64,000 nt of DNA from Carcharhinus longimanus (lineage: Eukaryota). Positions 1-64,000 of the stretch are shown piece after piece. A model generated the notes under the pieces. It was not told the origin of the DNA, searched no databases, and worked only from the letters and a program-made list of their open reading frames with translations. Numbering within the stretch: position 1 is the stretch's first letter; every line of letters starts with the position of its first letter. The stretch lies in NCBI GenBank assembly GCA_030264375.1, contig JASCQW010000119.1, positions 9,636,800 to 9,700,799 on the forward strand. The letters run 5' to 3'. A program made the position numbers and the translations under genes.

Positions 1-78
1 CACCAGAGTAGTGTACAGTTGCAACATGACGCTGCGACTCTTAAATTCAATCCCCCTACCAATAAACGCCAAGACACA
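1..78 (-). mobile_element. CR1 LINE RT-region fragment
   Basis: GTGTACAGTTGCAACATGAC...CTCTTAAATTCAATCCCCCTACCAATAAACGCCAA resembles the antisense CR1 RT segment also seen at ~19015-19080. Confidence 0.6.
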
Positions 79-1704
79 TGGAGACACCTAAAATTAACAC
101 AGTTAAGAAAGCATCCCTGGCCCCTCAAAACTCTTGCGATCAATAACACACCTATGGTTCAATCCCCAGAGATTCCAGACCATTGATAACCAACCAGACA
201 AAAAGGTTTAACACATACTTAAAACAATTGCTCCAACCCTCGAAAACATCGAAACAGGATGGCTGAAGTCAAATACTGTAAATAAAGGATTAGCATTTGA
301 AACGCAGAGTTCAGGTATAACTATAGCCCATTGTAGGGGTGTCTTTAGAGCACTTTCGGGACAGTCCGATTGTATGTCCTGACTGTGTTTCTCCTCGACG
401 TAAAAAGAAAATAAAGCTGTGCCGTTATTGAACTTCACCCTGAGTCCATAGTGGTCGTTTCGCCCAGTGGCGCTCACAGTCTATTCCTGATCCTAGTCCT
501 TATGTTCTTCTTCACTCGACTGCTCACTCAATTCAGATCCATCAAGTGACTGTACATTCATTGTTATGCCAAAATCATAGGCATCCTTTCACTCAAAATG
601 ACCAGTCCTACATTGCCATGTCAATCCCCCATAATTATTACTCATGCAGTAAGTGATGCAGGCTCTTCATCGGCCATGCAACTCCACAGTTCTCACATAA
701 CCAATCAATGACCCATGGCTGTCAAATGCTTCTTCAGTGAATGACGTCATGGTTTAGACACCTCGGCCCTGAATCACAGACCAACTGGAAATTTGAATTA
801 TTTTGGCACATAATGAGAGTCTGATCAGTCGCTTAACAACGCCTTCTTTGGAAAATCGTTCAGACATATAAAGCGAATCATCATATGCTCTGAAATAGCA
901 TAACAACGTTCCTAATTTTAAAAATAAGCAGGTTGTGTGGTAATTGTGTAATCTATTCCATCCGAACGTACAGAACATCTGGTACAAAACATCAGTGTTT
1001 TATCTCCAAACGCAATATATGCCTGGAAATATTGATGCAAAAAAAAATGATAATTGCGACTGCATCTAAGAAAAGAAAAATCCAGGGTGCAATTGAACGG
1101 CAGTTTGGCAAGTGCATTTTTGCAGAGATCGGCAGGTAACTACGTTTTGCGTCAATGGTTTTCCTTCCCACCTTGACAAATTCTGACTCGATTTTTTTTT
1201 CAAATGTGGTGTTTACATTTCGTATTCGTGAGGAGATTGCACGCAGGAAGAATAATCAGGATTTTCCTGTGCGACGCTACCATAGTGGTGGCAATAGAGC
1301 AGGACGCCCTGTGGTATCGAAATCAGTTTCCTTTGTTTCTGTCCATTTTTTCAATGTCAAGTCACGTTCCACTCGTTGGAGAGAAAAAAATGTCATAGCG
1401 TGCAATTTCTTTTCTAATGCGTTGCCAATTTCTTGCCATGGACTATCATTTTTTTTAAAGTTTTTATAGTTGTCAAACAATGGGAAATAAAACAACATTC
1501 CACATTGAAGAGCATATTCGTAAAGCATTTCGAAAACATGCGCTCCATACCAGGCTGATAGGTCAAGAAACCTTGCGGTCTCTCCAACGTAGAAGAAAAA
1601 AAATGTCATTTCTTCAAATGTATCTGCACTGATTCTCCATTGATACTCGATGAATATATCCGTGGCTAATCAACGGAACCTACACATCCTTGGATACTGC
1701 AGGA

Positions 1705-1885
1705 AGAGTTGGCATGGCTAAAACGCCTCATATGCAGATCTTTGAACTGTGGGTGGAAACAAGAATGCTTGGAAGAAATCCAGATATTGCAAGATCATGC
1801 AAATTTCATGGACGCAGTCACCCAAGTTTAGAATCGAACCTCTGTCCCTCGGCAATGCCACACATCAGTGTTATTTGCTCTGCAG
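1705..1885 (-). mobile_element. HE1-like V-SINE, decayed
   Basis: Antisense V-domain (GCAGATCTTTGAACTGTGGGTGGAAAC) and antisense tRNA B-box (GAATCGAACC). Confidence 0.7.
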
Positions 1886-2899
1886 CAGCGATGGTTTTAA
1901 TAATTCTAACATTCATACAGCATTTAGGGAGCTGACGGAATTATACATTTAACGTGTCACCTCTCCACAAATTTGCCCCAAGTTCCGATATTTAATTCCA
2001 GCCAATTCATCTTTTCTCCCACATGAATTTCTTGATTCCAATGCCATAAAACACAGCTCCTGATTGTGCACCTGAGATCGTCCGGGTTCGTTTTGCTGAG
2101 GTACAAATGCGCATGTCACAACTGTGCATTGTGCCATTTGAATGAGACAATGCACCCCTCTGTTCTGTAATCTAAACACGGTTGAGCACGTTTCCTTTTG
2201 TCTACTCTATGGAGAGCTTGGTATTTTCTATCCCACTATCGTATGCCATGTTCCGCCTATATACACAACAAAATTCACCTGACTTCTCCAAGCTCCTGAT
2301 GCAAATATCTGTTCTCATTGCAAGTACAATTCTCGTGAATCTTCATTTTGTGCAACATTTTCTGTCAGCTTTCTTATGCATGAATCAGAGCGAAGCACTA
2401 ACACCAGATCATATGTAAATCATGCACGCACCTTCCTCCAGTCTATGTTAATTCAAGTAGCCACAACTGTATTATTTTTCGTATCTGTTAATCTCCTCTG
2501 GTATATGAACTGCCCCATCGCACGTGCACTTTCTGTCAGTAAATCGGATGCTCTTTTCAAAACTAAGAATATTGCAACAACAAAATTGCACCCATTTGTA
2601 ACCTAGTTGAACTATCCAGGCTTTTATAAAGCTGATTTCTTCGAAATCCATGATGTTTTTTTCTTAGTTTACCTGTTTGCACCCTATGACACATCCACTT
2701 GTGTCATGAAACCTTGTTTCACCAAGCCAAGAGGCGGAATAGAAATAATTCTTATACCCTTGACCTCATAGATTCCTCAATGTTTTATATAATTATGTAA
2801 ACATAACGATGGATGAGTCATCTTAAGAAATTTAAATCGAGTCCCACGCTCGATGTGATCCAATGGCACTTCCCATTTAAGCATTGGGTTTATCACATC

Positions 2900-3290
2900 C
2901 GGCCCCACTATTAACCAAAGTAAAGGGAGGTTATTGAATACCTTGTCCCATTATATTGAATTGTTGAACAACTTGCCTTACTTCGTGATGTTACTACGAG
3001 TGGTGTGCACTTATGGCACACAAATTCCCACTGCACTCGAAATGACTCACCTTTACGTGCCGGCAATTCTATTCCATCCGAACTTTCACCACGAGGTATA
3101 GCGTGAGTACTCGACTCATATATTCCAAATCAGCGCAATCACGGACATGTAAGTCATAATCATAGGAATTCAAATATATTTTATGTTCCAACCAAGTTTC
3201 AACATAATCGACAAGAGGACAGTAAGGGCTGAATTTAAATACTATTTTGGGACGTTGCGATCCCGTCTGCCCTGGCATGAATACTTGGGA
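2900..3290 (-). pseudogene. Possible very old CR1 APE-endonuclease fragment
   Basis: ORF 3069-3278 contains VETWL...Y.L..RD, resembling the ITETWL...GY..FRKDR motif of LINE endonucleases; heavily decayed. Confidence 0.3.
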
Positions 3291-5049
3291 TCAGTGTATG
3301 TCCCAAGCAAAAGCGGTGAGTCTGGAAATATATCTGGTTTGGGATTAAAGGTGAAGTTGCTATCTATTTCCATTCTTAACGGGGTGTAGAGGAGTCGATC
3401 TGTCCTCGGGTAGCTCTGGTCATGCGTGGCCGGTACGTTTTTTTTTAGGTGAGGCTGCGAAGGGAATTTAAGTGACTGCCATTGGACCAAGGATATCCAA
3501 ACGTCAGGCAGAGTGGACTGACCTATGTGTTCATTGAAATACTGCTATAAGATCGTACTTTATTTCGGAATTGTGTTTTGAATGTGAAGCGTTGCCCAGT
3601 ATTTTGCAGAAGGTTGGACATTTCACGTTAAAGGATCTCTAGAATGATGTCATGNNNNNNNNNNNNNNNNNGGAGTTTTACCAAATGCAACACGTCAGTG
3701 GCTCAGAAGCTAGACGTGGTTTTGAATCTTGTCAAGTGTTATGCACAACTATTGTTGTTATACAAATGGAAACATCTGAACCGTCCAATAGATGGCAATT
3801 AAAATCTTAATTTTGTACTTTGGACAGTGAAATTATTTTTTATTTCAAAACAGGTGTAACTTCATATGATACAAACTCATTTTCCTGAGGCGAATCGTCT
3901 CCAATATTCACCTGAAATCTTCTGCAGTCTGTGGGGGTGATTTTTTTTTTCTGAATCTGCCTGTGGGTTGACGACTGTCCCGATCACAATTCTCGGGGAG
4001 TCAAGCGACGCTCAGTGCTTGGCCAGGTATATGTTGCACTCTTATATTTCACCATGGACTAAAATCTGCATAAATGGTAACGCCAGTTCGCAAGTATATG
4101 AATCGTGCCCAGTTTTGACATTGATATCCATTCACTGCCATTGACTGCTTCTGGGGAATTTTAACGTTTGCTTCCATGTCAATTTCACATTTCTCTAAAA
4201 TACTTGATGCTCACTTGTGGGCTATCTTAACACAATATTAATTGTGTTGCTTGCTTATTTAAATGAACTCCAGATTGCTTAATTATTATGAGACATGCGA
4301 TTTTATCATTTGGCTCAACCTGTTAAACTGTTCGTTGTTTTTGTATTTTAGTTCATTCTACTTTTAAAATTTTCTGGAAATGGAGCTACACTGTGACATA
4401 ACTATATTCATTTTGACGACATTTCATTTTTTTTGATATTTCGTGTTCCCTGGCAAATTTGGATGCAGATACGAGGTACAAATCGCATTTAACTATAACT
4501 GATGACTTCCCACACCCCATAGTCAATAATCCAGGACCATTATCCCCAGTGTTTACTCTCGAATGACATTTGTAGTTTCTCAGAACAAACCTGGTCTTTT
4601 TCATATTCCAGAATTGATCCATAAGAAATATCTAACGATTGGCTGCGGTACATCTGCATTTTAGGAGGATCGCAACTTTTTTTTTTAGCAAATGCTGATA
4701 CATAAAAAAAGGATCAAACCTACAGGCTGCCTATCCTTCACTCCGGACGCATCCCAATGCATCTCACACTAATGTTTTCTTCAGCTTCTCAATGAGATTG
4801 TTATCTGTGGTAGCTTAGAAGCAACACATCGATCTGGAATTAGAAACAAAGGAACAATTCATTTACCAATTTAAACTACCAGAAACACTGTATTTCCAGT
4901 ACTTTCTGAACAACCCAGGAGCAGACCCGCGTCACCCTCACCTTCAACCCCTACCCTCGCCACTAATCTTAACTGTATCGCCGAATCTAAGTTGTGCAAG
5001 GGAATTTGCTTTGACTGCATTCACGAGGAAGAAACATTGCTGGCACCTC

Positions 5050-5056
5050 TGCGCGC

Positions 5057-5087
<31 letters not shown>

Positions 5088-5100
5088 TACGTGTGTGTGT
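5050..5100. repeat. (GC)n-(GT)n compound microsatellite
   Basis: About 10 GC units followed directly by a GT array; continuous purine-pyrimidine alternation. Confidence 0.95.
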
Positions 5101-6043
5101 CTTTGGAGAGAGAACAAGGCCCTGATGTAATTAAGCCCTCAATCACCTATTGTCTCTATATCACAAATATAAGCATGGTGCTAATTCTCTAAACGAATTT
5201 GCTGATGAGTGTCTACATGTCTCAACCGAGGAGTTCGATCTGTTAGAGTCTAACGTGTGAGTGTCTTTGAATCGGTGATCCCCTGCACCCTAAGTCATTC
5301 AATATGTTGGAACATTACATCCCGGAATGAGAAACTCGTATTTGTCTCAACCTTCGAAAACCAGTGCAACGTTTTTTTGTTTCCCAAGCTATGCACAAAC
5401 AAGCACATAGGCGTACACACGTCTATTTGCTTTGGCACTACAGAGAAACACTGTTTTATAATCTCCATAATCAAGCCCATTTGTCTTCTGAAAGATTAGT
5501 TCTGATGTGGTCGCTATTAATATTAAACATCACCAATGCATCACTGCATCCAGTAATACATTACGCTTCGGCTAGAATAAGGAATTTTGTAGCCAGTGCA
5601 ATTAATCTTTCCCTTAACAATCACTGGTCTTCGCAAATGATACGAGTTCTTTATTTCTCCTCTGAAGGGAAACATGGACAATAAATGAGTCACATTTGGT
5701 TTGTGACGAAATAGTGAAAAAAATAATCATTCCAGAAATAACAAAAGGTATTGAATTACCTTTATTGCGTCCCTTTTCTTTCATTCTGTCAATTCCTGAG
5801 AAACAAAAGCCAAAAGGGACAGTTGAATTCACAATTATCAATTGTGGAAATTTTGAGGGCTCCAAATAAGCACTGTTTGTCCGTTAGTTGCTGAATGACA
5901 TTACGATGTGTGCCCTATTAACACAGTGATTGCCATTAAGCATAACTCTGTATAAACCATTGAAGAACGACGTGAAACTTTGATACTATTGGTACCCTGC
6001 CTTGTGTAACATTTTCTCTAATATGAGAATATGGTTTGAGTGA

Positions 6044-6345
6044 GCGACACGATGGTAACATGTTTCACACTGCAGCTTCACAGCGCCAAGGACCCGTGAA
6101 CAATTTCAACCTTTGTTGACTGCCAGTGTGGGGTATGCACGTTCTTGCTCTGGATGCGTGGGTTGGATTTGGGTGCGCCACTGTTCTCTGACGGTCCATA
6201 GTTTTGCATGATGGACCATGGTAAATTATGACCTAGTCCCCCAAGATAAGTAGCTGATAGGAGTGATAGGGATGTGCGTCCACGGATTCTTCTGTTGGAA
6301 AATCGGTGCAGACTGGAATGGTTCCCTTCCGGAGTGTGTTGATTC
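6044..6345 (+). mobile_element. HE1-like V-SINE, near full length, diverged
   Basis: tRNA-like head (CACTGCAGCTTCACAGCGCCAAGGACCCG), V-domain (GTGTGGGGTATGCACGTTCT...TGCGTGGGTT) and CR1-like tail (TCGGTGCAGACT...AATGG). Confidence 0.8.
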
Positions 6346-8004
6346 TACGAAGTCAACGTGTTTTGAGTAAAATAATTCGTTGGGAGTTAAAGCATCGGGA
6401 GAATATATTAAGATGCACAAATATATATTTGTTTTTTATATGTGGGATGAGACGGGACTGGAAGCCGGTGGTAAAACAGGGGATGTGGTCCGGTGCAGCA
6501 GTTGAACATAGGGAGCTACAAATTTAAACAGAACATGATCGAAAACTGAAAATAAATTCATTTTTGATAAGCAGCGGAATGAAATCCGAGGCTCCAATCG
6601 TATGGACGACTCCAATATATACGATTAAAACTAAACAGGTCGCTGAAAAAAAATGAACAATCATGAATGTCGAGTAAAATACATTTTCTATAGGCTGACA
6701 CGTGTTATCATCGATCACATGATGCGTGAGTGGGCATATTGTCGTTGAATGCCATGTTATCGTTCCCACTCGTATTATGATCAACTGGAAGACAGAACAG
6801 GGGGAAGGGGTGCGTGGGTGGAATCAGATGGTCTATCTCCTGTGTATGCACGTTTGACAAATGTGGAGCCTTCATGCTCTTTTTTTTTTAATTTCACGAT
6901 AAATCTCCACAGGATTACAGTGGAATCTTGAAAGAAATACATGGAATAATGTTGTTTGCGTGAATATGTCTCGTCAATGGGCAGCATTGCATGTGCATAT
7001 GATGTGATCATAACGAGCATTCTCGCATAATCCTTGCTCCGCTGGCATTTTGGAAAATTTGTCTGCTGCATTATTAGATTCCCAATTCAATCCGCTTTTA
7101 AAACAACAGCTGGTTAATTCAAACGCTGAACTCAAAGCAGTTGACTCCAGCCCGTCTCAAGTAAAATACTTCTGAAACCTGCGATTCTGCAATACTGGAT
7201 GCAAAGTGGATAATGGTTGTCCATTCCAGGCATCTCTCTGCAAGTTATGCAAGTCAACTGGTGTTACGCAACATCTGTTTTAATCTAGCAGAATGCGTAT
7301 AAATTTCTGATGAGACATACCCTTTCGAATGAAAAAAAAAATCATCAACAGATACTCAAACTGCATTCCTGAAGTCAAAACACATTACCACAGCATTGTT
7401 CAGATTGAACGATCAGCAAATAGCCCCACAAAAATAGGAAAAACTTTTGCCAAACTATCAATGAAACCTAATTCAATTACGAATCTCGGCCCTCGTTGAA
7501 TGAAAGTACCTTCGACCTAAATAAAAAGTAATTATGTCATTTTGAAGCGGACTGCACCTTCGATAATCCAGCATTTCATCGCGCAATGGTGCACTATATC
7601 CAACCTGATACACATTTTTTCTTACCTGAAGGAGTGCGAGGTGCTTTTGGTCCTGCTAGAAACATTGCAAACATTGATAAATACAGGAGCTAACATAGGC
7701 ACATGAAGAGACCATGATAACTGTGAAATAGTTTTATTCTCTGATGCATCGAACATTGTAAGTGCCTAGACGGCTGAAATATATCACTGACAGGAACGAC
7801 GAAAAATAGTAATTTCTTCGGATATTGTAGTTGTTGCAGAGTGACGCAAACTAATCTGAGAACTCAGCAATTTATGAATGAATGTGGGATTTACCATCCA
7901 AATAGAAGAAAAATGGAAATTACACACTAAAAGAAAACAAAACCTGTTTTACTGTATTTTTCTTGATTTTTTTTTTGTAAAACTTCAACGAACAAGCAAA
8001 CAGT

Positions 8005-8656
8005 TGAAGTAGGGAAAAGGATATATGCATTTTGTACCTGAAAGGAAAGGGGTAATGGATTTTATACCTAGAATATGTCACAAACATAACCCGTCATCAT
8101 TACTGATCTCCTTGAGCTTATATTGTTCCTGGCATTTATATAAGTTATTTGTTCATGTCTTGCATGCTTTAACTTTCATTTGTATAATGACACATAGTTT
8201 AACGTGGCTCTTATGCTGTTGACTTTGTAAATCTTACCTATTTGTGTTAGTTAGACATTGTTACACAGATGGTAATATACGATACCGGCTTTTAACAGCT
8301 GCTGATGGCAGATCACGATATAGGCTTTTAACAGGAAGAGTCCTGCTGGGGCTGCCACGATCGCATAAGTAATTTCAAAGAAGGGATCCTGGGACTGATG
8401 CAGAAGGGGTCTCCTGTGTCCTGATTAACTCTGGGGCTGCATCACGACCCAGGAAGGAAGAACTGGAGGTCTGGCAGGAATTGGAACTTTGAGTCGTGAT
8501 TCCTGCTGAAGCTCATAATGTATAAATTTCCACTTCTGTTTGTGTTCTATGAGAGGTCTGGTAAACCTTAATCGGAGCCAATTTCTCCCCAGAGCATTGG
8601 AATAAAAAAAACACTGTATTTTGACTTACAGTCTTCAAGTTATTATTTTACCTACA
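8005..8656 (+). mobile_element. Solo-LTR-like interspersed repeat, copy A
   Basis: Colinear by eye with the reverse complement of ~41698-42415 (e.g. CCTAGAATATGTCACAAAC, ACAGCTGCTGATGGCA, GGAAGAGTCCTGCTGG, CTCATAATGTATAAAT); TG...CA ends, TATAAA at ~8521, AATAAA at ~8601. No clear TSD. Confidence 0.7.
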
Positions 8657-9984
8657 TCACTATTATCCATTCTTGAGGATTTTTTTTTCATTATGGTTTG
8701 AGAGAATACATATATTCTAATTTAATTACACTAGTTTGGACATTGTGTGCATCATCACTGATATCGTTCCACAAAGGTTATCTTTCTCATGGAACAACCT
8801 GTCATATTTAGAACAATTTGCTTGGAATTTCAGTTCCCTCACCAGTTGATATCAAGCACTTATGCACCCTTTAGACATAGTACATGTTTTGACTTCTTTG
8901 AGCTCGATGAAATTTTAGTAAGAAATAACCTTGGTGCTGAAAATCATACTAGTGGAATAGTTTGGTGTTGAATGCACACGAGCTTTCCTTGTTCACGCAT
9001 TTCAATCATTTTAATACTACTTTTTTTTGCAGAAACTCTTTTTTTTCAGGATGATACACATGGACAGCTTTAATCTTTTGTGTTACTCATATCAAGCTTG
9101 TGTATGTTTGCCCTGAACTCTACCGGTCATTATACAGACAAGGCCATATATTCACATCATGTAGAACGTTCCGTTTCACGTTTAACTGATTCAAATTCTC
9201 TTGACATGATGAAAATTATTATGTGCATGATTATATGATTACACCGCTACAAAAAATGTATATTTATGTTTGAAAATGAGGATGAAGTAAGGGCATACAA
9301 ATAAATATCAAGTGGCAAAATTGTTATCTTGCTTCAACAAAATACATGTTGAGGGGGTACAACGTGCTGCGGTGAGAAAAATACGTTCGAGCAAAATAAA
9401 TATTGGGTACAACTCCTCCAAAAAACACCATTAATACGAGACATATGAATGTGTTTTTTTTTCAGAATAGATGGAATAATTGAATTAAATATTTATATAT
9501 AGATTGGTGCTTAGAGCTGCTGAGCGTAAATATCTTTGAAAAGAGAGGGGTTTTTTTTTTCGGAAAATCAAACGTTCGATTTGAGAACATGTTTAACAGT
9601 ATTTCTGCATTTTTTAAATTCTCCGTCCTGTTTTCTCTTCTCAATTTCAGGAATGAAAACGTATGGCTTAAACAGTATTAAGTGTGCATATGAACATGTT
9701 GCTGCATTTGCACTAAAATTTGTCCCATGATTTGCCTTGTCTCAGAATTGCAGTAATACGGTTTTCTTAAGCACACGCGGAAATGCCTGAATAATGAAAC
9801 TAAAACTATGATTTCACTTATTTTGGAGAACTAAAATGATTGATTTATACCCGTGTTTGCACAAACAGTTATGGGTTTTATCAATAGTTATTCACAGCTC
9901 TTGATACACGTTTAAACAATACGAGAAGATAACAACAAATGCTACTATGTCGCGGGCTACTTTGCAGTTGGCACAGTGCCACGT

Positions 9985-10150
9985 TTATTGGCACAACTGC
10001 CTCTGTGTATTAGGGATCACTTTGATTCGAGCCTTGTTTGGTGTTTGTATGTTCATGCCATGTGTACGTGTATTGCCTTGGGGTGTTCTGGTCCTCCCGG
10101 ACAGTGCAAAGATGTGCAGGCTGGGTGGATTGGTAGGGGTTAATTGCTAA
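9985..10150 (+). mobile_element. V-SINE fragment
   Basis: GGTGTTCTGGTCCTCCCGGACAGTGCAAAGATGTGCAGGCTGGGTGGATTGG matches the V-domain core. Confidence 0.7.
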
Positions 10151-11261
10151 TTAGACTCCAACGATGACAGAATTTCCTGGATTCCCCATACTGATTTGTG
10201 GGCTAATATTGATAAGGCGGCAGGGTGCTTTGGATGATATCCTGTTTCGAAAAGTTGACTCTGATTTGATCTTCGAATTATGGCTGCATTGATGATGTAC
10301 GGAACGCATTGCGATGCATCACTGTTGAAGCAAGATAACTGTTGGAGGGGAGAATTGTTGAGCTGGAGACGGTTGAAGTCATTGCGGCTTAACATGTAAT
10401 TGGGAACATAGACATTCGTTAGCAAATTACCTATTTAGTCGCAGGTAATGATCTTACACGGGTCTTAAAAGCAATATTCCGAAACAGAGCAGTCTTCATA
10501 TCAAAAATAAAGGGCAAGGTGCAGTGTAGGAAACGATGTAATCAAAACAAAACTACTGGCCAAGTTTTGAACCGGAACATTATGGTATAGAGATGTATTG
10601 GCACCAGACGTCCATTGTTTCCTTCAAAGTCACAGCATACACTGATTTTAATCTGCCTCAGGATGTTTTCTTTATTCCAACACTTCTGGTCCATAGAATT
10701 TCAACATGCTGTCTACCGAGGAATTAGCCAGGAAAAATAATTTTGGCTGTCTCTAAATTTATCATAACATTGCCATGACAAGATGATCAAAATGTATTCA
10801 ATGGTCCAGTTGATGCCTGAGCCACAAAGTGTACGATTGCAACAAAACCTCCATATACCTAAATTCATCAGTAATTAATGCAAAAATGACTTCTGTCTTT
10901 TAAAGTAATTGTTGGGCCTGTTAGGTAGGCCTTGCTGATGAATGCACTGTTACGTTGAGATAAATCCGCACTTAATTCAGCTCAATCTCCACATTTCGAT
11001 ATTGATATCTCCAAGCAAAGTGCAAAATGTCACACTTATTCACATTTCTCTTCAATTACCTTGTTGTCGCTCAGAAAACAATCCATTTATATCCTGTTTT
11101 AGAACCACAATATCATCAAGAAAGCATATCCTTCCACTTACCTTATTACCATCAGCATGTGAGGGTGGATAGAATATTGGTCTCGGTTGGCAGTTAAATG
11201 CATGTTCATGAGTAATTTCGAGGACTTTAACAGTTTCAGGGCCGGGGGGTGGGGGGGAGGG

Positions 11262-11590
11262 CATAAGAACANNNNNNNNNNNNNNNNNNNNNNNNNNNNN
11301 NNNNNNNNNNNNNNNNNNNNNNNNNNNNNNNNNNNNNNNNNNNNNNNNNNNNNNNNNNNNNNNNNNNNNNNAACAGGTCCCACCCACCCCAAGACTGGTG
11401 CCAATGTCCCATAAATTCAAATCCATTCCTCCTACACCAATCCCTGAGCCACCCACTCACTTTCTTAATCTTATCAACCCTACGCCCGTCTGCACAAGGT
11501 TCAGGCAGTAGTCCAGAGGTAAACACCTTGTCAGTTCTACTTTTTAATTCCATTCCCAGCTTTTCACACTCCCTCCCCAGATCCTCAGTT
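11262..11590 (-). mobile_element. Young CR1 LINE spanning an assembly gap (3' tail left, ORF1 esterase region right)
   Basis: CATAAGAACA tail start before the gap; after the gap the ORF reads LKSRTDKVFTSGLLPEP...WLRDWCRRNGFEFMGHW, typical of the CR1 ORF1 SGNH-esterase domain. Joining the two sides is inference. Confidence 0.8.
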
Positions 11591-12699
11591 CGCTGGCGCT
11601 AATCTCATTTACTGCAACCTCGCGAAGAGATGAGGTCTACGTGTATGACAGCTTTTCTAAACATACATTGAGAGAAGGAGGAGAATCGTTAACCAGCATC
11701 TAAATGTGATTTACTCCGATCTACTGCTGGCATTTTTTTTCCCTCACAATTCTGTTAGAAGTATCAAATCGCATGCGTTTACTTTCGATTCAATTTACAT
11801 TTTCAATCGTTTCCCTTGCAAAACAATTCAGATCATTCCTGCAAAATAACGTTCAATCTTTATTTCGGATCTACTGAGGGGTGCGAAACAGAATGAAATG
11901 GTTCTGCAGTGCGAAATTATCTTGGTAATGATTGATTTAGTGTTGAGATATTGAATTCAATCCTGGCAAGACACAGGGAAATTGACGAAGTTAACGGAAA
12001 TCCATTCATGAAGGTGTCTTTCAGCTCCACTTCTAGGAAGGGTAGTGTTAGAGAAAATCCATATAAATTTCGTACGGCACATCGAAAGAAAAATAGTTAA
12101 TGGTGAAAAGAAAAGGTGGCGCGACGGCTGATGCCATATGAGTAAGAAATTAATACAACAGCCACGCCTAATAAACGACTTTAGGATGTGAATGCAAAGA
12201 AAACAAAAGTAGAATGACACACAACGTAAATGGGAATTCAAAAGCTTTCAATAGTTACGTCGGTAACAATCTCTCGGTGACTCCCTCGCTGCAGGACACT
12301 GAAACATTGGTGTAATGCAATCATTCTGGTCCCAATACATCAACAACATGTTGCCGCAAAGTTCAACTTTATTTTGTGCTATTTCTGTTTACTGAGAAGA
12401 TTTCAAAAATACATATCTCTCGAAATGATTTTTGTTTAAAAAATTGTCTAATTTCTTCGATTTTGTTGCAGTAAGAAATGCCTCGAAGAAAGCATCAAAA
12501 GTAACTAATTCTAATGAATTGTGCCTACCATAACAAAAAGAGTCTGCGACTGAATTTACTGAATATGGCTAAAAAAAAACTACAGGCTTCGCAAGGAATG
12601 AGTGTGATTGTTGGATGGGATGGAATCTTCGGGATATCCATGCCATTATTTTCAACTGGAATCGCAAACAGTCAGGCGAAGTAACGTAGGTACCAGAAG

Positions 12700-13000
12700 C
12701 GTTCGATATTGAGGTGGTGGAGGCACTTAATAGTAGTCGTATCCTTCATTTCAAGCAGGCAGCATAATGGAATATGATACATGCAAGCGCCGAAACCGAT
12801 TATTGACTAGAAATGGTGGGGCAACGGATGTAATTCTGAAGTCTGCCATGAATCTGATTAGTTCAAGGTGGCTGAGGAATGGCGAAGTTTGCACGATTAA
12901 AAGACGTCTTAATATATAATGCCGAAATTGCCGCACTACAGATTATTAAGTTAAGATGTGTACCTTGCAATAAATCCTTATATATATGAAACGTGCCGAC
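12700..13000 (-). mobile_element. Possible old L2-type LINE fragment
   Basis: Antisense AAGACGTCTTTTAATCGTGCAAACTTCGCCATTCCTCAGCC loosely resembles the L2 post-RT region. Confidence 0.3.
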
Positions 13001-13309
13001 TGACAGAAAATATACCTGAAATTTGCATTCATGGTTAATACGTTTATTGAAAATGTTGGAGGAAAGTCGATGGTCCATTAACAAAACATGTTTTTCTCTC
13101 TCTCATTAATGCATAAGTATTGGGAAATTTGTGGAAAGGAAACATTCATAATGAGGAGACGATTGCTGAGAGATATCATTTGTACGGAGAGATTGAAGAC
13201 CTTAGAAGTAGGTATTGTTCTTTGGGAAAAAAAACTGAAAATGCTGAAGTGACGCAACAAAGCAGATGCAGAGAACGATGTTACCATTTTCATTCTAAGC
13301 GCTGAATCT

Positions 13310-14436
13310 GGGCGCAATTCAGATTCGACTGGTAACATATTTTCAGGCAAAGCCGTCGGCAGTTTGCCTGAAAAAATATTCGCGCCTCCGGACTGCGCTG
13401 CGGGCGATGCTGAGCCCGCCCGAAACGAACGGAGCTCTGACCTGCTCATGCATACTTTGAAATAAATTGAAAAGCGTGCCTCTGTCACAATGCACCCAGG
13501 AGACCCCGAATTGATGGCACCCCACACACATTACAAACACCCCCACAACATAACTTTCCCCTTTATCCACAGCCTCCACCCCCGCCCCCGTGCTCAAACT
13601 GATCGAGACCTCCTGCCCCCTTCCCACACACAGTTACTGCCGGCCCCCTCCGCTACACAACCTCGCTCCCGGTCCCCCCACCAATGGGCAGTCGGGGCGA
13701 CCGTGCCTCCCCACCACCATAGAGACATCTTACTCGCCCCCTCCACCCGGAATCATCTGGCCTGCCTCCATATCCCCTCGCCCCACAGAGAATGATGTGG
13801 CCTCCCTTCCACTCTCCCCAACCCGATAATAATCCTGCTTCAATCGCCCATTCCCTTCCGCCCCCCCCCCCCCCCCAATAAGAGAATAGTCCGGTCTCCC
13901 TCGCCCCACCCCCACGAGTCTGATCTGGCCTATCTCCATTGCCCCNNNNNNNNNNNNNNNNNNNNNNNNNNNNNNNNNNNNNNNNNNNNNNNNNNNNNNN
14001 NNNNNNNNNNNNNNNNNNNNNNNNNNNNNNNNNNNNNNNNNNNNNCCCCCCCCGCCCCCCGCTCCCCCAACCACAGCATTCAGTCAGAGATCCGTTGGAA
14101 GCTCTGAACATACCTCTTCAGAAGCTGGAGCGCTAGAAACGGACTTTCATTTAGCATGTCGATTTCGGCTCCATCCGGATTGGCGAACGCGATGCAAAAG
14201 GTGGAAATGCTGAATAAGTTGTGCGGGCAATCGTTAATACACTTTATATGCATTTCCATGCATTTAGATCGCCGTTGCGCCCGTTTCGGGAGCAAATCGA
14301 ATCGCGCCCATTCCCGGCCTCAGTAAAGTGGCCATCTGCGTGGATATGAGCGTGGATATCGTTAATGGCTTACGTCCGAATTTTGCCGCGTTTTTGCACC
14401 CGAAAACGGGAGCGACGCAAAGTTAAAATCGGGCCC
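13310..14436. mobile_element. GC/CpG-rich non-autonomous DNA-transposon-like (MITE-like) element
   Basis: Abrupt GC-rich block with imperfect terminal inverted ends GGGCGCAATT...AATCGGGCCC, internal hairpin at 13340-13374, C-rich core with a gap, no coding capacity. Confidence 0.55.
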
Positions 14437-15169
14437 ATGGTGTCAACGTCTTAACTTGACTTAAAATTCTTGATTTGAATCAGCTTGGGCAAATATGCAC
14501 AGATGACATGGGCATACCTTTTTCTCGTGGGAATGCTTGACATCAGGAATGCACCGACTGCAAATTTGTTTGAAGCGATACAATAGAACAATTTAAATAT
14601 AAAAAAAACCCTCGAAAAATGAGTAAAACAAATAAATGTGAGTCAGTTTTATTATATTCATCTTGCGGAACATTGTCCTCGCAGAGTATACCAGCTCGTG
14701 TTGTCAATCCCGAGTCGCTCTTCACAAAGTCGGGCTGAAATGTTTCCCACATGCGCCCCATTCCGTAACGTGTCGGGAAACGCAGAGTGTTGGTTGTTCC
14801 CGCATTTTGGCGCAGCGCCAGTGAAGAAACATCAGTGCAATTTTCAATTCCGTTGTCATGTGACTTGGAGGTGAAAGTTCAACTGCCGGAGTACTCAGGA
14901 AACAATTGTCTCTCATTCTAGATGGCAGAGTTTGTTTGTTTGGAAGGTGCGGGCTGAACTAAACTGTTGTGTTCCCACACTGCATCTTGTAGACGACAGA
15001 CAGTCGAACTAACATTCAAGGATGATGGAGGGGTTGTGGGTTTTTAGAAAGGGCAGCAATCAAGCTGGCCACTCTTCCTGGATACTTGAGCTTCATCTGT
15101 GATGTTGGAGCTTTAAGCATAGAGACAAATGATGAGTATTCCATTGTACCCCTCACTTGCGTCTTCCAT

Positions 15170-15570
15170 GACTTGGACATTAAAGGAGTAAATGGTGACC
15201 TGATAAGTAGAAGTAAGATGCTGAGAGCACTTTACATAATTGATGGTGAGATGTTTTCACCAGTAGCTGATTCTCAAACAACGAGATATAGCTGCAAGAG
15301 AAAAGGATATTTAAAATCGAACTGCTGAGAAATTTCTTCTCGCAGTCTGTGGTGATTCTCTGGAATATTCTCAACAAAAGCGAAGTGGATGCTGAATGAT
15401 CAGACGTACTTAAAGTAGAGGTAGATAATTGATTGATCTAAGGATAGAGGAGAGATGAGAACTGGCACAAAAAATGATCTGAGGTTGGCCTTGAATATTC
15501 ATGATAACACTGAATGAACGGGCAGGGTAAAGAGCCTTTTGGCCTACACTTGCGTTTATTTAGTGTGTTT
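15170..15570 (+). mobile_element. CR1 LINE 3' end, old
   Basis: GGTGACCTGATA...AGAAATTTCTTCTCGCAG...GTGATTCTCTGGAAT...GGCCTACACTTGC follows the CR1 ORF2 C-terminus and 3' UTR. Confidence 0.75.
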
Positions 15571-16812
15571 TGTACATAAGATATGTCTACACATTAATCT
15601 GCAGGCCTCAACAGCGGACTCCACTGGGAACATTACCCAACAATCCCCTTCACACAATTACCTACTCGCCTACCACAGAATCGTTGTTTTTACTGTGGAA
15701 TTCTCTTCGAAATTTTGCACAGATAAACTGAAACCCATGATAACACATATTATTGAAAAAACATATCGTGACGTCTAGTCATTTGATCTAAGTGGTCCTC
15801 CTCATTCCATAGAGTCAGGTATATCATTTATTTTATTCTGATCCATCTGTAAATATAACATTCTGATATATGTTTGCACAACTTTGTAGTTCTCTAACAA
15901 ATGTGTTGACATTCAATGCAACGCTACTGCTTCCGCCAATAAATGCAATAGCATTTTCATTTATTTTGTTTTCACTTTCCCTGAATCATTTGGAGCATTT
16001 TTCTTCTGCGATATGTGTTTATTTATTTTTTTCTTTTCAACCCATGTCCTATGTTCCATTTACTTCCTCTCGAAAATTAAATAGAAACATTGCATTTAGG
16101 CAGTTTACATGCCAAGTATACTTTCAGTGACCATTGTCACGCTCAAAAATGAACCTTTCAGAGCACAAGATAGATATTTTTATTTGTACGTGTCGTCATT
16201 TCAATCATATTTTGCAAAATGACGGAAAGACAGTAAACATGTTGTATGTTGTATACTGTATTAGATTTACACTTACATTGAAACCAAATCGGACATTCCT
16301 ATTCATTCTTTGTAATTTTTAACCGACCTATTAATAGGTCAACTTCAAAATCATGTCTGTTATGAAGATTTGTACCCTTAACTTTGGAATTTGAAAACCA
16401 TTCGGTTGGAAAACATTAAATTATTCACTTTGAACCCAATGGGTATACATAATTCAATCATTTAATGCGCAAGTGACTCTGTATATTAGCATGTATTGTC
16501 AATACTCAATTGCCATTCAGAAGGCTGTGATGTACGGTTTTTCGTCAATCGCTGCGTGTCCAGCTGCAGGTTCACCAACTGCCATTAGTCAGAGTGCTTC
16601 AAGAGTCAAACTAAGAGTCAGTGGAACACAACTAATATATATCCACGTCGTAATGGTGAAAGTCCTGGAGGGATCCACGTACTGACGTTTTCAATTATCT
16701 GTTTCCTTGTCCCACTAGATTGCAATTTCACTTCCCTTTGGAAGCTGTTCCGTAAAGCACATTGATGAGTTCCTGAAGTGCATATTGTAGATGACTCATA
16801 CGGTTTGTCACT

Positions 16813-17245
16813 ATCATAGAACAAAGAGTATAGAACATTACACTGCAGTATAGGCCCATCTGTCCTCGATGTTGTGCCGATCTGTGAAAACAAATCTAAC
16901 GCCCATGTAACTTACACTATTCCAATGTAATCCATATGTTTATCCAGTGAATACTTAAATGTCCTTAATGTTGACGAGTCCACTATTGTTACAGGCAGGA
17001 CATTCCGCGCCCTTACTACTCTAAGTAAAGAACCTGCCTCTGACATGCCTCTATTAAGTTACATCTTAACCTTCTTCTCTCCAACGAAAACTTTCTCCAG
17101 TCCCTCAGCCTTTCCTCATAAGACCTTCCCACCATACCAGGCAATACCCTGGGAAATCTCCCCTGCACCCTTTCCAATGCTTCCACATTCTTTCGATAAC
17201 ATTGCGACGAGAACTATTTGCAATGCACCTAGTGCGGCCACGCCA
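16813..17245 (-). mobile_element. CR1 LINE 3' end
   Basis: CATAGAAC tail, ACACTGCAGTATAGGCCC...GATGTTGTGCCGA and GGCAGGACATTCCGCGCCCTTACTACTCT antisense CR1 motifs. Confidence 0.8.
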
Positions 17246-17619
17246 GTCAGAACTGAAGGGACTCAATATAATTACAAGTGTAGAAATCAACAGGAATCAT
17301 TCGTACAGATTGGTGTCAATTCTAATGAGTATTGTCAGAGTTACATTTATTCAGAGGTGAAGAGCGTATTCAATTTCGCTCGTCATTTGTGTATTGTATG
17401 AGGTGGATAGTGTTTAAAGAATCAGTCGTTGAGTTACAGGGTTCAGTAATCCGTGCTTGATCTTCAATGTTATTTTGTTTTTTTTATGCCCAGATCAGTC
17501 TCTTATGAATGCTAACACCGCACATGCGGATCATAGGTGACACACATGCTGATGACATGAAATGTCGAGGGTAGATGCTTAGATCATCTATTATTGCACT
17601 CGTTGATTGCTTTGCACTT

Positions 17620-18340
17620 TGCTTACTAAATCTCAGATGTAGACAGGATATTATTCAGGATTAATTCATTTGAACGTGAAATTATTCAATACTTCAGGCG
17701 CCATCAGTCGACATCCCCACTTCTGAATGCAAGAAAGAGACTTATTGATAAAAAAAAACACTGATGATGTCTGGGTTGAGGGCACTATCCTGAGGAACGC
17801 CGCCAATGATTTCCTTTAGCCGAATTGGCTGACCTCTAATAAAGAAACCCATTATAATCTGTAGTGAGGATGTCTCCAACCACTGGATGCCTTCTCTTCT
17901 GCTCCTCAATGACCGCAACCTTGACAGACCTTCTTGCAGTCACACTCAGACAACTACTGCTCTGATGTAAGGGACAAATAGATTCACATCAACTCTTGTT
18001 TTTCGCTCTCTTTCCATGTTTGTGTCAATGTTTTATTGCGATCAGGAGCGGAGTGAATTTGAGGGAACCCGAACTAAACATGTTATTGCTGAGAAAATAA
18101 TGTCTGGTTGCACTGCTAACGTCCCCTTCAAGCAGTTTCCTGATGATCAAGAGTAGGTTGCTCGGGCGTCAGCGTAGTTGGTTCTCTTGGGCATGAACCT
18201 GTTTAGTTCCGCCCTGCTCCTAAAGCACAGAGAATTTCCAAATTGCCGGGTAGATACCAATATTATACCAGTACTGGAACATTTTGGCCAGGAGCAGAAC
18301 TTGTTCTGTATCAGGTTCCTTCACACGTTGCTGAAAAATT
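17620..18340 (-). mobile_element. Old CR1-type LINE RT fragment
   Basis: GGGTTGAGGGCACTATCCTGAGGAACGCC is the antisense of a GVPQGS-LGP-like RT motif; CATCAGTCGA lies where the FADD motif is expected. Confidence 0.6.
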
Positions 18341-18451
18341 TTCAGGAAATAAAGTAATTGTGTGTGAATATTGATTAGAGTGTGAGAAACACAGAGACAG
18401 CCGCCAATCAGTTTCTTCGTCCCTGTTTTAAATTCACAAATTCAACCAACT

Positions 18452-19530
18452 CATGGAGTTCGCAGCATGAAAAAATACATTTTGGCCCAACTTGCCCCCA
18501 CCTCCCACACCCCTACCCCGTTATTGTTGTTAACTACTAACTAGTTCCAATTGCCTGCATTTGACCCATATCCTTCCATAATCATCATAACCATGCAACT
18601 CCCTGAATGCTTTTCAATAGACCTCTACTATTACTAGTGGAAGGTTGTTCCAGACACTCACCATCCTTTTTGTGAAAAAGAAATGCCCTCTGAGTCCTAT
18701 TGTCTCTCTCAACTCTCACCTTAAATCAATGCCCTCTAGTTTTAGATTCACCTACATTTCGGAAACAAAAATGACTTTCTAGCTATCTGTGCCCCTCATT
18801 ACTTATAGACATCTACAGATCACCACTAAGCCTCCTACGTTCCAAAGGAAAAAAATGTCGCAAGTTATCCAGCCTCCTCTTCTAACTCAAATCATCAAGT
18901 CTCGGTGGCATCCTTGTAAATATTTTCTACAGTTTTTGTTTGAATTCTAGTTTAATTTATAATTGATTGGGCAGCAGTGTACACGGTGTTCCAAAAATGA
19001 TCTTATCAATCTCTTGTACAACTTCATTAAGATGTCCCATCTCCTGTATACAATGTTTTGACCAACGAAAAGAAGAATGCTGAAAGCCTTCTTCACTAAT
19101 CTGTCCTCCTGTGACTCCAATTTCAAAGAGCAATGTACCTGCTTCCCTTTATCACTTTACTTGATAATTCTTCCCAACGCTCTACCATTAACAGAACAAC
19201 TCCTACCCGAGTTTGATCTACCAAAATTCTTCAGCTCGCATTTATTTAAGCTAGCTCCATCTGTCGCTCGTCAACCAACGGCCCAATTTATCAAAATTAT
19301 GTTACATCCCGAAATAACCTTCTTCACTGTCCACTTTACCATGATGCTTGATGTCGTGCGCAAACTTAGGAACTAAGTTCTCATCCAACCTTTAATATAA
19401 ATGACAAATAAAAGTGGACCCAGCACCGATTCCTGAGGCATACCACTGGTCACTGGCCGTCAGTTTGAAAAAAAAAACAAGCTTCTACAATCATTTTCTG
19501 TCTTCTGTCATCGAGCCAATTGTGTGCCCA
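18452..19530 (-). mobile_element. CR1 LINE, 3' ~1.1 kb
   Basis: Continuous antisense CR1 from the 3' UTR to GGACCCAGCACCGATTCCTGAGGCATACCACTGGTCAC (VTSG-PQ-SVLGP). Confidence 0.85.
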
Positions 19531-20699
19531 TCATCATTTCCTTGAGTTGCTTGCTGACTTAATTCAGCAAAAATCAAGCCACAAACGTCTCATCTGATAT
19601 GTCACAGGATTTACCTCCCCTGGCCCAGGTCCAGAAGCCCTGGAATGATCATTTGGCTGCTTCTCCCTTCATGTTTTGCAAACCAGGACAATGTGTGCAT
19701 AATTGTTCTAAGTGGTGCAATGCGTTATGATAGACTATTGAATGTCAAGATTCTCCTCTCTCACAATGAAAGTTTCACATATCCACACACACACACACAC
19801 AAACTCGGATGTGCGCACATTTAATTACATACTACTTCCAAATCTGCCATAATTTAATAAATCACACGATCACTCGGTGAGTTGATCAGGATGACCCATT
19901 ACAGCATAAATCAGGCAAAAAATCGCTTAAGCACATTGAAATCATTTCATCAACACAGTTCCTCGCACACAGGCAATGCAATCACACACAGTTTCACTCA
20001 TTCAATCTAACTACACATCAACGCACACAATTGCAGCATTCTGTCATGTTCCTTATCACATATATCATATATTGAGTTATTAATTCATACCTGAACTCAG
20101 TGATGAAGGTGTCCAGGTAAACGACGTTTATAATTTACTTGAAAGAGCACGACAATCTGCCAATGGAGTTATTGCTGAGACGCTCCCCAAGCATTTCAGG
20201 GATCATTGTCTTGTCGATTCAGTAGACAATGCATTTGACTTCCGAACAAGCATGAACGATTATGAATTAAATGTGCTTTCATTGACAATAATCGTTCTAT
20301 CCATGATAAGCATGCATATGGTCCAGTGACAAAATTATCATTTCTTCACATAATTGTTATTGATTAGCTAGCATTAAATATCATTCACCTGCAACGAAGT
20401 AATAATTTATACTTGGTTGTTACCTTTAAAACTTATGTCTTGCAACAGTTTGTCCAAATCTACAAAAAGACAAAACAGGTGGCTGAGCTCTAATGAATGT
20501 ATTCAAATAATCTGTAATCCTCTGGGCGCATTCACCATGTTATCGCTCCAACGAGAAGGAAAAAAAACAATGGCAGTCAGCCTAATTTCCATTCGTTGCA
20601 GTTAGACCAGAGAGTCCTTGCCACAGCCGAAGTCAGAGAATACAGGCCGGCTTTCACATTGCCCTGTGTGCAACTTACGACAGTACAATTATGTGTTTT

Positions 20700-21025
20700 A
20701 CAAAGAACAAAGAACAAAACCAGCCCGGGAAACTGGCCCTTCGGCCCAACGAGCCCGTGCCGCCATTTCAACAGTACCAGTCCCCCCTCCACCCATGTCC
20801 CTTATCTATTGTTTATGGCGTTCCACATTGAGGGAAACTAATTTAGGGACAATTTATTACCTCCAATCGGCCTAATAGCACATCTTTGGAGTGTGGGAGG
20901 AAACCGAAGCACCTGGAGAAAACCCACGCAATCACGGGGAGAATGCGCAAACTCCCACAGACACTGGCAGAAATCCATCTGTCTGCACAGCAAACAGTGA
21001 TAGTCACTGAGCTGTCGTGTTGCCC
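20700..21025 (-). mobile_element. V-SINE (HE1-related), well preserved
   Basis: (CAAAGAA)n tail, GGCCCTTCGGCCCA CR1-derived 3' end, near-canonical V-domain CACATCTTTGGAGTGTGGGAGGAAACCGAAGCACCTGGAGAAAACCCACGCA. Confidence 0.9.
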
Positions 21026-21293
21026 AGCATCTGGTCCAGTTTAAGCACACACTAACNNNNNNNNNNNNNNNNNNNNNNNNNNNNNNNNNNNNNNNNNNNN
21101 NNNNAAAAAATTGTGTAAGCTCACATCCATTTTTATGCGGACACATTAAAATCCAGGAAACATTATAACGTTGGATGCTTTACTTCTCACCAATGTCAAA
21201 CAAGTAAGAAATAATTCCACCGTAGCAGAGCAAAAGTAACAATTTATTTTCCTGAAACTGTCACATTGGTGGAGAGCATCATATTGTAACATA

Positions 21294-21525
21294 TTCTTCT
21301 TCATCATCACTGTATTCTTCTTATTCTTCTTGTGCTTCTTGTTCTTGTTCTTGTTGTTGTTCTTCTTCTTCTTCTTCTTCTTTGTTATCCATCTCACTCT
21401 TTTTCTGCATTTTTTTTTAATTTTCGTTTTCATGTTTGATTCGTCATCATCTAATTATTAGCATTTTTCTTGGTCTTTTGTTTTATTCTTCCGCCTCCTC
21501 CTCCTCCTCTTCCCCTTCTTCTTTA
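21294..21525. repeat. (TTC)n/(TTG)n/(CTC)n low-complexity tract
   Basis: Degenerate trinucleotide arrays; source of the spurious K/N-rich ORF 21146-21433. Confidence 0.9.
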
Positions 21526-21927
21526 TATTACTGCTGTTATTAGTATCACCATATGGTCAAGGATACATTGGCATTTTAGACACAGCTGGTTGTGCTTTCG
21601 AACTCGAATTAGCTTGTGATTAGATTTACAGTCTGTTCATAACAAAGAATTACTCAAAGTTTACGGCAAATTCTGTCCCGTGTCTAAACATCCTGACATG
21701 TGATTACCTTGAAAGTGAGATCCACTGTTTGCACACATTGGGCAATCTCCCTGCACAGAACAGACACATTAACATAAACCCTGGAATGCATATTTCAGCT
21801 AGCTGAGGAGCCCTTACTGGACTGATATCTGTGCACAATATAACCATTGTATTTTAATTGATTTTTTTTTCAGTTATTCGTGGTGCACAAATAGTTCTGT
21901 CTCCTAGCCCGGTCATCGAAATTGATA

Positions 21928-21954
21928 TGTGTGTGTGTGTGTGTGTGTGTGTGT
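21928..21954. repeat. (TG)n microsatellite
   Basis: Direct observation. Confidence 0.95.
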
Positions 21955-22094
21955 TGCTGTCTATCATACATAGGATTTAATTGTATGAATGAACAGAATT
22001 TCCATATTCGTGCTAAAGTTGGTTGAAGCGACTTGAAAATTCACAACATAAATCCGGTTTGTGGGTGCAGGTACAGATCATTACTTCAATTGTG

Positions 22095-22144
22095 CACACA
22101 CACACACACACACACGCGCGCGCGCGCACACACACACACACACG
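22095..22144. repeat. (CA)n(CG)n(CA)n microsatellite
   Basis: Direct observation. Confidence 0.95.
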
Positions 22145-24699
22145 TTTGTAAACAAACAGCGAGAGAAAGAAAACAAACAATCAAAAACATCACGTTGTTT
22201 CTCGGTGAAACAACTACTGCCAGGCTCACGGTCATAACTACAGTCCAGTTGTCAGATCAGGCTGCATGTCGCCATTTGGAGAAGCATGAAATAAAAGAGG
22301 ATCATGTCAGATCTCGGATTAGGAAAGCGATGACGGGGGACGAAACCTGATTTGTGGTTGAAACATTGTGAATAACGTCTTAATATGATGTCAACTGCGG
22401 TCGGTTTGTATTGCAAATATGCCCCCAAAATATTTCGTTAGTCGGTTGGGTAAAGTGAACTGTTGAGTTTTGCCGGAAACCTTTTCAGGGAATATTTCAA
22501 CCTTTCATTTTGAATGTAATTGTCAATGATGCAAAGAATATATTAGTATTAAAGAAGTTTTAATATTTAGCTAAATATGTCATTTGATGCCAGATTAACT
22601 AGATATGCAATTTCCCCTGGGCTATATAACGGCTGCTGATTGAAACTAAATTCCTAAACCATAAAATTAAATGCAATGTAGGTTAATCTGCAGTGATGAT
22701 AGAGAAATCAGATGCAGAATTTACTTAATTTGCCGTAGTGTCGACACGGTTCCAAGGGGATTTGGACGTGGTGCTGCTTCTATTCCTCTGCTTATTCCTA
22801 TGTAGGTAGGATCGGGCTGTAAAAACAGTCCCAAAAGACTGTTAAAACGTATTCTTGCACAAGCGGTAGGGATTAGGTGACTCTTTCAAAGTGTTGGAAC
22901 TTTGAATACTTAAATGTCCCTTTCGATGTCTATCATGCTGGTATCAGAGAATTATTGACAGTTGCACACTGTAGATTTTACAGTCGTTGATCTGCGTATC
23001 AGATAATATACTCATGTTGTGATTTCAGTAGGTTTCATTCCGATAGCAATTGTCACGATGCGAATTCTTTGTTCAACGATTTCAATTGTCTAACATTTCA
23101 TGGAGAACATGTTTGATTTGTTTGTGTGTGCGTGCGTTCATACATAGCATGCAGGCACCGCTTACTGGGCGAGCATTAATTGCTCATCGCAAAGGGCATT
23201 TGTACGTCAAGCGCATTGCACTGGACCTGGAGCAACCTGCATAACAATTACCTGTGAATGATGTATTAACTTCCCCAAATGACATTAGTGAACAGAATGT
23301 GTTTGCTTATATCTATCTATCGACAAAGCTTTCATATTAACATTGCAATTTTAATTGGATTTTTATTGAATTCTGTTTTCACTATTTTTCGTGGTAGGTT
23401 TCGAATCCAGTCTCGGGAACATTTCCAAGGTGTTCACGATTGCTACTCCAGCAAAAATTCCACAACAGCGCCGCCTGCACTTCTCTCTGCTTGCAGATGC
23501 TTATTGCCTGAAACATGATTGAAGTGATTCCCAATAACTCCTTGTCAGATGGAACATGATATCATTATGCGTGTTTGAATTTATGCACGGAATGCATTGG
23601 TATCAGCGGATTTGGGTCAATACATGATGCCCAATTATCTCATTTGGAGACGTATACTTTGTGAAGCAATACATTTCATCATTTTATGAGCAACTGCAAT
23701 CATGTAGAAGCAAATCTTTACTGAAAATAGAAGATAGACGGGAACAGTAGTTTTGAGGTTAACAAGCACTGAACAAAAAACAAAAGTGGTGATCCATATC
23801 TATAGTAAAAAAAAAAATCCGGATTGAATAACTCGCCAAAGAAATAATTAACTCAATGTCACCATCAAGTTCCAGTCAACCACTGGTTTTACGCGGCGAA
23901 GAATGCCAATGACTAAAAGCTATTTTTAATGCCGTACTGTCATGTTAGTCACCTTGGTAGAACAAATTAATTTCTGTGCTATAACGTACTTGCAGTTTTA
24001 CCATATCGCTCATATGTATCAATAAACAATTAAATACGTCAGCATGCAATTGGAGAAAAAAGGTTGGAGTGGGACACTAAGGTTACAGTTTAATCCAAAG
24101 AGGCTGCCTTCATCTGGCAAAGTTAAATGCCGATTTCACCCCTGAAATTTGACATTAGCTGCGTTTGAATTTCAGTGACTGCACTAAATTCAAAGCCTGC
24201 TAAAATGTTTTGAACAAAACTCAATCCAGGCCATTTGGAATATGACTGTGGAATGGGCTCCGAAGAAGGAGGTGCCGGTGGTGATGCTGGTGGTGGAAGG
24301 GGTGGGCGGGGTGTGGTGGGGGGCGGGGGGGGGAGGCTGGTGGAGAGTGAGTGAGGGGCACAATCCTAGCTCAAGCAACTCGAAACTAAAATTAAATAAT
24401 GTTTGATGAACGCTGAAATCCTGTAAATGATGGGCGTTTAGTTACGATATGTACACAAGTGCATGGATAATTCAAATGTCACAAACAATACCAAAATATG
24501 ACAAGATGTGGGCTAATAAGACAGTCGAACAGTTCCTCGAATTAATCGGTTACTATGAGCATAAGTTCACCTCCTTCGCGATCTTGCCTGCCCTTTCTAA
24601 ATGTGCAGCATTATCAAATAACCTGTTCACTGTCTTGGTGATCGTGGAGCGATGCATTCCCAATGACAATTCATTCGTTCCGATTTACGATAGCACAAT

Positions 24700-24965
24700 G
24701 GCTAAACTTTTCTCACTATGACAAGGAGTAGAATACAATTTGATCATGGATAACTCTGTCCTTGGTATTTGCACCTTCTTCTGCTTTCTGCATGGGTTTT
24801 CTCCGGGCATTACTTTGTTCCTCCGAGTGTGCAATTGCATTCGATTGTTTGGGCGTAGATTTGATGACTGGTTGAGGGACTGTTTATAGAAAGCATGATC
24901 TTTTTGCTGTACGGTGCAATTTCGATTGGACAAACGGCCTCATTCTGCACGTTGAGTTATGGATG
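24700..24965 (+). mobile_element. HE1-like V-SINE, old
   Basis: TTTGCACCTTCT...CTGCATGGGTTTTCTCCGGG V-domain and CGGTGCAA...GGACAAACGGCCTCATTCTGCAC tail. Confidence 0.65.
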
Positions 24966-25264
24966 CTACTTGTGATTTACATTAAGTTGTTCCTACATCT
25001 GACTTTAAAGAAATTTGAACACATTCAGCTCAAACGCTGTCAGTTTTGTTTTTTGCTATGATAATTCCATCTAAAGTAGAGGACGCCGTGGTCCTGTCGA
25101 AATATTAATAGACAGTTTATCCAGGTACTCAGCGAACCTTCCAGCAGAACAGCACATTCTGGAATTGCATTTGTATACATAGAAATATGGAATTAGGAAT
25201 GCACTGACCAACGCGAAACAATTGTTAGTTTTCGGGGAAAATAACAAGTTGGTTCACTCATGTT

Positions 25265-25343
25265 CTTTCATGAGGGGAAGAGGTATACAGTCCTTGCCTG
25301 CACTTTCATGAGGGGAAGAGATATACAGTCATTGCCTTCACTT
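25265..25343. repeat. 38-bp tandem duplication (2 copies)
   Basis: CTTTCATGAGGGGAAGAGGTATACAGTCCTTGCCTGCA at 25265 repeats at 25303 with 3 substitutions. Confidence 0.95.
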
Positions 25344-25789
25344 AGATATATGCGACTCTGGAGACACAGTCATATGGTTGACCTTTACTGCATTACATGG
25401 GCAGCAAGGGGTGGGCAATAAAGCTGGACAACCAACATTTCCAAAGAATCAGTCGAGAAAAAACAACAAGGCGTTCATTTGTTTTCCTGCTTTCTAATCT
25501 CAGTGCTCTGTACTGGAAGCAAAGTTGTTTCTTTCCAATTTGAATCATTTCTCTGGAACTGAAAACGTATCAAGACACATAAACGCACTGCAACAGAACT
25601 TTTACATCTGCATGCGAGTAAATCACGATCACTTGTGTGACAATCTATCCGACTGAAGATATTCAGGTGATAGATATATCACAGGCAATCGACGTGCTTC
25701 AAAAATCGGATATGCTGACTAATACACCATAGCTACAGACATGCATTTAAGCGAACAATCCAAATTTGTTTTGTGCTTTTCAGCCCATG

Positions 25790-27190
25790 GAATACGAGTC
25801 TGCTTCTACATTGGCCATTCCGGGGGATAAAGGATGTCATATTTCCATTCCGTGCAGGTGGTTTCGCTTCTAGTAGAATAATCCAGTGCTGGAACCAAAG
25901 AGTCTGCCAGAGGTCTGTTTGGTGGGTAATGCTGACGTCAGTGGCTGGGACGCTCTTGATTCTGTGCTCAATTTCCGCTGTTTATGGTTGGATTTCGCAT
26001 GCTGCACCTTGTGCCCGCGAAGGTGATTGCAGCTTTTGTGCATGTCTGTTGCTCATTTTGTGCATCTTAAGGCAAGTTATTCCTACTATTCTTTATTATA
26101 TAGCAAAAATATCAGAATGTCCTTGTAGAGTTTCATCTGTCCACCTAGTTCTCTCTTCACATCGTGCAGCTCAACGTTGAACCAGCCTTCTGGGAGTCTT
26201 CTGACAAGCAGCTGCACAATGGTGTTCAGACATCGCAGCTGGTCTAACGTGATCAGTGCCTTGATACTATCGATGTGTACATGTGATCGCATCTTCACTT
26301 CAGAAAAAGTGCTTTGTCCATGGATTTGCAAGATATTGTTGCGACAAAATTGTTCATATCTCTCTAGGCTTTCAGGTGTAAAGGCGGCACTGTTCATGCC
26401 TCTTAGATACAAAGGAAAGCACGGGCCTCAGCTGGACACCAGAGAGTTGCTTGGTACTGACTATGAGGTCATCGTCTTCAAATTCGCATTCCTCATACAT
26501 CCAAGCACTGCACTAATGGTGGATTTAATTGTCGATGCTTGCCCTTGCAAGAAGAGGTTCCAGTGGTGTGGAACATTATTCATGTTGGTGCCTGGGGATT
26601 CAAAGTGGCTTTTGTCGGTTGAGGCTAGGGCTGGGGGGGCGGGGAGTGTGGGGGGGGGGTGCTGGTGGTGGTGGTGGAGTGGTGATATAGCAGAGTGGTA
26701 TATTTCACTCTGAAAGAAGTAGTTGACAGAAAAGTTTCATTTTCCAAACTTATTCCACCAGATGCATTGGCTCTGCTCTCTGTGTGCGCAAACACTTGCG
26801 TCAATTGCATACTAAGATCGATGATATCAGTGGAGGAGGTTTTCGTTGCAGTCTTGAGGTACCGGAGGTTGGAAATTTCCCCTTTTGCCCAAAAGACTTG
26901 TTCCAATCCTGCTCGTCACGACAATGCCAATTCCCACCCGCGTTTCAGGAAAATTCCCATTGCCGGCCCACTCCAGTTCTCATCGTGGGCAGGCCGATGC
27001 CTGTTTCTTTTCTTCTGGATAGACTGGCGGTGAAAGGTTTTCTCTCTGATGGTGCACATCAAATACACATGAGCTTAATCTCCCTGAAACTGCTATCAAT
27101 TAATTTCTTTGCCCGGCTAATGCCGACATTTGAATTCAATCGCCATTCAAGTTCTGGAAACCAAACCTCAACATGTCAAAGTTGTTGATA
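25790..27190 (-). mobile_element. RTE-clade (BovB-like) LINE, decayed 3' portion
   Basis: ORF 26086-26412 LERYEQFCRNNILQIH...IDSIKALITLDQLR...RRLP...ELHDVKRELGGQMKLYKDIL matches the RTE C-terminus; ORF 26625-26906 GEISNLRYLKTATKT matches the G.LFNLRRL.AKTK motif preceding YADD. Confidence 0.85.
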
Positions 27191-30100
27191 GGTCGTCTAG
27201 TTTTATTGAATGAAGTCATATTAAGTGTTTGCGAGTTCACATGGCCAGATGCATGCAATCCTTTCAGTTGAGTTGACCTGCTATTCCATCACTCGGGACA
27301 AATATTCGTCACGATGAGTGTCAGTAGAATGGATAGATTGTTTTAACTTTAACATTTCTAATCTGAGAGAACTTGATATTATTTCACTTCTAAGTATTAC
27401 AATAATTCATTTTGATCTGAGTAAAGTGTTTTCTTTATTCTCTGTTTCTATATGTCCATGAAGTTCAACGAACTATTTACTCTGATGTGGTTTGATATAT
27501 GCATTCTGCTATGCAGTTTATAAGCACGATCATGTAACGGAGCTCGACATAGTCTTCAACCAGCTCCCAGCGTAGAATCGGGCTTCGCAGTTCTGGATGT
27601 CTCCACTCCAGTCGGTGGTTAAAGGCCCGTGTGTCGTTTCTCTATTCCTACTTTTCCAATTCCCTTTGTCCCAGACAGGTCCGGCTGCCCCTCTCCCCGC
27701 AGGCAGAGGACGCTGTCGGTGTCCTTAACCTATACCCTTCCACAGTCATCATGGCACCAGCAGATCTTACCGCCTTCACTTTTTTTAGATGGGTACTATG
27801 AGATGTAATTGCCAATATGTTGCATGCGTTCATAAGAAGTCACCACAGTGTGGTAGAAATTATGCTTAAATTAAACAAAGTTCTCCTCATGAATGGGTGC
27901 GGAGTACTGTGAGCAGACATGCTCACCATTGGGTAGAAAACACGTCTTTTCCCCGTAATGAATGTGCACTGATAAACAATTACATACAATAATTCAGTTT
28001 GGAGGTGTGGTTGTCTGATGTGTCACTTATTCGACATTCCAGTATGTTTAAACTGCATTTCCAACATACAACAGATAAACGGGGATTCATTGGTAGAAGT
28101 AGTCATCAGCAACTGAGAAGTCAATCACTTGGAGGACAAATTTAAAACAATATTTTGGCAGATATTTCAAAACTGTCCTTTGTCCATATGCCTCATGCAA
28201 TTACTGCTGGAAATGCTGAAGTCACTTTAGTGCCGACGACTATGCTCAATGGAACAGGGAACAATACTGTGAGTGCTATGGATCACAGATTAAAAAAATA
28301 TGTATTTTATATAACAACAGGGTCAATGATTGGCACCTACAATCGGCGCTGCTGTATCCGCATGTTATTTTTCTTCCATATGAAAACATCTTATTTTTAA
28401 TTGTAATTTGCTCGAAAATGTTCATGTGGCATTCATGCATTGTTGGACTGCTCGCAATTTGAGATGTGAATGCAAATAGCTGAAGTAGTGTCAGTTGTTT
28501 TAAATCCTGCAAGACAAACAATATCAAGATGAATGCATGGACTGATTTGATGACATTATGAGAACAGGGTGATTAAAATTATAGTATTCACTAAATTGCC
28601 TCAGATGAGAGTTTCGTCTGGGTTTCCTGCGTGACATGATGAACGTGGATGTCAGCAAATATGAAAAGAAAGTATCCAAGTAAACGGTATGTAAAGAGAG
28701 AACAACAAAAAAAAAAAAAATGTGCCTGACCCTTATCTTAGAATTCAATAAATAAGGGTAACAATCAGGAGTGTCCCCAGTTTTGGAATTAGCAAATTCA
28801 TGCGTTCAAATATTAGATGCAAAGAATATTTTCCCCTATGAATAGTCAGTGTAATGAAACAATTAACTGGCTGTTCAATCCTAATGAAATTAATGTTTAG
28901 GATTATACATAATTCTTTGGATATCTTCGTCACTATCATTTTCTCTAAGTATCCTATCCCGAAATGTATTCCCTCCTGCTAATGCTTAAATAAAAAAAAA
29001 ACGAAGAAAACAGTTATGCATTGGAACAGACCAGTTGTCACGATTTAAAAAACAAATCTTGCTGATCGAAACATACTGTTACATATTTTTGCACAATACA
29101 CTGGTTAACGGTGAAATAATGTCAACAGCTGGTTGGTGGCGGTGAATAATTTATACCAAGCCAAAGATGTCAAACACATATCGGAAATACAGATTTGATT
29201 GGTGGAACAATGAAAATAATGCCCTGATTAATGTGCTGAAGCATTCACAGTCGCCCGAGAAGGGCGATAATCAAAATGAACGCATCCAAATTCCATCAGC
29301 ATGGTACGTTTCATCTAGATGACACTTGGGTTCAGATTCCAGTTGTCTTTTCATTCTGGCATAGATGTAACACAATTTACATGACATGAGCTGTTAACTA
29401 CAACAATGAACTTGACGGTCAATCGCACAAATGCAGAAAGCAGGGTAGGATTTAATAATATTGCAGATAATAGAAATGATTGATCATGCATGAACTCTTG
29501 TGCCCATATTCTTCAAGAATGACTGAAATCCATCAGGCGTGCCATTGCGAGAAAATGTCATTAACATGAAATTTTGCAATGAGCTGTGGAATTCAATCCA
29601 CTTTACTGATGTATTTATCCGCATATAACTCTTATTTTTTGCTGTGTGATCTAAAGGTTCCAACGCAACCTAGAAACTGGGCTGTATTCATGCACAATAT
29701 CCAATTTCACTTTCAGTGTGGATACAAATCTCGAAAGGATTTAAACATAATCTGACGCCAGTTATACCGGTTCTATTAGTCATTTGAAAACTTTCACTCG
29801 GCATTATCCTTTAAAATATGCTTGAATTCTCGTATATCATAAAACTAAAGCCAAAGTTTTTTTTTTCGGAATTTGCGACAGACTGAAAATTAAACGGTGC
29901 AGCCAATTTGGACTTTCAATCATTTTGCCCCCATTTCTTAATTTTCACAATTTGGTCTGGTGCTCCGAGAACCTGTCTTATGGGACTGAAATTGTTGACT
30001 TGTGGTTCTCTGTGGCAGTCGCACACACATTGATTTTGCGGTTTCCCTAAAGTAATTTACTGCTTGAACAATGACAATGAACAACTTCAAATAAACAGTA

Positions 30101-33100
30101 AATAACATCCTCAACGATTACAAAAGCAGCCAGAGATTTCTCGCGTGTTTCTATCCCAGCTGATAACTTGTGACAGTTCAATACCCCTCTACTGATGCAC
30201 TGTCTGGAATCCACGTAGAATGGGAATTTTGTTCCAATAGAATTTTTAAAAAATGGTGTTTCATTTTTCGTGCACTGGAAGTAAAGGCAGTCATTCCACA
30301 TAAGAATCAAGGGCATATGCATTACAGAACCCATCGAGGGATCCAGTCACAGTTCAACGCATATGCTGAATACCATTACGTTGATTGAAACTGGAACTTG
30401 ATGTGTAAATTATATCAGTCCAGGGGATGGGCCGATATTGATCTCCTTTTGCATTTGAATGACGTTCTGGTTTGGAATTCACACCTCAAATTTTAGCGTT
30501 GACATTTACCTGATTTATTTTTGAGAAATTGAAACTTTCAGTGTATCATCCGACAATGTTAGGGTTGTGAGGTGCGATGAGACAAGATTACATGTTTTTT
30601 TTTCTTCCTCGAGAAAGGTGCGTGACATAATTGTATGCTTAAAATGCGACATTTACCTTATTTATCTTTCATTCTACAATGTTTCAGTTCTCTGCTGACG
30701 TATTACAGAGGTTGCATACTTTTTTTTCGGTCAGTGATCCGTAGTAATTTAAATTATGTGTTTCCTCACATAAAATCGTAGCTATTTAACTGAGATTTAG
30801 CATACTATATTAACTCGTTTTAATTTTGTGAAACATCGTCAGACAAATAGATCCGTTGTAAAACAGCGCTGTTTAATGTGTGAAACATATTCAACCACAC
30901 ATACCTTCAAACTACTTGAACATTCACCGGTGCAAGGAAGAACAGAGCGCAACAGTTACCTTATGTTGTTCATTCGCCTGCTCCTACAAAGGAACTATTT
31001 TTGCCTGTTTTACTGATCAGTGTTATACTCAGCACATAGTCATTCACTCATTGAATATGGATTATCTTGAACAACCGATCACTGCTCGGAAGTTTTTTTC
31101 TGAAATTTCAAAATTTAATAAGATTTATTGTTCATGCATTCACTGATTCAGTTTCTAATTCAAACGTGGCATAGTGATTTCTTTTAAGTTTTAAGTACAC
31201 TTATGGGGAAAGTCCTGATAGATTTGCAAGAACGCATTGTTGGCTGGGATGTTTAGCACGAGATGGACATGGTTAACGCATTCAACGAGTGTGATTGGCA
31301 AATATGAATTGATGCTCATGAAACGTGACTGCAAATAAAGGTCCCTATTGCATGTATTTGTTAATTCAAAATTAAACAGTAGATTAAAGAGTAGCTATTT
31401 GACAGATCAATCAGGAAGTTGTTATTCAAAATTGGAATGAGATCGCAAAATAAGTACAGTTTTAATGCAACGCTAAACTGGTTGGATCGCACACGGCTTT
31501 TCACTGTACCTGCCATTCTCCTAAACATGGCAAGTTTTTCGCTGTCATTAAAATAAACTAATCGCATAATTTTTGAAGTGTTTGATCTTTACCTTTTGCA
31601 CCGTTTTTCAAATTACATAGAATGTTATATATTTGACTTTCAATTTTTTAAATACTGTTTAAGTTACACAAACACGAAGTCAAGAACATTTCCCTGGTGC
31701 TGATCGCCGGAAGAATGAATGATTCTAGCCCCCAGAGCCATTACAAAAAATAAGGAGATATCGCTGAAGTCTTCGGCTTCAAAGTTTTTGATGGTGTGGG
31801 TTTACAAAACTATTTACACATGTAGCTAAGGGGAAACAATGCATGACGCCTATGCCAGGTGGTTATTAGTATATTAGCCTATCCTGATCAGTGGATGCAC
31901 TTCCCCGAGCAAATGTGTATTTGTGATGTGGACATATTTTATCCAAAGCTCGTTCATAGTCATAAAAATAATAAAAAATCCCCGATGAAAGAACGGTTTG
32001 TTCTGAGGATGAAATGGGAGATCAGAACTGTATAAACAAAACATACCGATAGGCGTGAAGGATTGAAAAAAAAAATCCTTCAGATAAATGAATTATGCGT
32101 GTTTTTATTTTTTTTTTCCACAAATGCACACCAGAAAAAAAAACACTCGTTGGCATTCGAAGGGTAGCAAAAACAATCGTTATATTTGTAATACGGTGAA
32201 TAAATGCAACTGTTGTGTCGTTGTCTCTCACCGAGAATGTGAAAAAAAAACAAGAAAACCAGGACTTTCGAGTTCGCAGACGCATCATTCAGCTGATTTC
32301 GAATTAAAGCAAACGAGTTAAATGCTTTGGCATGGGGAAATTCAATGAAATTGTGAATGTCACAATTAATATATTTGTAATGTGTAGTTCTTTTAAGTTG
32401 GAATTAAATTTTGCATGAAGATTCTCGCAATTGTCGCACTTGCTTTAAGTCAGGTTGAAAAGTCATTTTCAGGATGCAACAATATGATTTACATCAATTA
32501 TCATCCTTGACGCATTGTGGTTTAGATCTTGTAATTCAGACTTGCCTTCGTCAAAGTGTCCATGAGACATTGTTTTCATATTGAAATACCTCTCTGTGAT
32601 TAATATCAGTGGTAGGATCTTCCATGTATAATCCTTCATATCGTACCATACCACCAGTTCAAATGGCTCACATTCTCCTATTTACTCTTAAGGGATGTAA
32701 ATGTGGGCAGCTGAAGTAAAGGCAAACAGCTATCACTTGTCTGTGCTCAGTTAGAATTTCACTGCAAATTGTACCATTATTTCACCGCAAAAGTCAGCAT
32801 TATTCAATTTGTGAGACACCATCACATACATTATTGTCGTTTTGTTACCTTTCAGATGTTGTTTCCTTTTCTCTGACTCTGTGATGGGGGATAGTATAGA
32901 TATGTAGCATCAGATCAGTTATTGGCTAATATAATAATGTTGAATATTGTGATTAGGCCATCTAGTCTGATTGACGAGACTCGGCATGATATTCAGGTAT
33001 TCAGAATAATATAATAGGTTTACCAGGCAATATTGTGCCAGAGAGGCCAGCCAGCCCTGATTGACTGTGTCTCTTTCCTGATGCATGCATGAGCACATAA

Positions 33101-34234
33101 ATTCATTTTTTGTTCTTCAACTATTTACTGCTTTTCACATTCTAAGAATTAGTTGAGTAAGGTTCAACAAGTACAGAGCACCCCAGGAGATTACCATCAG
33201 AAATTTCCTCTTACACTGTGAGAAAAAAACACTCAATTTGTGATGAAGGAATTAATTACAGTTTTACTGGTATTGCCACTTTTATTTCACTCGGATTGGA
33301 TCGATGCAACATACCTTCAAAATTACGCATGGGACTTGCAACATTGACAACGGTACAATTTGCTCTTTTTTTCATATAATTTCTGTTGAAGATCATGTCA
33401 TGATCCGTAGGAATACTGGTCCTGCACAGTTGTCAATATCCTTGGAAAATGGCTCATTTTTTCATGCATAATTAGGCGTCAATTTAAATGCTCATTAGTG
33501 TTAAATGAAATAAGTAGTTGAAGTAATCAGGTGTCTAAAAAATGTGTACTTTTCCAAGGGCGTAATGGTCCACGGTTCCAGATTCACACTGAAAAGCGAA
33601 AGTAGGGAATGCAATCTTGACTTTGCACGTCATTGGTCTTGAAACTTCCCAGAAACTTCCAATGACCAGAGCTGCACCGGGTTTGCATTGAAATTCTCAC
33701 CGGAGCCCAGGGGTTGGCAAATCCAAGCAAGGCATCATCTTTTTTCGCTGCAGTGTTTGCCACAATGCAATGAACATGAAACAGTCCAAAGTAGTTGGCA
33801 AACCATATATGAGCAAATTTTCAAAGTTAGTTCAATGATGTTGACGTCTTCTGTAACGACAGTGTTGTGAATGATTTTCGTGGGATGGGCGGAGATATCG
33901 GCTTGAGATAGTTGGATTCATCTGATGTCATTTGTCGCCCTTTGGATTCGGTCATCTTTTGTTTGTGGGATGCATGCTTCTAATGTCGGCTGTACGAAGA
34001 ACTTGAACTTCATTGCTAGCCAAAGGCGTTTTCTGTCTGGAGATTTGTTGTCGTGTATTTGCTGTCGGAATTTGCATGTTGGTGTGACGGCTAGCTGGAT
34101 CAGAAGACGAGGATGATTTTTGGGGGTAGAGCCCACGGGATTTTGTGCAAAGCGTTGAGCCGGTGAGCGACAGGTCAGAGTCGTCAGTTGGAATTGGATC
34201 GTTGGGTCCAGGGAAATAATGCAGAGGATTTGTT

Positions 34235-34321
34235 TGTGTGAGTGTATGTGTGTGTGTGTGTGTGGGCGTAGGGGAGGGAGTGGAGGGTGGGCGTGCGGCG
34301 GAGGGGGGGGGGAGGGGGATG

Positions 34322-34355
<34 letters not shown>

Positions 34356-34360
34356 GGTGG
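34235..34360 (+). repeat. (GT)n plus poly-G tract
   Basis: GT array followed by several G runs including a ~30-nt poly-G. Confidence 0.9.
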
Positions 34361-35544
34361 ATGTTGGTGGTACAGGGGCGAAGACTTACGGTCGGGTTGA
34401 GTGTGCATTTTAGGAGAACTTGCTGCCATATTTTTCTATCTTGCGAGTTGTTAAAACACCTGGGAATGTCGGCGGAAGATTTACCAATTATGTGTGACAG
34501 TGATATGAGAAAGTAGCCCGGACATCACAATGATTTCACATGTGGACTAACATTTTTTCTCCCTTTGTTTTGGAAGAACTATATGGGCAACTTCGTTGTC
34601 AACATTCAATGTTCACTATTTATAATGGATTTTGAATTCCTTCCTGCGCCACGCAATTATCCAAACCACGTAAAAAAGTAACATTTGTCTTGTCTTAGAA
34701 AATAGAAAAGAAAGCTTCTTCCTTCGGAGCCTTCCTCCTCATTCCTTTTGCTAATGTTTGATCGTCAATTCAACGTTCCAAATTCGTGCAGATGTGGATT
34801 ACCTACAGGGATTACTCAACACATCCATGCGGAGTCCTCAAATCTGAAGCTAAGCTTCGGGAAAATTACAAACTTTTTTTTTCCTTCTATTTTGTACTAA
34901 CCACTTGGTGTAATTTTGCCGTCAGCTGTTACCTTGAGGATCAAGCGGGGCAGCTGCGATTAAAGTTTTTTTTCAAGTGGTTCGGAGGGGTGATGTGAAC
35001 AGGGGAGTGGTTCCTTAAACTTAGAGTACATTGATATCCTCCGCTGTAATGAAACACTGGGGTTTGATGCGTGATCCACATCGCAAACACATGCTGAATG
35101 AAAACGATATCATATTGCAAATGTCTCTACGTTTATTTCTGTCGTGAAATTAAAACTTGGAGAGCCCCCCCACCCCTCTCCCCGCCCGCCCGCCTTTTAT
35201 ATCCCCATCATGCCTCAACTTATGCCTTATTTTGTACATGGAAACTGTTGTTATCATCTCCCATCCATTCATGTAAATGATGGTCCTCATATCTGGTAAA
35301 TGTTTGATAAAATTTTGTTTTTGCACTAACTCCCATGCAAGTTATGTCACTTTGCATCAAAAAATGTCACCAAATGCCTTAATAGAGTTCATGGGAAAAT
35401 TATTGCAAAATTTCCGCAGCCTCAAAAAAATACAACGAAAAAAATATGCATGTTTCTGATCAGTCAGAACAATTCATAACTGTAGAACTTCATTGCATCA
35501 TTTTAAATTTCACTTGCACACCTGTTCTGCAGATCAACAGACCA

Positions 35545-36060
35545 CAAGAAAAAAAAACAGGAGAACGTAACTATACCCTTGGAACATGATCTGTGATTTC
35601 GTACGTTCATGGCTGATTTCTTGCTGGCCGCAAAACATTTCTATTCACCATAACCCTTCAAACCCTTTACTAAGTAAACGTCTGTCGATGTATTCCAAAA
35701 TCTTACTCATTTTCCGAGCATCCACCTCACACTTTGGTATGAATTCCACAGACCCTTGACGTTTTGAGCGAAGTAATTTCTCCTAGAATCTGCCTTCAAT
35801 TCGTACCCCCAAATCCTGACACAATGACATTGAGTTCTATGTTGACGTACACAATCTGCACTTTTAATAGGCCAACATGCTTTATCATTTTGCACATCAA
35901 GTAAAAACGGATCTCCTTTCAATCTTCCAAATGCTTGGTCGATTAGACCGAAATTGACCAAACTATTTTTGTAAGACAATTATTTCAACTCTGGACTGAG
36001 TGTCATATATCTCATTTGCATCACCTTCAATGAGTTTAGAAGGCTGAGGGGGTATCCTAT
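35545..36060 (-). mobile_element. CR1 LINE 3' end, old
   Basis: ORF 35707-35979 contains RRNYFAQNVKGLWNS, matching the CR1 ORF2 C-terminal RR.FF.QRVV.LWNSLP motif. Confidence 0.75.
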
Positions 36061-36091
36061 AGAGAATTACAAGATGTTGAAGGGGGTAGAT

Positions 36092-36163
36092 ACATAAGAA
36101 CATAAGAACATAAGAAATAGGAGCAGGAGTAGGCCATCTGGCCCTTCGAGCCTGCCCCGCCAT
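36092..36163 (-). mobile_element. Young CR1 3' terminus running into a gap
   Basis: (ACATAAGA)3 tail + AATAGGAGCAGGAGTAGGCCATCTGGCCCTTCGAGCCTG. Confidence 0.9.
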
Positions 36164-37917
36164 NNNNNNNNNNNNNNNNNNNNNNNNNNNNNNNNNNNNN
36201 NNNNNNNNNNNNNNNNNNNNNNNNNNNNNNNNNNNNNNNNNNNNNNNNNNNNNNNNNNNNNNNGATAAAAAGTAAAGAACAAACTCCGCTGCACCCTGCG
36301 CAAAGAAAAAAACAACACGCTCACACATGCCCCCGACGTCCAAATATGTCGTTCCGAAATGCAACTTACAGAAACTGGGAAAAAGGGCCAACAGGAGAGG
36401 AAACAAAGTTCTACAGGAAAGACTGAAGCCTGAGTTCAGCAGAAAGAAAAGGAATACCCGCCGGAAAGAATAGAAATGAGATCTACTATCCGTATCGGTG
36501 TGACCCCGCAGTAAAGATTCTGATCACTATGAACTTGACTGGCTGGCATCTGAATTACATCTGTGGGAAGACAAGGAGAGAGGAAAAAAAAAGAGAGACG
36601 CTTCCCAAGACACGGGTTGTGTCCAAAAGCAGTCATATTGATTTTAACTGATTGCAGTCGCATTTGCCTTATTTCCTTAAAATCGCCATCAATGCAGCGT
36701 CCCTGTGCTCTCGTGACATGTTTTCCTGCTTCCACAGAAGGGATATGTTTGTTTTTTGCACTCTACAATTGAGCTTGTCAGCCTTACTTTCTAGAATCGT
36801 TCGATATTCATCTGCTGTTTATTCAATGTTGTTATTTTGCTGTCTCAAGGCATATGGTACCGTGTGTTATGTTGCAAGTGTGCTGAAATGGTAGTGGACC
36901 CGCTGCACCTGAAGTAAAATAATTTCGTCGCGTTGAAGACAGAATCTATAAGAGCTAGGTATTAAAACATTTATTCAGCAAAAGTAATCATATCTTTTAT
37001 TTTGCTTAAATACAATCAGTGCTTGGTGTGCAGTGAGCTGGAGGCTTGGACGCAGGGAACACCCATTGTCTTTAATTACATTTCGCATATCATCGTTGAC
37101 AGGTAACTGCTGAATCGACTCTCCTTCCTCTACCTGCCACCTGTTCTTTAAGGCGCGTGTTGTTTTTTCGCCATTGTGCTGGCCTCAGGCTTCTGCCGAC
37201 TCTGGAAGTTTTTGCTTCTTCTCGTGTCTCTCAAACGACTTGAGCTTGGAATTGAACAACCTCTGGATCGCCAGATCGTTTTCACAGAACCGGGTTGGTG
37301 TTACCTGATCAAGAAACAATCTTTTCCAAACTGCCGCTGAATATGCGGGTCTCAAGGAAAGAACAAATGCAGTGCACACTGCACATGTCTGAATAACTGA
37401 GAAACAACGACGTGACAGTGAAGCTTTTGTTGAATCGGCTAGCTTATAATTATTTCTGTGCCTCAGCTTCGAACTTCCTGCGGAGTTAATTAGGCTGCAG
37501 TCACTATATTCGAAAACATTGGCAAACAGTACAATGTGGAATGAACGGCTAATCGCCAAATAGCGGCTGCTCACTGCCTGGCATCCTTATGGTTCATGAC
37601 TCAGGTGATGAAATTGCCGAACAACTGCAATGTTTGGGGGAAAGGCCATATTTCTAGGCACTGTAATTTTATTTCTGAAGAACTAGTATGATGGTTATCA
37701 CTAAGAATCTATTTTTCAGCATGTGATCAAGACGAGAACACTGTAGTTTAGCATACCTCGACCCTTCTTTGCCAAAACATATCCTCCAATGCCTGCGTTT
37801 TTCCAACTCTGGTTATGAAGTCTCAATGATGTGGAAATGCCGGCGTTGGACTGGGGTACTCACAATACGAAGTCTCACAACACCCAGTTAAAAACCAACC
37901 AGTTTATATGATTCTCA

Positions 37918-37957
37918 ACCCACAAGCTTTCGGGGTTTGCCCCTTCGCCAGGTGAGT
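37918..37957 (-). ncRNA. Minimal type I hammerhead motif, core mutated (CUGGCGA)
   Basis: Minus strand reads ACUCAC CUGGCGA A GGGG-CAAA-CCCC GAAA GCUU GUGGGU; stems I and II intact, core has A to G. Confidence 0.65.
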
Positions 37958-38726
37958 GAAGAGTTCTGATCTCAAACTAAGCACGGTTGCACAAAGGAAA
38001 AGCTACGTGTTCCTCACTGGCTGCAAAAGTGAGTGTTTGTCTCTGATTATCTGCGCTTTACCTAATTAAACACTCATCAACAGGAACCATGTTGCAGCAC
38101 TAGCGGGTGTTCTATGGTTCATACATTCCACCATGATAACAACAGGTTATTATGCAGGACATGACTTTAAACCAAAACCCCACATACACCTTTCAGTATC
38201 TTAAGTCTCGGAGTGCTGCCTGACAGGGACAGCCCACAAAGCCCACAAATGGTTCATTGTGTGTCTCTGTGTTGCTGGGAGAATGAACAGACCTCTGTTC
38301 TATGTAATGTTGTTTGCCACAAATTCCTCCTCCCAAGATGGGTTGGTTACCTTTGTGGGCTTTCACGACAGGTCTCAAGGGTCTTGACTGCACCAGTGTT
38401 CCAGCGAGGCACGGGTAAAATTTGGGGCTGCATGCTTCTTCACATTGTGCGCTGTCCCTCTCAGGCAGCAATCCTGAACTTTAGACATTGAAAGGTGTAT
38501 GTGAGGTTGCGGTTGAAAGTGATGCCCTGCGTAATAGCCTGTTGTTATCATGGTGGAGCGTATAAACTATAGCCCGCTCGCTATTGCTGCAACATGTTTC
38601 CTGTTGATGAATATTTAATTAGGTAAAAGACAGATAATCAGAGGCAAAAACTCAGTTTTGCAGCCAGTGAGGAACACGTACATTTTCCTTTCAGCGACCG
38701 TGCTTAGTTTGAGACCAGAACTCTCC

Positions 38727-38766
38727 AATCACCTGATGAAGGGGCAAAACCCGAAAGCTTGTGGGT
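38727..38766 (+). ncRNA. Minimal type I hammerhead motif, weakened stems
   Basis: AAUCAC CUGAUGA A GGGGCAAAACCC GAAA GCUU GUGGGU; core intact, one mismatch in stem II, stem I 4 bp. Confidence 0.7.
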
Positions 38767-41697
38767 TTACTAACAAATAAATTGGTTGGACTTTAACCTG
38801 GTGTTGTGAGGCTTCTTACTATGAAGTTGCAAAGCAAGATGAAACGAAAGAATATTGGGTCTTGTGTGAAGAATTGTTCAAGCCTGAAGAGAGAATGTTC
38901 TTTCGCTTGGACTGTAGCTTCTAGTGCTCGGCTTAAATTTTGAGAAGGAAAACTTACTGTTTTGGCGATAACGGCCTCGAATGTCTTTGTGCAGTGACAA
39001 GAGGGTTTGGAAAAATGATTGAGGCCGGACTATACTGGAAGCTCCCAAGCCTTTCAAGTGTAGGCAATTCAAATACAATCCCTATCACAGATCCATGGCT
39101 TTCAACCAAACACAGTGAAATAAAACCCCACGGTGCCCCCTTAAAAAGAGGTGAGCCCAAGCTTATTCAGCCCCTCCACATGTGCGTACCCAAGCAACAG
39201 ACGTTTGCTTATACGCTCAAGATTTCCTATCACTACCCATCTTGGTGTTTGACTACCCACCGTGTTTGACATCCCCACGCCCCCTTGTTCAATTGCAACC
39301 TCTGCAAATCACACGGCCCTCCAAAACTAATTGAGTCGCTCTGCACCCTTTACAAACTCTCGCCTTTCCTTCGGTATGGGTGCTCCCCCTTTTCATCCAA
39401 TGCGAACACCCGCCCTCTTTTTTTTATACTAATCACAATTACCGATGTCCAACATCCCGAGCAAATGACCGAAGACCAGCTCATACCCCTTCCTCCCACC
39501 CTCCAACCACCCCCCACCCTCCACCCCCCTCCCCTTACACACACACACACACACACGCACATAATATTCGATCCCCATCGCGCTGCCGACTGCCAAAGCA
39601 AGTATGCCTCACCAACAAACCTATTTAATTCGATGACTGACGCGGCTCCATCTTCACCAATATGATTATCAATTTTAAACAATGTTTTAATTCTGTCTGC
39701 TTTCTAACTGCATTCGAAGAAAAATGAAACGACTTTGGCTTACTCACGCCGATTCCATTGGGATCAATGTTCAGCTAAGGAAGCAGATGTTCTGCTTAGA
39801 TCTTATCCGCCTCGGATTCATTAATAGCAGCATATTAGATTTATTGCTTTGGCTCTACAGAGCGAAGGACAAGGTACTTTATTTGTTAAAATGCGCCACT
39901 GTTGCATCTGTTCTGCTGGTATCGGTGCTTTCGCCTCCAGTACAACACCTCGTCCGCAGTTCCACCCGCATCTACTATACCAGGACATATCTTTCTTAAT
40001 TTGTCAGTCTGCACTGGCGTTCTTTTCCTTAACGCCACTTTTGCTCTTTGCTCTATATTCCGAATTAAGGACCCCGCTAAGTTTCCTTTCCCTCCCCTCG
40101 CTACTAGTAGGTAACTCTCTGCCGGTTACTTTTCTCCCCAGTATCGTCCTCTCCAACTGCACGCTGAACTTCGATTCCACGCCCACTGTATCACCCCGTG
40201 CCAACGCAGTGTTTATTGTTTCTTGGCAGCCAGGCCTTAGGCGAAGAACTTGATGTAAATTTAGTCTGGCTCAGAACTCTCGAGCCAAACTCATTAGGCG
40301 TTTCACTGTTGACATGTCTTCCATTATGAGAATAGGAGAGGGACACGTATTGTCATTGTGGAATACCTCGAGCGATGCTCGGATTTCGAGGTAAAAAGAC
40401 ATGGATTGTCGGGATGCAATTTTATCTACGCAGATTCAGTTATGCGCGAATAATAGGCAGAGAATGCGCTCTCCTCTTAATAAAACATATTTCCTTTTCG
40501 TATTCATCAATGTCCATGGCCTGGTGGAAGCAAATTAGTGCATGATTTGTACAGTTTTAACACCTCCCAAATTTTGAATCTTTCAGTGTTGATGAGAACC
40601 TGTAATGCAAAAATTGCATTGCTTATTCATTCTTCATAGACATTTCAATATTTCACCAAAATATAAAACTTTCTCTGATCTTATCGAATGCAATATTATT
40701 GGCACGTTTGATATGAAGACGTCCGATTTTGCTTGTGTGCACTTCCATGATCAAACTTCAGATTCAACATACTCATCTTTTTCTTTTTTTGTTGTTGGAC
40801 GTCAGAACCGTATGTTGCAGAATGCTTTCTAATAAACATTGAAAAGACCCGGATGAAAAACCTTCATTGTGCAGAGCGGCGTTTCCTCCTTCTTGCAATT
40901 ATCAAGGTTAAATTTATGTTCTGAACAGGACAGACAGGCATAATTTTATTCCACTTTGCCAAATCTGTCAGCAGAGGTTTTTTTTTTCGAAACCGGCTTT
41001 CCGAAAATATATTGTCCAATCAATTGTATCGCGACGTCCAATCAAACGTTAACAGCATTAATCAGAAATATTGTCGGCCCATACATTCGTCTTAGATGGA
41101 TGGAATTTGCAATTGCGTAAGCATATTAACGCAGGAAGGGAATAGAGAACACATGCATTTTCTGCAAAAAAAAAGAAACACATTTAAATAACAAGCAAAT
41201 CAAAGGTGGGGATTTTATGTCACGGAATGGTCAGTAAAGAAATGAGTCATTGTTTAAGAAGTAATTTTCCCAACAAAAGAGTATTTGTCCAATCATAAAC
41301 GCTGCAAATCTCAATTGCCTTTATGTTAAGACATTTTGAGAGGTTACATTGAAATTCAGAGGATTTTTGAAGTGCACAGACTACAACAAATGTTAACCTG
41401 CAGTGCTCCCTCAACTCACGTAACAAAATATTTTAAAATACTTTCACAGCGACTGTCATTCATGAAGTCCCATTTATATAAAAAAGGTAGTTTTTGTTTG
41501 TTTTATTATTCCATCACCAAGGTTGTGTTAGTTGACGACGCAGTGGCTGGGTTTATCATTAATCTTTTGTTTTCAAAATGCATCTAAAATTTTAATTCCA
41601 TTGGCAGTGCAATTGGTTCAAAAATCCATGAAAGTGTGCATCCATTGCCTGCGCCGCTTTGACAGCTCATTATGAAGAATCGTTAATAATAGTACTT

Positions 41698-42415
41698 ATA
41701 AAAGGCAAAATAATACCTCTGATACTGTTCCTGAGTCAAAATACATTGGGTTTTATTTCAAACCTCTGGTGTTCATTCAAGAGCTTTGGGAGAAGCAGGG
41801 ACTACCAAACTTCTCATAGAACACAAACACAAGTGGGCATTTATACATTATGAGTCTTAGTGTCAATCATGATTCAAAGTGTCCCATTCCGGCCAGAACT
41901 CAGGTCTTCCTAACTTGGTCGTGATACAGTCCCATATTTAATCACGATTCACAGTACAGCTGACAGCTGCAGTCATGACACGGGCTTAATGTGTCACGAT
42001 TCAAAACTCTTCTGCAGCAGAACCGGCATCCCTGTCTTTGATGTTACTTGTGCGATCGCGCCTGCACCAGCAGGACTCTTCCTTTTAAAAGAACCCGTAT
42101 CGAAATATGCCATCAGCAGCTGTCAAAAGCCGGAATCATAAACTACCATCTGCGTAAGGATGTCCAACTAACACAAATACGTAAAATTCGCAAAGCCTAC
42201 AAAATAATAGCCACGTTAAAATATCTGCCCTTATAAAAATGAGAGATAAATCATATAATACAATCACAAGTAACTTATATTAATTCCAGGAGCAATACGA
42301 GCTTGAGAAGATCAGTCATGATGACTGATGACTCAGTTTGTGACATATTCTAGGTACAAAATCCATTAATCCTTTCCCTTCAGGTACAACATGCATTCAC
42401 CTTTCCCTTATTGCA
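41698..42415 (-). mobile_element. Solo-LTR-like interspersed repeat, copy B
   Basis: Reverse-complement homology to 8005-8656 over the full length, with an internal extra segment near 41940-42000. Confidence 0.7.
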
Positions 42416-42759
42416 TGCATATACTTCGAGTGCCAAGTTCAGAAGTCGAAAGTGCCCAAGTGAATATTGACAATCCTAGCTGTAGTAAATAAAAAGTTTA
42501 GAAATGTATGGACTTCCATTCAAATGTCATCATTCATTCGCATCCCCAACTGGCTTCCCCCACAACTTCGAACATGTTATCATTCACGCAGAACCGCATA
42601 AACACTAATGCATAGAATCAGTAGAATGTAGAAGGACGCCATGTTGCCCATCGGCTGCACGACCACTTCAAAGGAACACAGTTCCAAGGTCATTGAACGT
42701 GGATCCCACTTCAAAAAAAAGTTATTTGCTGGAATGTGTAAAATTTGACACATCCCTCA

Positions 42760-43100
42760 TATAAGAATCATAGAATCCCTAAATTGCAAAAGGGGAAATT
42801 TAACTCCAGGAATCAGCACCGATGCACTGACGAATTACCTTTCACATACATTCTTCCTGGCAAGATCTCGTCGCCTAATAGTTCTTATATGGTTAATGGA
42901 GCTAACCAGCACATCGTGGGGCATAAGAGATCATTTGATACGACGAATCCAAATGAACTGCACATTCGTAGACACGGACGGTCATTCTGCAGTGGTCAAT
43001 TCACCTAACCTGCACAGTTTTCGACTGTCGAAAGAAACCTGAGCAATCGGGGAACACCCACTTGGCTTTTCGAAAAATTGCACACTCCATTCAATAGGTC
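42760..43100 (-). mobile_element. HE1-like V-SINE, old
   Basis: CATAGAATCCCT tail and GGTCAATTCACCTAACCTGCACAGTTTTCGACTGTCGAAAGAAACC antisense V-domain. Confidence 0.75.
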
Positions 43101-43704
43101 ATTGCGTTGTATTCACTTTATTTTCTACAATTTCTTGTGTTACGCTGAATTTGAAGAGTGACTGATCAAGGCGCTTCCACGAGATAGATTAGTACTCCTT
43201 TCACCATTATTTCAACGACCGAAAATTAAATCGAAAGAACGCAGTGGGGCCAAATTTCGGACCCCAAAATCAAGTGTGTCTAATCTGTAACATGCAAAAG
43301 GTTTCCAGTCCCCGTTGTCGTTTAACTGGCCTTGAAAACCAGCACGAGTAAGTCAGTGAGAGCAGGTGCAATGTTACCTTTCTACCACGTTCCGGTTCAG
43401 ATAACTGGTCACTTCAGTCTTCCACAGATCGCAGTAATCAACAAAGAATCAAACCGCTAGTTATTCCACTGTTTCCGTCACTGATATTGCAAAAAAAAAT
43501 TTAATCAGCATTGTTCTTAAGGATTTGTTGTAACTTTGCTTCTTGAAATACTTGTTTGTATAATTCGTAATATTGCCACACCAATTATTCCCAGAAGCTG
43601 TTTCATTTTTTCTTATCGAGACAATCATACTCATTTCAATGGATACTCTATCAGGCAAAATGCTAACCGCTACATCATACTTACCATAACTCGGAAGGAT
43701 ATGA

Positions 43705-43858
43705 TGTGGAGGCGCCAGCGTTGGACTGGAGTAGGCACAATAAACTTTCGGAGAGTTGTTCGTTCCATCAACCTGATCAAGGACCAGCGCTCTGAAAGAT
43801 GTTTTTTTTTCAAACGGACCTGTTGGATTTTACCCGGATATTTTGAGACATTTTAGCA
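43705..43858 (-). mobile_element. Miniature Penelope-derived remnant with decayed hammerhead
   Basis: Same tail (GATGTGGAGGCGCCAGCGTTGGACTGG) followed by an inverted arm with CCTGATCAAGGACCAGCGCTCTGAAAG...CCTGTTGGATTTTACCCGG; TSD GGAAGGATATGAT (43693-43705) / GGAAAGATATGAT (43859-43871). Confidence 0.7.
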
Positions 43859-45964
43859 GGAAAGATATGATCAGGAGGAATTCATATTTTCCCAATCTTC
43901 TTCTCAGTACCAGGGCTCTTCCGTTGTGCAAGGACATTACATCACAGACCTGCAAATGTATGACGTCACTGGTTTCACTAGAAAGTTGATCTGCGGCCAA
44001 TTTTGCCAGACCTATTCGCAAGTTTCCAGATATGCTCACAGCAAATTTCAAAGAACGCTGCAAAACAACCGCTACAATGCGGATTCTGAAATATCAACTG
44101 CAGCCTATGGGAAACAAACCACTAGATCATTGAAAATAGCTTACTGACCCACTGGTCTGTTCCATATATATTGCGAGAATCATGCGCCTTTGAATGTCAG
44201 GGGTGCCTTCAAGTTTTCGTGAAGAGCTGACGAATGCGACCCTGTTGTTTGGGGGCATGTTTCCATCATTTGTCCGATGCCAGAGCATAGACGACTGTCA
44301 CAATTTGGCTGTCATGGTGGCGCCCGTACGTTTCGAAAAGGCTTACTGACAATTGGAGCGCAAATTACATTTATGAAAACAGACCGACATCAAAAAGCCA
44401 ATGCGTATAACCTTAGACCAATACACAATCCAATACATGAAAACAATGCACGGAATACGTACTTCTTTTTTCAGTGATAAAATATGCAATTATTTGTATT
44501 ACCAACAGTAATATGTAGTGTAGTGACGTTTTTATGTGGATAGATTACTTTGATTCGTTTCTCGGGAGGTACTATTTTACTGAGAACACTCGTCTCTTCG
44601 AAATCAATCTTTTTTAACAGAACAGGAAATAATTTGCATGAATGATTTTTTTATTGTTATTGTCGCCGTAATTACGAGAGTCTTGATTGTAATGCAGGAA
44701 CAAATATTGTAGTTTACTTTTGAAGATGTCATCATCAGTATTTCCAGCCTCCCCCCCCGCCCCGCCCCCCTCACTTAAACATCTTCCGCCTCGTGACAGT
44801 CTCCGTCCAGTTTTGTGGCATTTCTGTTTCTTATATTGTGTTTGCATCAGAACCTATTGTTTTAGGTCAATCCGTGACTTGCCACCTTGCCTTCCGACTC
44901 ATTTTAACGACAATTTTACAAACATTCCTAAACATAGCAACCACTCATCAGCATTCACGTTGTGCCGTTACTTTGTGTCTCCCTAGTTTCGCATTTACCG
45001 CACCCTAAAGATCTCCTGGAATATGTATGTTTTTTTTCGGCACCTCTCAGGAAACATTAACTTCGATTAGATCTGTATACTGCGCCGGGATCAATCCGAC
45101 AAAACGATAGCTAATGTCATCTATGGTTTAGAATGCTATTGGTACTTGAATAACAGCTTGTTAGGGTTATTATAAATAGGGTTCGATGATTTTTTTTTAA
45201 ACATGTAAATTCAGAGTTAAGTACCTAGATCGGGCCTCACACGAGAGATCCGTCATTCTGCAGTTCGCATAGCGGAATTTCGGACTCCACTCTAAGTGAG
45301 CACTCCTCTATCGTGCCTTGCGCACCAGAGAAACCACACACACACGGTTATCCAGTCCGTCCTCCTCCCGCAATGAAAGGGTCCGACCCAACTTACCCAT
45401 GTCTCGACCCCGAATGCGCTCTCAACAAAAGTGACATGTCTTCAGAAATAATTGCATCCCCTCAGTCTCACCCGCGCCTCTTCACAATCTCTCTCCCTGA
45501 AGAACAGAAAACTACGCCGCAACAACAGCAAAGCCATATCGAGGCGTTATGTGTAGTGAGTGCTGATCCGAAGTTTACTGTCACTTCCTGCACCCGCACT
45601 TGTGCTATGTTCCGTCAATCGCAAATGACATTGATCGCCAGTATGAAAAAGATTCGGCAGACTTTCTTCTTTTCATGTTTGGCTCCTTGATGATTCCCCC
45701 CACCCCCCCTTTCCTGCTTATATCAATGTCAAACGACCCTCTTGTAACACATCACGACGTTCGAATATTCAATGGAAAATACCGAAAGAAAAAACGTCAC
45801 ACACTAATTCCTACTTACGGACTTTCCTGTTAACCATGTTCATAACTTTTCATCAAGTTAGCCTCGATGGTTTAATATGCACGAAAGATGCACTTTTACT
45901 TCAGTTAGATTTCAGAGTTTGGCATATAAGAGTACGCACATTGGAACAGGTGAGCATATCAACA

Positions 45965-46165
45965 ACAACTGAATATGCTGAAAAACCGTTCTCTCTCCTT
46001 TGTGCCTGATTCCAGTTCTGCATTGTCACTTACCCTGAAGAATCTTTGACTCTCTTGACGTGTACGTATCTACTTACCTCAGTCGCAATTATGTAATATG
46101 ACGCCATCTGTGCCACCTTAATTAACAGATAATTCCAAAGTCAGACCATACTCCCGGGAAATCAA
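45965..46165 (-). mobile_element. Old CR1 3' fragment
   Basis: CTTTGACTCTCTTG...TATCTACTTACCTCAG...AGATAATTCCAAAG follows the antisense CR1 3' end. Confidence 0.5.
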
Positions 46166-47681
46166 CCATGGTTCTCTCAATATCCAGAAAGTCATGCGAT
46201 AAGTTTTAAAACCTTCATATTTTGACGGGTTACATATTTCAGAATTCCACGAGATCGTCTATAATGATAATAATGTAGAGCATCAGTCTCGAGCGGAGTA
46301 AGGGCAATTTCAGGCTCTTTATTTATATGTGATTATGATTGGATGAACCCCCATTCAACGCACTACCCCTGCGCCTTCACCAAAGCCACTCTAATTTAGA
46401 AATGCCAACACAAGTGGCGCCTCGAAATTATGGAACAATTTAGGATCGAATTGTCTCCATCCCGACAACCCACCCTCTTCTCAACCCCAGTGGAAGCAAG
46501 AAAAACTTAATCAACCTAAAATCATAAAATAGCATGCAATGCCCAGATGTTGATCACATCAATATTATATACAGTCCAGATATTAACCAGATGCTGAGCC
46601 ACTGCCAATATGTTCACAACCTTTCTTAAATGGGCAGACCGAGCACGATACTTGATGGTCCTTAGGACCACATTCGTGACTCTTTTTGTGAAGACTCATT
46701 TTGTGATGGAGGCTGAAGAACATATATTGGAGAATGCTAGCAGCAACGAAAATCGGTTTCATGGAAACATTGCAGATCCTGGAACTGTGTTCTTTGGAAT
46801 CATTAAATAATTAAAATAAATAACAAAAAAAAACTGGCCGAAAACTTGGACAAAAACATTTTTGAAGAATTAATAAAGATGCGGTTGTAATGTTCCAAAG
46901 CTTCTATACATGAAGAATTACATGTTCTATATGAAGGGATAAAAATACGGCGACCTGAACGTCAGAAGTCTGGCCTTGTTTTGCTTTGGCAGCAGAATGC
47001 CCTGGCGCAGAAACTCCAATATTCATTCAAAATATGGGAGGAGGAGGACGCAAGGACATACTTCACACGGTCTCCTGAGAGATTGATGTTGACGCAGCAT
47101 ATTTGGATGTGCACGAGCATTGGCGATTATTCCAATGCGCAAGAATATGTCCTTATTTCCTTGGCAAGTTTATCCGCAAAGCAGAATATGGGATTCCGTG
47201 AGACAAAACATGTGTTGAAATGGGAATATATTATCAGGGGTAAGTGATACGGGCGGTGAATATTCTTACAGCTTCTTTGTGGGCGAGAGTTTCAACCCTG
47301 GATTTTCAATGTATAGAAGAGGGAGTGAGAGAGACCAGGACAAATTAATACAATGTGAAATGTGCTGAATGGAGTACTGCAGATTTTGCAATGCGTCGGC
47401 TGTCCCACGACGCATGTCATGGTTAAATAAAACGACCAGACAATGTCAGCTGTCAAACTATTTGATAGCCTCACTCTGCTGGAAACATTTTTCATTGCTT
47501 TTTAAATTGATTGAATCTTAACATCTGAAACAATTGTGCACATCAGAGTTGATGTTTCAAGTAAACTAGGACTATTCATTTGAAATCTTTTTTTAGAGCA
47601 ATTGGGTTCTCCATCAGAATACAGCGGGCAATTTCGTCATTGTTCCCGTAACATTCAATTGCAGCAGAATAAAACGACTAT

Positions 47682-48010
47682 TGGAGTCGTGTGATTGACT
47701 GAGCATGTAAGAGTGAAGGAGAGAAAATGAAAAGGTAAGTCCAAAAGTTCCTGAGTGTGTTATATCTTGCCATCAAGTATTTTTGTTCTGCTGAGTTGTT
47801 GAATGATCTGCCAAATAAATGGCAGTTTGAATGGGCCCGACAAAGAGAATGTCTTTCACAATCAGTTCTCTGTGAATAAATGAGCGAGTGTGGGATATTG
47901 GAAGACTGTGCACATGTCAGTGCCTTGTGCATGTGGTATGTGCATGAATGTGTGTGTGTGTGTGTTTCGATTTCCAAATTAAATTTGGTGGGCTACAACA
48001 ACATCAAGCC
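47682..48010 (+). repeat. Diverged direct repeat, unit 1
   Basis: Colinear with 48665-49045 (TGGAGTCGTGTGATT...CTCTGTGAATRAATGAGCGAGTGTGG...(TG)n...AAGCC). Confidence 0.9.
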
Positions 48011-48664
48011 TGAAGTATCTTATTACCAATCAGCAGTTTTGTAAAAAAATGTGACAAAACCTAATTCATGTATCAATTTACTTTCACTTTCAAAACAAAA
48101 TGCGACATCTATACCACCTACTTTCCTAATTTGAGCCGAAGGCGAGATTGTGTTTTAGGCTGTGTAGAATATTTCACACAATATAATGAGGAAATCGTAA
48201 TCAATAATTCAATTACATGACGCTAAAACTGATGATTTTTTTTCAGAGCTGGAGAAATTGAGACAAGGGTTAAATCAAAGAGGTAATTGCGTGCTTGGAA
48301 TAGTCGGTCTCTTCTTTGAATTATCACTGCTAATTTCAATTTTTGTACAGCTTACAAGTGAAAAAATACGATGCAAAGCCTTCCTCAATCAAAATACATT
48401 TTTCCTCTCTATGAGATACCCCGAGTGTTTCAGGCATTTTACTTATTTCTTCCTGAATTAAACTTTATTCTTCCCATTCCAAATGATTCAATTCATTACG
48501 ATTCTAACTTGATGCTTAAGGTAAGTTCCTGAGAATCAACATCAAATAGCAAAAATGAGCATCGTCATCTTGGAATGTTTAACATTGCACCTTACAATGT
48601 GTCCATGTATGAGTGATTATCTAAGAAAGATAAGGCAGGCGGGATTTTACTGGGAGGGAACTGG

Positions 48665-49045
48665 TGGAGTCGTGTGATTAACTGATCATGTGAAAGTGAA
48701 GGAGAGAATATGAGAAGATAAATGCAAATGTGTCTGAGTGCCTTATACCTTGTTTTCACTTGCCATCACGTATGTTTGATCTGCTGAATTGTTGAGTGAT
48801 CTCGCAAATAAGTGACAGTTGAAATGGGCACGAGAAAGAAATAGACTGTCAGAACCAGCTCTCTGTGAATGAATGAGCGAGTGTGGAATATTGGATGTCT
48901 GTGCATATATCCGTGTCTGTCGCATGTGACATGGGCATGTGTGTGTGTGTGTGTGTGTGTACGTGTGTGTGTGTGTGTGTGTGTGTGTTTGTCTGCATGT
49001 TTTGATTCCCAAGTTAAATTAGGTTGGCTACCAAAATATTAAGCC
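48665..49045 (+). repeat. Diverged direct repeat, unit 2
   Basis: See unit 1; offset 983 bp, with a longer (TG)n. Confidence 0.9.
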
Positions 49046-49505
49046 CTCGGGGCACAGATATTGAAAGTGCATCTTAATGACTTCTGTGCAGTGATAGTAT
49101 GTGCCACATGCATTATATTGCTGACCAAAACAGCAATGTATAAATTGAGATGGGTAGATTAAGTGATTGGAGAAGACTCAGGAAAAGGAATTTCCTTTGG
49201 ATCAGTGAATCGTTAAAATTTCAGAGGAACGTTGGAAAATAAAATTAACATCTCCGTCGGGGAAAACTACAGAGTGTTTTGTTGGAGAGAGATCCTGCTG
49301 TCATGGTGCACGAGTCGCAGAAACTAGTGTGCAGGTGGAGCAGATAGTAAGAATTTCATCTTGAAACTTGACAGTTACTAACACCAAAAATTTCAACAGC
49401 AGTGACGTGTTGTCTGCAGGTGCGCAAAGCATTATGAAGTTAACATGTAGAGAACTGTTTAAAATTGTGTTCACGTTAATTGTGCAAAAGCGTATTGCAT
49501 TGAAA

Positions 49506-49850
49506 ATAAGAACATAAGAAATAGGAGCAGGAGTAGGCCATTGAGCCCTTCGAGCCTGCCCCGCCATTCAGTGAGATCATGGCTGATCTGAAGTGAATCA
49601 GTTCCACTTTTCCGGCTTTCTCCCCATAACCCTTAATTCCATTGTCTGTCAGAAATCTATCCACCCGTGACTTAAATATATTCAACGAGGTCGCCTCCAC
49701 CACTTCAAAGGGCAGAGAATTCCAGAGATTCACCACCGTTTGAGTGAAGAAGGTCCTCCTCAACTAGTTCTAAACTGCCCCCCATCCCCACCCACTGTCA
49801 CCTTATTTTGAGGCTGTGCCCTCTAGTTCTGGTATCATTTCCAAGCGGGA
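49506..49850 (-). mobile_element. Young CR1 3' end
   Basis: ORF 49476-49763 MRRTFFTQTVVNLWNSLPFEVVEATSLNIFKSRVDRFL...GIKGYGEKAG is the CR1 ORF2 C-terminus; CATAAGAA tail. Confidence 0.92.
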
Positions 49851-50097
49851 AGACGAGGGTAGGTGACGTTACGAGGTCTAAAGTTAAGGATAGGGTACAG
49901 GTAAGGGAAGAGGCCGAGGATGCCNNNNNNNNNNNNNNNNNNNNNNNNNNNNNNNNNNNNNNNNNNNNNNNNNNNNNNNNNNNNNNNNNNNNNNNNNNNN
50001 NNNNNNNNNNNNNNNNNNNNNNNNTTGACGTGATCGGCGCAACTCGTGGGCCGAAGGGCCTGTTTGTGCTGTAGTGTTCTATGTTCTATGTTCTATG
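49851..50097 (+). mobile_element. CR1 of a second subfamily, gap-interrupted
   Basis: GTGGGCCGAAGGGCCTGTTTGTGCTGTAG followed by a (TTCTATG)3 tail. Confidence 0.8.
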
Positions 50098-50099
50098 TA

Positions 50100-50860
50100 T
50101 TCAGCTACTCAGCATTTGTTTTAACCACTCATTCAATATTCCACTTTTACTTTCTGTAGCGGACCTACACTTGTCTTCTCCAATATGCTTCTTCTTTGAA
50201 ACGGTAAAATCTCTAATTTCCCGTGTTAACCATGGATTGGCCCTCTTACATATTTTGTTTTTGTGCAGGCAGAAATAATCAGTTGTTGCTGTCCCCCTCA
50301 TGCATTCTTTAAATATTTGTCATTGCATCTACGTTGTTATCTCTTTAATTGCATCTCCCCATCTATCAGATACAACTCATGCCTCATATCTTCCCAGTTT
50401 CCTTTATTCAGCACCTTATTCTCCAAACCACCAACGTTAATCCTTATCTATCTATCCATCTATCTTTCTATCTGTGTGAGTGTGTGTGTGTGTGTGTCTG
50501 ATGTTATGGTCGCTCATCAAGGTAGATGAAGAACCCTTTAGTTGAAGGGTCAGTTCCGATCGGAACGAGTTGAAATTGAGGGGTGAAAGGTTTAGGAAGT
50601 ATCTAGAGAAAAACCGTTTTACTCCGAGGGGGTGACGATTTGAAAAGCGTTTTCTGTGTGGGTGGTGGAGGCGGGATTCTTCTCATCCATTGGGAAATAC
50701 ATGTATGAGTATTTGACACGACATAACATTCAACGGAAAGGGCGAATCACTGACAATTGATATTAGGTTGGCAGGTCAGTGCCTTTCTAGCGGCGGTGCG
50801 GACTCGTTGAGCAGAAGGGCCTCTTCTCCGCCTTATCATTCTGCCATTCTAAGATTCCGT
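50100..50860. mobile_element. Cluster of older CR1 fragments (antisense ~50100-50420, sense 3' end ~50510-50860)
   Basis: AACCATGG (PWL/PWF motif, antisense); GGGGTGAAAGGTTTAGG...GGTGGTGGAGGCGGG...GCAGAAGGGCCTCTTCT (sense 3' end). Confidence 0.65.
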
Positions 50861-51985
50861 GATCCCCAATGATTTCTCACAAAGAGATTGGCAACGACTG
50901 TCTTCTCTTTACACAGTACCCAGTATTAGATAGCCTGCTCACTTTCTGTTTCCTCCACACATATGTCAAAAAGACGATCCCGTCTACACTCCAGGAATCC
51001 TGCCTCTACTGTATTGTGAATAATTTGATTTGTCCAATCTATGTGAAAACACACGTGCTTTAATTTATTTTATATCTGCAGATTAATTCGATTTCAAAAC
51101 AGTATTCGAACTGCAAAATATATAAAGTTTAAGGAATACTATATCGAAGTGATTGGTGTTGTTATGATACAGCGACATCAACGGGGAATTGACTAACGAA
51201 GGGGACCTCACGTTCCGGCAAATTTCATTTCTCAACTTGCAAACTGTAACTGTTGAGTGCCACAAAAATAAAAGACCAAACCCAGAAATAATCCGGACTT
51301 AAATTAATGAGATGGTGAGGAACGGATCGGCTCATCTCCAAATCTTCCAGAGGGAAAAAAATGAACAAAAACGCAAGTTGCAAGAAAGGTTTTAATATAA
51401 GAAATGCTATTTAAATAAGTTTGCTGAGGAGATTGGAAACGCCAGGTGAATTTCACAGCTATGGAACGTGAAGTTGTCCATTCTTTGATGATCGATAGCA
51501 TGACTATTTGCTATTTAAATATCGATGAAGTCTCCATGTTTCAGACAGACACAAAATTGGGTATTTCTATTTACATGACTCAGAAACAAAATATGAAACT
51601 ACCGGCCCGAATTATGAATCAAAATTGAATATTAAAATTTATTGTGAGAGGAGAATGCACCATCAGTTACACATTTTACAAGTTAAATCCTTTCAGAAAT
51701 TAACTCCAATATTCTGATCTGTTTTCATCCCCCGAACAAAGGGAAGAGAGAGCATGCGTTCGAGGCTGTTCATTGAAGGATCATTAGGCTAATTACTTGG
51801 TGGAAGTGCATGTTTTATGAGGAATGTGCAGCAAGGCTGAGGCTATAACTACTGGAATCTTGGGGAATGAGAGTTGATTTTCTAAAACAGAGAAATTCTT
51901 TAGTACTGGTGAGGGTCGACGCTGATACTGTTATGAAGCAGCAGTTGTTACGCTCCCAGGCAGGCCCCTTCCCCTGACTCCCGCC

Positions 51986-52020
<35 letters not shown>

Positions 52021-52189
52021 CTGAGAACACAATCATGCTCCTGTAAAAAAAAACAGTGCTGAGCACCTAGGTCGATTGCGCCGATGGCAAATTTCAATGT
52101 TTTGGGGGGAAATGGCTAAAATGTGTGCGTTGGTGAAAAATCTTCTTTTCTAATTCTCAAGTCCACCATGAGTTTTTCTTTCACCCACG

Positions 52190-55100
52190 TTGTTCAGTTC
52201 TTTTTTCAAAAAAAAAGTCCGTCAACTGTGCCATGACACTATTCAAGTTTGGTGCAAGTCTCGTCTAGAATCCTCGGTAGCCATGAATCATTGCATTTCC
52301 TTCTTCGAGGTTGGAAATTCCTTCATTGCCTGTATCTTCACATTTCTCGGTCCCATCTGTCCATCTCAAATGATGTGCTGCAAGAATGTAACTTCTGCAC
52401 TCACAAATTCTGCGTTTTGCCCAATTAATGGCTAACTTTGCCATCCATATCTTTCGGACAGCTTTGACAGATGTTCCATACGGTCTTTACATGAATGGTT
52501 AAAGGTAGTTAAGTCATCTACGTTATCAGCAAAATTAGCAAATGCAGCAACAACTCTGTCAATAACCCTCTGAGAAGTGTATGGTGTGTTTTTTTTCAAT
52601 CAGAAAGGACACGAAATTAAATTGTTATACCTCATTTACCGGTGCAAAATCAGAAGCTTGTTTTGTTCTCACTGACAAAAAATACACACAATTTACCGTG
52701 AAATAAGTCCAACTTCGTGATGTAAATGAGTCGTCTTACATTTTATTTAAAAAAATCTTCAGCTTTGGGATCAGATACGAATCGGCCTTTGTCTCAGTGT
52801 TGCCCTTCCGATAAAATCCATGCAGAATTAGTGACTACCATCAGGTTGGGAACAAACGAGATCAACAAACTCGATTTACCGCCATCTTGATTNNNNNNNN
52901 NNNNNNNNNNNNNNNNNNNNNNNNNNNNNNNNNNNNNNNNNNNNNNNNNNNNNNNNNNNNNNNNNNNNNNNNNNNNNNNNNNNNNNNNNNNNTCCAGGAG
53001 CATCGCTTCCAATTCTTTCTGAACCTGTGCTGCTATGAGAGGATTAAACAGCTGGTGGCGTTGTTTTATCGGAACACCATTGCTTTCTACAACCTCATGA
53101 ACTATGTCACTCGTCCTACACATCCTTTTTTTTGGTTATTATTATTTTACATAGGTCCTCTTAGATCTGTAACACATTTTTCAATTCCATTGAATTCATT
53201 GTGTCCGAAAGGGTAGCGCACGATCCTATTCCATCCTCAACGAGTTATTCAATATTGAATTTATTTTGAAGCACATCGAAATCCAAATTATCAGTGTTTG
53301 ATTCCTCACGCTGAGCAAATAAAAAATAAGAGCAATTTATTCACTTCCCTTTCTCTGTTACAGTACTTCGGCAGCATATTGACATGATATGCGCATTTTT
53401 TTTATCGAGTTGCCATTCTTACCAAACAACTACACAATGCTCAATCTGATGGATCCGCTACTAATCCGTGTTTTCAAGTGATCTCCCAACACTGCTAATA
53501 ACACTAAAATTTTAGTCCTAGGAGCAAACCTATCCATTTTAGATTTATTATCGCTTTATTGTTCCATTAAGTGATATTCCACGTCCAATTGTTGTCTAGC
53601 TAATTCGTGTACTCCGGTTAATCTTTCTCCCAACTCAGACACATAATATGACTATGACATACCCGACATTGGCCCTACCAACTTCCCCTGAATAAATGAT
53701 TAAGCCCCTCTTAATTCATGCCCGTATATAAATACAAGTGGGGTAAACTGAGTGGAATAATTTAGAGCATCTCCAACACCAAATAATATAAATATTATTT
53801 GCTTTATCCCAATAATTTGTGGAATTATGGCAAGAAGCCCTCAGCATGACCGTAAGGGTCTTATGGTAACTTTTCAATGCTTCCTTGGATTCAGGATCGC
53901 GTGCACCCAAGGCAAAGTGTCTGATGTCTAATATATACATGATCTTCTTTAGCAATTGGGCGGATAAATTGGAACCTTGGTCTGACTGAATTCCCCGCCT
54001 CATTCAAAACAGTGAAGAAAGCGAACAGTTCCTCCACAATCTGATTCTCCTTGACTTATCGTACTGGAATTGACTCAGAAAATTGGGTAGAGATATCTAT
54101 TACGCTAAGCAAATCCTTTTTTGTTGTTTTTTACATTTTGGAGGGCGGGAAAGCAAAATAAATTATTAACCGGATAAAATATTCTGCAAATTATAAATTC
54201 TGGGAACTTATATCAAAGGCGCCAGTGTTATCGCTGTTTCTATCTTTCCTACTATCTGAAATGGACGACAGGTACGGCAAGATTCAACAACATATGTGCA
54301 TAAGCAATATTAATAAAAAGTGCTTCCGTATCTGAGCCTGAGGTTTCCTCACTCCTGGATGACATTCTACATGTAACCCAATTGCGATTGACAATAGTTC
54401 CTGTCCGATTTCTACCGGCAAATTAATCGGGTTAACGTCCGCCTATTTCTTACGTCACTAACCTGACAAGATCTCCATTTTGGCCTTATGATTTTATCCT
54501 GCAGGTAACAGCATTCTGGAAGACAATCTTATTCATTTTCTGTGGAGGTGTTATGGCGTAAGTAATTTTGCATCTGATCTATTTGTGGTAACTCGGTTAA
54601 ACTATCAGAACTAAAAACATCTGCCTGTTCCTCTTTTGCTTAGCTTTCTGCCTTACCATGTCATCAATCAGTGTGTTCGCTATCTGGCCTTAAACACCTT
54701 TAACTTTTTCGTCTGTTCTCCTTTAACGTTTTAACGAATGGCTGTGGGATCTTGTCACACTGTTCGAAAAAAAATGTACCAGGATATGTTTATTTTACAT
54801 CCTCGTTTCCAAAGTGTTTTTTTTTTCACTACAAAAAAAGCATTAAACGCACCCGTGAGCCAGCTTTATTGTTGTCACGAATAAACTGTATTCCTGAATG
54901 ATTGCCATCACTCCAACTGTCTTTTCACCAGTGTTGTTTGGACTTTCTAACGTTAACTTACACAATGGATGTCTACACTTCTCTCTCTGATCTCAGAGAT
55001 TTTCACTCTAGGGCAATATTTAAGAAGTAGTGCAATTATTTCCATCTCTTACTAACAAAATAAGACTCGTTCTCGTATCTCTCAACATCTTAACTGTTTC

Positions 55101-56910
55101 ACCTACTCTCCCATTCAACATGATTAAATCTCACCACACAGTTGAAATCTTTGACATACTGAGATCTTTGAACATTTTTCCACCGTCCTGTTTCTTTTTC
55201 ACACGCGATAAACTGTTCTCAAAGTGATCTGTTTTTTTTTCATTGAAGACTCTCCCTCTCTTCCAATTTCTATGCCCCATGGAATGAAATTATTGTTTCA
55301 ATGTATGGGCTGAAATGAATTCAACTGCCATCTCGGCAGTGCTTCATGCTATTTAAAATGTATGTCCCTTAACCATTTCGGAAATGAGTTGGTGATTACC
55401 TCCAGCAGAATAATATTTTGAAGAACCTCATGTGCGGTTTATATTTGTAATAATCTCACTTGATTAACAAACTTGATTTGTTCCATCCTTTCGAACTCGA
55501 TACAAGTCTGACATAGTTCCTCTCTTCCAATTCTGAACCGTTGCCTTTTGTTTTTCGTTGTAGCATTTAGTGGGCACTTAGAGTAGCCTTTTTAACTTCG
55601 TCATGTTTTCTGAGAACTGCGCCTGCAAGACATCAAACAGCTCTGTTGTCCTGCCTAAAAATCTGGCACGAATAAATATCATCCACGCCTCCTCTGGCCA
55701 TTCCATATGTGACGGCAATTTCTGAAAGGGGAAAAAAAAAGTTCTGCATTTTTTTTGCGTCACATTTTGGTAATGTTTGGACATACTTGCATAAATGCCT
55801 ACCAGCCAGTTGTCTGCCATTTTTTGGTCATCTGTTCCAATTTGCATTTTTACGTCTGTCATTTGAAGTATTTTCTCTTTAAGTTCCAATTTCGTATTTT
55901 CCAACTCGAACAAACTGCCTGTCTTTTATTTCCCTTTCTTACGACTCCAGCTTTTCAAGTTCAAATCCCAACACCAATTGGCTCACTTCCAATTTTTATT
56001 TGTGTAACTCCACTGCAGGTTTGTTTATCTGTTATGCAAAGATGCATGTCTTAGTCCGTTAAGTTTTCAGCTTTCTTAATATCGCTAACTAACAGAAATT
56101 TTAACTCTGTTTGCTAATTCTGCAAAGTTCATGATTCTCTGACTGTCTGAACTTGCTCGGACAATTTGTGCAACATCTTCCATCGCCAGAGACACTTTAA
56201 CAATGTTAAGACACATTCCCCCGCTTTTCCTTTAAGCGAAATGAAGCCACCAAAATTAGTCAGGTTTTCCCGTTCTTGCTTAACGTTAACTTAGAGATCT
56301 AGGACTGTTCCAGTCCCAGACCAGAGCGTCCAATTTGATTTCAAACATAGGTTGTTCCCTCCTCTCAGAACTAACATTGAAACACCCAAATCGTGTAACC
56401 TCATTCTATGACTTAAAAAAATGCGTGAAGTGGTGTGGCATGCTTCATCATCTTCTAGTAGATAACTGAAAACTTTAACACTCCTTCTAAAAACAACTCG
56501 TGACAATTTATTAGATTACTCACAGTCAACTAATTGACTAAAGTGCGAACACACAAAGCAGCTCCCTTCTAACATTTAACGATACCTGATTATAACAAGA
56601 TTGTAATTGTATGTTGTTCGAATCAATAAAATTTCCACTCATTTGCATATATGATATATAGTCAATGTTTAAGTGTTCTTCCGGAATGTTATGAGGTTAT
56701 TCTGTTGATTTTTCAGTCTGAATTTTTGTTACCTATCTTTCTTACCTTCCTTTCAGAGTGGTGTTTCCTCTAAGATACAGGTGAAGCAATGAGAACGATT
56801 GATTCTCTCGAGAGAGAGGGTTGAGAACAGTGAGCTCTTGGCACTGGAATGTGGCCGTTGCTCTATTCCCATTGTTCCACTGTCCCAATATTTTATACCG
56901 GTGATGACAT
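52190..56910 (-). mobile_element. Gmr1-type Ty3/gypsy LTR retrotransposon, decayed (gag-PR-IN-RT order)
   Basis: gag: MEWPEEAWMIFIRARFLGR (55578-55913) then RQRFR...CIEFER...IILLE (SCAN-like, ~55560-55380); integrase: CRTC near 54270 and IQSDQGSN (53716-54003); RT: VHEV...VPIKQR...NP...QVQKELEAML (52993-53123) and NVDDL near 52515. Many stops and frameshifts. Putative 5' LTR ~56255-56909; no 3' LTR recognised. Confidence 0.85.
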
Positions 56911-57224
56911 ATCAATAAGTCCCACAGTAGAATCGGTCCCCGGCCTTCAAAACCATCAGATGTAAATATAATCGTTTCATTGTATCTAGTTGCATGAATC
57001 AGACTGGTTGGCTAAATTCAAAAGCACGTTTCGAGTTAAAAAGAGCTGTTTGGCATTTTCAGTTAACATTTATCAGTTTGGGTTCACTGCATACTCCCGT
57101 TTTACAATTTTGCATTCACCAAATTCTAATTCGCAGCTCCCAATCTATACTTTCTCGACCCATCTTCGCAAAACAAAATATAATGATCCCATCGTGCGGA
57201 AAAGCACTACGGCTTTACAGCAAC

Positions 57225-57460
57225 TAAACTTTAAGGTCCAAATTTAGACCGATGTAAGGAGACAGATAATCTATTTGATGTTCGTCAGTCTCTCAGAATC
57301 GCATTCAAAGTTAGTATTAGATAATATTTCATTGAATATAGTTGGCACTTAAAAAAAAACGTTTGATCAGCATTGTAATACAAAAACGGTGCATGCAGGA
57401 AAGTGGAGTAAATGTAACAATCAGTTCAGTCAAGTTGCTATTGAATAGCGAGGCAGAGTG
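57225..57460 (+). mobile_element. Old CR1 3' fragment
   Basis: ATTTAGACCGATGTAAGGAGA...GCAGGAAAGTGGAGT...ATTGAATAGCGAGGCAG. Confidence 0.55.
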
Positions 57461-59478
57461 AAACTGTATTTTAGAAGTTTTTTTTTGTTAAACCTGATCA
57501 GACATATCTCTCTTATATTATTTTTGTTTTGGCTCCAGCAAGATTAGATGACAACAAAGTCCCGCCTCGACATAAGCAGCAGCAGCGCCAAATAAACATG
57601 ANNNNNNNNNNTTGGGCATATTCACGCCACACTCAATGCAAATTGTATTCGTGTGAACAGTATTTCTCCGCAATTGACCACATAATTTCACGATTTATTT
57701 GCATTCTTGGGGCATTACGGAGTAATTATCAATGCCAAAAGCTGGGGCGCCGCTAGAAATGAATCGAAGCAGCGTTAAGTTGTCATTTGCTCTGGCGTTA
57801 CAGCTTGCTAACCCGGAAAACTTCTACCGCTTCAACCGCTCAAAATGCAATTGATTGCTCCTAAATTTGGAGTGATGAGATGAAATACGAAAGATTACCC
57901 GCTCTCTCTTCCAGAAACCAGGTATCTGCAAATTTCAAGTGCACAAACGCATAAAGAAGAAACATAAATTAAACACAATTGAAAACCACTTCAAACATAT
58001 GAAAACACAATTGTTTATTTTTGTCCTTCTCTTTGAATTAATACATTTCTTCGTTTCAGGTAAGAATATACCCTTCAAAGGAAATGTGTCAGGTTATTTT
58101 TTATTAAAATTATGTGGAACAGAAAAGCCGGTTTGTACTAAATGCGTTACATTTTAAAATATAGAGACAAAAATGTGAGTTTTAATTGTTCCAACGTTAT
58201 TTTGGACGCTTATTTGTTGCGCATGTATTAATGTGTGTGTGTTTGTGTGGATGTTTTACAAATATATATTGTGACGCCCTACCTTTGTTTATTATCTTCG
58301 AGACATCCAAAACGTCACGATCATCTGGATTCATGAAATAATGCATTCTTTTCAATTGAAGCAGTAACTATTCATGAGTAATCATCAGTAATTTTACATC
58401 TAATAGAGACTGCGGCAGTGGGGGAGCCATTTTTAGTTTGCAGTCAGTAGAGACTTGAATCCTATTGCACGTGGCCACCCTGGTTGCTGCTTGCCTTTTG
58501 TTTTCAGCCAACACACTTACATTGCTAGAGCAAGCACGGCGCTTTAACTTTATTGATGCCTTCCTTCTTGGCTAGATTTGGAACTCCAATCATTCAGACA
58601 ACTGATTCACCGCACCGAACCTGGCCTTGCATTCTCAGTATGTGTATTGCTGATTCAATTTATTGGTGGCCTATTGGGGTTCTGACAGAATTCAGTACTT
58701 GAGTATATAGGGGTTACAATACAGCTGAACGTAAATGTTGTATAATATCCGTCTTCCCTCGAAAAAGACGGATGTTCTAATTGCTTGTTATAGGCGATTT
58801 TCTCAAAGCTCTTGGACAACAAGTAGCACAGTTTGCAAACAATTCGATTTTGTACATGGTGAATGCAGATTAGAATAGATGATATATAATCATCAGTTTG
58901 AAAGTGTAACTTACCACAGAATGCCCTGTTCTCCGAAGATTACCTCCTGCCCTATCCTGAGCAGAATTCCACCGCTACAAACTGCCAGCATCGTTCCATT
59001 CTGACGTATGTACCCAACAAGTTAAAGTCGCTTGGACTTCAGTAGAATTACACTCCTTTAATATTAATATTTGTCAAATATTTAATTGACACCAATTACA
59101 CTGAAACCGACCATATTTCTTAAATTCAGTTTTTCTCTCTTCCTTTGCCTAACGGGTCTGTCGCCCTGTATAGGCGAGTGACTTTGCCGTAACCCAAGCT
59201 CAATGTCAGTGATGAGTTTATTGCTGAATAAATGCCAGTTCACAATAACGCACACAGTCCACCGTTTCTGAGATGACTAACAGTGGATCAAATGGTTACG
59301 TTGACCTCAATTAATCGTTTACGCTGCACAAATGATGTCCCCACTTTTGCCTACAATACATATTACAATGTCGTGCACATTAAACGCATCACTGTTTCGT
59401 GGCTGCACTCAATGATGTTGTCACAGTAAAAAGTCTGACAACACCAGGTATTAGTCCAACCGATTTATTTGACAATAG

Positions 59479-59518
59479 ACTCACAAGCTTTCGGGGTTAG
59501 CCCCTTCGTCAGGTGAAT
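59479..59518 (-). ncRNA. Minimal type I hammerhead ribozyme motif (intact)
   Basis: Exact reverse complement of the motif at 59726-59765. Confidence 0.8.
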
Positions 59519-59725
59519 GGAGAGTTCTGGCCTCAGACGGAGCATATAAAGCACAGACAGTTTAGAGATTACTGATTAGAATGCGAATCCTTACACCTAA
59601 CCTGCTGTTCAAGACCNNNNNNNNNNNNNNNNNNNNNNNNNNNNNNNNNNNNNNNNNNNNNNNNNNNNNNNNNNNNNNNNNNNNNNNNNNNNNNNNNNNN
59701 NNNNNNNNNNNNNNNNGAACTCTCC

Positions 59726-59765
59726 ATTCACCTGACGAAGGGGCTAACCCCGAAAGCTTGTGAGT
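59726..59765 (+). ncRNA. Minimal type I hammerhead ribozyme motif (intact)
   Basis: AUUCAC CUGACGA A GGGG-CUAA-CCCC GAAA GCU U GUGAGU: 6-bp stem I, 4-bp stem II, palindromic AAGCUU in place of helix III, NUH triplet CUU. Confidence 0.8.
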
Positions 59766-60559
59766 CTATTATCAAATAAATCGGTTGGACTAATACCTGG
59801 TGTTGTCAGACTTTTTACTGTTTTTACGCCAGTCCAACGCCGGCATACCCACTCAATGATGTTGCCATGGTTGTGAATATTCAGTGATCGATCACTCCAA
59901 TCTCCGCTGCATTTTTTTAGATACGTTGCTTTTATTACCAGGTCATTTATAGTTAATTAAATGCAACGTTTCAAATAATATACCGCAAAATAGATGTCAC
60001 AAAACATCCACTTTATATTTCTTCTCATTTCTCGTCCAGCTGAATGTTTCTTATAAGGTGTCTAATATTAAATGAATACATTTACATTAAAACAGGGAAT
60101 GATTCTGACAATGTTCTATTTATTCAGACCCACGTTTTCTTTGTTAGCGAGGGGTAAAGTAAGATTGGAATTCCCGATACCGAACAATTAATACACATGC
60201 TCACGTCAACCTATTGCAGATTAGCAATATTATACTTCGGCTGCACTCGAACTTGTTATGTTTTCGTGAATGTTGGATGCAAAGAACATGTTCAAATTGT
60301 ATGTATCCCATTGCATTTCCAAATTGCATACTTTAATTGCAGACAGTTCATTAGTTGCAGGTGAAACAAAATATTTTGTGCACTCACTCTACTAAAAAAA
60401 AGTGCTGCTTCGATCAAAAGGCCTTGATATTGGGAAATCTTCGTTTTATGAAACTTTGTGGTTGTAGATCCAGATTGTCTATTTGGGAATGGTTTGGAAA
60501 AGGCTTGCTGTTTTTTCTTTACTATTAAACAGGTGTCCAACCTTAGATATAGCTGCAGG

Positions 60560-60785
60560 CACACCTGTGCCGCATTTTGATCGAGTAGTTGTCTCAGAGA
60601 CTTGATAACGATAACAGATTCCAACTGTTACACATTGAAATCTGGTTTCCAATGGGGGTACCATAAGCATAGACATATGTCAAGGGTGGAGGAGGAAAAG
60701 CACATTGTTCAGATGGCTGCGCGGGCTCGTTGGGCCAAAGAGCCTGTTTCCCGTGCTTTGTTTTTATTTGCTCTTTGTTCTTTGA
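60560..60785 (+). mobile_element. SINE 3' half of the same family as 20700-21025
   Basis: CGGGCTCGTTGGGCCAAAGAGCCTGTTTCCCG...CTTTGTTCTTTG matches the reverse complement of ~20700-20840. Confidence 0.75.
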
Positions 60786-63700
60786 AATGGCCGCTTGTTT
60801 CGAAGAGCCAGTGTGTTTGAATTATACAAATACATAAATATTTCTACCTGCATACAAGGTCCATGCGACTTAAAATTAAATTATGGTGTTCCCTCGGGCT
60901 GGGAGCACCGTAATTCAATTACAACACACACAATTTGGAGATATGCCTGAAATTAACGAGGAAAAATGCCTTTGGGTGAGGGTTTATCAGCCAGCGAATA
61001 TAAATAAACCACCGTTGAAACGACGCAGTTGCAGAACACTTTATTTGTATTTGTTCAGGTCTGTTGATTTCAACAATTGCAGCGGCTCAGAGGGTGAAAA
61101 GGCCTGTTCCTGAGCTGAACGTTTATTTTCTTTGTCATACAAATTCCTACTTAAAGGATTATTTTATTATTATTATTTGGTGAGGATTTTGATATTCGAG
61201 AACGTTAGATGAAAGATACTGCTCTGCCACTGAAGTATTATTATAGCATTTCGGTACGGAACAATCACTTAGATTGTTAATATAAATAATTTAATGGTTT
61301 TTAAAAAAGTGACATTGGAGATAAAGCGGAATGTTGAGAGGATTTAATGTTTTAGTTGTTTCTTCACCTTCTTTATAAGCAGCTGTATTCATTATGGAAA
61401 ACCTGGAAGAGAAGGACACATGTTGTGTTAGCAGATTCAAGTAACCACATTTTTAGCCAATTCGTTTAACCTGGTAAACTTTGCAAGTAGAGATATATGG
61501 AAAGGGAAATAGAAGCTAAAACATAGGCACGGTTAACCTATCAATGATGTGCATTTCTCAACTGATCAAAATGCTAGTGGGACCGTTTTCAAGCGATGCA
61601 ACTTTGGCGAACCGTGTAGACTGGGGGATTTTCATGTTGGCTTACGCAATTTGACACTTTTCCGCACTAACTGCCACATTAATAGGATACATGATGAAAG
61701 TATATTTTAAGCCTGGTAATATCATAGCCGGAAATGAAATTAAACAGAACCGAATATTTAAACGTATTATTCGTTTCAATATTCATATTCTATAATTTAT
61801 TTATTAGTAATGAAACAGTATTTTTATGGATAATCTCTCGGCTTTTGACACTGAGGATTGTCGTGCACAGCCATATATCACATGTTTTTTTTAAAGAAAG
61901 TAATTAAGCAAGCATTTTTACTGAATATAGAAAATGACCATTTTGTGTGAGATCACGGTTATTAATCCAGAATCTGCACAGATGGCATTTTTTTCTCAAA
62001 AAAAAATGGCTATAGGTTCAAAACGAAGTTAGTATAATGGCTAAGGAATTAAATAAGCAAAATACAAACAACAATACACTGTCATTTGAGACATGTCACA
62101 GTGAGGAACCAATCAAAGAATAAGGTAGAAAACTTTATTCTGAACAAACATGTAGCCGGGAATTTTATGCACCCCAGGTTTTTTGTTGCCGAAATTTTCT
62201 ATAACTTTCCATGACCGTCATGCTGTAGTGTCGGAGATTAGAGAATGGTTTGGTGCTGAGGTACTAATCGACAGCGTAGCAAGGACATGGAGGTGTTCGA
62301 AAAAAAAGTTGTCAGTTCTCATGTGAAGCTACAAAACCAAGAGCATTGAAGAAGATTCCTATGGGAAATAACACAGCTGATTTTCTTGATCACCAACTGT
62401 TCTGGCATGTTGAAAAAAAATGCATATACAATGTTCATAAATAATTAGGCCCGAAAATGTTGGGAAACCAGTCTGTTTTGAATTATATTAAATAAAATAC
62501 ATACACCGTTAATTGCATGTTTTCACCTACATCTTCAAGCATTTTGAACATTTTACCAATGTAAATTAATTTTCAATTTCGTCAACTATTTTAGAAATTA
62601 GAAATTCAGCAAACTGGGATTTCTATCCGTTGTGGTATCTCCTACCTTGAATATAAACATGCGTCCTATATTGGCCTTTTTGTCCCAGATTACAAAGAAT
62701 GTTGTGCTTGTATTTGAAAGGAAGAGTGCAACTTGCCTTCACGAGAATGTTCCATCTTTCAAAGAGACTATGTACAATTCATTAATTAATCATTTCCCTT
62801 GTCTACTCCGAATGATCACCCAGATCATCAAATAATAATAAAATTTAATGTGCTTTGATTCGTTCGTGTTTGATGTCTTGACATCCAATCGTGTACATAT
62901 GCTGGGCAAATTTTCGATAAGGATTGAACAAATCCATTTCACCACTCAGTACATGAACATCTTCGTTATCAAAAGTGGTGCCTTTTTTTTGGACGGATTG
63001 CCATATACGCTCAAAATAATTGACCACTGACGTGGCTTCCTGCCATCTTTCGTTCAAGGGCAGCTGTTAGCAGATGTAACAGAAAACAGAGTTCATAAGG
63101 AAATTGGTATCTACCAACATACCCAAAGTTTGTGTTTTTCTATTCTTCCTATTTATGCTACAGTGCTCCCTCCACATCAAAGACAATAACTCCTCAGACA
63201 TTCCTGACAATATTCACAAATTCCATCCTTCGTGTACAATTATTCACTTCTCCCATAAACCCGAGATTGTGATGCTAGACGGATGGCATAATCTAGAGTA
63301 GGCTATAAATGCATGGAATTTGTCTAGATAATTAACAAATAAATGGTTGTACAGCCTCTTCTGGTGACTTTTGTATGTCGACACAAAGTAGAAATATGAG
63401 GAATGAGCACACATATGGGGAAAATGAAGCAATGCTAGAGATCTGTAGAGTTGTGATCTTGGGAAGTTTAATGACCGAAATCAGGTTCGGGACAGTACAT
63501 GAAAAACAGGGAAAATGTTGATGGATTCGAAAGTGTATGTGCTGAGTCGAGAAGTGAAACTTGAAAAGAAAGATCGGCATGGACATTTTGTAGCACCAAA
63601 AAATGGTGTGTTTTTTTTCTCCTGGCACGCTAAATGCAACGCCGTATTTTAAGATGCTGCATGTGGCTGTATCGGCTGCAGTGCAGATTAAACAATTTGC

Positions 63701-64000
63701 GGGGTTTTTTTTCCCAAAAGGTGATGATTCTGGCAAGATATCAGTTGACGCAGTGATATCGCAATTGGTAAGCCGGGTGACGAAAAAAAAACTGTTAATT
63801 GCTACGGTAAATTCTCACTTTAGAAAGGATTGATGCGTTTGCCAGTTAGGATTATTCGCATCACTAACTTGCTGAAGGAAATTGAAATCGCGAGATGTAA
63901 AAGGGTGCAGTAAACTGTCCATGTTTCACAGATCGGGCCATGTTCACTGTGGAATGCAGAGTAACCGATTCGAAACCATTACTGCCTTCTACATTTCAAT

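Follow-up and report, generated by a model that had tools for sequence, protein, structure and literature searches.

A palindromic element at 37814–38832 of a 64,000-nt stretch of Carcharhinus longimanus DNA (the window) raises the question of what process joined two inverted Penelope ends to an interior that is not Penelope. A preliminary description had proposed either a 5′-truncated, inverted Penelope insertion or a non-autonomous, retrozyme-like element that amplified as a unit. We favor instead a single-copy head-to-head insertion that, judging from sequence comparisons, was likely (probability about 0.7) copied in trans by a Penelope reverse transcriptase (RT) from a spliced host RNA. 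Directly observed are the parts of the element, one junction common to its arms, one source locus, the two standard 3′ ends, the target site duplication (TSD), and the absence of a segment that carries splice signals on the sense strand of the pLTR. The features are listed below, with L040 denoting the copy on contig C27 and percentages giving identity to C27.

37814–37826, no strand: TSD, left copy, 13 nt, 11/13 identical to the right copy
37827–37864, minus: Penelope "tail", a 33–38-nt extension in the left arm only, reaching the family's long 3′ end
37865–37975, minus: left pLTR 3′ end with a minimal type I hammerhead, core CTGGCGA
37976–38241, minus: left copy of host piece B (L040:2874-3142), 5′-truncated, antisense Harbinger-type subterminal region, 87%
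38242–38253, no strand: junction filler between the two host copies
38252–38308, plus: host piece A (about L040:8200-8144), single-copy DNA outside the transposon, 84%
38309–38708, plus: host piece B (L040:3278-2874), antisense to a decayed Myb/SANT exon, 87%
38697–38721, plus: host/pLTR junction, shared GT, 6/8 bases alike; same junction at 37963–37987, minus
38709–38819, plus: right pLTR 3′ end, intact minimal hammerhead core (38733–38760), family's short 3′ end
38820–38832, no strand: TSD, right copy

Architecture of the element

The layout first described, i.e., gap-free inverted arms around a spacer, Penelope pLTR ends placed head-to-head, a 13-bp TSD with two mismatches, a nested 12-bp inverted repeat in the spacer, and no RT ORF, was recovered in full, and only the sizes changed: the arms (37860–38239 and 38445–38824) are 380 nt each instead of ~365 bp, with 60 mismatches and 0 gaps (84% alike), and the spacer is 205 nt instead of ~215 bp. 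Of 8,730 control offsets within the window, only 2 equaled the TSD match of 11/13, and no Penelope body lies between the pLTR ends. The filler at 38242–38253 is best read as an AAAG-microhomology jump from L040:3142 to a similar site at 3228-3238, which would account for the nested inverted repeat. Gap-free arms are unusual, as the 27 gaps per 269 substitutions seen in 10 other Penelope arm pairs predict 6 gaps here (P(0) ~0.002, for a feature chosen after the fact).

Only the outer 111–149 nt of each arm are Penelope, and about 70% of each arm is not. The non-Penelope part spans positions 123–839 of the 959-nt element and thus reaches inside both arms. Among 18 other outward-facing pairs, a sample biased by its selection for Penelope similarity, none had non-Penelope sequence inside the arms, and two had foreign DNA between the arms only. 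Ordinary 5′-truncated inverted Penelope copies are common in this genome (L045, L087, L126), and the element could in principle be one of them with a decayed endonuclease end as its spacer; we give this reading next to no probability, as 717/959 nt cannot be aligned with eight natural Penelope copies but do align to C27, making the inner arms and spacer host sequence. The spacer was also considered as a GIY-YIG C-terminus because of its minus-strand translation ILGGG...IEQR, and this was rejected: it aligns to a Myb/SANT exon, while the true endonuclease end of the family differs in sequence and reads on the sense strand.

Identity of the two ends

The two ends of the element fit the two standard 3′ ends of the Penelope family: among 80 pLTR ends, 38 stopped at a long end, 37 at a short end, and 5 elsewhere, and the left end (with tail) corresponds to the long form and the right end to the short form. 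At L045 and other loci, an endonuclease frame precedes the same pLTR, identifying it as the pLTR of a GIY-YIG ORF family; PF01541 (GIY-YIG) was matched at 22.8 bits (cut-off 22.6) in L120 and at E 0.0085 in L125. The family search returned 16,784 candidates at first look, 150 of which were scored, and a frame in L127 that we take to be RT-like had no Pfam match. Compared to the column majority of 24 family copies, the left pLTR end differs at 14/110 positions and the right at 5/110. With an inverted 5′-truncated copy, a 30–40-bp tail at one end, and an enclosing TSD, the element displays the features of an EN+ Penelope-like insertion.

Following the definition of a minimal type I pLTR hammerhead in PMC4209133, both arms contain a core, stems I and II, and a palindromic AGCT at the stem III position. 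The cores read as originally claimed: the right one is intact (CTGATGA at 38733, GAAAGCTT at 38753), and the left one is mutated (CTGGCGA, minus strand from 37951, A6 changed to G). Stems I and II of the left motif fold (z −3.1), and the right monomer does not fold as a hammerhead. Rfam returned no match at the gathering score in the whole window, nor at E ≤ 10 for 37700–38950, so that the hammerhead call rests on the motif and the left-arm fold.

Copy number

The pLTR/host junction is identical in both arms, and a genome-wide search at ≤2 mismatches found it twice, both times within the element (reversed-pattern control, 0). None of the inner-region candidates, all 6/6 of which were scored, had a pLTR at the junction. 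The junction is thus confined to a single locus, which argues against both a replicating non-autonomous family and a retrozyme. The genome-wide junction check proposed in the preliminary description therefore came out as unique to the locus, yet its stated corollary, an ordinary one-off Penelope truncation, did not hold. Amplification as a unit, whether as a non-autonomous Penelope family or as a fold-back retrozyme, is very unlikely: a chimeric template did exist and was mobilized at least once, and the many N runs at Penelope loci in this assembly limit the copy search and might conceal copies, but the two hammerheads are on opposing strands instead of being arranged in tandem. The non-LTR retrozymes described in bioRxiv 10.64898/2026.07.22.740005 and PMC4209133 are likewise non-coding and carry a type I hammerhead from a pLTR; however, they form tandem arrays with a complete hammerhead per unit on one strand, unlike this one-copy element with one changed core.

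Source of the host sequence

A single locus on a different contig, C27, matches the spacer and the inner 266 nt in each arm, at 84–87% identity. This match consists of two pieces, A and B, with 4,865 nt of C27 missing between them. Piece A has two matches genome-wide, C27 and the palindrome locus (84%). For piece B, identity between the arms and C27 is 87%, compared to 68–76% for the next paralogs of ≥100 nt; no close copy beyond C27 was found among 22 candidates. A spliced alignment with near-free gaps split piece A into fragments and was left out of the results. The skipped C27 DNA is collinear with L169 and L170 and belongs to the ancestral body of the transposon; it is therefore the window that lost the segment. 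At the junction position, the C27 locus lacks a pLTR both in the assembly and in the organism B and C contigs. A pLTR lying within the skipped segment was rejected as the source, being of another subfamily, without a tail, and in the wrong order. Neither the window nor the ~200 kb surrounding C27 yielded an identifiable host gene (42 frames scanned, no informative host-gene family). The sequencing runs listed for the C27 locus included no RNA run, which says nothing about expression. The features of the insertion were not found in contigs of an organism C sequencing run, although contigs cannot show absence. Separately, one same-strand pLTR lies ~62 kb downstream of piece B and is only partly readable; for a second splice from piece B to a downstream pLTR, the candidate donor fits poorly.

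Piece B aligns, in antisense orientation, to an old Harbinger-type transposon at its Myb end, beginning ~23 nt inside the transposon terminus. A profile built from 20 PF13873 loci of this genome matched the aligned relatives L043 (5e-11), L042 (3e-10), and L044 (3e-4), and did not match the window or L040 themselves (E 1). A Myb profile matched 14/21 related loci, while a direct Pfam search for Myb/SANT found 0/13 frames. A DDE transposase, convergent to the Myb gene, was present at 7/21 related loci and was not detected by tblastn, HMM, or nhmmer in L040, L042, L043, and L044. L040, L042, and L043 start aligning at a common GGTGGGAT motif, L170 has a GGTGGGAT-type motif at both ends, and neither a far end nor a 3-bp duplication was found for the C27 copy. 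Piece B resembles PIF/Harbinger elements (PMC9179366) in that it aligns to a terminal region and Myb/SANT exon and that family relatives carry a convergent DDE_Tnp_4 transposase, except that the palindrome carries an antisense fragment only, as a passenger.

A splice-like junction between the host pieces

On the pLTR sense strand, the missing 4,865 nt start with GT and end with AG: piece A stops in the source at a donor-like AG|GTGA and piece B starts after a pyrimidine-TAG|G, with a fit within 1 nt (at the junction the window differs by one substitution and a 1-nt gap). Relative to the source locus, this would correspond to a precise GT-AG intron loss, as expected of a processed retrocopy. 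By criteria fixed after the junction was seen, it uses one of 6 AG|GTRA donors (380 GT) and one of 20 pyrimidine-rich acceptors (490 AG) in 6.3 kb, and random breakpoints would fall at both strong sites with a frequency of 3.5e-5. Scored by splice-site base frequencies, the acceptor is only moderate (2.75, below the chosen 4.5 cut-off). DNA contigs from organism A (X1) and from organism B (X2 and X4, a single sample) also contain the joint from 3276/3241 to 8175.

The A/B junction doubles as a 4-nt AGGT microhomology, and a comparable jump is seen at the inner end of the left arm. Host DNA or unspliced RNA might thus have been copied with a jump at this microhomology, as in templated repair patches. 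We consider this quite unlikely: only 19 of 90,438 regional 4-nt microhomology pairs (2e-4) combine a strong donor with a strong acceptor, the splice signals lie on the pLTR sense strand, and the source is on another contig. In addition, the host piece occurs in both arms with one junction, and was therefore present in the template before the arms arose.

Another unlikely scenario begins with a LINE (CR1, L2, or L1) making a processed copy of a C27 transcript; a Penelope end would later have inserted into that copy, which Penelope then transduced. Intron loss would in that case be uninformative on the Penelope template. LINE fragments, whose family names are our assumption, are abundant at the loci retrieved, and a few derived changes common to both arms suggest a template already outside the C27 lineage. 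Against this, the matches to pieces A and B include no intermediate in the assembly, and two extra events plus a loss are needed. A LINE-type poly(A) tail is absent from the 3′ end, and both copies end in pLTR ends.

Proposed mechanism

Under the favored reading, copying in trans from a spliced host RNA, a transcript would have started in unique DNA beyond the old Harbinger-type copy, been spliced over most of that copy, and run antisense through its Myb end. The final ~150 nt of a pLTR would also have been part of this transcript. The simplest route is that a 5′-truncated Penelope resided in an allele or sister copy of the locus that has since been lost (5′ transduction); a less simple one is an RT template switch at the GT microhomology. 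The transduction route requires an unseen allele with a pLTR at the C27 junction. The Penelope enzyme may then have made cuts 13 nt apart in the two target strands and primed synthesis on each, with the right arm begun at the inner start site (without tail; ~570 nt copied, crossing the splice junction) and the left arm at the outer site (with tail; ~430 nt copied), before the two truncated cDNA ends were joined via microhomology. In vitro, both strands are cleaved and extended by a Poseidon protein, which initiates at two internal sites bounding the tail (PMC11167929), and pLTRs suffice to mobilize host DNA in trans (PMC3846280). The element itself is apparently dead, the trace of one old event with no sign of further copying or function.

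Relation to known systems

The EN+ Penelope-like inverted pLTR insertions described in PMC3846280 and PMC8557442 resemble the element in their head-to-head 5′-truncated copies, one-sided 30–40-bp tail, target duplication, and pLTR hammerhead; here, by contrast, Penelope is limited to 111–149 nt per arm, and the remainder is host sequence duplicated in both arms. In the Adineta vaga Pen3a_Av/NRPS gene case, as reported in PMC3846280, pLTRs acting in trans likewise carry unrelated host sequence inside a target duplication. However, that gene kept all its introns and lies between two direct pLTRs, whereas the present element has lost a GT-AG segment and carries the host piece 5′ of the pLTR in both inverted arms. 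Penelope elements are known for intron retention, and in published Penelope host capture introns were retained and an antisense or unspliced template was proposed. Spliced host RNA moved with a retroelement end is known from SVA 5′ transductions, SVA_F1 (MAST2), and the SVA-CKS1B chimera, for which PMC12593883 gives read-through into, splicing into, or a template switch onto the retroelement end. Those cases rely on enzymes of L1 and have poly(A) tails, and some gave rise to families, unlike a palindromic, single-copy element with a pLTR end. We found no report of a spliced or processed Penelope capture in searches of the open-access literature, which does not prove absence.

Tentatively, and at somewhat below even odds, Penelope RT may copy spliced sense-strand host RNA and prime both target strands on one such RNA from two internal start sites, so that PLEs would be unrecognized makers of processed retrocopies and intron retention would not stem from an antisense or obligately unspliced template. 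A passenger that lacks a GT-AG segment on the pLTR sense strand would then be a genomic record of template polarity and processing. Since both arms share a unique junction yet end at different standard ends, one template with two priming events would constrain how head-to-head insertions form. The locus also points to an inexpensive way of screening whole genomes for Penelope-made retrocopies, in animals whose copies number in the tens of thousands.

Divergence of the arms and predicted hairpin

Among the changes that the two arms have in common, those at 3125 and 3049 look derived when paralogs serve as outgroups, and those at 3002 and 3007 fall in CpG sites and are ambiguous; the template was thus probably not the surviving C27 allele, with an intermediate copy possible. 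Private changes number 22 and 17 of 264 in the arms and 13 in C27, and transversions account for 29/60 differences between the arms, compared to 84/269 in other arm pairs (p 0.016). The spliced-capture model leaves this excess of private changes and transversions without explanation. The longest perfect duplex run between the arms is 25 bp, and there is thus no sign of conversion tracts. An ADAR signature was rejected, with 6/39 arm-private changes being A>G (no excess), as was wobble selection (13 G-U versus 18 A-C on the plus strand, no G-U bias). As originally proposed, a read-through transcript is predicted to fold into a long dsRNA hairpin, with 320/380 Watson-Crick pairs and about −597 kcal/mol.

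A palindromic insertion with Penelope ends

The palindromic insertion at 37814-38832 probably records one capture event mediated by Penelope, in which a host RNA, likely spliced and in sense orientation, was taken up; we give this reading a probability of roughly 0.7. Contig C119 of the 2.68-Gb genome carries the window. The insertion's inverted arms (37860-38239 and 38445-38824; repeat finder and pairwise alignment) are 380 nt each, 84% complementary without gaps, and 205 nt apart, so that the gap-free palindrome of the preliminary description stands while its sizes (~365 and ~215 bp) do not. Its 13-bp target site duplication (TSD) with two mismatches was confirmed: the 13-mers at 37814 and 38820 agree at 11 of 13 positions, a match reached by 2 of 8,730 control offsets. 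The left TSD copy (37814-37825) also resembles the short end of the pLTR itself (37866-37877; 11 of 12 positions, repeat family D15), either by chance or through a preference for pLTR-like targets. A hammerhead motif is present in both arms as described, with an intact core in the right arm (plus strand, CTGATGA...GAAAGCTT) and a changed one in the left (minus strand, CTGGCGA...GAAAGCTT). Rfam returned no match for the whole window or for 37700-38950; the arrangement agrees with the minimal motif known from metazoan Penelope-like elements, for which a dimer is thought necessary (PMC4209133).

When the genome was searched with the whole element (40 of 5,088 candidates scored), every match was confined to the outer ~125-160 nt of the arms, except for the element and a single locus on another contig, C27. 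Other genomic copies carry an endonuclease frame followed by the same pLTR, and this frame scores at the cut-off on PF01541 and has 16,784 first-look candidates, of which 150 were scored. Among 80 distinct pLTR ends at the loci examined, 37 were short and 38 long, the latter reaching 30-40 nt further; the element's left arm has the long end and its right arm the short end. These ends and the inverted arms correspond to the tail and inverted-copy layout published for Penelope-like elements (PMC3846280, PMC8557442), and the two end types are the products expected if RT began at either of the two internal sites used by an anole Poseidon protein, which also cleaves and extends both strands (PMC11167929).

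Host sequence inside the arms

The hammerhead-bearing ends are separated by 959 nt, of which positions 123-839 are covered by none of eight natural Penelope copies. In 18 other outward-facing pairs, chosen by Penelope similarity, foreign sequence was never found inside both arms; in two it lay between the arms only. Non-Penelope sequence between the arms of other palindromes was noted at L090:707-1481 and L101:2463-2577 (the latter at element positions 97-211), either later insertions or local patches. The inner region of the element corresponds to two separate stretches of C27 (L040, the C27 source locus):

38309-38708, plus 37976-38241 in the left arm: piece B, 87% identical to L040:3278-2874
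38252-38308: piece A, with one other genomic match, at about L040:8200-8144

The next paralogs of piece B of at least 100 nt reach 68-76% identity (22 of 22 candidates scored). A Myb/SANT profile was derived from 20 PF13873 loci of the same genome; relatives to which piece B aligns score on it, though the window and L040 themselves give no direct score. A Myb match was found at 14 of 21 related loci and a convergent DDE_Tnp_4-type transposase at 7; none was detected in the C27 copy. The source of piece B is likely a Harbinger-type relic; Harbinger elements are described as having a two-gene layout (PMC9179366). The spacer's ILGGG frame, previously likened to a GIY-YIG C-terminus, is a different frame of the Myb region. 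Six loci (L040, L042, L043, L169, L170, and L171) form an old Myb-bearing family, 65-75% alike across 3-4 kb, whose expected transposase region scores on no profile that detects it in seven more distant relatives; the region may be heavily decayed or hold another second gene. DDE_Tnp_4 gave 5,655 first-look candidates in this genome, of which 150 were scored; Harbinger was reported as undetected in elephant shark, with checks of other cartilaginous fish requested (PMC9179366).

An intron-like segment is missing

On C27, 4,865 nt separate pieces A and B. Read along its minus strand (the sense strand of the pLTR once in the chimera), piece A stops at AAG|GTGAAT and piece B is preceded by a pyrimidine-rich run and TAG. 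This donor is one of 6 AG|GTRA sites among 380 GT in 6.3 kb, and the acceptor one of 20 pyrimidine-rich sites among 490 AG. Because the junction doubles as an AGGT microhomology, we tested a microhomology null: 19 of 90,438 pairs satisfied the donor and acceptor criteria (2e-4, an order of magnitude only, since the criteria were chosen once the junction was known). Counting against an intron are the acceptor, rated only moderate by a frequency-based score, and the window's own sequence at the join, which carries one substitution and a gap of 1 nt. Other copies of the transposon run collinear with the skipped DNA, which was thus lost in the window rather than gained on C27. Judged from DNA, the missing segment looks like an intron. 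Within it, on the strand of the inferred transcript, lies a solo pLTR of another subfamily (L040:4269-4456).

The insertion is older than the divergence between organisms A and B. Its joint is also found in DNA contigs of A (X1) and B (X2 and X4, one sample), the left arm in B having its own 4-nt deletion, and the C27 orthologs in organisms B and C (~3-5% from A) are continuous across the junction site, with no pLTR there.

A single event

The host/pLTR junction is identical in both arms (GT shared, 6 of 8 bases alike). A genome-wide search with a 25-nt pattern (≤2 mismatches) found it in only two places, the element's two arms, and thus gave no copies of the replicating non-autonomous family once proposed; N runs are abundant at Penelope loci and may hide further ones. 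Retrozymes are characterized by a tandem arrangement (bioRxiv 10.64898/2026.07.22.740005), and the hammerheads here lie on opposite strands, so that no transcript holds both in sense and the retrozyme-like label falls. The element is neither a family nor a retrozyme.

The left arm has a tail and the right has none, and the right copy extends further 5'; neither arm can therefore simply have been copied from the other, except if tails form during resolution, as has been suggested in print. Most simply, one chimeric RNA, consisting of spliced A and B with a pLTR end 3' of them, would have been primed from both target strands. The pLTR 3' of B may derive from a truncated Penelope that sat in an allele or sister copy of the source locus that no longer exists; the microhomology junction agrees with this, as do the few derived changes common to both arms. 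An RT template switch could also have joined the two, but an identical switch would be required twice. For the inner end of the left arm, the best reading is a jump via AAAG to a similar site 86 nt on, which would account for the nested 12-bp inverted repeat noted earlier and present here. The main rival is a LINE-made processed intermediate, in which case splicing would no longer be tied to the Penelope enzyme.

Penelope-mediated capture of a spliced RNA would differ from known systems. In Adineta vaga, pLTRs mobilise host DNA in trans with all introns kept, for which an antisense template is proposed and an unspliced sense template left possible (PMC3846280), whereas the passenger here lacks its intron-like segment. 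SVA captures spliced host RNA via read-through, splicing, or template switch with L1 enzymes (PMC12593883), whereas capture here was likely Penelope-mediated. A summary-level search of open-access literature turned up no Penelope passenger reported to have lost an intron. The element, one old event with a probably spliced template, bears on an open mechanistic question of Penelope copying and suggests a direct screen. The pLTR itself, ~60 nt upstream of the hammerhead (e.g., L045:4640-4715), has a pyrimidine-rich tract and a pair of AG immediately ahead of stem I, resembling a 3' splice site like the intron end of Drosophila Penelope (PMC4209133); the chimera junction lies upstream of both AG, which were thus not used.

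Substitutions and surroundings

Across 264 columns shared by the left arm, right arm, and C27, 211 were invariant, 22 left-private, 17 right-private, and 13 C27-private, and in one all differed. All 13 C27-private changes are transitions, while 19 of 39 arm-private changes are transversions; compared to 10 other Penelope arm pairs, the element's arms show more transversions and fewer gaps. A read-through transcript is predicted to fold at about -597 kcal/mol. The changes show no A>G excess of the kind expected from the suggested ADAR substrate, and arm pairing no G-U bias, hence no sign of editing or hairpin selection.

No host gene was found around the element. An open frame after AG at 37188-37304 (minus strand) resembles a last coding exon, with no homolog found and only a sub-threshold Pfam match for the whole frame. 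At 43701-43742, 42 nt match the element's tail region at 83%, probably another Penelope stub. Another head-to-head insertion, belonging to a sister pLTR subfamily, lies at 59408-59865, with an identical 13-nt target duplication, the tail on the right, and arms 99% alike over 105 nt around an N run; it is an ordinary stub, and its near-identity next to the gap may be partly an assembly effect.
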